Assembly: GCF_964204865.1 (NCBI RefSeq)
Contig: NC_135250.1
Location: 7,316,001-7,380,000 of the forward strand
Direction: 5' to 3'
DNA: 64,000 nucleotides
Source of the DNA: Styela clava
Lineage: Eukaryota
The notes below the pieces were generated by a model. The model saw only the letters and a list, made by a program, of their open reading frames with translations. It made no database searches and had not been told where the DNA came from. A program made the position numbers and the translations under genes. Of the stretch, positions 1-64,000 are shown in pieces. Position 1 is the stretch's first letter; each line of letters starts with the position of its first letter.

Positions 1-2171
1 TTGCATCTTTATTGTTGAAATACATTCTGGATATTTTCCTGGTCTCAGAAATCCTTAAAAATTCATTGGATATTAAATTCGGTTCATTCGTAATAAGAAA
101 GCATTATTGCTTTCGATACGTTTCTGCGTCATATAAAAATAACTTTGCCAGATGGTGACTTTCCAAAACGCGTGTTGAATATCGTCTTGAGACTATATCG
201 ATACCGTTTTATTATCTTTTTATGGCCTCTCACAAAATACCATAAAATTAGCCTCGACGGCCTTATACGTCGTTAATTACGCATGAACTTTGTAGGTTTT
301 TGTTAAATATCATCCCCGCAGAATTCACAATAGCTGTTTATAACGCTAAAAAATACCAATCACATCGTGTCATTATTTATGCTACTGACTTTAGTTTCTA
401 CTTGGCCCGTGATAGGGCATATCCTGATATTGCGTATTCGTAATTTGACTACCCCAAGGGCGTGTCTTGGCCCACTGCTATTCATATATATAATATATCG
501 GGAATCTGGATTATTAATTATAGGTATTCATGCCTTGTCTTTCCTCAACCAACATTATTGGCAGGGCAGCACCATTTTATTCACAGCCTATTTTGTACCA
601 GGATTCTATATGAAAAATATATTTTTTAAGTTAACTAATAAAAACAATACTTCTTTTATCTGTGCATTGTCATTTCTTAACTGGGTGGTGTCCTTTTAAT
701 TATTGACACAAAATCAAGATCTTTCATGCTTGGTATATTTATAACAATGAAATTATAGGCAATTTCAAATCAGAGGCCACTGGGATTGTTCCCTATAATC
801 ATATAATACCACCACAGCCACCCTCTATTATACTTAGATTTTGACTTCATCCTGTTTATGCATTGTCAACCAAGCGTATAAATTGATACACGCCTTCTCC
901 AGAACTGTACTTAGTTACTTACATTTTTTATTTTTCATTTTGAAACCTGAATAGACCTTTTAGGTGTGGTATATTGTTGCTTGGTTACCATAAATATTAT
1001 AGAGTTGTCATGCTACCTAATGTGCCATGCAAAAATAAGTCCATAAGAAGAGAAGACTTTCTGTGGATTTATTTCATCAATATTGTAGAATGAAATCCAA
1101 CAAACCAATTAAGATGATTGGTATTGTTACTGTTAAAATGGTGATTGTGTTGTATTTGTTTTTTTGGTCAATTTTTTATACAATCTTTTGCCAGCCCATA
1201 TGGACTTTTGTCATATTTTTGGGTTTTAGTTCAAGAAATGAAACCTTGGTTCTAAACTTTGGTTCTCAAGTCTCAAATCTATTGTGTCAGTTATATTGCT
1301 AAAGTAGGCTTAGTATTTATCTCCCTAACTTTCTTCGAACAACATAGAAGTCACGTTTTACCCACAGTGGGTATGAAATAATCTGATTAAAATATTTGAG
1401 GCCTTGTAACTAACTCATGCATGAGAACTCCATCCAATTATGAAATAAGATGCATGTGATTGAATGAAATGACCTTATGAGCCTACTATAGATAAAGATA
1501 AATGAAGTGATACCCCAATCTATCTCTATGTTTTGTACACAAAGTTCGGCGATTTGTATTTACCAGTCAAATATGATGATTATATAACTAGTACAACACA
1601 GTATTAATAGATGTAAAATATTCGGATTCAGAAAATAAAATATTATGATTGGTTTGAAAAGCTGTAATACTCCGATAATAGGTGTTCCACTGAGCTACTA
1701 GCCTTTGTAGAAAAATTTGCCAAATTATATTGTTTACATAGTAAGTAGTTAGATTGTTGTCATTTCTCTGTCTTGAGGAATGATATAGTTCCAAACGGTA
1801 TGAAAGCACTTGTTCACTCCTCTACTTTTATTTACTTTGTCAAGGACCCAAACACAATAGATAGTCGTTCGTCAATTGCATCTTACTAAAACCAACAACG
1901 CTAACACAGATCCATTGTCCTTAGTCTTATTGTATCAAATTCCATTTAAAGAAGATTAATAAAGTGTTTGCGTTGTGCGTCTACTCGGAATGTAAAAGGG
2001 CAGAATCTGTTTACTTTCAAGTGAATTTGAATACTCGAATAAATTTGTGCCCGTGCCATTTATCAAGCTGGATGAGATTGTGAAAGCTCTGCGTTTTACA
2101 CATCAGAAAATTTGTTCAAATATATTCCGCAAAATACTATTTTCTCATTTTGAATTTCCTATTTTTTTCAG

Positions 2172-5100
2172 TTACGGCAAAATTGTATCAACGAAAGCTA
2201 TCATTGATCCACAAACTAATTTATGTAAAGGATATGGATTTGTAGATTTTGATAGATTTGACTCAGCAAATCATGCAGTCCAACAATTAAAAGCAAAGGG
2301 GATTCAAGCTCAAATGGCAAAGGTAAAAAGAACATACACGACCATAAACAGAATAGGTCTAAATTTTTTTCCTGTAAATAAAAATTCTAGATATTTAGAT
2401 GAATATATGAGCTTTTATACTTGTTACTATAATATCAAGATCTTTCTAGCCAAACTGACCTTGTCTTCCTGGGATACTTAGTTGTGTTCATTAGTTTATC
2501 GTGACTGAATGTTCCTATAAAAGTTATCAAAACGTGACCAAATACACTTACTTTCTATTATTTATCAAAACAATTTATGTTTTTTTTAGCAACAAGAGCA
2601 AGATCCAACTAATCTATATCTTTCAAACCTCCCTCCTAACTTCAATGAACACGATTTGGAACAAATGCTGCTACCTTTCGGACAAGTGATCTCCACAAGA
2701 ATTTTGCGAGATAATAATGGCGTCAGCAAGGGTGTTGGTTTCGCCAGGATGGAATCAAAAGAAAAATGCGAGCTCATTATAGAAAAATTCAATGGAAAAT
2801 ATCTCGCTAATGGTACTAGTAAGTATATATTAGTAATTTAACAATGGAAAGTAGTGAATATATAGAAAACGCGTTTCACTTTGTTTGTCTGTATAATACC
2901 ATTGTTTTCACCCTGTTGCAGCTAAGAATTTTGAACTGAACAGAATATGAAATAATTGGGCCACCATAGGATGCTGTTTATTTTTTCCACTCCTTTCAAA
3001 ATACCATTTTACGTATATCACAAGTTTGTGTGAATTCACACCCGCTTGTATATTTAGAAGATAATTTCCTGTTTCACCAAACAGGATGAAGAAATTTCTA
3101 CTTTTCTCTACCTAATGTTATTGTGTATATAGTCGTATTTACTATTCGGAGATGTGTATGTAAATTTTGAAAATCCTATGTGTATATATAAAATAGTTGG
3201 GGAAAAAAGATTTGTTCCCAGTATTTATATTTTTTACGATATGGTTTTTTATAAATGGTTATATTTCATTTCAGATCATAGCAGTGATCCTCTGCTGTGC
3301 AAATTTGCAGATGGAGGCCCAAAGAAAAACAAACAACATCAAAAATTCATGGGTAACGGTCGAAGCTGGGGTAATGACCTGCCATTTCAGTATGACCCCA
3401 TCACCCACAATGGGTAAGTTATCGAGTATTATCATTTATATTCCATAAGGCATTTTCGTTTGTACTGACGATTTCTTTGAATAATATTATTATGTATTTT
3501 TTCAGGATGGGTGTTAGCCCCAACAGAATAATGATGCAGCCTTACTTAGCTGGACCAGGAAACCCAGCGTACCAAATTCAAGCCCCACCGGCATGGGTAC
3601 AACCCCCGCCTTATGTGGTTCAATCCCATGCCACCAATTCTGTAAGTAAAATATTGAATGATATGTGAACAGCCTGTGTGTGTGAGTGATTGTAAAAGCA
3701 AATTGATATAATATTTTTCCCTACTATTCTTATAACGAAACCAGATGTAAAAATCATGGTTTTGTATATCATCTTATATTATTATTACTGCTTTATAAAC
3801 TATTCTGGGTTCGGCCACATTTTTTTGCTGTGTAGATTTAATATGAACAGTCACAGTCATGTTTTTTTATTCTATCTACAGGGCACTGTGATATCATCAG
3901 TAGATCCCAACGCAATGCACATGCACCCAAGTGTGATGCCTCAACTTGGACATCTTACAGCTCAAATGACGCAGCTTCAACTTTCACACAATCCTGGCGC
4001 CGTTTCGGTAAATACAATCAATGAAAATTCGGCTGTTATTGTACATGCAGTCCAAAATATTTCTCCAGTTTTACAAGACACTCCGAGAGCAGAAAGTGCC
4101 CCACAAGGACAGATTATGAGCGAAACTCCGAAAAGCAGTAGACCCAGTAAAACAGAAGTAGTACAGCAAGTTATATATCCCACACAACCTGTTTGTACCA
4201 TACCAATCACCAATTCTCCTGACGACCTTTCCCCTCCACCACCCCCAGGATTTACCCTCGCTGATAAAATACACCCAGTTGAGAGTTTTCCTTTGAAAAA
4301 GATTCCGTTCGAAGTTGAACCGTGTTTCCCACCTGCCATACACAAACAGGGAGCACCGCAATGCGAATTGTGTGAACTGTCTATGAAGTGTATTCCCCCG
4401 CCTGACACTCTTCAACCAGTACCTACAGCCCCAATACAGTATGGGGTTCCATATGTAACGACTTATTCTGATACTAATTGCCCTGCTCCTTTTCAAGGGG
4501 TTTTCCCCATTCCCTTTTCTAACAGCTTCAGTGGTAGTATAGTGCTAAACCCCATATCAGCGAATCAAATTCAAGGATGAGAAATTTTTGGAATATAGCC
4601 TTCATCCAGAGATAGCAAGCACACGTTATACAGGAAGTTGGTTAAAATGAATATTTGTGGAGTTAGTTAGCAATTTTTCAAAAAATAATGTGGTAAGGTC
4701 AACATGGTGGAGTTTACATCCAGTTGAGTTATACAGTAGACTTCTTGAGGGTTTCTAGTCAAAGCGATCAATTTTGATAGATACTAGTGTTTTTGTGGAA
4801 AATGATATCTGTAACTTTACCTATGATAGTGATGCAGTTTGTAATCTTTCTTATCAGTGGATCCCAACTTAATGTTGTCGGAATGTCCAGTTGTATATTT
4901 TTCACCATTTACATTCAAAAAGTCGTTTTTAGCAGGTGGATAGACATCCCATTGGTACTTTACCATACCCACATCCTGATTATGCAGGGCATCGATGTCG
5001 TTCTTAAGTGAGGTGACTCATTTACGTGGGATAGTGCAGGGTTCACCCATGTCGCCTTAAATTTAATATTGTTGATCAGATTTCAGTTAGTAAATAAATA

Positions 5101-6618
5101 TTAACGAAATTGCCTTCGAAATAGTTTTATATAGTATTCTGTCAGAATATACGTGAAATTACCTTATTTTTGCCTGATAGCAGTCACAACCTAGAAAATA
5201 AATATTTTACAAAAATTTTATGGAATGGAATTGCGTTTATTCCACACAATTCTGTATGCTTTGTTTAAAAATCGAATGTTTATGGGGAAAATGAGAATTA
5301 CATACTTCACATATCTACTGACAGTATACATACCTTTTTGCCTAATGAAATGCAAATATTACACCTAATGAAATGTGTTCAATTTAACTTCAATTATTTT
5401 TTTAATTTTTGTTGTTCAATCTAATGGAATTCGTTAATTGTTACAAGTTTTTATTAGTTCGATTTCTTTGGTTTTGAAAGTTTTTTTTTAGCATTTGCGT
5501 TCTTGGTATTGTATATAAGTTTGTTTGAGTTTAGTTCAGTTTGGTTTTCTTTGTTCTTAACAGTTAGCTTGAGTTCAATGTTGAGGTTTTGAAAATAAAT
5601 TGGAGTTTGTTATTGTAATAATGGTATGCGATTTCCATGAATAGGAGACAGTGAGATTGTCAGATCCAGCAGTCTTTCAGTTTGATTCTAACCAGAAAGT
5701 TAAAATAAAGAACCTTAGACAGTCGTTAGGTGAGCAAATGAGTGAGTAAATTGAGACAAAAATTGCTACGAGACTTCTGCAGATTACATTTCCTAATTCC
5801 TATTGTAGGGGTTAGTTTTTTTTCATGAAATGAAGTGAGTGGAAAAGTCAGTTATGGGCTTAAGGCTATTGGATTGCTAAATCGGGCGAAGACGTAACAT
5901 ATACAAAGGAAGACTGTACAAGATTTTCAGTAAAGTTTTACTGGAAAAGGAAAGTGAAATTTCGTGTGAGTGATACTCATCAAAAGATAGGTTGATGCTA
6001 TGTTGTAAAATGTACATACTTGTATGAGTGCAGCTTACAGGTAAATATTTACGACATATTTCAGTAGCAAACAGTTTACAGCGTAGTTCAAGTTCTCAAT
6101 ATTCCTATACAGTATACACCACACCATTCATGTACTTTGCCATATTTTTCTAAATTTTCTACTATTATTCAAACTAATCATCTAAGCCTATTCTGAGACA
6201 TTTTTGTTCTCTGTGTGTAATTGTACAACTCTTTGTTTTCAGTATGGACCCAATGGAGTGCCCGGATCATACATTCCTCATTATACTGCAGCTCCAAATA
6301 TGCCTTTGCAGGTAACTGAGATGATATGATATATTTAAATTCTAATTTAATCTATACAGACATAGGAACCTTTGACGATTGTAGTAAGAACATTCAAGTT
6401 GACTGCCTTGTCATAGTTATCTTACTAAATTGCATGAATCTTCTGATGTAGCACAGAAACATAATAAACTTTTCTGTCGTACACCGTTTTATTGTAGGCT
6501 AAAATTACTCTATAGTTAATGAATATACCAAATTCTTTGCCAGATTGAAGAAGCTCTAGGTCATGGAGTCAACCATCAACCAGTTGTTAGTGCAAATGAG
6601 GAGCAGTATAGCACATAA
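2172..6618 (+). CDS. RBMS: RBMS-family (RBMS1/2/3, shep/sup-26-like) RNA-binding protein with two RRMs; 5'-partial
   Basis: Exons 2172-2322, 2590-2818 (or 2812), 3275-3413, 3506-3641, 3882-4007, 6243-6311, 6544-6618, all GT-AG and phase-compatible. Diagnostic peptides: [79 protein letters not shown]. The first half of RRM1 was not found in the window. Confidence 0.93.
4008..4580 (+). CDS. Putative alternative C-terminus of RBMS by read-through of the 4008 donor (190 aa, Pro-rich)
   Basis: The frame of exon 3882-4007 stays open for 573 nt past the GTAAAT donor, with coding-like composition unlike the flanking AT-rich introns. Confidence 0.6.
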   Translation, partial: VNTINENSAVIVHAVQNISPVLQDTPRAESAPQGQIMSETPKSSRPSKTEVVQQVIYPTQPVCTIPITNSPDDLSPPPPPGFTLADKIHPVESFPLKKIPFEVEPCFPPAIHKQGAPQCELCELSMKCIPPPDTLQPVPTAPIQYGVPYVTTYSDTNCPAPFQGVFPIPFSNSFSGSIVLNPISANQIQG

Positions 6619-9600
6619 AAGTAAGGTAATGAAATACTACTGTCCTCATTCGTTAAACATTTTCATCTGGTGCAAGTCCCACTAGCATAACTTTTATGTA
6701 TACATTGAATAATACTGTTTGCACAGTAGGAACACAAATTAAACTACCGTTACCGGTAGTATGTACCGATTCTTCCCGCTATTTGTTGACCACGAGCTTG
6801 GTGAAATATTCACGCAGTAGCTCACCTATTTTATCCAATTAGCATAATGGGTCAAACGATCGGTACCAGATAATACAAAAGCAATAAACCAAGCACCTCG
6901 CGAGACATATATTCTATATTCAACTACTGACGATTCGAAAGCCATCGGTTCGATGATTAAAGAGAAAGGCGATTCTTTGTTCCTTCATATTAATCAAAAT
7001 GTTGCGTTGACGTATCAGTATGTTTTCAGTTTCTGTTTGATTCAAACATTCATTTATATTTATATCATTTACAGGGTGTTTGTGCAATGTTGTTGAGAGC
7101 CACATCGTTCAACAATGATGTTGCTGATTCCAGTGACAATAGATTCGAGGAAAAAAGACTGATTCAAATTGATTTTGATAGAATTAAATAACAAACAGAA
7201 GTGATCTTCACCAGAGTTTTGTTTTAACGAAATACGTCACGGTGGGGATCCATCGTTGGCTTTCGTGTCGATATTTCAAGAAGCGTTTCTCGATTTTTGC
7301 GTTTCAAATGAAAAGAGAAAAATTATTGTTTGTTCGATTCTTTTCATGCCTTTTTCTTTTTTTTTTACAAAATGTTTGTGCCGTTTTCAAGTGATGGTTG
7401 TTTATATATGTTTTTCGTCAAATGTCTTTGTCTCGTCACTTCATTAGGTTTTTTTTATGATGGGAGACAATCCCACTTGTAAATAGTAAAGTTTTATCTG
7501 AAAATATGAAAGAAATAGAAAAATAGTATAGGATTATGTTTTTGTTTATGATGAATGATAAAGCAATAATAAGATTGATTTTTGATAGAGTTACGATTAC
7601 TCTAATAATCATTTTGCAAAATTTTTTAAATTTGAGATATTGGTCTGTTACAATGTGATGATCAAATTTTTCCTGTTTTTGAGTTTTTTCTATAAAGTTT
7701 AGACGTTATTTAAATTACCAGAGAAGTTTTATCAAAATCTAAAATCGTTTGTGTTGACTTAGGCTACTTATTTTTTTGTTGAATGCCGAAACTTAGATAG
7801 ATATTTTTTTACTGTTTATTCAATAATGATTTTGACTTGGATTTTATTTGTTATTAAAGAAATTGATTCTCTCACCCTGTAATAAGAGTAAAATATTTAT
7901 TTTGCTACCGTAATTTTACTCATAAAGCGTTTTGGGGGTATTGTGACTGGATGGGGAACGCAAGTTCAATTATGATACATTGCGCCGGCACCTATTGTCT
8001 CTTTCTCCTTCAGGTCATAATCCTATAACATTCGCTCTTGTAAATAATAACTTACTTGATTAACACTTGAAAATAATTTTTATTAAAAAGGAATATAAAG
8101 TGTTTATATTTTAGTAAAGATGTTTTCAGTGATAAAATTTGTTATGATGATGAAACGTTTTTTTTTCTTTATTTCCTTGTTTTAATTATTTGTCTTAATT
8201 GTTGAAAGTCTACTCCACTCCCCAACTAATGTTAATAGTTTAACATTTCCGTCCTTTCAACTGCTTACCGACATCAAAACTATAGAGGAATATTAACCAT
8301 CCAAAGTGCTAAATTTTTGTTTAATGAAACTGTGTTCAAGTAATCGCATTACTATTTCTACGTCATTCGGTGCTTTGTGACGTCATATTTGCATGTGCTG
8401 CTTAAAATCGTATAGGTAATGCGCGAATAATTTCGAATTTCGACAAAAAAAAATTAAAATGACCAAACTTCTGTGTATGGCGATTTTGTTTTTATTACGC
8501 GCCCTTTTTACAGCCTAGAGTTATATATTATGCACTTTAAATCAAGTGTACGTTCATACCGTTTTGGTGTTTACGAAGTTGAATGATTTCTTTATGAGTG
8601 TTCGTTCGTAAGTGATTGCTTGCCAAATTGAACAAAAGTCTTCAAATTTGTTACTCTATAGTCAGTTTTGTGCTTTTACTTTGTAAAATACCAAATTTCA
8701 GACTGTTTTAAATGTGAATTATGCTTTTCAGACACTAATTCGTACATATATTAATAATAGACTTTTGTCAACTTATGCGCCTCATTTGAAAAATGTGATC
8801 TTCCCTTTTTATATGAAAAAAACGTGTAAATTCCGATTTTTACAAAAATTACGACATTTTTACTGTGATTTTATCCATATTCTGTGACTAAATCTTCACA
8901 GGCGCAAAACTGTTCTTACCGGCATTCCCGACGAGAGATCTCTCCCGCCCTTCTTGGCCGAGAAAAACGGATAGAAGAGAAAATCTCGTTGGGCGTGGTT
9001 TTTATTCTCCCCCAATCAATTACAATTATCTCGTCACAGATTCTCTCTTTTTACTTCTTTTTGTTGCTTTTAATAGCAATCACGGACGACGGTTTTGAAA
9101 GCCATCTCCGTCCGTAAAAATGTTGGTTTTCATTTGTAAATAAATGAAAGCAATCTTGAGGTGTTTGTGTTGGTCATCCGAAGAGTGCCAGCGAGCTTTA
9201 GAAAATGTTATGTGGGATATGTGCGATATTGTGTGGGCACATAAGTGGAAAAAGATGAGCGTAAACAAAATCTCTGAACTGGGAGTTATTTGAAAGGAAT
9301 TCTCATGAGCGTGATGAAGACACAAATCTCACAAAAAGGACGCCATTAAAAGCTACCTAGTCGCTTCAAGTAGGCTACAGATCGAGAAAATCGGGCGTGG
9401 ATTCGTATAGTAAACTTGATTTGCGAATAGTTGGTTAGTTGCCTTTGTGACAGGACTTGTCTTTTACCGTTTTGCCTGTTTATACCATCTTAATTAAGAT
9501 CGTGAACACGGTACTGGAGATGTTCCGATACCACTTTTTCCGACGATATCGATACGCCGATATTTCAAAAACCGGATGGGATTCCATCCTACCTTTTTGA

Positions 9601-11369
9601 TCAATCCCAAAAATCATGCATGCGCTGTTTCAATGACGTCTCCATATTGAGAATACTATTTAATAATTACGACAGCTCGTTCAGTTTAATTGAGAAATAT
9701 ATTTTTATCGGGCATCGCCAGAATAATGAAGTTCAAACTTGAAATTCTAATTCTATAATTATTTCTTTAATATATTTACTTTAACATTAAATATGGAGAG
9801 GGTGCGAATTCATACTTCCTTTTATTAGTAGTTTGAAATTAAAAGAAAGATCCTCACTAATTTTGTCAGTGATCATCAGATTAGATGTTTGGGCCGTGTA
9901 TATCGAAATGATTACTAGAGCATAGTTTGACAAGAAAAAGTTTCATATCTACTATGCAATTCAATGTAAAAATTTCGATAATTTCAATACGGCGATTTGA
10001 GCTCAATTTGTGGAATTCCGCATAAAGCAATTAAACTAATTTAGCCACATCAGTCGTTTCATTAATCAAATAAAACGTCGCGAGAAATTTTCTAGAAGTG
10101 TTGTGATCCCAGTTCCCATGAAATTAGTTCAATATAATATATACAATATATAGAAGCACCTAAACTCCTTTGTTATAATCCCTATTATCTAAATCGATTA
10201 ATCACATTACAATGAGAGATTAAACATGGAAATAATATAAATATTGGTATTTTGCAAAGCTGTATTCAGTTATAAGCAGTAATCAGTAGTTTTTTTTTTA
10301 CCGCCATATCAAAACAACAGGAAAGTATATAAATAACACAATTCATAACACAAAAAACGATTCTAGAAAATCAAATGTGGTTATCCAATGATGACATCCA
10401 GATTTGCACAAACAAAATAAATGCCATCTATATATATATTACGATTTATTTTAAAAAATTTGTACTCTACGCAAAATCAAAACATCTTGCTCGGATGTCA
10501 AAAACCTCACCCAAACGCAGCTCACAGGGACAGAGGTATGTAAATTTGTACTCAAAGTAAAGTCAAAATACCTCGAACAGAAGTCGAACAAAATCACTAA
10601 AAAGCAGTAACTCACAGCTCACAAGTACCGATATCAAAGAGGTTAATCAACATTTTGAAAATATACGCTCCATAATTCATATTTATTCTTCTCTTTGCGT
10701 CAATGCAGAGTTTTATCGTTGAGAATTAGATAGTTGAATAATATTTCATTTTTTAAGTGGTTTTAAGAAACTTCACCTTTTGTGGTCTTCTCTGTAAATA
10801 CAATTACCGGTAATCTATTTTTGCCCATCAATTCTCGGAATTCATTATTCTTACATCCTTTTAAGTACGATTTATATTGTACCAAAATAACCATTGTCTG
10901 AAACATATCAATTATAGGCTACCTAAATTTATTTGAACTGGTGATCACCATTTATTTCTAATTACTAATGAAATCAGTTTGAGTTTCTAAATCGGAAAAT
11001 TCTAGAAATTGGTAAAGACAGTCTGGCGATTTTGTAACGTTTTTGGTCGTTTATAAATCCCTGGTGACAAAATTTTAAATTAGAATTGCCCGGTGTAAGA
11101 AATTAGAGTCAAAACTTTGAATTTGATGGAGTCAAACAAAATATTTCGGAGTCAGTACTCCGATTTAAGGTCAGACTGGTTCACAGCGTTAAATTAATCC
11201 TAAATGATCAAAGTCACAACATTATATGCACTCGCACTGTTTTTGCCACACGACTCTCTGAAATTGCCTTAAATATGTATATATGGTAATATCAAATGAT
11301 GAAAAGCTCGTACGATATCTTGTTGGTGACATCCTGAAGTAACAATATTTTAACGAGATAGCGATCAGA

Positions 11370-11630
11370 GACCGCCGACCGATCGATCTAGCGGTGTTTA
11401 TCCTTCACTCTAACTCAATAGCGACACCACGTGCCCCATCACCAATTAATTAATAACTCGCTAATTATACGACACAGTTCATCTAAAATTAATAGGCTTC
11501 TGGTTCGAGATATGATGAATGCACATGCAAAATTTGGAGCAGATTCAACCACGCTTTCGTGAGATATCGCGTGTATCTAACAGACAGACAGACAAATAAA
11601 CAAACAAACAGACCGATAAACATCGATAAG
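11370..11630 (+). mobile_element. Helentron/DINE-1-like non-autonomous element (HINE) fragment
   Basis: (GACA)n/(CAAA)n microsatellite at ~11581-11612, preceded by ATGCAAAATTTGGAGCAGATTC, an arrangement typical of DINE-1-like repeats; boundaries approximate. Confidence 0.4.
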
Positions 11631-12266
11631 TATTGTTGTTAGTTTCTTAAATTCAACTTCTGATTCCACATTTTAAACTGTACAATGGCCAGGATGTAAA
11701 TTGAGTGTAATACTATCTAAGCATCCTCCAAAGATTGAACAAATAACGGAAATATAATTTATAAGCATAGTGAAGGAGGAATGTGAAAAAAATCGGAAAT
11801 ATAGATAACGAGAGGAATATGTCAAAAAAGGTTGGGAAACACATAGACAGACATTAAATTGATATATCGCCAGTTTCCAATCGAACCAAATTAATTTCCT
11901 GGCAATTACAATTTAATCCTTTCTTTGGGCATTGTTAGGAGAAATAATTTGAACCTATGCATTTGTCGTGTTTGGCCGAAGAAAATAATCTGCGTGAGGT
12001 TCAACATTTTTTTCGAAATTATAAAAAAATTTATGTAAGTATTTAAATACTAGACTTATCAAATGTCATGCGTTCTATGATATGTCCGTTATTATATCAA
12101 AGTTATTAATTTCATAATTATAGCCTGACTAAAAAATAATGAACAATTGAATTAAAACCGATCGTATAAAAACGGAATAAAATGATATTTTGGTTACTTG
12201 GTTACTGGCCTTCAATAGGAACAGAACTTGTGATACATAGACCTTTTAAAGGTTTGTTGAATCAAA

Positions 12267-13484
12267 ATGGAGTTCTACAACATGAAATATGGAATCATAC
12301 TTTTCCTGATGCTGAGTTCCGGTATACCTTCATGTATAGGTAACACAGAATTTATGAGTAACAATTATCATAACTCGTTGATATTCTACTCGTTGATTAT
12401 CATACTTTGTTGATAAAATTGGATTTAAAGATGTTCGAAAAGTCGAATATTCTTCAGTATACTGGATACTCACGAATTTCGTCGTTGGTAGTCTTAATCT
12501 TCGAGTAAATGGTAAACTAGCATGTTATACAACTAAAATGACAAGTCATTGTGCACTAAATGCTCATTAACTAATAATTATTACATGCGAATTCTATTTA
12601 TAATTTCATTTTGCAGGTTGCCATTCTCCAATACCACCAAGTGGCGGTCACTCTCATTTATTATCGCAGCTTCTCGGACTGACAACGTCTTACATCGATT
12701 ATTGTTCGAAATACGCAGTAAGTCATTTTAGTACCGGTATCTTCAGCTCTTCCGTGATTCACCTTACGATAATAAGGAGTAATAGCAACAGAATTCGAAC
12801 CTGAAAACGACTTGCCAGGATAGCCAGAGGCATGAGCGTTGTTTCTGACACTTAGTCCGATGAACCAAGCATCCAATTTTTAATTGTTTCGGCCATTTTG
12901 TAACGTTGGGTTATTTATAACAGCTAATATCATATAAAAATGATTTGTTTAGTTGGATTTTGATGATGAGTTACTGTATGAAATTGCCGAAAATGATCCG
13001 GAACTGGTGGAAACATTGGAAGCAGGACAAAATCAATGGTACGCAATAATGTTGGACAATTTATGGGAAACAGAGACCTGCCAAGATCCTTCACTTGAGG
13101 ATTTTTGCGAAAAGTTTGAGGTGAGAATAATCCGTTGCTAAAATTAACTATATATATTATATATATTATTTACAAATTTTGTACTCTATCTGTATATTAG
13201 TTGGATTCGAACTCAAAGTCTATAATCACTCACCAAATGTTCGATACAGAGTTTCACAGAGAGGTTAGCAGTTACCAATTAATAATTTGATTAATTAATT
13301 TAATTTCTGTTAACCTCATTCTGTCCATTCTGCAAATTTTCAAGGCAACGGGTTACATGAGTAAAAATCAACAATACATGATATGTTACAGTTCGTAACT
13401 TTACTCTAGATTTATTAATAATCTTTATTAAATACTGATTTTCATTTTATTTTTCAGGAATGTATAATCGATTTAAATACGTGA
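12267..13484 (+). CDS. Uncharacterised small secreted acidic protein (~122 aa, 4 coding exons)
   Basis: Exons 12267-12339, 12617-12717, 12953-13120, 13458-13484 with canonical sites and matching phases (1,0,0). Product: MEFYNMKYGIILFLMLSSGIPSCIGCHSPIPPSGGHSHLLSQLLGLTTSYIDYCSKYALDFDDELLYEIAENDPELVETLEAGQNQWYAIMLDNLWETETCQDPSLEDFCEKFEECIIDLNT*. Hydrophobic N-terminus resembles a signal peptide. Confidence 0.75.
12745..12874 (-). mobile_element. tRNA-derived SINE fragment in intron
   Basis: Minus strand shows A-box-like TGGTTCATCGG and B-box GGTTCGAATTC at SINE-like spacing. Confidence 0.45.
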
Positions 13485-16400
13485 TTTCAAATGGTATGAA
13501 ATGACAATGATGAAATATCTATAATTTTCTTTATTGAAATATGTACTTCAAAATCAGAAAATCTCTGCTGCAGAGAGAAATGACACCTGTTCCGCGAGTT
13601 CACGATTGTTTTCAACAAATTGGGAAACTATAATCGACAAACTCGAGCGATTTATGTCAGTTTTGTGGTGCTTTGTATGCTGGTAAACAATGCAATGCTT
13701 TTAAACACGTAATGATTCAACAGCCTAATATCACAAAATGAAATTTAAAATTTCTGTGTGGTTGCGGAAACACGGTGAAAAAATAAAATTACAGACCAAT
13801 TTGTTGGTTGGATTAATTAAATTTCGCTATCCCAAAGATACGCTGTGATTGATTATTTCTATCCAATGAACCCCAAGAAAACATAAATATTCGAAATTTT
13901 CACCGTAAAGCAAGACAGCATATATTCTGTAATAAGTGGACTTATCTGACGACGAAGCAGTCCGTCTATTGAAGCAAATCTGTTATTTGAAAAAATATTA
14001 AAATATCATGAATCGGAAAAAAGACACTAGAACGCTATTACTTTTACCTACGGGCCAAATTTTTTATTCGTAAATTTTTCTATTTTTTTTTATAATTCAT
14101 TGGCACACTTTTAAATAACATCTGGTACATTCATTTAATATTTAATTGGAATTACTGACATCGCGGGTGTTATTTGACCTCCGTTGCCATATATTTAAGA
14201 ATTTCTTTATTGTAATTCTATATTATTTACACTTATTGACTTTTATCTAACTATCTAATTTATTTGAAACTGTATGTTCAGCTAATACTTCACTGTGCTT
14301 TATTTAAATAAAATAATTTATGTGAAAATGGTCGACTACTCATTTACTAAAACTTTTTTAAAAAAATTTGGGGAAATCGAATCTTGGTTAGAACAATCAA
14401 CTGAAATTGAGATTATAAGACGACGTGAGAGTTCAATACACAACCAATTAATTAGAAACGTTGGCGCCACAAACGCGCATATCCGTTGACGTTTTTCAGA
14501 GAAGACTTTGTGACTAATGTAATTAGAAGGTAGTTAGTAAATATATAATGGGATATACTGTATTGTACTGGTTACGTCACGAGGGTGAAATAGATAGAAG
14601 TCACAACTTCCGTTACAAATTTAGTGAAACGCAATCGAATATCGTGAAAAACATTGAAATTGTTTCAAACGTTCTTAACAGTCGTTTAGTAAGTGATGGT
14701 GTTGGGGAATACAGAGCTATCGTTTTTAAAAAAGTAAGGGGCAACAAAAATCCTTAGTTGAGACATGAGGAGTTATTGTTTATTTGTTTTATGATTCTAC
14801 ACTACAGGGTTGCATAATATGTTGTCTTCTACAAATGGATTTCTGACGCAATAATGATGAACTGTGACGCGTCGCTTGAATTCTCTTGCGCGATGTTCTT
14901 GCTGTATACTTTTTGATTTATAAATGGCATTTGTTCAGCTCATAATTATTTGGATCAGATTTATTGTGAATTTGTAACATTGGCTTGACAAGATCAACTT
15001 ACTTTGATAGTTATTTGAGAAAGTACGTTGAACAGAATGTAATTTTATATGGAAATGATAAGGGTTTGATAAGCCAATGGGCACTTTTTAATTGAAATTA
15101 TTTGTCGGGTCAGCTCGATTAGTGGAAATAATCAGGCGATAATTAACTTTATATAATGATAGGGTATTAGAAAATTTAATTTGAAAGAAACCAAATTCAA
15201 ATAACATTAAAATAATTGATTCTAAGAAACAGAATTGATAACTAACGGGCACGTGCGGACTGGTAAATTTGCCAAAACAATTTACCCGATCGTAGAAGTC
15301 TTGGTTCGAAAACGGGCTCCAACTAGGTCGCATTCTCTTGATTTACACTCAATATACCAGAGCCGTGATCTCGAGGGGAATTTACAATCGTCGTCTGGCT
15401 GAAAACAAGTTTGCTACTCCCGTAGTGTATGTACAAGGTTACGGTTAGGCCATAATTTTATTCCGATTTTAGTTCTATTACGAGTTTCGGAGACTGGCTG
15501 TGTTAGCCAAGTGAATATACCCCCTCTCCATAGGTTTCGGTCACTTTATACAACTTGATGTAAAGTGGGCGAACAAAATAAAACTAGTTACATTCATATT
15601 GGTACATTTTTGTGGCGCCGAAATTTCAACCTCCCGCGGAAATCAAGAGTACAAAAACTTTGGCGTAAGCAAGCACTATTTAATAGAATGTCCGAACCGC
15701 TAAGTCGACTTAATATCTGAAGATTATCACAATTAAAGATCTGAAATTTTGACCCCTACTCCCGAGAGTTGAAAATACGACCCAGACTGCAATAGAAATT
15801 TCTATTCCTCAGCCCTTCGGGAATTGTCCTATTAAACTAAGTGCATCTGTGACAGCTATAGAGATGGACGATTGTGAGAAAAACGAGTAATAAAAAAACT
15901 TTTTGTTTGAAAATGGACTAGATATTTAGTTTCGGTCTGCCCGTCGTTATACATTTAAAAAACTATCCATCAGCATGGTGATTTGTATATAACGTACTTA
16001 ATTTTTAAATATATATATAGCGAGAGTAAAAATATTGGACCTGTCACTTATTTATTCATATATTTTGTAGGGAGTGGTAACAGACTCTGATGACCTCATT
16101 TTGCGTATGTTTGTTTCCTAGTCTGACGAAAGTAATAAATTGTTTCCCCGCTATATTCATTCATTGTAACCTTCTGGAAACGTTAGTTAACACCCCCCAA
16201 AAATATTCTAGTAATGATCTTTTTCTGCTTTAATAAAACATCATTTCAAAACTCTCATGTACCTCATTTATTCAAGTAATTTTTTTCTCAAAAGAAATAA
16301 AATTGAATGTACCCTCGTTTCTGTATGTTATGTTCTGCATTGTGTTATCAAACTTCCCTCCTCTGGAGTATTAAAAAAATAAAATATCAGTCGGGATAGA

Positions 16401-17828
16401 AAGCATCCTCCATTTAAGATTTAGCACAACGATTAATATATGAACTTAAGCGTTCAAAAAAGATTTTTTTCATGCTTAGTTACGACATTGACTCGAATTC
16501 CCCTCATAGTGCTTCAGGCCATTGCCAACTCCCAAGTTATTCCAACTCAGTAACGGTTTTATTTACACATGCTCGAATTTCTAATGCAAATGATACAGCA
16601 TAAAGACAAATATATGCATGCAATCCATGCATGTATTAGTAATAAATCCAATTACATTCAAATCAAGTATTATACAAATTTTCATTAAAATGCTGTAACT
16701 GCGATATTGAAAAAAAATCATGACAAGTTGATTAAAACAATATCTGACACTGGCATAGTCATGCTAACAATGAAGTTGGAACAATTATATTGATGCTAAT
16801 ACCTATAAAATTAATAATATGCGTGCAACTGGAATAATAAATGAGATAACTGTCTTAATCTATCATATATTGTAATATGAACTTACTGCATTTCCACCAA
16901 AGACTCCTAAGTAAGAAATAATCAATAACAGGTAAGAAGTGCGATCGAAATTTGAACTATATGGAATTTCGAACATTATGAACTTATTGCATTCTAACCA
17001 AACTAGGAAACAAATTACATAGTTCAAGAAATGCTAGGAAATAAGTGCACAGTTTTATGCTTTTCGATTTGAACAGATATACTGATTGCCAGTTGCCACA
17101 AACAGGTAATGAACTTTATAGAATTTTGAACATTAACAAGGTACAATATATGGAGAATTGAAGGCAAAATTGATATTCAGAAATTGAATGGCACAAAACA
17201 GGCAACATGGCTTTCAATAATTTAATTCTAATTTGACTTTTTTAGAGTATCATAATTTTTTTAGTTGGAAAAAGTCAAGATATCACTATTCTTCAGTAAC
17301 CTATATATTAAAATGAATTTCAAGCATTTATATGACTTTTTTCACAAAGCATAAGTTAAAACAGTTCTAGTTGAAGGTCCAAAACATGAAGATTTTTCGA
17401 AGATTACATTAGTAGATGTCTCCCAGTATGACGGGTCATTTCAACTAAAACCATCGCTAAAATACAAAAAAGTATGAAGTCAAAATATTGAGCTTTTAAC
17501 CGACGAAAGATAAGTTGGAATTGGGTAATAGAAAAACTTTGAGGCATAAGCAAAAATGCATGCTTTATAACAGGGTGCGGAATATTTTTGAAATGGGGAG
17601 TCTTCAAAAATGTAGCATGGTCAGCAGAAAGTGGAAAAACTCGAATACTTAAGAAATAAAAAATAGCATGTTTAGAATGAGATACTGTATATAAAATAAC
17701 TAAACTGATTTTGCTTGCCCTTTTTAAATATATATCTTCTCTATAAAGTGGAAAACAGCTATTTTTTCGTTTACGAATTCGAACCCACAGCCCAATAATC
17801 TATATATGGAAGATCGACAACCAACAAG

Positions 17829-20800
17829 TCACAGAGACCAAGACTCGCCCAATGTGTTGTATTTCTGATTATAATATTAGGGTTTCTCTTCGGCCCAAGC
17901 AACCACTAAATAGCATTTCAGTCAATTCATAACACAATATGTTTTCTAATTTCAGTCTGATCCGATACAAGATTAGTTTTCATAGGCCTAATTAATATGA
18001 TTTCAAAATGTTCTCATATTTTCTCTACATCAAAGATTTAAACAAACCTTAAGAACTCTCTTCTCAAAACAGCCTACCAATTTCGCAAAATTTTCATTAC
18101 TAACCCAGGACCACACATTTCAGAAAAGTTGGAACCACGAGATGCCTATGATGACCCATCACGTAAGGTGTTATGAACTGGAAATGATGATTACAGACTA
18201 CAAAAGCCACAATTTATATATATATTTTAATGGAAGCCTTGTCATAATTATACTTACCTGACAGTCATGACTTATCCAGCACAATCCACAGATATGTCTA
18301 GCACAATTACGACAATAGGTGAATATGCCCAATATTTCTTCGTTGCAATCAGGACAACGCCTTGACTCCCTCATGTCAGCCCTTCCAGGTCGTTCCTTAA
18401 TTTAATGTTAAATTAGAAAATGAAATGCTTCATTTTTTTTTAGTACAAGATTCAACCGAAACAACATCCCACTGAATACACAATGATTAACTCGGAACTG
18501 ATTTTCACTATAAACATCATAATGTGAAAGTAAGAAACATGGTGCATACATGTACCAGAGAATGCTAAATTTTTCAAAAACCAATATGTTAATCAAATAG
18601 CAAAGCATTCACATCATTTTAGTCATGATTTTTAAATCACCGCATTATCTTTGACTTGTGTTCCCTGTCATAAATGCTATGTTATGCTTTTAATGGCAGT
18701 TCATAACATTTTCAACATGCTTTGAAAATGTCTATTCATTTGAATAAATTACCATAATGTACTTCAGAAATTATAGCTGAACCATTTTTTTGTTGGAAAC
18801 GTTAGATATTCATTTTTAAAATGAGGAGATACTATTAAGTTATTTAGTAATTGGAACCCTGGTTTTAGTTTCAAAGCAATAAAAATCGAGTGTGAGCAGG
18901 GGCCTTCTTGAAAACTTCGCTTTGCTGAACAAGGTCAGTTCAGAATATTTCTCGATAATCTGTATTCATAAATATTATATTAGAATGTGATCAAAATAAA
19001 AAATTATTTGGTTTTAACCATCTGTGAATGTAAGACAAATTTTAGAAGGCAATCATTAGAACACACTGCTGATTATACAGAATGCAAGATTGATTTGCAG
19101 ATGTAACAATTGTAGGCTACCTGTCTGTTGGGATGGATAGAAGCTATACCGCAGGCAGAAGTCGTGGGAATCCATCTCCAAGTTTCAATCCTGTTACCAT
19201 TTTCTTGTCTGAATAGAAAATGCATAATTTTATACAATGTTGGGTGTGTAGGTGTGGGTGGCTATATGGCCCTAAATCCTAATAGCCACTCTGATGGCCT
19301 CTTCCATCAAGGACAAGGACATCATTTTAAATTTTGTAAGGGTAGTTAAACAAGACCTGTACAACCATTAAAATGCAACATTCATGTAGTAAAGAATTCC
19401 AACTTTATAAAATATATGAGCATGTATATGAGGACACAGATACTAAAGCAGACTCACCTCTCAGAACGGAGAATGAAAGTGTAATCACGACTTTGTGGGC
19501 CCAGCTGTAATCTGTCAGGCTGAGATGTCGGCTGCAATCTGAGTATAAATATGTAATTGTCAATTTCTCAACACATCAAACTGTAACAGTGAATACCATC
19601 ACATCATGCAGTGATTGCAGTCATTTGTTTAGTTTGCTATAAATGCGTATAAACAAGTAGCAACAGTCCAGATACCAGAGTACAATGCTATCACTACACA
19701 TTAATATCAAAACACACATTTTTCAGACTTGGTAATTTTGGAGATGTTACTAAAATAAATATGTCATAAGGTTGTTAGTATGAATCTAAGTTTTTCCATT
19801 ATTCTACATAAAAGGACACCACAATCTAAAAATATGATAAACCGCCGGTTTAAAACCGGGTCTCATGTTCGATTGGGTGTTAAATGAAGATAACTTTGCC
19901 ATAAAATACACATATCTATAAGCTTAGCACTTAGCAGCCGAGATGATTTAAGCTAATTAGCCAGCATTATTAGGAAATTGTCAATAAAATACTACAAGGT
20001 GTTAAAAAGTTATGCAAAATTAGAGTAAAATTTTTCGTAATGGCAATGTTAAAAAAAAAGTAACTGATAGAAAGCGTCAGTTGTGAAATGTTTGAATGGC
20101 ATTTCACTATAATTTAATACTGTTAAAAGGTGTCAGTCGTTGAATGTTTTAAGTAGCATTTTATCTTAACGTCTGTTAATTTTGCGTTACTTTTTTAAAA
20201 CCCTGTATTATATACTGTGTAAACATAAGACAAAAATCACTGGCAGACTACAGAATTCTCAATATTAAATACAATTTTAAATTAGAGAATAATTGAAAAA
20301 ACATTGAGTTGTAATTTACAGCACATGCATGAATTTAGAAAAAATCATGATTTGTCAAATTAGGCATTTTTCGTATCAAATTTTCAAAGTTGACAATAAC
20401 AATATGCTTGAAAATTGGATCTGAATATGAACACTACAGAAAAAATATGTTGGATTTGATGTTACTAATTTACCTTAGTTTAATCAAGTTGAGTTTGGGC
20501 ATAAGTGCAGAGATCAGCACAACACATCCAGGGACTGTCTAAATTGCTGGAACATTCTGATGAACATCAAAAATAGTTGAAAAATAAATAAATAAAATAA
20601 ATATTATTTCTAAGATGCATAACATTGTTATTATTTTTAGTAAAATCATAAAACAATCAGTTATTGCTATCATGATGAATCATTGTTAATTAAGCAGCTG
20701 ATGAATTAATAGCAACCAACATGCTGATAGCACATGCATAAATATCACCTTTCATCTTCATTTCTGGATGTCCATGGAAGCTACAACATAAGAATACAAT

Positions 20801-23800
20801 AACTATAACAGCATAGTAGGTCTAGGCCTCGGGTAAAAGCTATTCAACATATACAGGGAATTATTGAATTTTTTTTTAAAAAAAATCTATTTTAAAAATT
20901 AGTTGAAAAAAAAATTGTTCAAGAAAAATTGAATATTGAAATCAAATCACAATTTCAATCTTCATTTTCTAATCAAATCATGATATTAATGCTTATTTAC
21001 GGATGAATTTACAATATTTGAAATAAATAGTAATAAAAGAATAGGTTCAACGCCTTGGAGTCTTTAAAGATAATCTCTTAATGTCAAATATTGATAAATA
21101 TTATAGTTACAATACTTCACAACGTAAAAAAAATGATACGAAGACCACATAAGATCTCTCCCGTCTAATGTGTTCCATTAATTGGAGAATTCCATTCATT
21201 TAAAAGCTAGCAGTATATACACACCTCGTGTGTAGGTGTGCAGTGGAGTGTGAATGATTTTACATTTCATCATCCATTTGCACAATACATGATGGCGAGA
21301 AAATAAAATACTTATTACTGATCCACACAACACTTTCCAAGTGTTTCATTACATCTTGAGTGTCTAATTCTGAAAAACGACACATGCTGGTCGGCACAAC
21401 AATGGTAACTTAAAATTCAAAAATAAAAATATGGAGTGTGTTGTATGACATTTTTATCACCTTTACAGGATTGAAAGGTTTAATTATTTTGTTTTTCTCA
21501 CATGCGTTCAGTGTAAAAATTGATAAATTTAAATGAGATAATTTGTGGTTTTGAGTATAATGCAATACCTAGAATGCTCAGGGCCAAAATATGTGCGTTT
21601 ATGACTTTGTTCCTTGCGTACTCCCGTAGTATGTGTACCATGTTAGGGTTAGGCAACAGTTTAATTCTGAATTTTCCTTATTTTAGTTTTATTAAGAAAG
21701 TGGGGACTGTCTGTGTTAGAAAAGTGAATATCCATGCCCATAGGTTTCAGTCATTTTACACAACTTGATGTATAGAAGACAAACAAAATTATTTACTTCC
21801 ATAGTGATACGCATACTTCTGGTGCGCTATTGCTTACATTGTATAATACAGGATATATAATCATTAATCAAATATGCCAATATGATTGAAGCCCGAACAA
21901 GTATATCATAATCGTGGTACTTTTCCCAAAATATCATCCCAACACTTACAAGCTTGAATTACAAATAATCATTATATCATGAACAGTACAGTACTAATTC
22001 CACTTACTTTCTCTATGCTCAAGAGTTTAGAGCCCAATTAGGGATTTTATCAAAGTGCTTTGCACACATATATTCATTTATTATAATGATGTCCACAAGC
22101 TTATTTCAGGAGAGATGTTATGGCGGCAATTTTCCCAGAAGCGATGGCATGGGGAAATTACGATTTTGTATCCCCACTTGAAAATCCTGGGTGCGTGTGC
22201 GCCCTGTATTTGAGTATTGCTCTAATATATTTGATGAAGTAATTGACACCCAGAGATGGAAGTCTACAGGATGTTTTGTTTGTGTCATTTATATTTACAC
22301 AACAATGTACTCACAGCTAACAACAACAATTGATAAGTGTGCTTAATAAAGATAAGGGTTACACAGGAAATTTATTACTTATTTTTTTTTATTTACCTTC
22401 AAACTTATTTCTAATACCATGGCCCGTGGGGTAATACCATTTTACATGTGCAGTGATATTAAGAGTTAATAAGCTGCTAAGAATAAGACAACCTGATATT
22501 GGATATGGTGAGTTGTTGGCAATGCACAAAGTTATAATGACCTGTCACAAAATGATCTCAGACAAGCTTGACATCGACGGTTTGGCAATATTATGGAATA
22601 TGTTAAGTCGATAATTACTAAGTGGTGATTGTTTGGTATGAAAAGTTGGGTTTGAAAATGTCTGTTGTTCTTTTAAACCTTATTAACAATTCATTTTCAT
22701 TGATTGATTTCACATGAGTGTGAAGATAATAATTATTTAGCTACTGATCATAAAGCTACAACATAAGAATACAATAACTATAACAGCATAGTAGGTCTAG
22801 GCCTCGGGTGAAAGCTATTCAACATATACAGGTAATTATTGAATGATATTTAAAAAAAATTCTATTTTTAAAATTAGTTGAAAAAAAAATTGAATATTGA
22901 AATCAAATCACAATTTCAATCTTCATTTTCTAATCAAATCATGATATTAATGCTTATTTACGGATGAATTTACAATATTTGAAAGAAATAGTAATAAAAG
23001 AATAGGTTCAACGCCTTGGAGTCTTTAAAGATAATCTCTTAATGTCAAATATTGATAAATATTATAGTTACAATACTTCACAACGTAAAAAAAATGATAC
23101 GAAGACCACATAAGATCTCTCCCGTCTAATGTGTTCCATTAATTGGAGAATTCCATTCATTTAAAAGCTACCAGTATGTATAGTCAATTCGTGTGTAGGT
23201 GTGCAGTGGAGTGTGAATGATTTTACATTTCATCATCCATTTGCGCAATACATGATGGCGAAAAAATAAAATACTTATTACTGATCCACACAACACTTTC
23301 CAAGTGTTTCATTACATCTTGAGTGTCTAATTCTGAAAAACGACACATGCTGGTCGGCACAACAATGGTAACTTGAAATTCAAAAATAAAAATATGGGTG
23401 TGTTGTATGACATTTTTATCACCTTTACAGGATTGAAAGGTTTAATTATTTTGTTTTTCTTACATGCATTCAGTGTAAAAATTGATAAATTTAAATGAGA
23501 TAATTTGTGGTTTTGAATATAATGCAATACCTAGAATGCTCAGGGCCAAAATATGTGCGTTTATGACTTTGTTCCTTGCGTAGGGTTAGGCAACAGTTTT
23601 TTTCCGAATTTTCCTTATTTTAGTTTTATTAGGAAAGTGGGGACTGTCTGTGTTAGAAAAGTGAATATCCATGCCCATAGGTTTCAGTCATTTTACACAA
23701 CTTGATGTATAGAAGACAAACAAAATTATTTACCTCCATAGTGATACGCATACTTCTGGCGCGCTATTGCTTACATTGTATAATACAGGATATATAATCA

Positions 23801-26658
23801 TTAATCAAATATGCCAATATGATTGAAGCCCGAACAAGTATATCATAATCGTGGTACTTTTCCCAAAATATCATCCCAACACTTACAAGCTTGAATTACA
23901 AATAATCATTATATCATGAACAGTACAGTACTAATTCCACTTACTTTCTCTATGCTCAAGAGTTTAGAGCCCAATTAGGGATTTTATCAAAGTGCTTTGC
24001 ACACATATATTCATTTATTATAATGATGTCCACAAGCTTATTTCAGGAGAGATGTTATGGCGGCAATTTTCCCAGAAGCGATGGCATGGGGAAATTACGA
24101 TTTTGTATCCCCACTTGAAAATCCTGGGTGCGTGTGCGCCCTGTATTTGAGTATTGCTCTAATATATTTGATGAAGTAATTGACACCCAGAGATGGAAGT
24201 CCACAGGATGTTTTGTTTGTGTCATTTATATTTACACAACAATGTACTCACAGCTACAACAACAATTGATAAGTGTGTTTAAAGATAATGGTTACACAGG
24301 AAATTTATTACTTATTTTTTTTTATTTACCTTCAAACTTATTTCTAATACCATGGCCCGTGGGGTAATACCATTTTACATGTGCAGTGATATTAAGAGTT
24401 AATAAGCTTCTAGGAATAAGACGACCTCATATTGGATATGGTGAGTTGTTGGCAATGCACAAAGTTATAATGACCTGTCACAAAATGGTCTCAGACAAGC
24501 TTGACATCGACGGTTTGGCAATATTATGGAATATGTTACTAAGTGGTGATTGTTTGGTATGAAAAGTTGGGTTTGAAAATGTGTGTTGTTCTTTTAAACC
24601 TTAACAATTCATTTTCATTGATTGATTTCATTGATCAATTTCACATGGATGTGAAGATAATAACTATTTAGCTACGAATCCTAAATTTATTCCATATTAG
24701 AAAATATTTCATGGAGAATAGAAAAGTTTTTTGGCAATCTTCTGCAATTAAAAAGCATGCCAAATTTCCTCCAATTTTTTTGAAAATATTAGAATTCAAA
24801 TATGCTAACCTCTGCAAATAGCCCATGAACACCAGGCAAAGTTCCTAACATTTGCTGTTCAAAATCAGGCAATTCATTTCTCCTTACTGATGTCCCATTA
24901 CTTCCATTGACACGATTCGTAGGTGGTGATTGTACTGGGGGAGGAGGTGGAGGTTGTGGTCCATCCGATTCAACAGTACGAACATCTGGAATAAATCTTG
25001 TCTTGTGGCCAAATCTGGAACATAGAAGATCCAATGAATGGTATTAGAATGAAAATATCCCCAATCAATAAGAGAAAATTGGATAACATAAATATCCCAG
25101 AAAAAGCTTTTGAAACATCTTTGGTGAGATATCGGGTTCGTAGTGATTTTCCCTTACAACACCAATTATTATATAAGTAGTTAGAAATGTATGTAGCCTA
25201 TTATAAAAGCAATATATTGTAATGCACTTACGTATTCAAGGATCCATTTGGTTGATCCGGGTTCGCTTGACGTTGAACCTGAATACTTGATGGATGTTCA
25301 GAAATTTGATTTACTTCCTCAATTGGTATTTCAGCATTGGTACCTCTTGATGTTGAGGCCCCATCATTAATTTCATTAGCATGCAGCCCAAGATGAATTG
25401 GTGAAGGAGTATTATCAGCAGAATCGGGAATTTGAGGATTCTCAGAGCTTGAAGCAGATTTTTCTTCATCTCTTGAATTCAACCCAGGGTTTGAAGTTTC
25501 TACTCTCTCCTCTTCTTCTTCATCGCTGTCATCATTATCGGAATCATCATCACTAGAATCATGATTCTGGATTCTACGCCGCTTCCTTCCATCCTCATCT
25601 TCATCATCTCCTCCACCTCCTCCAGCAGTGCTAGATGCGGAGGTTCCATAGGAAAATGATCCATTTGTCTGTTGTGGTTGTTTTTGTTTGCTGCCTGATT
25701 GTTGACCTTTCGATCCAGATTGTTTTTTCGTTTCATTCGTGTCATTCCCATCAACAAGTGGTTGCAAAGTGTAAGGAACAAGGCTTGATAGCTGTAACAT
25801 CACTTTCCCAGCAGGACCAGAAACTCCAATCTTTCTCAGAATTCTTTCATTGGCGAGATCCAGTTGTTTGTTGTCCTTATGCTTGAACATGAATAATGTA
25901 TTATTCACATCAGGATGATGGAACCCATACTTCAAAGCATTACGAGTAGAAGAATCTGATGATGTAGCTTTAAATGATTCACCAATCAGAAAAGTGATAC
26001 CCTCAAATTTTCCTTTGCTCACAGCCATATCTGCTAATCTAACATCATACAATTCTTCCAATGGCAAGATGATACTGTGAGAACCCTTATATTCTGAGAC
26101 CAAGGGGGCTGTCACCGACATGGTGGAAGTTGACAGTGGTAAACCCAGCCATTCACTGATTTCCAAGGCGAATGAAGACAACATTGCCGTGATGGAATCC
26201 ACTGCTCGTCGATTAAACCAATACGTCACAGCCATACGTGCATTAGCACATGATATTGTATCATCATCCAATTCTTTCAATAGTGAATTTTTACTGAAAG
26301 ATGGCAATATGAAAATGGCAAAACAATTTGAGCGATCATCATGCTTTTCTTTTCTTTGTGACAAGAGAGCATTTGTCTTTTCGCTACATTCTCTTTTTTC
26401 ATCATGAGCTCTTGTTGAAATCACATCCAATTTTTTATCATCCCTGAAGTCATCTTCTGCATAGGTTTCATTTGATTCATTGAAATCAGAATGAGCATTT
26501 GAATTGTAAAGCACATCATCTGAAGGATTAGGCAACTGCCAATATTGGTCTTTTACACAATCCGTTTCAACAAAACTCTTTGGCCCATCCTTCATAAATT
26601 CATTTCCCATATCCCAACTGGCAGGACGAATAACCTGTGCTTTTTCACTGGAATCCAT
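17829..26658 (-). CDS. Uncharacterised ~668-aa protein with acidic/low-complexity middle, NLS-like RKRRR and C-terminal B-box1/AN1-like zinc finger
   Basis: Exons 26658-25232, 25014-24810, 20780-20749, 19538-19458, 19208-19121, 18395-18258, 17864-17829; phases 2,0,2,2,0,0 all close. Exon 6 encodes CPDC-x10-CRNC-x4-CGLC-x3-H-x-C. The start codon and last exon are the least certain parts. Confidence 0.7.
20778..24680. repeat. Intronic direct tandem duplication, two ~1.95-kb units (20778-~22750 and 22753-~24680)
   Basis: Both units start AAGCTACAACATAAGAATACAATAAC and end TATTTAGCTAC; near-identical by eye with a few substitutions and indels. Confidence 0.95.
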
Positions 26659-28260
26659 TTTTTCGATGTCTTGAGTGTACTCTACAACGTCATTCGCGAA
26701 ATAGTATTTATAGCAGGTCAAAAACAATAATTTATACAGTATATTGATAATAAACTGATAAACTAATAAACTGAAACGACCACAATATCCAAAGTTACTT
26801 CAATGAAAATAAAAAAGTATGCATCATGTGCTAAGTACCGTATGCAGTGTAGGAATACTGCTCATAAAAATGACTCCAGATTGCATGCGGAAGCTTAGAT
26901 TCCATGAAAATTTTGACTTCACTCAGACAAAATACATGACTATGACCTTGTATTCAATTTTTTTCCATAGCGCATATGGTAAATTTTCCAACATTCGGGC
27001 TCCTAAAATTCGCTCAATACTTTTGACACTTATAATTTATATTGACAGTGTAATTCTTTCTCAACTTGATACTTACCAATATTTATGAAGTTTGTTTGAT
27101 TAGAACATCGTTAATTATTATGGTACTCGGAAAGAACGTGAACGACTGTCAAAACAATATGCCCCATTACAACGCTGATTTGTGACAATCCAGCGGCGGC
27201 ATCAATGACCGCTGCCAGAATAAAACAATTCTAAAATAGATGCAACATTTCATAGATGAGAAACATATCAAGAGATTAGTGATTGATATCTTTTTTCGCA
27301 TTTGATAAAATTCTTATTAATAAAAGTTTCCCCCACAGAGTTTTACGAAACACTACAAAATGTTTCAAGGCATTGGCAATATGATCTTAGCCAGAGTCTC
27401 TCGTCTCCACTCGTACCAATTATCGATCGAAAGTCGACATTTACCCCTGTGACATTTTTTTGTGTTTTGCGTTCCGGTAAATCGGATAAATAATAAATAT
27501 CTTGGTAAATATATTATTCATCAATGAATGAGGTCGAATATGAAAAGTGCTAAATTCTATGATTTTCACATAGGCGTAAACATGCACAGTGGAGACTGGA
27601 GAGGTAGTTCAGGCCATAGATTATATGAAGTTGGAGAAGTTCAGAGACTTCCTCGAACATACCGTAACTAAATTGAAAAGCAGAATATTTTATTGGAAAG
27701 AATTTATAAACTTCGTTTCATTAGATTCTTCTATTCACATTATCTTTTCGTTCCAAATTTGATCCTATTATCTTCAAAAATGGGGAAAATATAACCTGTA
27801 GTTTATTGGTCCCACATTCGCGCGGTCACAGTTTTTGAGTCAGCTTAAACCTTATAGAGAAAAATTTAGATCTTGGGCAGTACTGAAATGCCTATATCTC
27901 CGCCATTTTTGAATGTTCTCCACAACCTTGGTTTTGTTTTTTATTGTGACTAAGACCTATCCACTGGCAAAGTCTTTGTTTAAATCAGATAGTAATAATA
28001 ATCAAACAAGAAATAAAAAATAAATAACTCAAGCACATATAAATATTGGGTAGCAGAGGAAGTATCATAAATGCAATATAAGATGAAATTTTGGTTCTAG
28101 AGTAAAAAAGCACAATTTGCAATATGTAACTTTGGTGAATATAGCTAAAGATGGCAAACATAAAAAATACCCAATAATCCCCTAAATCACGATAAGAAAA
28201 AGATCAACAACAATTCACTCAGAATACACAAGTCAAGCATATTGGAAACACAGATGCAAG

Positions 28261-28896
28261 GGGTCTTACTACTTACTGAATACAGCGCGAAACACCGCAA
28301 AGAGCGCAGAACAGCGCGAAACAGAGGGAAACAGCGCAAAACAGGAGACGCAGTCATTACCACCTCCTGCCACGAAAAAACCACGGCGCCTCTCGCCATT
28401 GTTTTATGGCGCTATTTCCGGTATATTTACAAGGTTATGTACCGGATTATAAGTCACCATGCGAAATTTTATCTACGGTACCTTTTTGGTGCTCCAGAAG
28501 TATGTGCACCAATATGTCGCACAACCTGAATCCGCTACACACACATACACACATACTATTTTCAGGTTGTGCGCCATCTTGGTGCACATACTTCAGGAGG
28601 TCCCTTTTTACCTAACCCTAAAGCCAACCATATTCATATGGAAAATGTTCTAAATTATGGTACCTGCCATTACAGCATTACTGGCTACATACGTTGGTTT
28701 GTGTTTTTAATTCGCTGCCGTGGTACTCCAACTCAGAACAAGATGCCCCGAACTCATTGCAAAAATTTTTTCTGCTTCACACTGTTTCCCTATGTTTTGC
28801 GCTCTTTCGCGCTGTTTCCTCACTGTTTTGTGCTGTTTCCCTCTGTTTCGCGCTCTTTGCGGTGTTTTGCGCTGTATTCAGTAAGTAGTAAGACCG
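28261..28896 (+). mobile_element. Foldback-type MITE copy 1 (Mutator/Merlin-like)
   Basis: TIR (G/C)GGTCTTACTACTTACTGAATA plus 10-bp subterminal repeats (AAACAGCGC[A/G]); 8-bp TSD GATGCAAG at 28253-28260 and 28897-28904. Confidence 0.92.
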
Positions 28897-30499
28897 GATG
28901 CAAGTCAAGTGTATATGGAATTAAGCATACAGTATATATTTAGACCTGACTAGGCTAAATAGATGATTATCAAACTATAATATAAAATTTTAATTGCATC
29001 AAAGATTGTTTTATAGCCTTTAATGGCCTTTATACTTGAACCAAATAAATGTAATTCCGGAATCTGGACCAACAGATAATCCATATTTATAGAATTAATT
29101 TCATTTCAAAATGGCAAAAGCTCCATTCTTATTATATGTTCATCAAAACTATGGTATACTGTATATCAGCAATGCAACGTAGTAAGGTTAACTTGAATAG
29201 GTCTAGGTAAAGGGTAACTGATACTCAGAGTTAAAGCGTGAGAAACTGAAGTTATGGAACATAGGTATAGTCACAAACCACAGACCGGCCATAATAAAAG
29301 TTATTTCATAATGCACAATAACATGGAGATTTTTATATCATGGAGATGAGCTGCTCAGTTTCACCCTCAATTAGGGCTTACTGGCTTATAATAAAATTTC
29401 ATCAGATATTATTAAAAGAAGGCATTCGCAAAACAACAAGAACAGCATAAATCAGAAATGAAGCTCTTGATACACTTTTTATGAAAAAGATTCACGAGTT
29501 CCCAAATATAAGTGTTTTGCAAAGATTTCTCCCATTTTCAGACTTTATTAATAAAGAAAGACGAGTATTATACTTTAATAGGGAAGGTACTTAGTCCAGT
29601 GGTTTCTATAACAAGAAGAAAACACAATGAATTTGATGAAGTTTAAATAGAATATACTTTTTCTTGTTTACACTATCAAACGCCAATTTCTGAAAACTAT
29701 CTTTCGGGTCTACTAGTGTAGTTTAGCACCACAAGTATTTCTGGTGGGCATAGCATAACGAATTTTGCATATGTCATTCCTGTAATAAATATTGTTTTCG
29801 ATACCTATGTTATATTCAATATGTTAATTTTTATATGAAATAAATTTTCATACAAGCAATGCCTTCCATCGTGCATTTTCATAGAAGCGATGGACCAACT
29901 GATGAATACCCTGACCCCATAACAGATTCTTGTCGCCCAAAGCACCATCAAATAGTGAGGTAAGGATTACTTATACCATAATTTAACTTTGGATCATAAT
30001 TTAACAGGATCTGTCACCAGATACTTCATTTGATACAGAGACATGCGAATCTGACGAAAGTGAGGAAAGATTGTCAGGGATCCAACCAGATTTGCCCCCA
30101 GACTCTTCAGTTGAAACTACCTCAAGTGCCGCTAATGAAAATGACAGTGCTTTGTCAGACAGCAGAAAAATGTAAGCAAGCATCATCATCATTTTATTTT
30201 GGTTCTCTGGCATAAAACAACACAAAAGTCAACATACAAACAAAACGCAGAGAAAACTTGAAGTCGAGCATAACTTTGATATAGATTTCACCTACAAGAA
30301 AACGAAATAATAATAATACAAGGGCACGAAAGCATTAACAAGATTCAGAATCAGGCAACACTTTTAACGTAATTCAAAATGAGAAAGCACACTTCTTCCA
30401 GCATTGGTGTCATATTTGCTAACTGTAAAAATGATGAATAAAGAAGGAAAATTAATATTGAAGACTTGGGACTTCATGCTGAATTTTTTACAATCTATT

Positions 30500-32066
30500 G
30501 GTGATAAAATGATGTTACTTTATGGAGGATGCTTCGCATGCAAGCCATGTCCGGTGTGACCCTGGTGATTGCAATATCATTTTTATGCGGACTGCAAAGT
30601 CACACCAAGCTGCTTTTGATACCAGAAGTTGGCCCTGCACTTGGTAGTAACTGTGGTGTGTGATAAATATCCTTATTTTGTTAGGTTGTTTTGCATTTAT
30701 CACTGTCATATAAATTACAACTTGTTCATAATCACCTGATAACTTTAGAACAGAACCAAGTGGTGGGTGTTTGCCCATCTGACTATGGGCTCAGTGAGCG
30801 CAATTCTCCCATATTATCAGGAGATGAAACCAGTCAGCTTTAATAAAATAACTCAGCTGTAAAATCTTTGTGATGCATTATGTCTGTGAATGGAATTGTG
30901 AAATGAATTTAATTCTATTATTTTGACGTTCCATTGCTTCCATGGTTTCAGTTTGTTGTGCCTAAAAGCATATATCTGGTGTGTATTTTTATCCTATACA
31001 ACACAATATCTGGAAAACTATATAATTTGTAGTAATTTTTTTGGATATTTTTTCTTGCTCGTTTTTTCATCATATATTTTTTATAATCTGTTATATTCTA
31101 TTTTTACACTGAATGAATAAACTATATTGTGAAACCTATCAGATACCCGACTGTTTTTGGTTGAACCGGTATGATCGGAACTATGGCTCGATCTAACTTT
31201 GTGGGCTTAGCACAAACTACAGACGACAAAACTGTTGGATCTATTTTGTTCCCTCCAAATAGGTTGTTACCAATGCTGGTAACAGCTTGTACATGCTTGG
31301 CTCGGCGTAAAATCTTTTATCCCCTCAATTTCATCTGTTGGATAGTCTTGGTTAGTCCAACGATATGGCAACAAGCACCAGTAGTTCTGATTAATATGTA
31401 ACAATTTTCAAACCATGTTTACCACTATAACATTATTGGTCTTGTAATTTTATGTGGTATGTAATCGATCATAATACCTCAATAAACCTGTTGAATCTAA
31501 TCTTTCGATAATTTGCACCCATCTTACTGAGCTAATAAATCTGTGTTTCTATGATATGGCATAAACTTAAGTGCCCTCACCGTGCCTAGCATGTACAAAT
31601 TGCATCAGAGACTTGGTGACTATCCAGCGACACCCCTTTTTTGAAGATGATGTGGTGGCAGAGCCTCCTGAACTTATCTATAGCACTTGGCTTTGAACTC
31701 CAGCGTTGAACCAAGATTGACGACTGAACCATCATGAACGTATCTGAAAAAAATATTCATCTGTTCATAATTACAGATTGCTGTAGTTTGTGCAAAAAAG
31801 ACTTTTTAAACTGCCCCTGCATTTCTATACTAAACCCACCACTTTAGTCCTAACTTGGACGCTATCTATTAGTCTATAAACCATGGGATACCGGTACGGT
31901 ACCGGTACCGGTAGTCACACAGTCCTCTGACATTCTTCAACCATATAAGTTAAATAGGCTATCACCTTTCAATGAAAAGTTTTGTATCCTTCTCCAGCTG
32001 GTGGAAAGAAAAGTTCTTGGAGAACAAAGTCATAGAAAAGTCATCTCTGAGTCTGAGTGATTCCAT
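30500..32066 (-). pseudogene. Decayed SWIM + YqaJ-exonuclease ORF of an ISL2EU/PHIS-type DNA transposon
   Basis: In order on the minus strand: FIE(R)YVHD..KAKCYR..PPH (spliced 31966 to 31743), GACCHIVGL..ACTS..W..KIDP (~31390-31230), HHSYYQVQGQLLVSKAAWCDF (~30660-30595). Multiple stops and frameshifts. Confidence 0.7.
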
Positions 32067-32265
32067 TTTTGTATGTTAATGAAGCTTTTGGAACTAAGTT
32101 AGGTACGGTGACGGCAATGTGAAGGCGGAATAACGTTAATAATAGATCACTTGACAATATCTTATAACTTTAGAAGCACGAAAATACCGCCATCACTCTG
32201 TCACTAGTGAAATTCCATTCGAAGGCCTTTAAAGCGAGCAACGTACCACTCTATCGCCCTACACA

Positions 32266-33063
32266 CGGTCTTACTACTTACTGAATACAGCGCGAAACAC
32301 CGCAAAGAGCGCAAAACAGCGCGAAACAGCGCAAAACAGCGCGAAACAGCGCAAAACAGAGGGAAACAGCGCAAAACAGTGTGAAAACAGCGCGAAAGAG
32401 CGCAAAACAGAGGGAAACAGTGTGAAGCAGAAAAAAAATTTGCAATGAGTTCGGGGCACCTTGTTTTGAGTTGGAGTACCACGGCAGCAAATTAAAAACA
32501 CAAACCAACGTATGTAGCCAGTAATGCTGTAATGGCAGGTCTGCCCCTGCTGGAGACACATTTTGGGTACCATAATTTAGAACATTTTTCATATGGATAT
32601 GGTTGGCTTTAGGGTTAGGGTTAGGTAAAAAGGGATCTCCAGAAGTATGTGCACCAAGATGGCGCACAACCTGAAAATAGTATGTGTGTGTGTGTGTGTG
32701 TAGCGGATTCAGGTTGTGCGACATATTGCTGCACATACTTCTGGAGCACCAAAAAGGTAGATAAAATTTCGCATGATGACCTATAATCCGGTACATAACC
32801 TTGTAAATATGCCGGAAATAGCGCCATAAAACCATGGCGAGAGGCGCCGTGATTCTTTCGTGGCAGGAGGTGGTAATGACTGCGTCTCCTGTTTTGCGCT
32901 GTTTCCCTCTGTTTTGCGCTGGTTTCCTTCTGTTTCGCGCTGTTTTCCTCTGTTTTGCGCTGTTTCGCGCTATTTTGCGCTGTTTCGCGCTCTTTTGCGC
33001 TGTTTCGCGCTGTTTTGCGCTCTTTGCGGTGTTTCGCGCTGTATTCAGTAAGTAGTAAGACCC
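32266..33063 (-). mobile_element. Foldback-type MITE copy 2 (inverted)
   Basis: Same TIRs and internal sequence as copy 1 in reverse; 9-bp TSD CCCTACACA at 32257-32265 and 33064-33072. Confidence 0.93.
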
Positions 33064-33234
33064 CCCTACACAAGCCTAGGTCCATTTTTGCAATGCATAA
33101 CAACAAGACGTGAAGCTGCCTTTGTTTATTTATTATATTTCAACGTGAATCTGTTGGCCACGATCTGACACCTAGTGGTAGTTTACTACTTACCGTCGTC
33201 TGCACAACTTTTTCGCAGCGAAACGCGGGTAGAC

Positions 33235-34014
33235 GGGTCTTACTACTTACTGAATACAGCGCGAAACACCGCAAAAAGCGCGAAACAGCGCAAAAGAGCG
33301 CGAAACAGCGCAAAATAGCGCGAAACAGAGAAAAACAGCGCGAAACAGAAGGAAACCAGCGCAAAACAGAGGGAAACAGCGCAAAACAGGAGACGCAGTC
33401 ATTACCACCTCCTGCCACGAAAGAACCACGGCGCCTCTCGCCATGGTTTTATGGCGCTATTTCCGGTATATTTACAAGGTTATGTACCGGATTATAGGTC
33501 ATCATGCGAAATTTTATCTACCTTTTTGGTGCTCCAGAAGTATGTGCAGCAATATGTCGCACAACCTGAATCCGCTACACACACACACACACACACATAC
33601 TATTTTCAGGCTGTGCGCCATCTTGGTGCACATACTTCTGGAGGTCCCTTTTTACCTAACCCTAACCCTAAAGCCAACCATATCCACATGGAAAATGTTC
33701 TAAATTATGGTACCCAAAATGTGTCACCAGCAGGGGCAGACCTGCCATTACAGCATTACTGGCTACATACGTTGGTTTGTGTTTTTAATTTGCTGCCGTG
33801 GTAATCCAACTCAAAACAAGGTGCCCCGAACTCATTGCAAAATTTTTTTCTGCTTCACACTGTTTCCCTCTGTTTTGCGCTCTTTCGCGCTGTTTTGCGC
33901 TGTTTCCCCACTATTTTGCGCTGTTTCCCTCTGTTTTGCGCTGTTTCGCGCTCTTTTGCGCTGTTTCGCGCTCTTTGCGGTGTTTCGCGCTTTATTCAGT
34001 AAGTAGTAAGACCG
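33235..34014 (+). mobile_element. Foldback-type MITE copy 3
   Basis: Same TIRs; 9-bp TSD CGGGTAGAC at 33226-33234 and 34015-34023. Confidence 0.93.
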
Positions 34015-34779
34015 CGGGTAGACTGGCGTTTTTAGTAAGAAAACCTTGTTGAATCTTTGCAATAATGGAGAACAAGTATGCGGGAAGTGGTAGAGAAAGG
34101 CGTTAATGGTAAGATATACCGGAATATCATCACACGAAAAGCATCTGTTCAAAATATCATAAAGGAAAGCCTCAAATGGTGAGGCACTGTACCGGTATCA
34201 ATGGACCTAGCCTATGCCAGAAACAGCCGTGGACCAAATTACCAATAGCGATCAATTCGTTTGCCGTAAGTAGTTTTGCGTCTAAATTAATTTAGTTACC
34301 GATGTTTTTGTATCATATAGTTTGCTCATTCGGTATTCATATCCAGCTGCACCAGGACATTAAATTACTCCATACGGTATGTTAACGCAGCTGGTTTACA
34401 AATAAGTAATATAGTTGTTTTGCAGATATTCATCATTCGGGTTTAGTGAACCAGAGTAACTGTTCAAAACGCTGCGGTACAGTTAGTCTGCATGTTCAGT
34501 TTTTCAAAAAAATGGGGAAACTGAACATCAGATATATTCATAACAGGTGTAAAGTTTTAAGAGTTGTATTTGTATCCTTTTTGCTCTTAGAAATTGGTGA
34601 GATTGAAGGACAGCCTGCTTGGTTAACAAAAATAGCAAAATATAAAGACATGATCAAACATTTTAAGATATATATGTACAATAATTGACTGTCGATGCAT
34701 GTGTATTGTACTGGTAAAATGTTTTATAATATATTCCAATGAAAAAATAGTTTTCGGTAATAAACCGAAAAAGGTTGTT

Positions 34780-35750
34780 TTTCATAATTGCAAAATTGAT
34801 GCAAGCAGTTATTGACTTTTCCCCAATTTTTGTTTACAGAGACTGCTGTTGATATTTGATCTTCAATATGCCAAAAAAGAATGCACTCTATGCTGTGGCA
34901 GTATGCTGTCTTTGTGATTGAGGTATTGCTCGATGCCTTTTTTGTGCATGCCTCAACATTTATACTGCTATACACTACCAGGCCAGCGGTTCCCAACCAA
35001 AGGCCCGTGGCACATAAAGTATTTGGAGGGGGCCATCAGTAGGTTATTTCAGTGTGTCTTCCCTTTGTTGAGCATGTAGTGTTTGAACATAATAGGATTA
35101 GGAATCTACCAATGAAAATAACACTATAAATACCACTGAAATATTAAACAATGCCATGGGAAGGGAATTATATTTTATTACTGGCATCGCACAAATTCAT
35201 AGGCTTTACTTTTTTTTTTTTTTAAATTCCAATACACAGCTAAGACACAGCTAAAATACAAGATTTAAAATTTTTTTTCAAAATATCACAATTCACCTAA
35301 TTTTATACTGGAAAACATTTGGTGCTTCTAACCAACTTCTATTGTAGATAGAAGTCAATTTAGTCTTGAACCAATTTCTTGTTTTTGTTTAGCAGGTGTT
35401 CTCATTGTTGATTAAGCTTCCATCAATGTAATGAGATGTCTACGGTTTAGGAAATAGCCATTTTCATGTCAATGTTGTGCAGTCGATAGTGTCCTGTTTG
35501 GCGTGGAATAAACACCTGCATCGAGATAATATTTTCATGTGAAGAACACTCTCATAGCAGAGGAATTTGCAAAATGTGAGCCGTCTATGTTTTCTTGTAA
35601 CAGATTGTCTTCACTTTTACGACATTAAAAATATAATGGACCACTCCCTTGTCAATTGTGATCTTGACAATCAAATGTAAATTCGTTATAATTCTGCCAC
35701 TTGTTCATCTTGCACCACCAAATTTGACCAGGATCTCTTCCAGTCCCTAA
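34780..35750 (-). pseudogene. Degenerate Harbinger/PIF-type DDE transposase remnant
   Basis: Minus-strand IDGSHF (35588-35571; cf. IDGTH) followed downstream by FFGILK (34878-34861) and ITAC..NF; heavily disrupted. Confidence 0.5.
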
Positions 35751-36732
35751 ATTAATGTGTAAAATATTTACTCATAAAAAGTAATGACAAAAAATCTTTG
35801 GAAGTTGGAAAATACTGTACAATTTCTGTACAATATTTCTAATGGAACAATCGTCAATAATATCATAAAACTTGCTATATAGTCTATTATATAGTAGATT
35901 CTTGAGACTTATTCATTTATTTTGTTATATCATCTGCCAGCAATTCAATGAGATGTGTTTTTAATAATCCCATAATACAGTATTATGAGAAAAGTTCGCA
36001 TGTTCCAGTTTCGATATTTTGACAACAAGATTTGTAGAAGAGCATGGACTAATAGATCAAAGCGACTAATTTTGGTATAGACTGGGAGATCGTGATAAGA
36101 TCGAAGTCACCCGCTATCAAAATGAACATAATTACTTAATTTTCAGGCGCATTGGGACCGTGTTTATTTAAATATGATTATCAGTATGTAAAAAGTATAT
36201 ACCGGTATGTATGCTCAATTTTCAGTTTTTATTGAAAGTTGCTAATTACTATTCTGACAAACTGTCAGATGAACTCTTATGCACAAGTTTGAACTGGAAT
36301 ATTCAATTTCTATAAAGTTTTGTTGTAATGGGGTATTTCAAATAGTCTTAACATCCCTTTCATAAGTATTTTTTGTTAGATTCTAACAAATATGATGATA
36401 TATTTGATATTGTTAAAATATTTAAATCATAAAAATAAATTGTTGTAAAGAACGGGCTATAATATAATTTTCGCAATGCCAAAAGATTTCAAGTAATGAA
36501 CACAATTTTATGCTGGTTTATTTGCTCAAGATTTCAAAATAATAACTTCAAAATTTTATTTACATAGGCTACCTAAGCTATGTTATATCGAGTATATAGA
36601 AGTTTTTTATTCATATCATCTCCAAGGTTTCCAAATTTGAGAAGAATATGTTATACAATTGTTATGTAAAATCTATGGTCTGAGCGACCAAAATCAAAAC
36701 AATAAAGGTCAAAGGTCGGGGAAAGGTCCATT

Positions 36733-37013
36733 ACTCTGCGTGGGTTCGCAGGTTAGAATCCCATGCAGGGATGGTTATGTGCGAGAGGATTGTTGGACTC
36801 CTTGCCGTCGTTGGGTGGTTTACGTAACCGCTGGTCGGTTACGGCTTCCTCCACCACCAAGTCCATGCTTCCGAAAACAAACAATACAGTAAAACTAATC
36901 CCATACCCGACTTGGAATGGTAACCGGACGAGAGACCGTGGTTCGCCATACGGATAGGCCGTCTTATCAGCTTTCCTCTCCCCCGGGATAAATATTTAAA
37001 TCCTATCCTATCC
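36733..37013 (+). mobile_element. tRNA-derived SINE
   Basis: B-box-like GGTTAGAATCCC and (ATCCT)n tail; related copies at 38674-38880(-) and 57266-57480(-). Confidence 0.75.
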
Positions 37014-37085
37014 ACTAACGTCAGCGATCTCTCTCATATCTGCATATTGGGATCGGTGCGAGTGTGACGAAAAAGCGAGAGAAAT

Positions 37086-37570
37086 GGACCTTTCCCCGAC
37101 CTTTAATCCCTGGAAATTCTTCCTATACTTTACCATTGCAAAATTTTCAGTGCTATTTTAGGAGTGCTTTTGCGAGTTGGCGCCTGTAAAATAGGGTATG
37201 TGTTTCAAACCATCATTATGATTCATCGCACACAACAATCTGTTTTTTAAAAGTACCGATAAAGAATTTCAGGCTAGTCTATCACAGCTATTTCTACACT
37301 AATTTTTATTACTGCAAATAAATTAAAACTCCTAGGAAGACAGAGTGATCATTGAATTATCTGATTTTTTATTTAAGTTTCCGAAACACAACTGAAAACT
37401 AACGAATAGAGTTCAAAAACGAGGTAATGTTTACAACCACGCTTAAAAATCTGTCTGAGTGAGAAAAGTGTCTGAGCGGATGTGAAAAGGGGGCATTGTT
37501 ACGTCACTTTTTGCATCTTGCTGATCGGCCAATGTCACGAAGTAAACAAGGAAGTCGATGCTCGGGGAAA
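37086..37570 (+). mobile_element. ~490-bp MITE-like repeat with GGACCTTTCCCCGA termini, copy 1
   Basis: Clear similarity to 39066-39456(+) and 40907-41394(-); right end interrupted by the (GTA)n tail of a LINE. Confidence 0.75.
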
Positions 37571-38430
37571 GTAGTAGTAGTAGTAGTATTTTATTTCGTC
37601 AACAATGTCAAATAGTATACATACAACATTTCAAAATTATTTTCAAGGCATTGTGACGAGGATGTGACGAAGCGACCGTTAGGTCATCGAGTCAGTCCCA
37701 ACCTTTAAAAAAATATAAAATTACCATTTTGTCAACGAATTTGAGTTAAAATAACACACACTGAAAATAAATTAACACACAAGAAAAACAAAACTCAATT
37801 GAATAAGTTAAAATCATACTATGTCGGATGGCATATGCACAGTATAATTCATGCCTAGTCCAACTCTAAAAGGGAATAATGGTCTTTTACAGTTAATGTT
37901 CTATAGTAGAGTCGTATATTTCACGAAAATAGGATTCCAAATTTGCTGATAATGCCAGTTCTATAAATATCATCGATTTCGACATTTAAAATCGTTGATG
38001 TGATTCAGACAGGAAATGAACTAACAATAAACTCCCTTATAATGGCTTAGTATTAGTTTATCATGTACTTTCAGTCATACATTCCATCCCTGGCCCTGTG
38101 ATTTTATTGAAAAATATGATATGACTGCACCATACTTGGAGTAGGTATAGAGAAATTTTAAACGTGAAAAAAAAATGTAAAATTAATGGTAATTTTCACA
38201 CGTAAAGGCGCGCATTAGAATGTTTACGTCTTTCTACGCGCATTTCCGTCGAAAAAATAACATTTTTTGCATTGAGGGGGACTGTGAAGAAATAATTAGA
38301 GGTGTGACATCATCAAAATTGTCAATTGAAGCCTTGAACTTGAAAATTCTGTAAATACAATCATGAATTTTAGAGTTACCATTCTTGCTATAATAGTGGT
38401 TTTGGTGTTCTGTTGGAAAATAACACAAGA
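37571..38430 (-). mobile_element. 5'-truncated, decayed CR1/L2-type LINE 3' end
   Basis: Minus strand ends AATAAAA(TAC)n; remnant FSIKITGP../WN at ~38115-38080 resembles the C-terminus of L2/CR1 ORF2. Confidence 0.5.
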
Positions 38431-38673
38431 AAACGTTGAAATAAAAATTAATTAATTAGGAATAATTATTAACCCTCTACTAGACACAAAATCTTGCAAG
38501 TTCAAGGTTGTTCAATAGAAATTTTGTCGCATAGAAAAAATATTATTAGAAGCAAGTGTTTTAAACATATATAGCTGAATAGAACTCTAAAAAGTCATTT
38601 AGGGCTTGATGGTTGACAATAAAAATATTTTAAAAAAACCCATGTAAAATGGCCCCAAATGTACAAGCACCTT

Positions 38674-38880
38674 TAGGATAGGATTTATCTGGGGGGTGGG
38701 GGCCAGTTATTCGTTTTCAGAAGCATGGTGGGGGATGGTCGTAACCGATCAGCGGTCGTGTGAACCACCCTCAGTGGGAGGAGAGCTGCAATCCTCTCGC
38801 ACATAACTATCCCCGCATGAGATTGGAACCTGTGAAACTACCAGGGTGATCAGAGATGCGGGGGCGAGCGTATTCCTAGA
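38674..38880 (-). mobile_element. SINE copy (diverged, internally deleted)
   Basis: Shares TAGGATAGGATT tail and CGTAACCGA..AGCGG core with 36733-37013. Confidence 0.6.
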
Positions 38881-39065
38881 TGGCGAATTCAATTGAATTC
38901 TGGTTATTTTTTGCATGACCACTGGTGTTAAACTTTAGTTATCTGTTCAACCTTCCACACCTAGTAATAGATTACCTGCTAATTAGGGAAACAATACCTT
39001 ATGGCAATTGATAATTGATTTCTTACCGCCTTACACAAGCATAATGGTGGTTTGAAACCATTGAG

Positions 39066-39456
39066 GTGTACCTGTTTCGAACCATCATTATGATTCGTCG
39101 CATACAACAATCTGTTTTTTAAAAGTACCGGTAAAATTTTTTAGCCTAGTCTATCACAGCTATTTCCAGACTAATTTTTTATTACTGCAATTAAATTAAA
39201 ACTCCTAGGAAGACAAAGTGATCATTGAATTATCTGATTTATATTGAAGTTTCCGAAACACAACTGAAAACTAACGAATATGGTTTAAAAACGCGAAAAC
39301 GAGGTAATGTTTACGACCACGCTTGAAAATCTGTCTGGGTAGGAAAAATGTTTGAGCGGATGCGAAAAGGGAGCATTGTTACGTCACTTTTTGCATCTTG
39401 CTGATTAGCCAATGTAACGAAGTAAACAAAGAAGTCGATGCTCGGGGGGAAGGTCC
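39066..39456 (+). mobile_element. GGACC-terminated MITE-like repeat, copy 2 (left-truncated)
   Basis: Aligns by eye to 37200-37570; ends CTCGGGGGGAAGGTCC, the inverted match to the left terminus. Confidence 0.75.
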
Positions 39457-40906
39457 GTAGTTTGCAATTTTCCACGTCATTCACGATGTAAATGACGAAA
39501 ACCAATGAGCCTAAAGCACTGATTTTCTTGATCACAATGATCCAGTTTAAGGGCTTGGATATTACAGTACAGTATTATTTTTTATGGAGTGCGTTCGTAA
39601 CCTCTAAACAGCGTTATGGAGGGCGCGTTCGTAACCTCGAAACAGCGTAAGTCGCGACCGTCGTAACCCGAGGAAATCCTGTTTAAAATTATCAGCTCTT
39701 AAAAAGGACAAGATTATTGCTAGTATTTATTGCCATAATTCACCAGAAAATTTTTTGTTTTGTTTCAATTTTGGGAATACTTTGTATTATACTTTGGCTG
39801 GCAAATCAGAAAAAGGAAATATCAGTTTTCCATAATGTTGGGAGATGGTCACGCTATTTATTTCGTTTTGTGAGGACGCGTATATTACATCTACCGTCAA
39901 TTATTAGCGCATCGCTGCAGACTTTTCAGCCATGTTGATTATTTTGACTTGGTCTTGAGGACAACAAATGAATGCCCGTGCTAATATGTGTTCGTGTTCA
40001 AAACTTTATTATTTTTAATTTAAGAGCTGAAATCACAAATTTGGCAATTCGGCAAAATGACAATCGACCTATTTCGTACCCGAGAAGTAAACATTGCCTT
40101 GAGGTTCAATTCTGCCTGAAACAATTTGTTGAAACATAGAAATAACCAATATTCAAATCCGATAACGGAATTTACATCGAGTCTGCGTCATTATTACAGA
40201 GTCCTTCAGTTTTTTCGAATTGGCACGTACGTTACATATTTCCACAACTATAAAGCACACTACAACTCTCTCTTGACTACTTTCTGTCATTTATAAAGCT
40301 ATCGTAACTCTGTGGCTGAAATTATCAGAATTCACGTGGACATATCGGACAATTTTGCTGTACCTGACCCAGAATTAACGAAAGTCGGTGAGGAAGAAAG
40401 CAAGCTTACAAATTGGCAAACATAGTATAGCTTGACAACATTGCCGTATTGAGAGCATAAAATAGAAAAAAAATTATGGAAATGCTGCTTCAAAATAGAT
40501 TAGCTAACTACGACACAATTTCACAAGGAGGTAGGTTATGCGTGTAAGGTGATGCTGCAGCGACCATCGTTACCAGGGGCATAGTCAGGAATTTTCAAAG
40601 GGGGGGTTTCTGAAATTTACGTGTGTACGAAATGTCGCACAACCTGAAAATAGTATGGGTGCCAGGTTAGGGTTCAGGTTGTGCGTCATCTTGGTACGAA
40701 GACTTTCGGAGCGCCGAAATTTATAATTGCCAAGTTTGACAGCAACAGGTGGTCTGGCCGGAGGCCGCAAAACGCGAGTTTCTAAGAGAACTGATGTTCT
40801 AAAAATTGCTATGTGTGATACAGAATGTTTCTAGAAATCGAAACTGAATATGTCAGGATTTGCCAGGAATAAGGGCATCAAATGGAAATCGCGGACTGAA
40901 TGTATG

Positions 40907-41394
40907 TTTCCCCGAGCATCGACTTCTTTGTTTACTTCGGGACATTGGCCAATCAGATGCAAGATGCAAAGAGTGACGTGGTTTCGCATCCGCTCAGACA
41001 CTTTTCTCGCTCAGACTGATTTTCAGGCGTCGTCGTGAACATTACCTCGTTTTCGCGTTTTTGAAATCTATTCGTTAATTTTTAGTTCTGTTTCGGATAT
41101 TTAAATGTAAATCAAATAATTCAATGATCACTTTGTCTTCTTAGAAGTTTCAGTTTAACTGCAGTAATAAAAAATTAGTGTAGAAATAGCTGCAATAGAC
41201 TAGGCTAAAATTCTTCACCGGTACTTTTACAAAACAGATTGTTGAAGGCTATGAATCAGAATAATGGTTTGAAGCAAAATACCCCGTTTTACAGGCGCCA
41301 ACTCGCAAAACCACTCTTTAAATAGGCACCGAAAATTTTGCGGTGGTAAAGTATAGGAAGAAATTTACGGGGGTCAAAAGTCGGGGAAAGGTCC
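40907..41394 (-). mobile_element. GGACC-terminated MITE-like repeat, copy 3
   Basis: Reverse-complement match to 37086-37570. Confidence 0.75.
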
Positions 41395-41735
41395 ATAAAT
41401 CGCCTTATTAAGTCACGATCACGTCGCTTCTACTTGACGGCATCCGGAGCCATAAAGTTTTATGCGCTTATTCGGCGCGTGGCAAGTCGCGCCTTTTAGT
41501 CCTCGTTTTTACACATTCCAAAAAGGGGGGGGGGGGAGTTCGACCCCTTCTTGAAATATTATTACCCGGATTCGTCGTCGGAATACTTGCCGTCCATCAC
41601 GAGTGAAACAAAGTCTCGAGTTTGTATTCAATTGTAACATAATGAGTAGTTGAGTACCAGTTTTATTTGACTAGTTGAAGAAAATGAAACTAATATAAAT
41701 TGCACCATGGGTAGAATTGATATGTTCTAAATGAA

Positions 41736-41738
<3 letters not shown>

Positions 41739-41768
<30 letters not shown>
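41739..41768. repeat. (AT)15 microsatellite in the presumed CLC 3' UTR
   Basis: Directly visible. Confidence 0.95.
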
Positions 41769-41770
<2 letters not shown>

Positions 41771-41855
41771 CACTGATAATATTAAAATATACAACCTCAA
41801 GCGATAGGGTTTACAAAAGTATATTTGTATAAGTTCATAGTTTAATTAACTGATT

Positions 41856-44800
41856 TTAAGCTGTTGATGTATTCGATAAGTAGGCGGCCTCTTCTCTATC
41901 GTGCTCGGCAATATGATTTAAACGTTCTTCAAGTTTGAATCCCATCAGATCCTTTCTGTAAAATGTATAAAACAACTTACTGCTTGCTATACATTGAGGA
42001 CAGGGGCATGTCTAGAGGGAGGCCCAGTGGCGTATCTAGGGTGTGGCAGCCATGACTTGTGCCATGGGCGCCGTTTGACCAGGGGCGCAAAACGACGAAA
42101 AGTATTAATAATAAAACGTTTCAAAGAAATAACTACAAATTGGAAATAATTGAAACTCGTATTTTTACTCAGATAATAACGTAGGTCGCATAAGTATCCT
42201 ACTAGAACTATCAAGGGGGGCATATTTTAGACTTTGCCATGGGCGCCATTTCAAGTAGATACGCCAATGGGGAAGCCGCCCCAGACAGCACGTTCTAGGG
42301 GTGAGTTTGTAGCTTAATTTGATGATTTGAATAATAATACACATACTTCACACTTACTTGGCCTTTACTTTATTTATTCTCATGTATAAAAACATCTATA
42401 ACTTGGTTACCCTCCAAATTATTTTTGAAGTTAGATATAAGGAGCACCATAGTCAGAAATTCGCCCCAGGCAGCAGAAAATATTGACATGCCACTTATTG
42501 TCACATTTGACTGAAATTATATTAGACAGTGTCCTTCTGAACATTCAGAACTTGTCTTTCTAAAGAAAAATTCTAGCCCTTATATTCGGCTGGCTGTCAC
42601 TACCTTCCTGTCAGTGCACCACAAGTTTATGGCCAGAGTTTTTTTTCAAGAACTTCAATCATGTATTTGGAATTCCTATCTTATAGCTGTTTCCTGATCA
42701 TATTGTCATGAACTACTGCGAGTATCGCGGCAATTGGTATTTACTAACAAGCAATTGTACACTCTGATTATTATCACAAATAATTATTTATATTCTCAGT
42801 AGCTCTTGGTACTTTAGTGATCCTTTTGTAGTTACCTTGTTATTATTCCAACTACTTCATTGGTTTCGTTCACGACCGGTAGATGTCGGAGTCCCAATGT
42901 TCGAAATATTATGTATGTTCGATGGAGAGAAAATGTATCCGGAATAGTAGGACAAGAACGGTTCAAATATGGGGTCTGCAATGAAAGAATTGTATTTCGA
43001 ATCAGTTAAATTAAAATAAATTTTTAAAAACTCATCTTGAGAATGCCTTACCAAATCAATACTCATATCAGCCATATTTCCATCTTTTAAGTATTTTTCT
43101 AAAACTTGATAAACTTGTTTTCCGTTGAGCAGTCGGTCAATGTGAACCTGGATACAGGAAATACATCACAACTGGAGAATATTTTAAGAAGATTTAAGGT
43201 GGTATTACAGCATCATCAGGTTTTAAAAACCGATTCTGAAATGATGAACATTCAGTCTCAATTTGGCTCCAATAGCGAAATACAAAATTAACAACAAAAA
43301 CATTTGGAATTTAAAACCTATATTAGTTTCAATCAAAAAATTTGGACTCCCCATACTCGATGTAGATGTCTGAGATAATACTGTATAACTTTTGGGTGAT
43401 CTACAGGAAAATGAGAATTGTCTGTGTTAGATATCTGTTGGATAATTATAAATGCAAAACCTACCTTTTGGTAGTCAAGTTGGGATTTCACTTCTCTGTT
43501 ATCTGCTGCTATCTCCTTAGAAGTGTTCACGAAAATATCAGAATTTTGCAGCAACATCAGCAATTCTAATCTACAATGGTAAATTCGATAGCGAACTGTT
43601 TTGATTATACACAATGTAATGCAATTTGGCTGTGCTTGATGCCAGACAACATACAATATTATCTCATTAATAACACTTTACTTTGGTTTGCTCATTGCAA
43701 TTCTGTTAACCAAGTGAAGCTAAAATTGAATATTGAGATATACTTGTTGGACACGGTGTGTACCTAATTTGAAAATTAGACCAAAATGAAATCAGCAAGA
43801 TTTAAATTTTTGCAACGTTTTAAGTTTTATTTCGGACCTGTAAACACGTAAAGAATAAAATAGCAGAATCAAATGTCGATTTGAATTCTGTTGATATACC
43901 TTGTAATTATTCCGTAGTATACTGGTGCACCGCTGGAATTACTCATAGGAGGCTTGCAGACAGGGAATCCTCCATGCTCTGTTTCCAACAATAAATGACA
44001 AACATGCTCCACTGGTTCTACAGGTGTTAGAGTTTTAACTGATTTTGTCATGACGTCTTTTGCACTGAAGAGCTCTAGATTTAACCTAATCCGATGAAAA
44101 ATGTTTACAGTTTACGTCAAATTATAAATATCCTTTGCATAACAAACATTCATAAATCGGCTGAAACTTCATTATATTGTGAATAATTTAACGAAACGCC
44201 GTGGTATATTTTTGTGTACTCCCGAAGTATTGATCAACTTGATTTATAAACAAATTATATTATAGATCGGATTTGGACCGAAATAAATGATTATGTTTGC
44301 TTTTTATCTTTCTCTCCCACTCCTTCTTTATACATCTAGTAACCTTTACTCCAGCATGATCGAGCTTGCAATATTTAGTGATAAAAACTCTGCTTACAAC
44401 TTTGTTCCATCCATGTATACTACTGGCTCTGAATCGAGGAAAGGTATACATTTCAATTCCAAGTTTGCGTGATAAAACGGGTGAGTAAAATAATCTCCTA
44501 TCCATTTCGCAAACATGATAGCGGTCATTAATGGAAGAAGAAAAGTGATGTCATTTGTTATTTCCATCTGCAATAAAACATCAATTTTATCATTCAGCGA
44601 TAATGCCATTTAAATCCGGATCCGCGCTGACAAAAATTACGACTCTGGTTTTACAGCTTAGGCGAAAAACGTCTCCAGTCCACGACTACCATAGAGTAAA
44701 ACAAGACTACAGAAGGTTTGGTATTTATTCGCATGTTTTTGTGTTATTTTCAACTCTAACTCCAACTCGAAGGTCTGCTGATTCGAATTGCGTCTCCGTG

Positions 44801-47800
44801 CTGGTGCTTAAAATTGCCACTTGGGATTTAAAAAAGGGCGTTGGCCCCGACAGCAAAAGTAACAAACAGGCGCAGCTTATATTAGAGATTTAACAAATTA
44901 CGCCCATTAAAAGTTTCATCTTAGTGCTCGCAGAAAATGAAACCTTTTCGATTAAAAATGATGTTGCTGTCTTATTTTGCCATGTCTATTTAACACCATT
45001 TGGAGTAGAATTCTGGTGTTCATTTATATTACTTGGGAAAATTTTTTTGGAGTAAAATGGTATGAACAAGTAGCCAGCAATGTGCTGCAATGTAGACGGC
45101 CACTATGTTCTGTGAAGAACTGGAATTTTTTGCCCAGCTCATATCATTGTTTGGAATATATTTGTTGTGGTGGGCATGGGTCCTGTGCTTGAAATTTTTT
45201 AACGGAGAATCCCCACCGCCCAATGGAATGACATTATAAAACGTCCGCCCATGTTAACAAGTTAAATATTGTTCAGTTGTTGATGCAAAGCTTTTAATAC
45301 CAAAACCAACTTTTTGAAAAATATTCAATGTTATGAAATATTACCATAATAACTGTAAGAGACATCGTTAGTCTTGAAACGCCACCAAAGAACGAAGCTG
45401 CTCCAATAAGAGCAAATGCACCAGGATCGATCCACGCCCAATACAGGTCGTTGTCATCGTACGGATTCTTTATTCCGAACCAGTTAACCATAGCTTGTCC
45501 AATAATACGACCATACAGTCCACCAATGAGCCTGTAGAAGATTTAATATTGTCCCATTTTTGAATAATGAACACTTCATAAAATCAATTGTGTTTGAGGA
45601 AAGGTCGCAGCGAGAAATAAGAGGAGGGCCGAGATTAACTTTACATTAGTCTATACTTGTCAGAAACACATTCAAGTTGATACAATTGAGGAAAAATAAT
45701 TTGGGTAAAAGCAAAAAAGTTCAATAAATCAGGTTAAAAAGTTAATTGTGTGTAATTCATTGTGTGATTTTATTACTATTTTGTATACACGTTAATTTTC
45801 TACTTATTTCGTTATTTGATTGGCTTTATAAAATGATCAGAATCAGTTTTACTAATCTGTCAATATCGGGAAAAATTGCCATTAAATTATAATGCCAGTT
45901 GCAAAACAATATACGCTACTTACTGGCTTATGGTTTATTTTGAATATTGTCATCAATTGCAAATTCCATCACTTATGAAACGAATACTTTGAAATTTATA
46001 TCAGTATTTTGGCCATAGTTATCTAAACTTATTTGGCTTTGAAAGCCTAATAGAGAATTGGAATCAAATGTGAAAGTCTATTCTATTATTCCAGACCATT
46101 TCTGTGGTCGCTCGTAAGTCTGTCTCTTTGTGAGTGCGCGTGGCATTGCTTCGATCTTAACAAAAACGCTATGAAACATCAACTTACAACATGGGTACCA
46201 CAAGTCCACTAGACATAGAGGTTCCAGCTGCCCAACAAGCGAGAAAATAATAAAACACCAACACAGTGATTAGACTTGGTATTGAAAATTCATGATGAGT
46301 TCCTCGAGAAAACAAATGTCTGATTGCTTGTTCCCCGGTAACAAACAGTAAAGTTGCAACTGCATGTGCAATATGTGTCATGTTAGAGGGTATTTGTTTT
46401 ATGCTATAGTATATTCACAAGGGTTCGTTATGAAGGTATGGAACACCGTGAGAATCAAAATATATACCAAAAATGCAAATTAAATTTTATAATACCTCCA
46501 GTAATGTGAATATTATTCAAATTTTTTTTTATAGACGAAGTAATTGTCGTCAAAGTCGTCACTCCAACTGACTTATTCTCATTTTGGTCCAAATCGTTAA
46601 CATTAAATGCAAAAATAATCATAAATATGGTGAATAAAGTGGACGTTGACAGTGGGATCGGGTGATTCCAGTTACGAATTTCATGCCTGCAGACAACCAA
46701 CCCCAAAACCCAGTTTGGAAGAGGGTTGTGAACTTCTAACGTAATCCGAATGCAATCAGTTATTGCTCTCTAGCAAAGAGGAGAATTTCGGTTTCACGAT
46801 GAAAACATTGCTAACTAGATAGACATGGTTTTCAACTTCAAGATCACACAAGAAGGCATTTTTTTACAGAAAACTAATGAGAAATTGAAGACAGCCTTAA
46901 TACCTTCATTGTAAGACTTGTTAGATACAGTGACATCTCCCGTTTCCCAGTAATATCCCTTTGAACAAGTATATCTCTCTACAGAATCCTCAGTTCTTGG
47001 TGGAATATTATCGTCGAGGGTGACAGTGAGACATTCTGGACTAAACATAACGTTTCAATTGAAGTACTTTAGAAAAGGCAACACGAACGCTGTATTCTAA
47101 CAAAAACGACAATTGTGTCTTTTACTTCACTTAATATTACGATGCTATGTCGACAGCGATTTCGAATATTCCAATGTATCAGTAAAGCGGTTTGTATTGC
47201 GCTATTCAGATAACACAAAAGATATCTAAATATTACATTGAAAACTATTATCTACTAGGCATTAGGAAAAATGAGTTTACTGTTCGCTAGATATAATTGT
47301 TGATTGCTGTTTTGATTCCTCATAACATTGATATTTCGTGCAAGGAAATGCAGCTGGAAGTAACGTTGAAATTGTCACCATAAGTAACTGCAAAACAAAA
47401 CAACAAAAAAAAACTCGAAACAAAACCAAATCGCATACATAAGGTTCGATTAATTAATTATGATATTTTCGATCTGTCAAATTACAGTTCATGAGATATT
47501 AAGCTTAAGACTTCCACGTTTCAAATCTGTTTGAGAAAAAGGGGCAAAGGATCAAGGAGTTTCTAATATATTCACTACAAGCAATGTCGCGTGGTTTGCT
47601 TGTCATTGGATTTTACACGAAGGTTTTATATTGATCAGCAAATCGCATCAACTGGAGGTCGTTACTAAACATCAAAAACCGTGTTGGTCTTAGGCATGTG
47701 CCCTGGCCAACTCAATAGGAAATGTTTGAAAGCACCGGGCGACAAAAACAATTTGATTTTTCTGATCGAAATATGCTAGTTAATGTATCATAATTTATCG

Positions 47801-50800
47801 TAATTAACGATTAAAATGTATCGAATTATGAGTGTCGTACATACCAAGCTTTTGGGCAAAATCGGCATTAGCGTATTAACAGTATGGGTTCATTTTTTTA
47901 AATAATATAATATCCATAAGTCTCTACTACTTACTAGAATAATGCAAGGTTCGACGCATCGGAGAACTTTTTTCTTCCAAACCGTTTGAATTTTACTCAA
48001 TAAAACCCTTCTTGCTCGAGCAATTTTTAGGTTCAAAAATGTAAAAAGAGCTCCTAATATGCCCCCGAGACATCCAAGTATGGCACTCGGCAGAAATGCT
48101 ATTATGTTCGTGGATAACGTTGAGTCAACCTGAAAGCAAAAATCTCCAGTGAAGTAGCCTGCATTACAGCTTAAAGGTCACGACTTTTAAATCCCATGCC
48201 GGCCACGACAAACAGGGTATAACAAATTGGGTTGGCTATGTCAAACCGCAAAGATTCCGGTCTTACAAAAACAAGATGATATCTTGCTATTTACCGTGTT
48301 TCCCCGAAAATAAGACCTACCCTGAAAATAAGACCTACCCTAAATTTTAAAAATGATTTTATTATTCGATATCGCGACTATTTTATTTGACCTAGTCGAT
48401 AGCAAGAAATTTCTCCTACACGTTTTAAATGATTGATAATCTATGTTTAACAGCTATTTTAACAGGTAAGTAAATAGATATCGGTTTTCATATTTTGTAT
48501 GTTCGAAAATCTCGTGATTCTCTACTTTGTAACTTTGTTTTTGATAAATAAAAATAAAAGACATTCACCCAAAATAAGCAATTGTTTAAATTCAAAAGTT
48601 AGTGTTCTCACAATATATTAACGAAAAATAATTTTTGGGAACGAGGAAAAACCCAAATTTAACCAATGTAACGCACCAATTAATATAATTCTCACCTGAA
48701 AGAGTATATTTGCTTCTGCTGTAAATAGTCCAAATGTGTTTTGATAGCTGAAAGCACTGAATGCAGAATTAAACAGATCTGTGGTGATTGTAGCGACCAT
48801 GCAACAGAAAAAAGTCTGCCAGGATAATTTCATGTTCCAAAATGATGAAACTTCTTCCATAGAAAATAGAAGGCCGCCAACAGGAGCTCCGAAAGCTGAG
48901 GCGACACCCGCTGCTACTCCAGCGGAAATGAAATTTCGTCTAGATATTTAAAAACGATATATATTTAAACATGGTAAGCACTAAGCAGCACAGTCACCTC
49001 ATTACTAGTGCCAATTGCTAAAAAGGTACCTGTCTTCGGAGTTACGAAATCTTTGAAAGTACTGAGGACGGATATTCAATGAATCCGACTTGAACTGACT
49101 CAATCCGGCACCGATTAATCCGCTAAAAATATGAAAAAAATAAGAGATCGGACAAGCAAATTCTATGGGGATTCGATAACAGGCCTTATTCCATATATAT
49201 TTCTCTTTCCCAACTCGAAATCCACGGACACCAAACGTTGTTTTAATTTTTTTATGCGTTTATGACTTCCTATGGACGGTCGAGACCGAGGTTTTTTGAT
49301 ATCAAAATCACTAACAACTGGCTCCTTCATCACGATTAGAGCTCAAAAAATATATCTGAAACGTTATCCACAAATTTCACATTGACTAAAGGCCGTGATT
49401 CAGCCACCACTACATGCAAATCATAGTCCAATATTACCCCTCATCTTCGAGGAGAAATCCCTAGTCTGCAAGTGATTTTACAAACAGAGTCGCCAGTTTA
49501 TTTTTTTTGCGCATAAGGAGTCGAAGATGATCAGTTTGTCAATCAATAAACATTGAGATTTAAAACTGAAATAAATCAAAATTGGTACTTTACCCCAAGT
49601 GAATCATTGGACCTTCAGGACCAACAGGCATTCCCGCTCCTACTGCACAAACACATGACACAAATTTTACAACCATCGTTCTAATGTTGAAAATGTGACG
49701 AATAATTGTTCCGTTTAAGAATCCTATCAACTCTGGAATTCCCGACCCGGCTGCTGATGGCCTGTACCACTGTAAACAATAATCATATGAGATTTTCAAT
49801 AAGGCTGATGACAGAATACATTTATACTACATTTATACATTAGTAAAATTATGCTTTTATAAGGGATTTTCAGTAACTATTTGAGCAGTGCTTCTGAAAC
49901 AGCATGAAAATAAATAGCAAATAAAATACGCTGTCGTATAGATTTATCTCGATGGAATGGCACTTCATCTATTTGAATTCGAGTCGAGTAATAACGTTTG
50001 AGTTAGAGCCTATTGCCGTGGGTCACAAAGTGGGCGTCGCGACGCCCAAGTGCGTCGTTTCAATTTTGCTAAGGCGTCGCAAAACTTTTTTTTTCTTTGC
50101 GGAATTGTATCTATTTTGCAGCGCATAGAAAAAGTATTAATACAAGCGTAAAATTGATAGTGAATAAGAAAAGTCTAAAAACGCAAGTATGACGAAAACT
50201 TCATTGACTTTGGAACGTTCAAGTTTTTTCGAGTAAAGAAGCTCCATGGTTTTTGTTGCAATTAAGGATGCGATGTTACTAAACGCCGTTTGGGCTTATT
50301 AGATAACATGCTTTCACTGGCCAAAATCTTGCTTCAACAATACATTGCTGCTTTTCTTCGCCGTTTTTGAACGAAATCGATATAAAAAGAAATTTTAATT
50401 CTGAAAATGTAATGAGTTTTTGGATTTCTTTGGGGAGTCGCAACTTGAGCATATTTTATGGAGGGCGTCACAATACGAAGAATTTTGAGAACCACTGGCC
50501 TACAGGATATATATATGTGCAACTACAACAATCTTACCACAACAAGTGCTACTCCTGGTAGAAGAAATGCTAAACTATATCCCAGTGAAAATATCCAGGC
50601 TACTCCTAGACCTTGCTGTAAAAAGAATATTAGCTGTCAGATTATAGTAGGCGCGGAATATTTCACTTTTTTTTTTTGAAAAGATTAAATATCGCAGAAT
50701 AGTGATAACGACTATGTTCAGTTTAGACTTACTTTATAAAGTATAGCTTTTGTCCAATGTGACATAATACTCGATCGTTTTCTGTACTTTCATACCAAAT

Positions 50801-51962
50801 AATATTTGAATCTTACCTCTAATAATTTTGTTGCTGTTTGCCACTTAGTATTCGATATCAAATCAATGAATTGATGTAGCAAGAACCCGACAAACCCAAC
50901 AGTAAACCCGATGAGACCCATCATCACCCATCTATCCCAATCAAGCCTGAGACGAAAATAGTAGTCAAAGGTTTAAAGATTAGACTCTATGATATTGTTG
51001 ACTTTGTCCAATTGCTCAAAAACCACGAATTATCTCGTGTAAGACTATGTCGCGTACATCTTGTCCCTCTCCAGGTAGAGATAGTCACCAATCTGCATGC
51101 CTACTAGTGTAAAATATTCCCAAAATTGAATAAACAATTGATCGATGTAGATAAAGGTGAATAAAAACAAAACTATACCTTCTTGGCTGTTGCCTAAGCC
51201 ATTCTTTGTAAGCGTCACTCCATGGTGGAAGATAATCCAAACTGTCATATCTGCAGAAAGTTAAAAGAATATATTTCAATAAATGTCTTGCATACGTTGA
51301 ATCACAAATTATATTCAACATGGACAGAGGGGAATGCATAGAGCAGAATAAAAAACGTCCAATTCGGGCGGGCATAGCAAGACAATCCGTATCTCCATAC
51401 TTATGTACATCTAGACTAGAGGATTTTGGTACTGACTTGACATTATGCGTGAACCCACCCTGAAGCCGGAAGTACAGAAATCTCAACATAGTTATATGAA
51501 CATTCTAAGCTCGATGTTAATTCTTGGTACAGTAACGAGCGTATCTTATAGCTCTGGTGAGATTCGCGCAATACTTACTTTTGTAATTCTTCTTTTTCTT
51601 GTTCTGTGTATTTGTGATTTACGAACGCACTCTCGTAATCTCGACCGGAAGCGAAAAATTGGTCTGGTGAAATAAAAAATAATACTTTTGTTTGTGTAAA
51701 TATAGAACTAAGCCTCTCTAAAATTAGTGAACTTACTGTATATTTCACTTGTAGCCAAGTGGGAATCATCTATATCTTCATGCAGTATTTTATCATAAAC
51801 ACTCTTGTTTCTTTGTTTTGGCACATTTGCCTTGGTGATCCTTATATCATCTTTATTGGTTTCTCCTTGGAACTCCACTGCGTCAAACACGTTATCAACA
51901 TCGCTTTTGACGCCATCATTATTACTTGTAGTAGTGACGTCAGCAAGTACGACGTTCTCCAT
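41856..51962 (-). CDS. CLC-family chloride/proton antiporter-type protein with two CBS domains (CLC-6/7-related, ClcC-like group), 899 aa
   Basis: 19 phase-consistent exons totalling 2700 nt: 51962-51737, 51663-51579, 51250-51179, 50946-50817, 50615-50538, 49769-49594, 49122-49030, 48939-48696, 48129-47935, 47387-47281, 47040-46904, 46359-46188, 45531-45345, 44567-44398, 44085-43900, 43570-43465, 43147-43052, 42975-42836, 41955-41856. Motifs: [81 protein letters not shown]. Confidence 0.95.
42025..42269. mobile_element. MITE (CAGTGGCGTATCTA TIR) nested inside an older MITE (42001-42495) in the last CLC intron
   Basis: TIR CAGTGGCGTATCTA / TAGATACGCCAATG; 8-bp TSD GGGAGGCC / GGGAAGCC (one mismatch); host termini CAGGGGCATGTC / GACATGCCACT. 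Confidence 0.75.
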
Positions 51963-52571
51963 ATCCTTCGCTTCGATGTGTTTATATCTACTCCTGCAGC
52001 GCACTGATAACAATTTATTTATCGATATGCTATCATGCTAGTACTATACCATTTCTAGATTTATTCTGAAATATGAAGGAAAGTTTAACGAGCGTTTATC
52101 TGAAAGACTAGTAACAGCATTATTGATACGATATCTGCTTATGTGCATTATGTCGTTCGTTGCAAGTTATTTGTTTAGTAGTACATTGTCGTGCGGTGAA
52201 ATTCTATATAACTGACAAAGAGCTCTGGCTAAATATTAACTATTCAGAATGCATTATGCCGGCATACCAAACAGTTTAATTTTATTTGTTCATCAAACCG
52301 TTTGTTGCCAAAGCTGAGTACTTGGTTTCATAAATGTCACGAAAGTGATTGGACAACTTTGATTTTCAATGATTTCCCCTCCTGAAATAAATATTGTATA
52401 AACATTCTATTTTCAAATTAATTCTCAAGAAATAACGATTTCAGTGTGGCATTTTGGCACACCTAGAGAATTTGCAATCCAGAAAATATAGACTACAATG
52501 CTCATTATCCACCGTAGCTATTTTAGAGGAATGTGTTTTGGCATCGCACGTTACCAACCCTAACGATTTAA

Positions 52572-53138
52572 CAGGTGTGCAAAGTGCGTCCCGCGAGCCA
52601 AATGCGGCCCGCGGAGGGAACTGGAGAGCAGTTAATAAAAAAATTATTAATAAAAGATTTAAAAGCTAAATGAGTGTTGGATCCAGCTTATCAGTTGATT
52701 TTGTCTAAATCTAACCTCAAATAGGATTTGAGAGCAAAAAATTTGGAAACGAAATTTGGTGTATTTTACTGATAACATCTCAACCAAGATAATTTTCCAC
52801 ATTTGAAAAAAGTCATGGCTCCAAATATGGCACTTTTCGGTAACATATATTTTTTTTAAATGGGCGTCATATCGAATTGCTAGCACTTCCATTTAAGCAA
52901 TTTTGGACGTAAGAAGTCGGGAAAAGAATCAAGCAGCAAATTGCTCACTGAATTCCCTTAAATTGGGGTGACAATATATTTGAATTACAGACCCCTAATG
53001 ATGACATGAGATCAATAACAAAAAGACACTATTTTGTGCATGCAACTAATAGAAAGCCTGCATTGAATGTAGGCGCGGCCCGCGGTTTCAATCGGGTATT
53101 GATATTTGGCCCGCCTGTGAAAAAGGTTGCACACCCCT
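52572..53138. mobile_element. hAT-type non-autonomous element
   Basis: Ends CAGGTGTGCAAA / GTTGCACACCCCT with GCGGCCCGC subterminal motifs typical of hAT (Charlie-like) MITEs. Confidence 0.65.
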
Positions 53139-54209
53139 AATTTAAATCATGTATTTTGTGAGAAACCTTCTTGTATGTACGATTAGGATCTTCACGATTC
53201 CTAATTTCATATGTTAATTCTTTTTCATACGCTAATGATCACCTGCATTAGATTCTATTTCAAACTACATCCCATCGAATTCTTCGTGGCATGAACGATC
53301 CGAATCATTCATTAACATTCCTTGCTTTGCAACCATTTTAATACAGTGTGATCACTGCTACGTGATGTGCAAATATTTTAAATAGAAGTATAAATCTGCA
53401 TTTTCCCGTCTATAATTTCCAATAACACGATTACTATTGAAAAATGAACATATAACGTCCGTACCTTTGTTGTCCTCGAAAAATCTTTTTTCTGCCTTTC
53501 ACTCCAAACAAGGCACTGTATGTATTGTCACAAATAAAAAGCGTTATATCATGTTAAATGCTTGCTTCTTCAGAAGACTTTCAAAGATATCTCAGACGCA
53601 GACCGGAGCATTTCTTTAACAAATGGTTTTCTTGTTTAATATGATTTCGATGTACGCTGCAGATCGTTACTGGGTGGGCGAAACCTTCCGACTTCAATTC
53701 TGTACGCTACAAACTTTACTTACAGTTTTTTTTTCTGATTTTACCTATAATTAGTTTTCATTTATTTGCTTTCATCAATCATTTTATAGTCTGCATTAGT
53801 ATTTATTCACGTTTTTTTAATGCTGATCATGGAATTAAAATGAACGTACAGTATACTTATTTGTTTGTATCATATCATATATGACGGGCCAAATACACGA
53901 GACGCAATCAAACCTCGAGGATATCACGTTATCAGTAGTAGTTCGATCGGCTGTGGGGTGAATCTGGTAACCCGGCGAACGCTGAGCGTCCACATTCGTT
54001 CGCAAGGTTGCACAGATAGGAATACAATAATTGGCATGTCTTTATAATATAGGGGAATCGAATTTGATTACTGAGTGAATGGAGAACCACAGCACTGATA
54101 ACTTCATCAAAGACACAGAGCGAACGGAGCTTTCCTTTCCACCCGGCGTCATAGTATCACGAGCCTGCAAAATGGCACACCAGAATGCTAGACAAATCGA
54201 ATCTGCAAC

Positions 54210-54305
54210 ACGTGTTACGTCACATCAAATTATCTTAGGTCGATGGTCACGTGACTTAGCTCACAACACTACTAGTGGCAGCAATGTACACCGCTCAGCC
54301 AATGC
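54210..54305. promoter_or_regulatory. Candidate (possibly bidirectional) promoter with CRE-like TTACGTCA, palindromic GTCACGTGAC E-box and CCAAT box
   Basis: TTACGTCA ~54215, GTCACGTGAC 54246-54255, AGCCAAT ~54297 in a locally GC-richer patch, just upstream of a GTAAGT donor at ~54333, between two divergent genes. Confidence 0.55.
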
Positions 54306-55154
54306 AGAGTGGCAAAGCAATATTAGCAAAGGGTAAGTTTGTTTTTTATCAGTTTATTGAAGTGGATGTGTTGCCTATTTTATCTAAAAAATTCACTCTT
54401 TAGTCTATCTATAGGCTTCATATATGTTTCTAAATTAATGTATTAAAATCAGAAAATTGTCTAGTTCTGTTCAGTCTTTTTACTATCATAACTGTCTCCT
54501 GGCAGTGGGGCTTTATAATTTGAATGCAAATCGGTCTAAGATTTCGGCTGCATTTTTATTCGATTTTCTATGTCAACATAAACAAACCTTAACGATTAGT
54601 CGATCTACTGTAACTTTTCGAATAAGCAGTCACTGCGCTGAAATGCAATTTTCCAGTAATCAAACTGTGACGTGAACTTTTGGTTGCAACACATTTTAAC
54701 TCGTATTAATGATTAGTGTATTCAGGTATTTAATGTACGGGTGCATATACGTATAGACACTTTTGTTGAACGTACACACTTCTTACTTGTAGTAGTCGTA
54801 GACTAGTTTCTGTTTCACAGTCTTCGGGCCATCCAATACCGAATTCAACTGATTGCGCTTAGTATAACAGGTATATCAAAAGATTAATATGTCTGTAACT
54901 CAATACTGCAATATAGAAAGCTAGCTAGCTAAAATTAACTACTTGATCCTGAAAGTAGAATTGCATCTGCTATTAAGCTACATGAAACAATCTATTTAAT
55001 ATTTCAGATGTGACTCAAAAAATATTTTTCAAAGATAAAAATACCAAGCATTTTATTGGAACAGTTATTATAATATTACAAATTCTAAAAAATGATAATT
55101 TTTTTTGATTTGCAGGGATTGATTTTATATCCTTGGTTCCACATTATTCAAAAC

Positions 55155-58100
55155 ATGAGTGACCAAAATGGGTCAATTATGGAATCACAGGAAAAAAAGA
55201 ATTCGTCAGTAACTGGAGCAGCATTAGTGGCAAGCAAGGGTGAGTGAAACTAAATGTTTGCCTAATAGAACCAGAAATATTAAAAATTATACATCTTGTA
55301 CTGGGATATTGTGTGTTGAACTAATGGTCCTTTCTCCTTGTTCACTGCCTTTATCGAATCTTTATGTGGCCCTTGCAACATGTTCAGATATAACCTGTCA
55401 AAAATACCTTTTGTGTAAAATAAACTACGTCAAACTGCTCTATTGACAAATTTCATTTGAATATATATTAACTTTTTCTTTAATGTCTGATAGAAACAAT
55501 ACGGTATCTATTCATGGTTTGCCTATGTCAAATTAAAATTGTAAAATCAAATATATCTTTTGAGGCTATTTTGATATGTAAGGAGTGACTACCCTATTAC
55601 AGGTGTGTACTCCCAGACGGAAATTGCTCTAATTTCTCCTTATATTTGATTGAATGTGTCAATGTAATAATGTATTTGATTATACCCGAGTTCTTTGCCC
55701 ATGTTTACATGAGCCATTTTGTTCATTGCGATTGAACAAGATAAAAATTGTTGACACATTTCATTCTGTATAATACTTATTTTCGGTTGTTAAAGGCCAT
55801 ATGTTCCAGTGTTTTCCAATGTGTGGGCGCGACCCAGAGTTGTCAGATTTTTTATATAAAACTTCAAAACTCCGCTGTGTTACTCTCAAGTTAAGTTAGC
55901 TATGAATTCAAAGATATTCTTGGGTCACAAGATCTCTAAAATTTAATTAGAAAAAAAATCAGGGTAGAGTATACTTTTGTTCGAGAAATAGCAACTTATT
56001 GCTGATTTGTAAAAAATTACCGTACAAAAAAATTGAAGTGATACTGCGAATGAGTAATTTCTACAACTGAAATTTTCATTCAGTATCTTCAAGACGGAGT
56101 TAAGGCTGTTCCCTTCTTATTTTTGTGTCCGAGTGGCCTTGTGTCATTAATTTTTCATATGTGGTTTACATTATTTCTATTTGAACTCATTCACTACCAA
56201 TATTTAATGAAGAAAAACTGGTCGGAATATTTTTATCCTACGTAGCAGTACAATACTGCTGTGTTATGCTTCATTACTTCCTTGGTTAAGGTTAGTTATT
56301 TCTTGCTTTTTTACATGCTTTTGCTAAAATTTTCTTTACAGATAAACCTGAAGCATGTACTGAAGAAGACGGCAACGGAAACAAAGAAAAAACAAGTCTT
56401 GAATCGATTGATGTTTCAAAACACTCAGATGCTGAAATTGATAAAAATAATTCAGTAGCTAAATTGAAACATGATTCAAAAGAACCTTGCATAAATTCAA
56501 ATAGTTTTCCAACAGCTTGTGAAGAACTCAAGAAAACATTACTTAAGAATTCTAGTGCTACAAAGTCTTCTTTGGATATACATGGAAATGAAGGTAAAGG
56601 TAATGATCCTTTTTGATAGTTACTCACAGAGCTGCAAAGACAGGACAGGTTGTTTTTTTGCTTGTAATGGAGGCAATTTCGAACTCAATCCTTTATTTTA
56701 ACTTGAGTCTAAATGGAAGTTATTGACTTGGTCAGGGGAGAAAGGACCTACAGTCAAGGGAGGGTATGATGTCACAGACATTTATTAATTCAATATGTCT
56801 GTTTTACATCAATTAGCCATCAAATATATCAGGATATTATTTTTCATGTCATCGCCTTCTCATCCTTAAATATTTCTGACAATTTATTATTAAATTCAAT
56901 TTGATTAATTTTTCGGCATTTCATTAGAATTTGTAATATGTAGTTGAATGATAAAAATAGCTTGGAAAGGGATGTGCAGTAAAATGAATAAATAATTTAT
57001 AAACCATTTGCATATAAAATTAGATTTCTCTTGAATTGCCTAGGTAAGAATTTATTGTTATGTTCCCCCCTCCTTTTGTGCAATAAAAACATGTTACCTT
57101 CAGGAGATATTCACAAAGCACTTTGTCTCTGAGATGAAATGTGCAATATTTAATATTTCAGATGTAAAACCAGAATCGAAGAAGACCGAAAGAGTTGTTG
57201 AGAATGGCGTCATGGAGTCCGATGTTCATATGGCTGATACAGAAGGTAACTGTTTTTTACAATTTGGATAGGATAGGATTCACATATTTATCCAGGGGGA
57301 GAGGAAAGCCGACAAGACAGCTTAAATATATGGCGAACCACGGCCTCTCGTCCGGTTACCATTCCATGTCGGGTACGGGATTAGTTATTTGTTTTCAGAA
57401 GTATGGACTTGATGGTGGAGGAGGCTGTAACCAACCAGCGGTCACATGAACCACCCTACAGCGGCGAGGAGTCCTAACATCAGAGATACTATAGTTGAAA
57501 TATTGATCTTCATTAAGATTTTTAATATCACTTCCTCGAAGGGAAATGAGGCTTGAACCACTAATGTAAACGAGTTTCCATGGATGAGGCTGTTTAAAGC
57601 ACCTAACTGTTGGGAAGGAATGTCCAGGTTTCTTATAATGATGCTTTTCGGCTGAGACTGCACAATGTTCCTGATATCCATTTGTATTCTGGCTGTTGAA
57701 GTGTTCAACCACGAGTCTCAATGTTTTTTCGTTTCCGACCTTGACTCCGAACAAGGTTCTTTACAATAGCTACTGATTGCGGTTTCTACCGATTTCAGCA
57801 TGGGTGTGCAAACCGGGGCCCAAATGCGCCACAAAGAGAACAAGTTTGCCCTCCTATATTAAAAGTTGCACACCCCTGGATTACAGTATTTTCATATTTG
57901 TTTTTTTTACAACAGAAACATATGAGATTGAGGGGATGAAGGACAGGGAGGAAGGTTTGGTAAATCAAAGCCAGAAGGAGACAAACGATACCACAGTTAT
58001 CAAAGGTAACTTATTTTGTATTGATTATTCGTTCGTTTGTCCAAATTAAGCTCCACACAAGCTACAACTAGATATTTGACCAGGGGTGGGCCGGATCCGG

Positions 58101-61100
58101 CCAGCAAAGAGTTTTTGACCGGCCCGCTGACTGTATCCAACAGTCTGTAATGTGGTCCAACGCATCATTCTTGAAAGTTACCGATCGCTCTACTCTCACC
58201 GTAATGTCAGTGCGAGCTGGTGAAATAAACAATTGTCTTAGTGAATAAACAATATAAGGTCAAAGCAGAGCGCGTTGTAAACATTCCCAACTACTGTTAT
58301 CAGTTATATTTAGATTCTAAATATAAATCGATTTTAGAAATTAGATTTTATATTGAGTTTTATTAACCATGGAATATCCCAAGAATCGTAAAGTTGACAG
58401 AGTGTCGAGCAAAACATTTAACAGAGATTGATTACCGAAGTATCTTTTGTAATGATCCGGCCCGCCGAGGACTTCATTTTCCCCACATCTGGCTCGCCAC
58501 TGGAGAAGTTGCCCACCCCTGTATTATTAGACTGTTAATTTAGATGGTTGTCACACGGGTAATGCAAAGATTGTGACGTCACTTCGAATACAGTATCGTA
58601 TGCAAAGATCATTCCATAATACTCAGAAGCGTAAGCAATCCAGTTCCAAAATCAGGGCTTGAAGTTGAATCCTCACCTGGTTAGATACCCAGACTGCCAA
58701 ATTTGCGTTGACTATGTATAGGATTGAAAAAATATGTTAAGATAGCTTAATGATATGGTGAACTCCGATCATCAACTACCAATGTGTGAGGATTGAATGA
58801 ACATAAAAGATTTCAGTTTTCTTCAAATTGTAGCTTCTACACACGTGTGTTGCCTCTTGTACATAGTCTGTGTGATGTTTTCCATTTTGATATAAAATTA
58901 GTATTTTTTGTTTTTGTAAATTACAGATGAATCTTCAGAAACTGCGGATTGCAGTAACGATACAAAATCAGAACCAACAACAGGTAAGTCAATCTTGAAT
59001 ACTTTCAGTTCATGGTCAATTTTATAACAAATCACATCAGTCATCACTCGTTTTTTTTTATTGAATGGGAAGCATCGAACCGAATCTAATCAAAGATATT
59101 TTCACCTCTCCTAATTAAAGTACATTGCTTTGAAATGCCATTAATTTCTATTTTTTTATAGGATGTTTTTTACATTCACTTTAATCAACCCAAGGCAACA
59201 ACTGCTGCATTTAGCAGGGTTTGAATCATTCCGATTCAGAATTGGGTACTGTGGGAAGTATGTGAACGAAGATGGCGGACACCAGAACGTATTATGTGTA
59301 CTGAGATAGGGTTAGGCCATAATTCCAGGTACAAATACTGAGGGAGTCACTTGGCTAGTCCCGCCATCTTGGTTCACATACTTCGGGAGTACCCAGCAAT
59401 GTGCTCTCAATTTATTACACTCTGGGTGAAGTGATAGCTCTTGGGGCTAGACCCATGCACTTTAGCCTCAACGGCCAGCATAGTTCCAAAACTAACTTAA
59501 TTAAACAGAAACCAAATTTTTTTGTAGTTCCCTAGCCACGATTTTTAAACTGTGATGATAGCATATTTAACCACTAGTTTGGTTAGTCATTGCCTTATTG
59601 ATCAATGCAAATCGATATTTTTTCAATTTTGTGTATTTATTTTAAAATTTTAATTTTTCAGGCACAACACATCCTAATGACAAAGTAGAAAAATCCAATG
59701 AAGACACAGGATTGAAGCAATTGACTGCTAAATACACACGTGTTGGTTCTGCACAACTAATAACAAGACCTGTATCGACCGCAGCTAATGACCGTGTTGA
59801 ACCAAAATATTTCAAAACCTGTGCTGAACCATATGAAAGTACTGCAAATTTCAAAACCAAATCCTTGTCCGCAAAATCCGAAAGTAAAGCTGCTAATGAC
59901 AAAAGTAAAATTGCAGAAAAACGAACAGAAAAATTTGTAGTGCGAAATATTAGCAAGGTTTCAAAATTATATAAAGTGTCGAATTTAAATTACAGAATCA
60001 AACCAGTGCGACATATGACTCCTAAAAACTTGGTTTGTCCTGTTATTTACGTTGGTGAGCCCGCGTTTGTTGATCCCGAAGATTTTTGTGATGGTGATGC
60101 TAACAACTCGTCTTCGCCACTGATTTCTTCATCTTTTACAGAAGAAATACTTAATGACGTAAACGAAAACAATCTCTACGATATAGATTCATTGAAACAG
60201 GTTTTTATTCCAAATGAAACTTCAAAAACAATAACCACTATTAAGATGCCATTACATTTTCCAAGTGCTGCTCAGCCGTCCTTCATTCCAAAAACTGAGA
60301 TCTTGCCGGTAATGAGCGTACCGAACTACAAGCCTGCCAGTGTGCTTATAAATACTGTAACACCGAACTCAAACCAGGGCTATAAAATCGTGGCACGAAC
60401 TGTTCCGTCCGCCACTTTGGCTCAATCGAATTCAATTCAAGCCAGTAAACTAGGAGGAGCAAATTATAGCACATTTACAGTTCCATTCTCAGCAATGAAA
60501 AAGCTTATTTCATTTAATGCCAGGCAAATTTCAAATGAAGTTAAAGTGAAGGCCAAACAGACGCCAACGAAGCAACCAACAGTTGTTGTGGCACCAAAAT
60601 CTCCTATTACATTTTCTTCACCAGGGCTTGCAAGCACAGAAACCTCCATTGTATCCAAAGTAAAGACGTTTACAATACCACCAGCTATCAGAACAAAATC
60701 AAAGTCTGACCAATCTCTCAATATTAGTGCAGCCAAACCTACAATCAAGCCATTGCCTGTTATAAGTCCTCTATCCGCTCAAAAAGTTCCTAAAACTGCC
60801 ATACACCCATTGCCTGCTCTGAATCTCCCGTCTGCACAGGTTATCACTATTAAACCTGGCAACACTGGAGCTGTCATTCAGACGACACAGTGTAATAAAA
60901 CTATCATTGTTTCAGCATCGCAAGCTAATCAAGTCATACGTATTGATGATAAAGCAAAAGTAAGTATCAGTAAATTTGTGACTGCGAGTAAAGCAAACAT
61001 TACAAAAACTGTGGTTGCAAAACCTGAAAATATGACATCGAGTCCTCCAAAGTTTGCACCTTTGCGAGAAGGTGTTGAAGTCGCATTTGAAGATGGCGTC

Positions 61101-61934
61101 AAACATTTTATTACAAGTTTACGACAATTGACGTTTCTTGATGACGAACTAGTAAAATCCTGGTCTCAACTGAAAAAAGGAACCAAAGTTGCTGCTAAAT
61201 GGAAGGATGGTTTTGTATACGATGCCACTGTAGTTGCGTGTTATTTTAACACAAAAAAAAATGACGCAGAACCAAAGAAAGTAGAAATTACAAAAACAAC
61301 GCAACCAGTAGTGAAACTTATTAAAATATCCGATCAAAAAATACCAAATTTAAAAGGAAAGGAGGATCAAAAGTCCAACATAGGTTGTACTGGATGTAAA
61401 AAAATATTTTCATCCGTGATATTATTCCGCAAACATCAAAAGTTACTTTGTAAAAGTCCTGGCGTTATCATAGAAGATAAAAACGCAGGACTTACTGATG
61501 CTGTCCTTGAAGCAGTAAAAAAATGCGAAAAAAATAGTAACAAAAATTTAAAAAAAACTGCTAAAATTGAGAATACTGCTACAAAACCAGCAAATAAAGC
61601 ATCAAAGAGATCAGCGAGTGATGAAAGCGTACAAGTCTCGAACAAACGTCGCAAAATTGAAGATGTCTGTTCTCCTAAATCTTCAAACACTAAATCATTC
61701 ATCAGTAAAGATGAAGGCGCTTTATTCAAAAACGGCACGAAATTTTTACACAGATGGCAGTTGGATGATGGCGAAAGTAAGTGGTACCAGGGAGAAGTTA
61801 TAAGAGTAATTCCACCATTCAAAGCTTTTCTTGATCAAGAATTCGAGGTGAAGTACAAGGGTGAAAAGGAGATCTATATACTTAAACTTTATGAAGATTA
61901 CCCAACTGATATAAGACTGATGGGCAAAAGTTAA
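55155..61934 (+). CDS. ~946-aa putative chromatin protein: acidic N-terminus, P/T/K-rich linker, Tudor-like domain, C2HC zinc finger, C-terminal Spindlin-like Tudor domain
   Basis: Exons 55155-55239, 56342-56593, 57162-57245, 57916-58005, 58927-58983, 59662-61934; all introns phase 1. Motifs: LKKGTKVAAKWKDGFVYDATV, CTGCKKIF..LFRKHQKLLC, GTKFLHRWQLDDGESKWYQGEVI..FEVKYKGEKEIYILKLYEDY. Confidence 0.85.
57266..57480 (-). mobile_element. SINE copy (5'-truncated) in intron
   Basis: Reverse-complement match to ~36790-37013, including the (ATCCT)n tail. Confidence 0.75.
58081..58521. mobile_element. hAT-type MITE in intron
   Basis: TIR CAGGGGTGGGC / GCCCACCCCTG with CCGGCCCGC subterminal motifs; no clean TSD. 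Confidence 0.7.
59243..59395. mobile_element. ~150-bp palindromic MITE
   Basis: Arms TGGGTACT..GAAGTATGTGAACGAAGATGGCGG / CCGCCATCTTGGTTCACATACTTC..AGTACCCA. Relatives at ~15415-15620, 21620-21830, 40615-40715 and inside the three foldback MITEs. Confidence 0.7.
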
Positions 61935-63557
61935 GCGATGGCTTTTCATATTATTACTTTTTTATTATCATTTTTATCCTTTTTTTTACGTTTAAAACTT
62001 CAAAATATTATTTCATAACATTTTTCCATATTTCTATCCTGTTATGGTTTTGGGCATTAGTGCTGCCTGCAAAGTACATCCATGAACTGTATTAAATACA
62101 CGTTTCCATAGACATACTTTGATAAGCTTAATTGGAATGGCCATAAAAATTATTGCCATACTTATACTTGTGGGCTTGATTCGTTCGTTGCGCAGTGGCA
62201 TATGTCACTATAAAATTTTGTTTTTTTTTGTGAAATGTTGATTCATTTTCGGACAAACCGAAAAATTCTGTTTGGCTAATTTTTCATGAGCATAGTCGCT
62301 TTTATACATATGGTATGTTGTTCTCATTTAACAAAATTCCAAAATTTATATTGTTGAAGTTATCATGAACAGTATGGGGGAAAAACTTTCAAGTAATTTG
62401 TTCTATTTCAGCTTTTACTTGTTGTATACCATTGTATGTAGAATTACTGGATTCTCTTCTTTTATTAACAAGTTATTTCAATTAGTAGTAACTAATGGAG
62501 TTAGTTGCGAATGGGGTTGAAAATTTGTCATATTATGTCAACATGTAAAGCATGTTTGGTTTTCTGTCACTTACTTTTTCTTGTTCAATTTATTTTCACA
62601 CATATTTTCTACTGCCATGCCACTGCCTTGTTCTCGAATAAATGTTTCCATGTGAAGTTTGGTATGCTTATTATTATATGATTGGTGCAAGCAAGATTGT
62701 ATGTAATTGTACAAGACAAGTTGATGTCTTGTGAACGACTGTCATAACTCGTACGACTAAGCTGCTGCCTTGTTGTTTTTCCTTACCTTACCAATCAATG
62801 GTGATGATAAATCATGTCCTGAATTAGGATTCAGGAATGGCTTAATCATACGGCGGACAGTGGCCTCTTCGTTTAGTGTTCCATGTTGCGGACAGTTTTT
62901 TGTCCCAGCAGCATGGATTATTTTGTCTAAGATTCACTTAATTGCTGTTCATTTTTGTCAGACAGGATTTGGACGCCTCAATACAAGTACGGTAGCTTCC
63001 ATTTCTAATGTTTCGACGGGACCGGTTCTATGTTTACATTGGATACCTACTTATATTTTGCATAATATACATCCTGCACGTTTTTAATGGCTTGTACTCT
63101 TAGTCCGGGAAACGCACCAACAATACAAGATAATGTTGGTTCGATCTCAACTTCGTGGAATCGAGCTTGAGTATCGTGGTCACGACGAAATCCAAGGAGG
63201 AAACAACGTATAATATACCCCAAGGCACGTCCAAAAAAAGGGAATAGATAATTTGTACGACAGCCAGGGGAGTCTTGCACTTTTAAGTCGTCCAATCAGT
63301 TTACTGTGACATGAGGGATGCGCTCGGTGAATATATGCATATACTGTATTAAATATATGTTTTCACCCACATGTTTTCAGATTATTGCTGTTATTAAGTT
63401 TGCAGATGTTATTGTAATCTTTGGTTAGACTGAAAGTACGATAGCCTACTACCTTCTGTACTATTTTTGTACGTGGATCTTACTGGATATACTATCTGCA
63501 TACCTACCTAATTTCACCTTGCAATCAATCACACTACTGCACTAACGTTACTTCAAG

Positions 63558-64000
63558 ATGAACAAGGAAGTCAAAACCCAGATTCTGGCAGCTATCTCAT
63601 CTCTCCAAGCCAAGCAAGAAGAGCTAATGTCGCATGCAACTCTATTGTCTGCCTCTAAAGACCATGGCAACCAGTCCCAGGATATCATTAAGTTCCAGAA
63701 TGACGTGGCTCAAATCTCCTCCAAGATCCAGGAGATTATTAGCAGGCTGGAGACTTGTGAAAAGCAGCAGGACGAATTGGAACAATACAGCCGAAGAAAC
63801 TGTGTGATTCTCCATGGCTGTAGTTCTGTGCCAGAAACTGAATGCCATAAGTTCGAAGACTTCGTAGTGAAAACTCTCAACGACAGCCTTAAGCCCAACC
63901 ATCCTATTGTGAACACTGACATTGATATTACTCACAAATTAAAATCAAGATCTCCGAAGAACCCCATCATCATCAAATTCGTCAGAAGATCAACGAAGAA
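63558..64000 (+). mobile_element. ORF1 of a non-LTR retrotransposon (coiled coil + L1-ORF1-type RRM; CR1/L2-like); runs off the window
   Basis: Uninterrupted intronless frame from ATG 63558: MNKEVK...DELEQYSRRNCVILHG...DIDITHKL...PIIIKFVRR. Absent from the ORF track because no stop falls within the window. Confidence 0.85.

What the first reader, a model, noticed from the sequence alone, without database searches (positions are those of the whole stretch)
12267..13484. Hidden 4-exon gene for a small secreted, extremely acidic Cys-containing protein
Seen: clean splice phases give ~122 aa with a signal-peptide-like first exon, a His/Pro/Ser-rich then amphipathic exon 2, and an acidic helical-looking remainder (21 D/E versus 2 K and no R after the signal), with 5 Cys after the signal. 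I recognise no family. Known: ascidian clavanin/styelin precursors have a signal + peptide + anionic tail layout. Inference: a novel defence-peptide precursor, cytokine-like ligand or metal-binding secreted protein. It is the best candidate in this window for an undescribed gene.
Basis: partly seen in the sequence, partly recalled or inferred. Interest (0 to 1): 0.75.

Follow-up and report, generated by a model that had tools for sequence, protein, structure and literature searches.

The report
Annotated orphan acidic secreted sea-squirt protein

Summary
Four GT-AG exons (12267-12339, 12617-12717, 12953-13120, 13458-13484) give 122 aa. The four pieces sit at residues 1-24, 26-58, 59-114 and 115-122 of a public protein, XP_039271100.2, "uncharacterized protein LOC120345634 [Styela clava]". 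So the gene is not hidden; it is annotated but unnamed and unstudied (0 papers).

- **Copy number:** one copy in its own genome.
- **Relatives:** an HMMER scan of 1.84 billion proteins with exon 3 found one real relative. It is a 90-aa ORF on a 1607-bp ENA contig, 51% identical, with both cysteines and a donor-like exon end kept.
- **Families:** no Pfam or PDB sequence match.
- **Protein:** short hydrophobic N-terminus, net charge -19, no Arg, no dibasic site, 5-6 Cys.

I read it as a secreted protein that stays in one piece and is held by disulfides, not a clavanin/styelin-type peptide precursor.

Searches of earlier findings by sequence and by words returned nothing on other DNA, and a blank by sequence means nothing. 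Low interest.

The parts
12165..12171 (+). TATA-like box (TATAAAA), about 100 nt upstream of the ATG; putative core promoter
   Evidence: Pattern match; function inferred, not tested
12267..12339 (+). Coding exon 1 (73 nt, ends in phase 1): Met1 to Ile24 plus the first base of Gly25; signal-peptide-like
   Evidence: equals residues 1-24 of XP_039271100.2; in-frame TGA 3 codons upstream
12340..12616 (+). Intron 1 (277 nt), GT..AG
12617..12717 (+). Coding exon 2 (101 nt): Gly25 to Ala58; CIGCH motif completed here, then a Pro/Ser/Gly/His-rich stretch and a Leu-rich segment ending at Cys55
   Evidence: equals residues 26-58 of the public protein; single copy in own genome
12718..12952 (+). Intron 2 (235 nt), GTAAGT..AG
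   Evidence: no tRNA by ARAGORN; only a self match in own genome for 12735-12905
12953..13120 (+). Coding exon 3 (168 nt, phase 0 at both ends): Leu59 to Glu114; 18 D/E, 1 K, 2 Cys; the only part with a detectable relative
13121..13457 (+).
13458..13484 (+). Coding exon 4 (8 codons plus TGA): Glu115 to Thr122, holds Cys116
13782..13787 (+). First AATAAA after the stop codon (about 300 nt downstream); putative polyadenylation signal
   Evidence: Pattern match; not tested

Best explanation
This is the single-copy Styela clava gene LOC120345634, already in RefSeq as an uncharacterised protein.

Shown: it has four coding exons and a 122-aa product.

Inferred: the short hydrophobic N-terminus is a cleaved signal peptide. 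That leaves a mature chain of about 97-103 residues with net charge about -19, no Arg, and 5 or 6 Cys.

Inferred: the chain has no basic cleavage site at all, and its cysteines are spread from the N-terminal CxxC to the last exon. So it most likely stays in one piece and folds into a small, largely helical globular domain stapled by disulfides.

Inferred, weakest step: it works outside the cell, or in secretory granules, as a binding protein or ligand whose strongly anionic surface engages cations or a cationic partner.

It belongs to a lineage-restricted, fast-changing family with one detectable relative.
For: - **Gene model:** the exon pieces map to residues 1-24, 26-58, 59-114 and 115-122 of XP_039271100.2, with canonical GT-AG introns.
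- **Conservation:** P0002 is 51% identical over exon 3 at E 1.1e-06 library-wide. Both Cys and 27 of 56 columns are invariant. It reads on as Val-Ser exactly where our donor GT begins. Its only match in this genome is this exon, E 6.4e-10.
- **Secretion:** the hydrophobic core is only about 10 residues, too short for a membrane span. The C-terminus has no hydrophobic tail. P0002 carries two N-x-T sequons.
- **One piece:** 0 Arg and only 3 isolated Lys.
- **Helical tendency:** hydrophobicity over residues 35-122 peaks at 98 degrees, and 3 of 2000 shuffles reach it.
- **Transcription, indirect:** four small runs of one 2020 study, guessed to be RNA, hold 0.26-0.41 of the sampled words of 12200-13700. 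A spliced mRNA with UTRs would give 0.36 and the CDS alone 0.17.
Against:
- No signal-peptide predictor was available, so the cleavage site and the Cys count (5 or 6) are open.
- No 3D model (closed).
- The helical periodicity is not significant in single segments (147, 748, 926 and 331 of 2000 shuffles). It is absent in P0002's exon-3 stretch (1160 of 2000). A crude Chou-Fasman pass with recalled parameters calls residues 40-55 and 85-91 strand-like.
- Two RefSeq versions of the protein differ at 8 of 122 residues. That is about as much as the genome's 1.72% heterozygosity would allow with no constraint (passage), so within-species constraint is not shown.
- The proposed binding role rests on composition alone.
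Confidence: 0.55

Rival explanations
1. It is a defence-peptide precursor of the ascidian clavanin/styelin type. A signal peptide is followed by an active peptide (exon 2), which is released from an anionic C-terminal propiece that neutralises it during storage.
For: Signal-like exon 1 and an acidic remainder. The same species makes clavanins and styelins in haemocytes (passages in PMC9966394 and PMC10608444). Other notes of this scan describe several orphan signal/peptide/acidic-tail genes in this genome (unchecked).
Against: The exon-2 piece has 1 K, 1 D, 3 H and 2 Cys, so it is not cationic. Clavanins and styelins are described as linear helical peptides, and botryllin's mature peptide carries +11.2. 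There is no Arg and no dibasic or furin-type site anywhere. The 'tail' holds 3 to 4 of the Cys and the conserved hydrophobic positions. No sequence kinship to any such precursor appeared in the searches.
Confidence: 0.07
2. It is a helical cytokine-, hormone- or pheromone-like signalling ligand restricted to styelid ascidians, acting through a cell-surface receptor.
For: Size, signal peptide, helical periodicity over residues 35-122, terminal cysteines that could staple the N- and C-terminal segments, fast sequence change, and four coding exons.
Against: No sequence match to any cytokine or hormone family. The fold could not be tested. The intron phases (1, 0, 0) and an exon 1 that holds the signal only are generic features of secreted proteins. 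A net charge of -19 is unusual for such ligands (the comparison is from my own knowledge).
Confidence: 0.12
3. It is a metal- or cation-binding secreted protein. The N-terminal Cys/His cluster (CIGCH...H.H) and the carboxylate-rich body would bind transition metals or calcium.
For: 2 Cys and 3 His lie within residues 23-38, and there are 21 D/E in about 100 residues.
Against: No match to any metal-binding family. The PDB sequence hits to cytochrome c4 (E 0.7, 17 residues) and ferritin (E 1.3, 20 residues) are at chance level. The relative P0002 has only 8 D/E in the same 56 columns, so the extreme acidity is not conserved. The segment starting at Asp60 fails the EF-hand loop pattern at positions 6 and 8 (pattern recalled, read).
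Confidence: 0.1
4. It is not a functional gene. It is a neutrally drifting, lineage-specific open frame that the annotation pipeline picked up.
For: 8 of 122 residues differ between two RefSeq versions. There is only one relative anywhere. I saw no direct transcript evidence.
Against: Exon 3 has stayed open with both Cys, the hydrophobic positions and the exon end across about 50% divergence. All six Cys are kept between the two alleles. All splice sites are canonical. Small runs guessed to be RNA hold a share of words that fits a spliced mRNA.
Confidence: 0.06

Closest known systems
RefSeq XP_039271100.2 / .1, 'uncharacterized protein LOC120345634 [Styela clava]'
   Same: Version .2 is identical over all 122 residues to the four exon pieces. 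Version .1 is 114 of 122 identical with all Cys kept.
   Different: Nothing; this is the gene itself. The record carries no function, and neither identifier occurs in the searchable full texts (supplements not searched).
P0002, an unnamed 90-aa ORF on a 1607-bp ENA contig (organism unknown)
   Same: 51% identity over exon 3. 27 of 56 columns are invariant, including both Cys, the DP turn and the hydrophobic positions. It has the same exon end. It is a reciprocal best match with this exon.
   Different: It is only an exon-sized piece read through into flanking DNA. It is much less acidic (8 against 18 D/E) and has two N-x-T sequons that the Styela protein lacks. Its contig could not be fetched (closed).
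Clavanin/styelin/botryllin antimicrobial-peptide precursors of styelid ascidians
   Same: Same animal group; a signal peptide first and an acidic C-terminal part.
   Different: Those release a linear, strongly cationic peptide of 23-37 residues. Here the corresponding stretch is neutral and Cys-bearing, no cleavage site exists, and there is no sequence similarity.
Saposin-like proteins (SAPLIP), a resemblance recalled from memory
   Same: A small secreted protein with six Cys that starts C-x2-C and then has about 28 residues to the third Cys (read).
   Different: The later Cys spacings (x45, x8, x4) do not fit the recalled saposin pattern. The first Cys may be lost with the signal peptide. Pfam lists no SapB family even at E up to 10.

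Membership tests
RefSeq gene LOC120345634 (identity with the public model) | Translation of the four exons equals the public protein | tested here: met
   Pieces found at residues 1-24, 26-58, 59-114 and 115-122; the split codon G|GT gives Gly25; name
Clavanin/styelin-type ascidian AMP precursor | N-terminal signal peptide | tested here: met
   Hydrophobic core GIILFLMLSS by hydropathy only; no dedicated predictor available
Clavanin/styelin-type ascidian AMP precursor | A linear, cationic, amphipathic peptide of about 23-37 residues following the signal (as described in passages) | tested here: not met
   Exon-2 piece has 1 K, 1 D, 3 H, 2 Cys; helical hydrophobic moment at most 0.46 in this stretch
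Clavanin/styelin-type ascidian AMP precursor | Proteolytic release of the peptide from the propiece | tested here: not met
   0 Arg, 3 isolated Lys, no dibasic or R-x-x-R site; non-basic cleavage cannot be excluded
Clavanin/styelin-type ascidian AMP precursor | Sequence kinship to known members | tested here: not met
   3 hits at E up to 0.001 in 1.84 billion proteins, none of them such a precursor; the word search with alignment A1 returned only P0001 and P0002
Saposin-like proteins | Match to the SapB_1/SapB_2 profiles | tested here: not met
   Not listed at E up to 10
Saposin-like proteins | Saposin fold with 1-6, 2-5, 3-4 disulfides | not testable with these tools
Short-chain four-helix cytokines | Up-up-down-down four-helix bundle | not testable with these tools
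Only a hydrophobic periodicity of 98 degrees over residues 35-122, reached by 3 of 2000 shuffles
Short-chain four-helix cytokines | Sequence match to a cytokine family or solved cytokine | tested here: not met
   Pfam: best E 0.13, far under the cut-offs. PDB sequences: only cytochrome c4 at E 0.7
c-type cytochromes (CXXCH haem site) | CXXCH motif | tested here: met
   CIGCH at residues 23-27
c-type cytochromes (CXXCH haem site) | Cytochrome c domain around the motif | tested here: not met
   No cytochrome family in Pfam at E up to 10. The PDB match is 17 residues at E 0.7. The motif straddles the likely signal-peptide cleavage region

The most novel reading that the evidence does not exclude
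The protein founds a styelid-specific family of secreted, disulfide-stapled helical proteins with a dedicated extracellular role. One possibility is a fast-evolving signalling or recognition ligand (cytokine-, pheromone- or gamete-recognition-like). Another is a free-standing anionic partner that binds and silences the animal's cationic haemocyte peptides. Both would be a fold and function not yet described in tunicates.
Probability: 0.12. Interest if true: 0.55.

Novelty: new member of a known kind. Interest (0 to 1): 0.25.

Why it matters
As it stands this is one more lineage-restricted small secreted protein of a sea squirt, and its gene model is already public, so the gain is modest. The report confirms the model and shows that it is single copy with one relative elsewhere. 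It also argues against the peptide-precursor reading.

It would matter more if a structure model or expression data tied it to immunity, reproduction or metal handling. Tunicates are the closest invertebrate relatives of vertebrates, and their secreted ligands are poorly known.

Tried and rejected
**Led nowhere**
- Word-index protein search with exon 3: blank. It only sees proteins of 31-98 aa, so the blank says little.
- ESM Atlas: closed for new sequences, and it does not hold the public protein.
So I obtained neither a spliced transcript contig nor the DNA around the relative.
- Scans of JGI metagenome contigs and GTDB genome contigs with the exon-3 alignment: 319 and 85 pattern matches, none confirmed by tblastn.
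- Paper searches: the gene and protein identifiers gave 0 papers. One broad search gave only irrelevant listings.

**Considered and rejected**
- Kinship with P0003, a 1904-aa bacterial protein with Ig-like and secretion-tail domains. Its library E of 6.6e-06 comes from 5 copies of one short look-alike...EAG...WY..(I/V)..LD. That motif is not kept in the true relative P0002. I take it as chance plus repetition.
- Paralogues L002 and L003: E about 1.9, two copies of the same repeat with stops just upstream. Not significant.
- A tRNA-derived element in intron 2, which I thought I saw by eye: ARAGORN finds none, and the stretch matches only itself in the genome.
- EF-hand, saposin, insect odorant-binding protein and haem-c readings: no profile support.

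**Supplements** were closed. The expression tables of the S. clava genome paper (PMC7540406; I saw passages only) might list this gene's level by developmental stage.

Full report
**What is in the sequence**

Reading 11800-14000 and checking boundaries by script gives four + strand exons:
- 12267-12339 (73 nt)
- 12617-12717 (101 nt)
- 12953-13120 (168 nt)
- 13458-13484 (27 nt including TGA)

Each intron begins GT (GTAACA, GTAAGT, GTGAGA) and ends AG after a T-rich tract. Translated one by one, the pieces are 24, 33, 56 and 8 residues. The codon split between exons 1 and 2 (G|GT) adds a Gly, which makes 122 residues.

An in-frame TGA lies three codons before the ATG. A TATAAAA sits at 12165, and the first AATAAA after the stop is at 13782.

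**The gene is not hidden**

Exon 3 alone was used in two searches:
- The word-index search was blank. It can only see proteins of 31-98 aa, so this says little.
- The HMMER scan of 1.84 billion representative proteins returned three hits at E up to 0.001.

The best hit, P0001, is 122 aa. It holds the four exon pieces at residues 1-24, 26-58, 59-114 and 115-122. Its source name is XP_039271100.2, "uncharacterized protein LOC120345634 [Styela clava]". An earlier version, XP_039271100.1 (P0004), is in the same 90% cluster.

So the window comes from the sea squirt Styela clava, and NCBI's pipeline already predicts exactly this protein. Earlier notes of this scan had also named the species, and here the name rests. 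Neither identifier occurs in the searchable full texts; supplements are not searched.

From my recollection of NCBI's rules, purely ab initio models without protein support are not kept. An orphan XP record would therefore imply RNA-seq support. I could not check that here.

**Relatives**

The gene is single copy. Exon 3, exon 2 and the relative P0002 each find only this locus in the 377-Mb assembly at a meaningful E-value.

The one real relative anywhere is P0002, a 90-aa ORF called on a 1607-bp ENA contig of unknown organism.
- It is 51% identical over exon 3 at E 1.1e-06 for the whole library.
- In a gap-free alignment, 27 of 56 columns are invariant. These include both cysteines, the Asp-Pro pair and most large hydrophobic positions.
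- Just past the last aligned residue, P0002 reads Val-Ser where our intron starts GTGAGA. Val-Ser is the translation one expects of a GTAAGT-type donor, so the exon end seems conserved.
- P0002's ends outside this block look like read-through, not coding sequence.
- The reciprocal search makes an orthologue in another ascidian the likely reading.

A profile search with the three sequences found nothing more. Scans of JGI metagenome and GTDB contigs confirmed nothing.

The third library hit, P0003, is a 1904-aa bacterial surface protein. It matches only through five copies of one short motif that P0002 lacks. I discount it.

**Family tests**

| Search | Result |
|---|---|
| Pfam, exon pieces and P0001 | Nothing better than E 0.05, all far under the cut-offs (XPC-binding, DUF6900, phage endonuclease I) |
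| PDB sequences, P0001 | A 17-residue match to cytochrome c4 at E 0.7, on the CIGCH motif |
| PDB sequences, exon-3 profile | A 20-residue match to a ferritin at E 1.3 |

The protein is an orphan by every sequence test available.

**What the protein looks like**

- **N-terminus:** one Lys is followed by a hydrophobic core of about 10 residues, then small residues. That is too short for a membrane span and typical of a signal peptide.
- **Cleavage:** by the -3/-1 rule (recalled), cleavage could follow Gly19, Ser22 or Gly25. The first two leave six Cys and the last leaves five. The other allele has Pro at 22, which would disfavour cleavage there.
- **Mature chain:** 21 D/E, 2 K, no R, 3 H, and net charge about -19. 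It has no C-terminal hydrophobic tail or retention motif.
- **Cysteines:** they sit at 23, 26, 55, 101, 110 and 116 and so link all four exons' products.
- **Helical tendency:** hydrophobicity over residues 35-122 has its strongest periodicity at 98 degrees, reached by 3 of 2000 shuffles.
- **Against that:** the single segments are not significant (147, 748, 926 and 331 of 2000). P0002's stretch shows no such peak (1160 of 2000). A crude Chou-Fasman pass with recalled parameters calls two stretches strand-like.

I therefore take "mostly helical" as likely, not shown.

**Precursor or one-piece protein**

Clavanins (23 residues, His-rich) and styelins (32 residues) of this same species are described as linear helical peptides. 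The related botryllin is cut from a 158-residue pre-propeptide to a 37-residue peptide of charge +11.2. These points come from passages of PMC9966394 and PMC10608444.

Here the stretch after the signal is neutral and holds two Cys. There is no Arg, no dibasic site and no Gly-Lys/Arg amidation signal. The acidic part carries the conserved hydrophobic positions and three to four Cys. That is the make-up of a folded domain, not of a spacer. I rate the defence-peptide-precursor reading at about 0.07.

**Evolution**

The two RefSeq versions differ at 8 of 122 residues: positions 22, 75, 89, 93, 94, 95, 104 and 107. Seven are in exon 3, and all six Cys are kept.

The genome's reported heterozygosity is 1.72% (passage of PMC7540406). 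With that figure, eight amino-acid differences are at or above what no constraint at all would give. The numbers are small and I had no DNA of the second allele.

Together with about 50% divergence from the only relative, this marks a fast-changing protein whose core and cysteines are nevertheless kept.

**Expression**

This is the weak point. The look-up of sequencing runs listed the following:
- Four runs of one 2024 study that hold all sampled words, probably the source DNA.
- Four small runs (48-57 million letters) of one 2020 study, guessed to be RNA, that hold 0.41, 0.31, 0.28 and 0.26 of the words of 12200-13700.
- Four runs of two other studies that hold next to none.

If a spliced mRNA with UTRs covered the stretch, 532 of 1471 31-mers (0.36) would be exonic. 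The CDS alone would give 0.17.

**Verdict**

It is a real, family-less gene for a secreted-type protein, but it is already annotated and is unlikely to be a clavanin-like precursor.
- The most likely mechanism is a secreted, uncleaved, disulfide-stapled, strongly anionic small domain that binds cations or a cationic partner, or acts as a ligand.
- Only the gene structure, the composition and the conservation are shown. Secretion, fold and activity are inferred.
- Interest is low to moderate.

Noticed in passing
window 11107-11205 (-): Weak Rfam match to the C/D-box snoRNA family snR40 over the whole model (30.1 bits against a gathering score of 50, E 0.0034), about 1 kb upstream of the gene. 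By eye I saw CTGA motifs but no clear C box.
   Followed up: partly
L002 1414-1698 (-) and L003 1414-1698 (-) (G000 C1 near 19.07 Mb and C6 near 1.98 Mb): Two near-identical copies of a repeat carry a short open frame with W-x4-C-x-DPS-x4-CEK-x-E, the same motif as the end of exon 3. The genome-wide E is only about 1.9 and stops lie just upstream, so this is probably chance.
   Followed up: partly
window 28569-28943 (+), 32278-33106 (-), 33451-33804 (+): Three ORFs share long identical peptide stretches, so a repeated element is present in at least three copies. The 32-34 kb bin is the GC-richest of the window at 0.455.
   Followed up: no
window 2047-2481 and 3756-4580 (+): Open frames that by eye look like RRM-type RNA-binding exons (GYGFVDF motif) followed by a Pro/Gln-rich C-terminal exon. 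This is probably the neighbouring upstream gene. Not tested.
   Followed up: no
window 59712-61934 (+): A 740-aa uninterrupted open frame, Lys/Ser/Thr-rich with a C2H2-like Cys/His pair near residue 560. Not examined.
   Followed up: no
window 12953-13120 (exon 3), P0001 against P0004: Seven of the eight amino-acid differences between the two RefSeq versions of this protein fall in exon 3, three of them at consecutive residues 93-95. This points to unusually high allelic diversity for a coding exon.
   Followed up: partly
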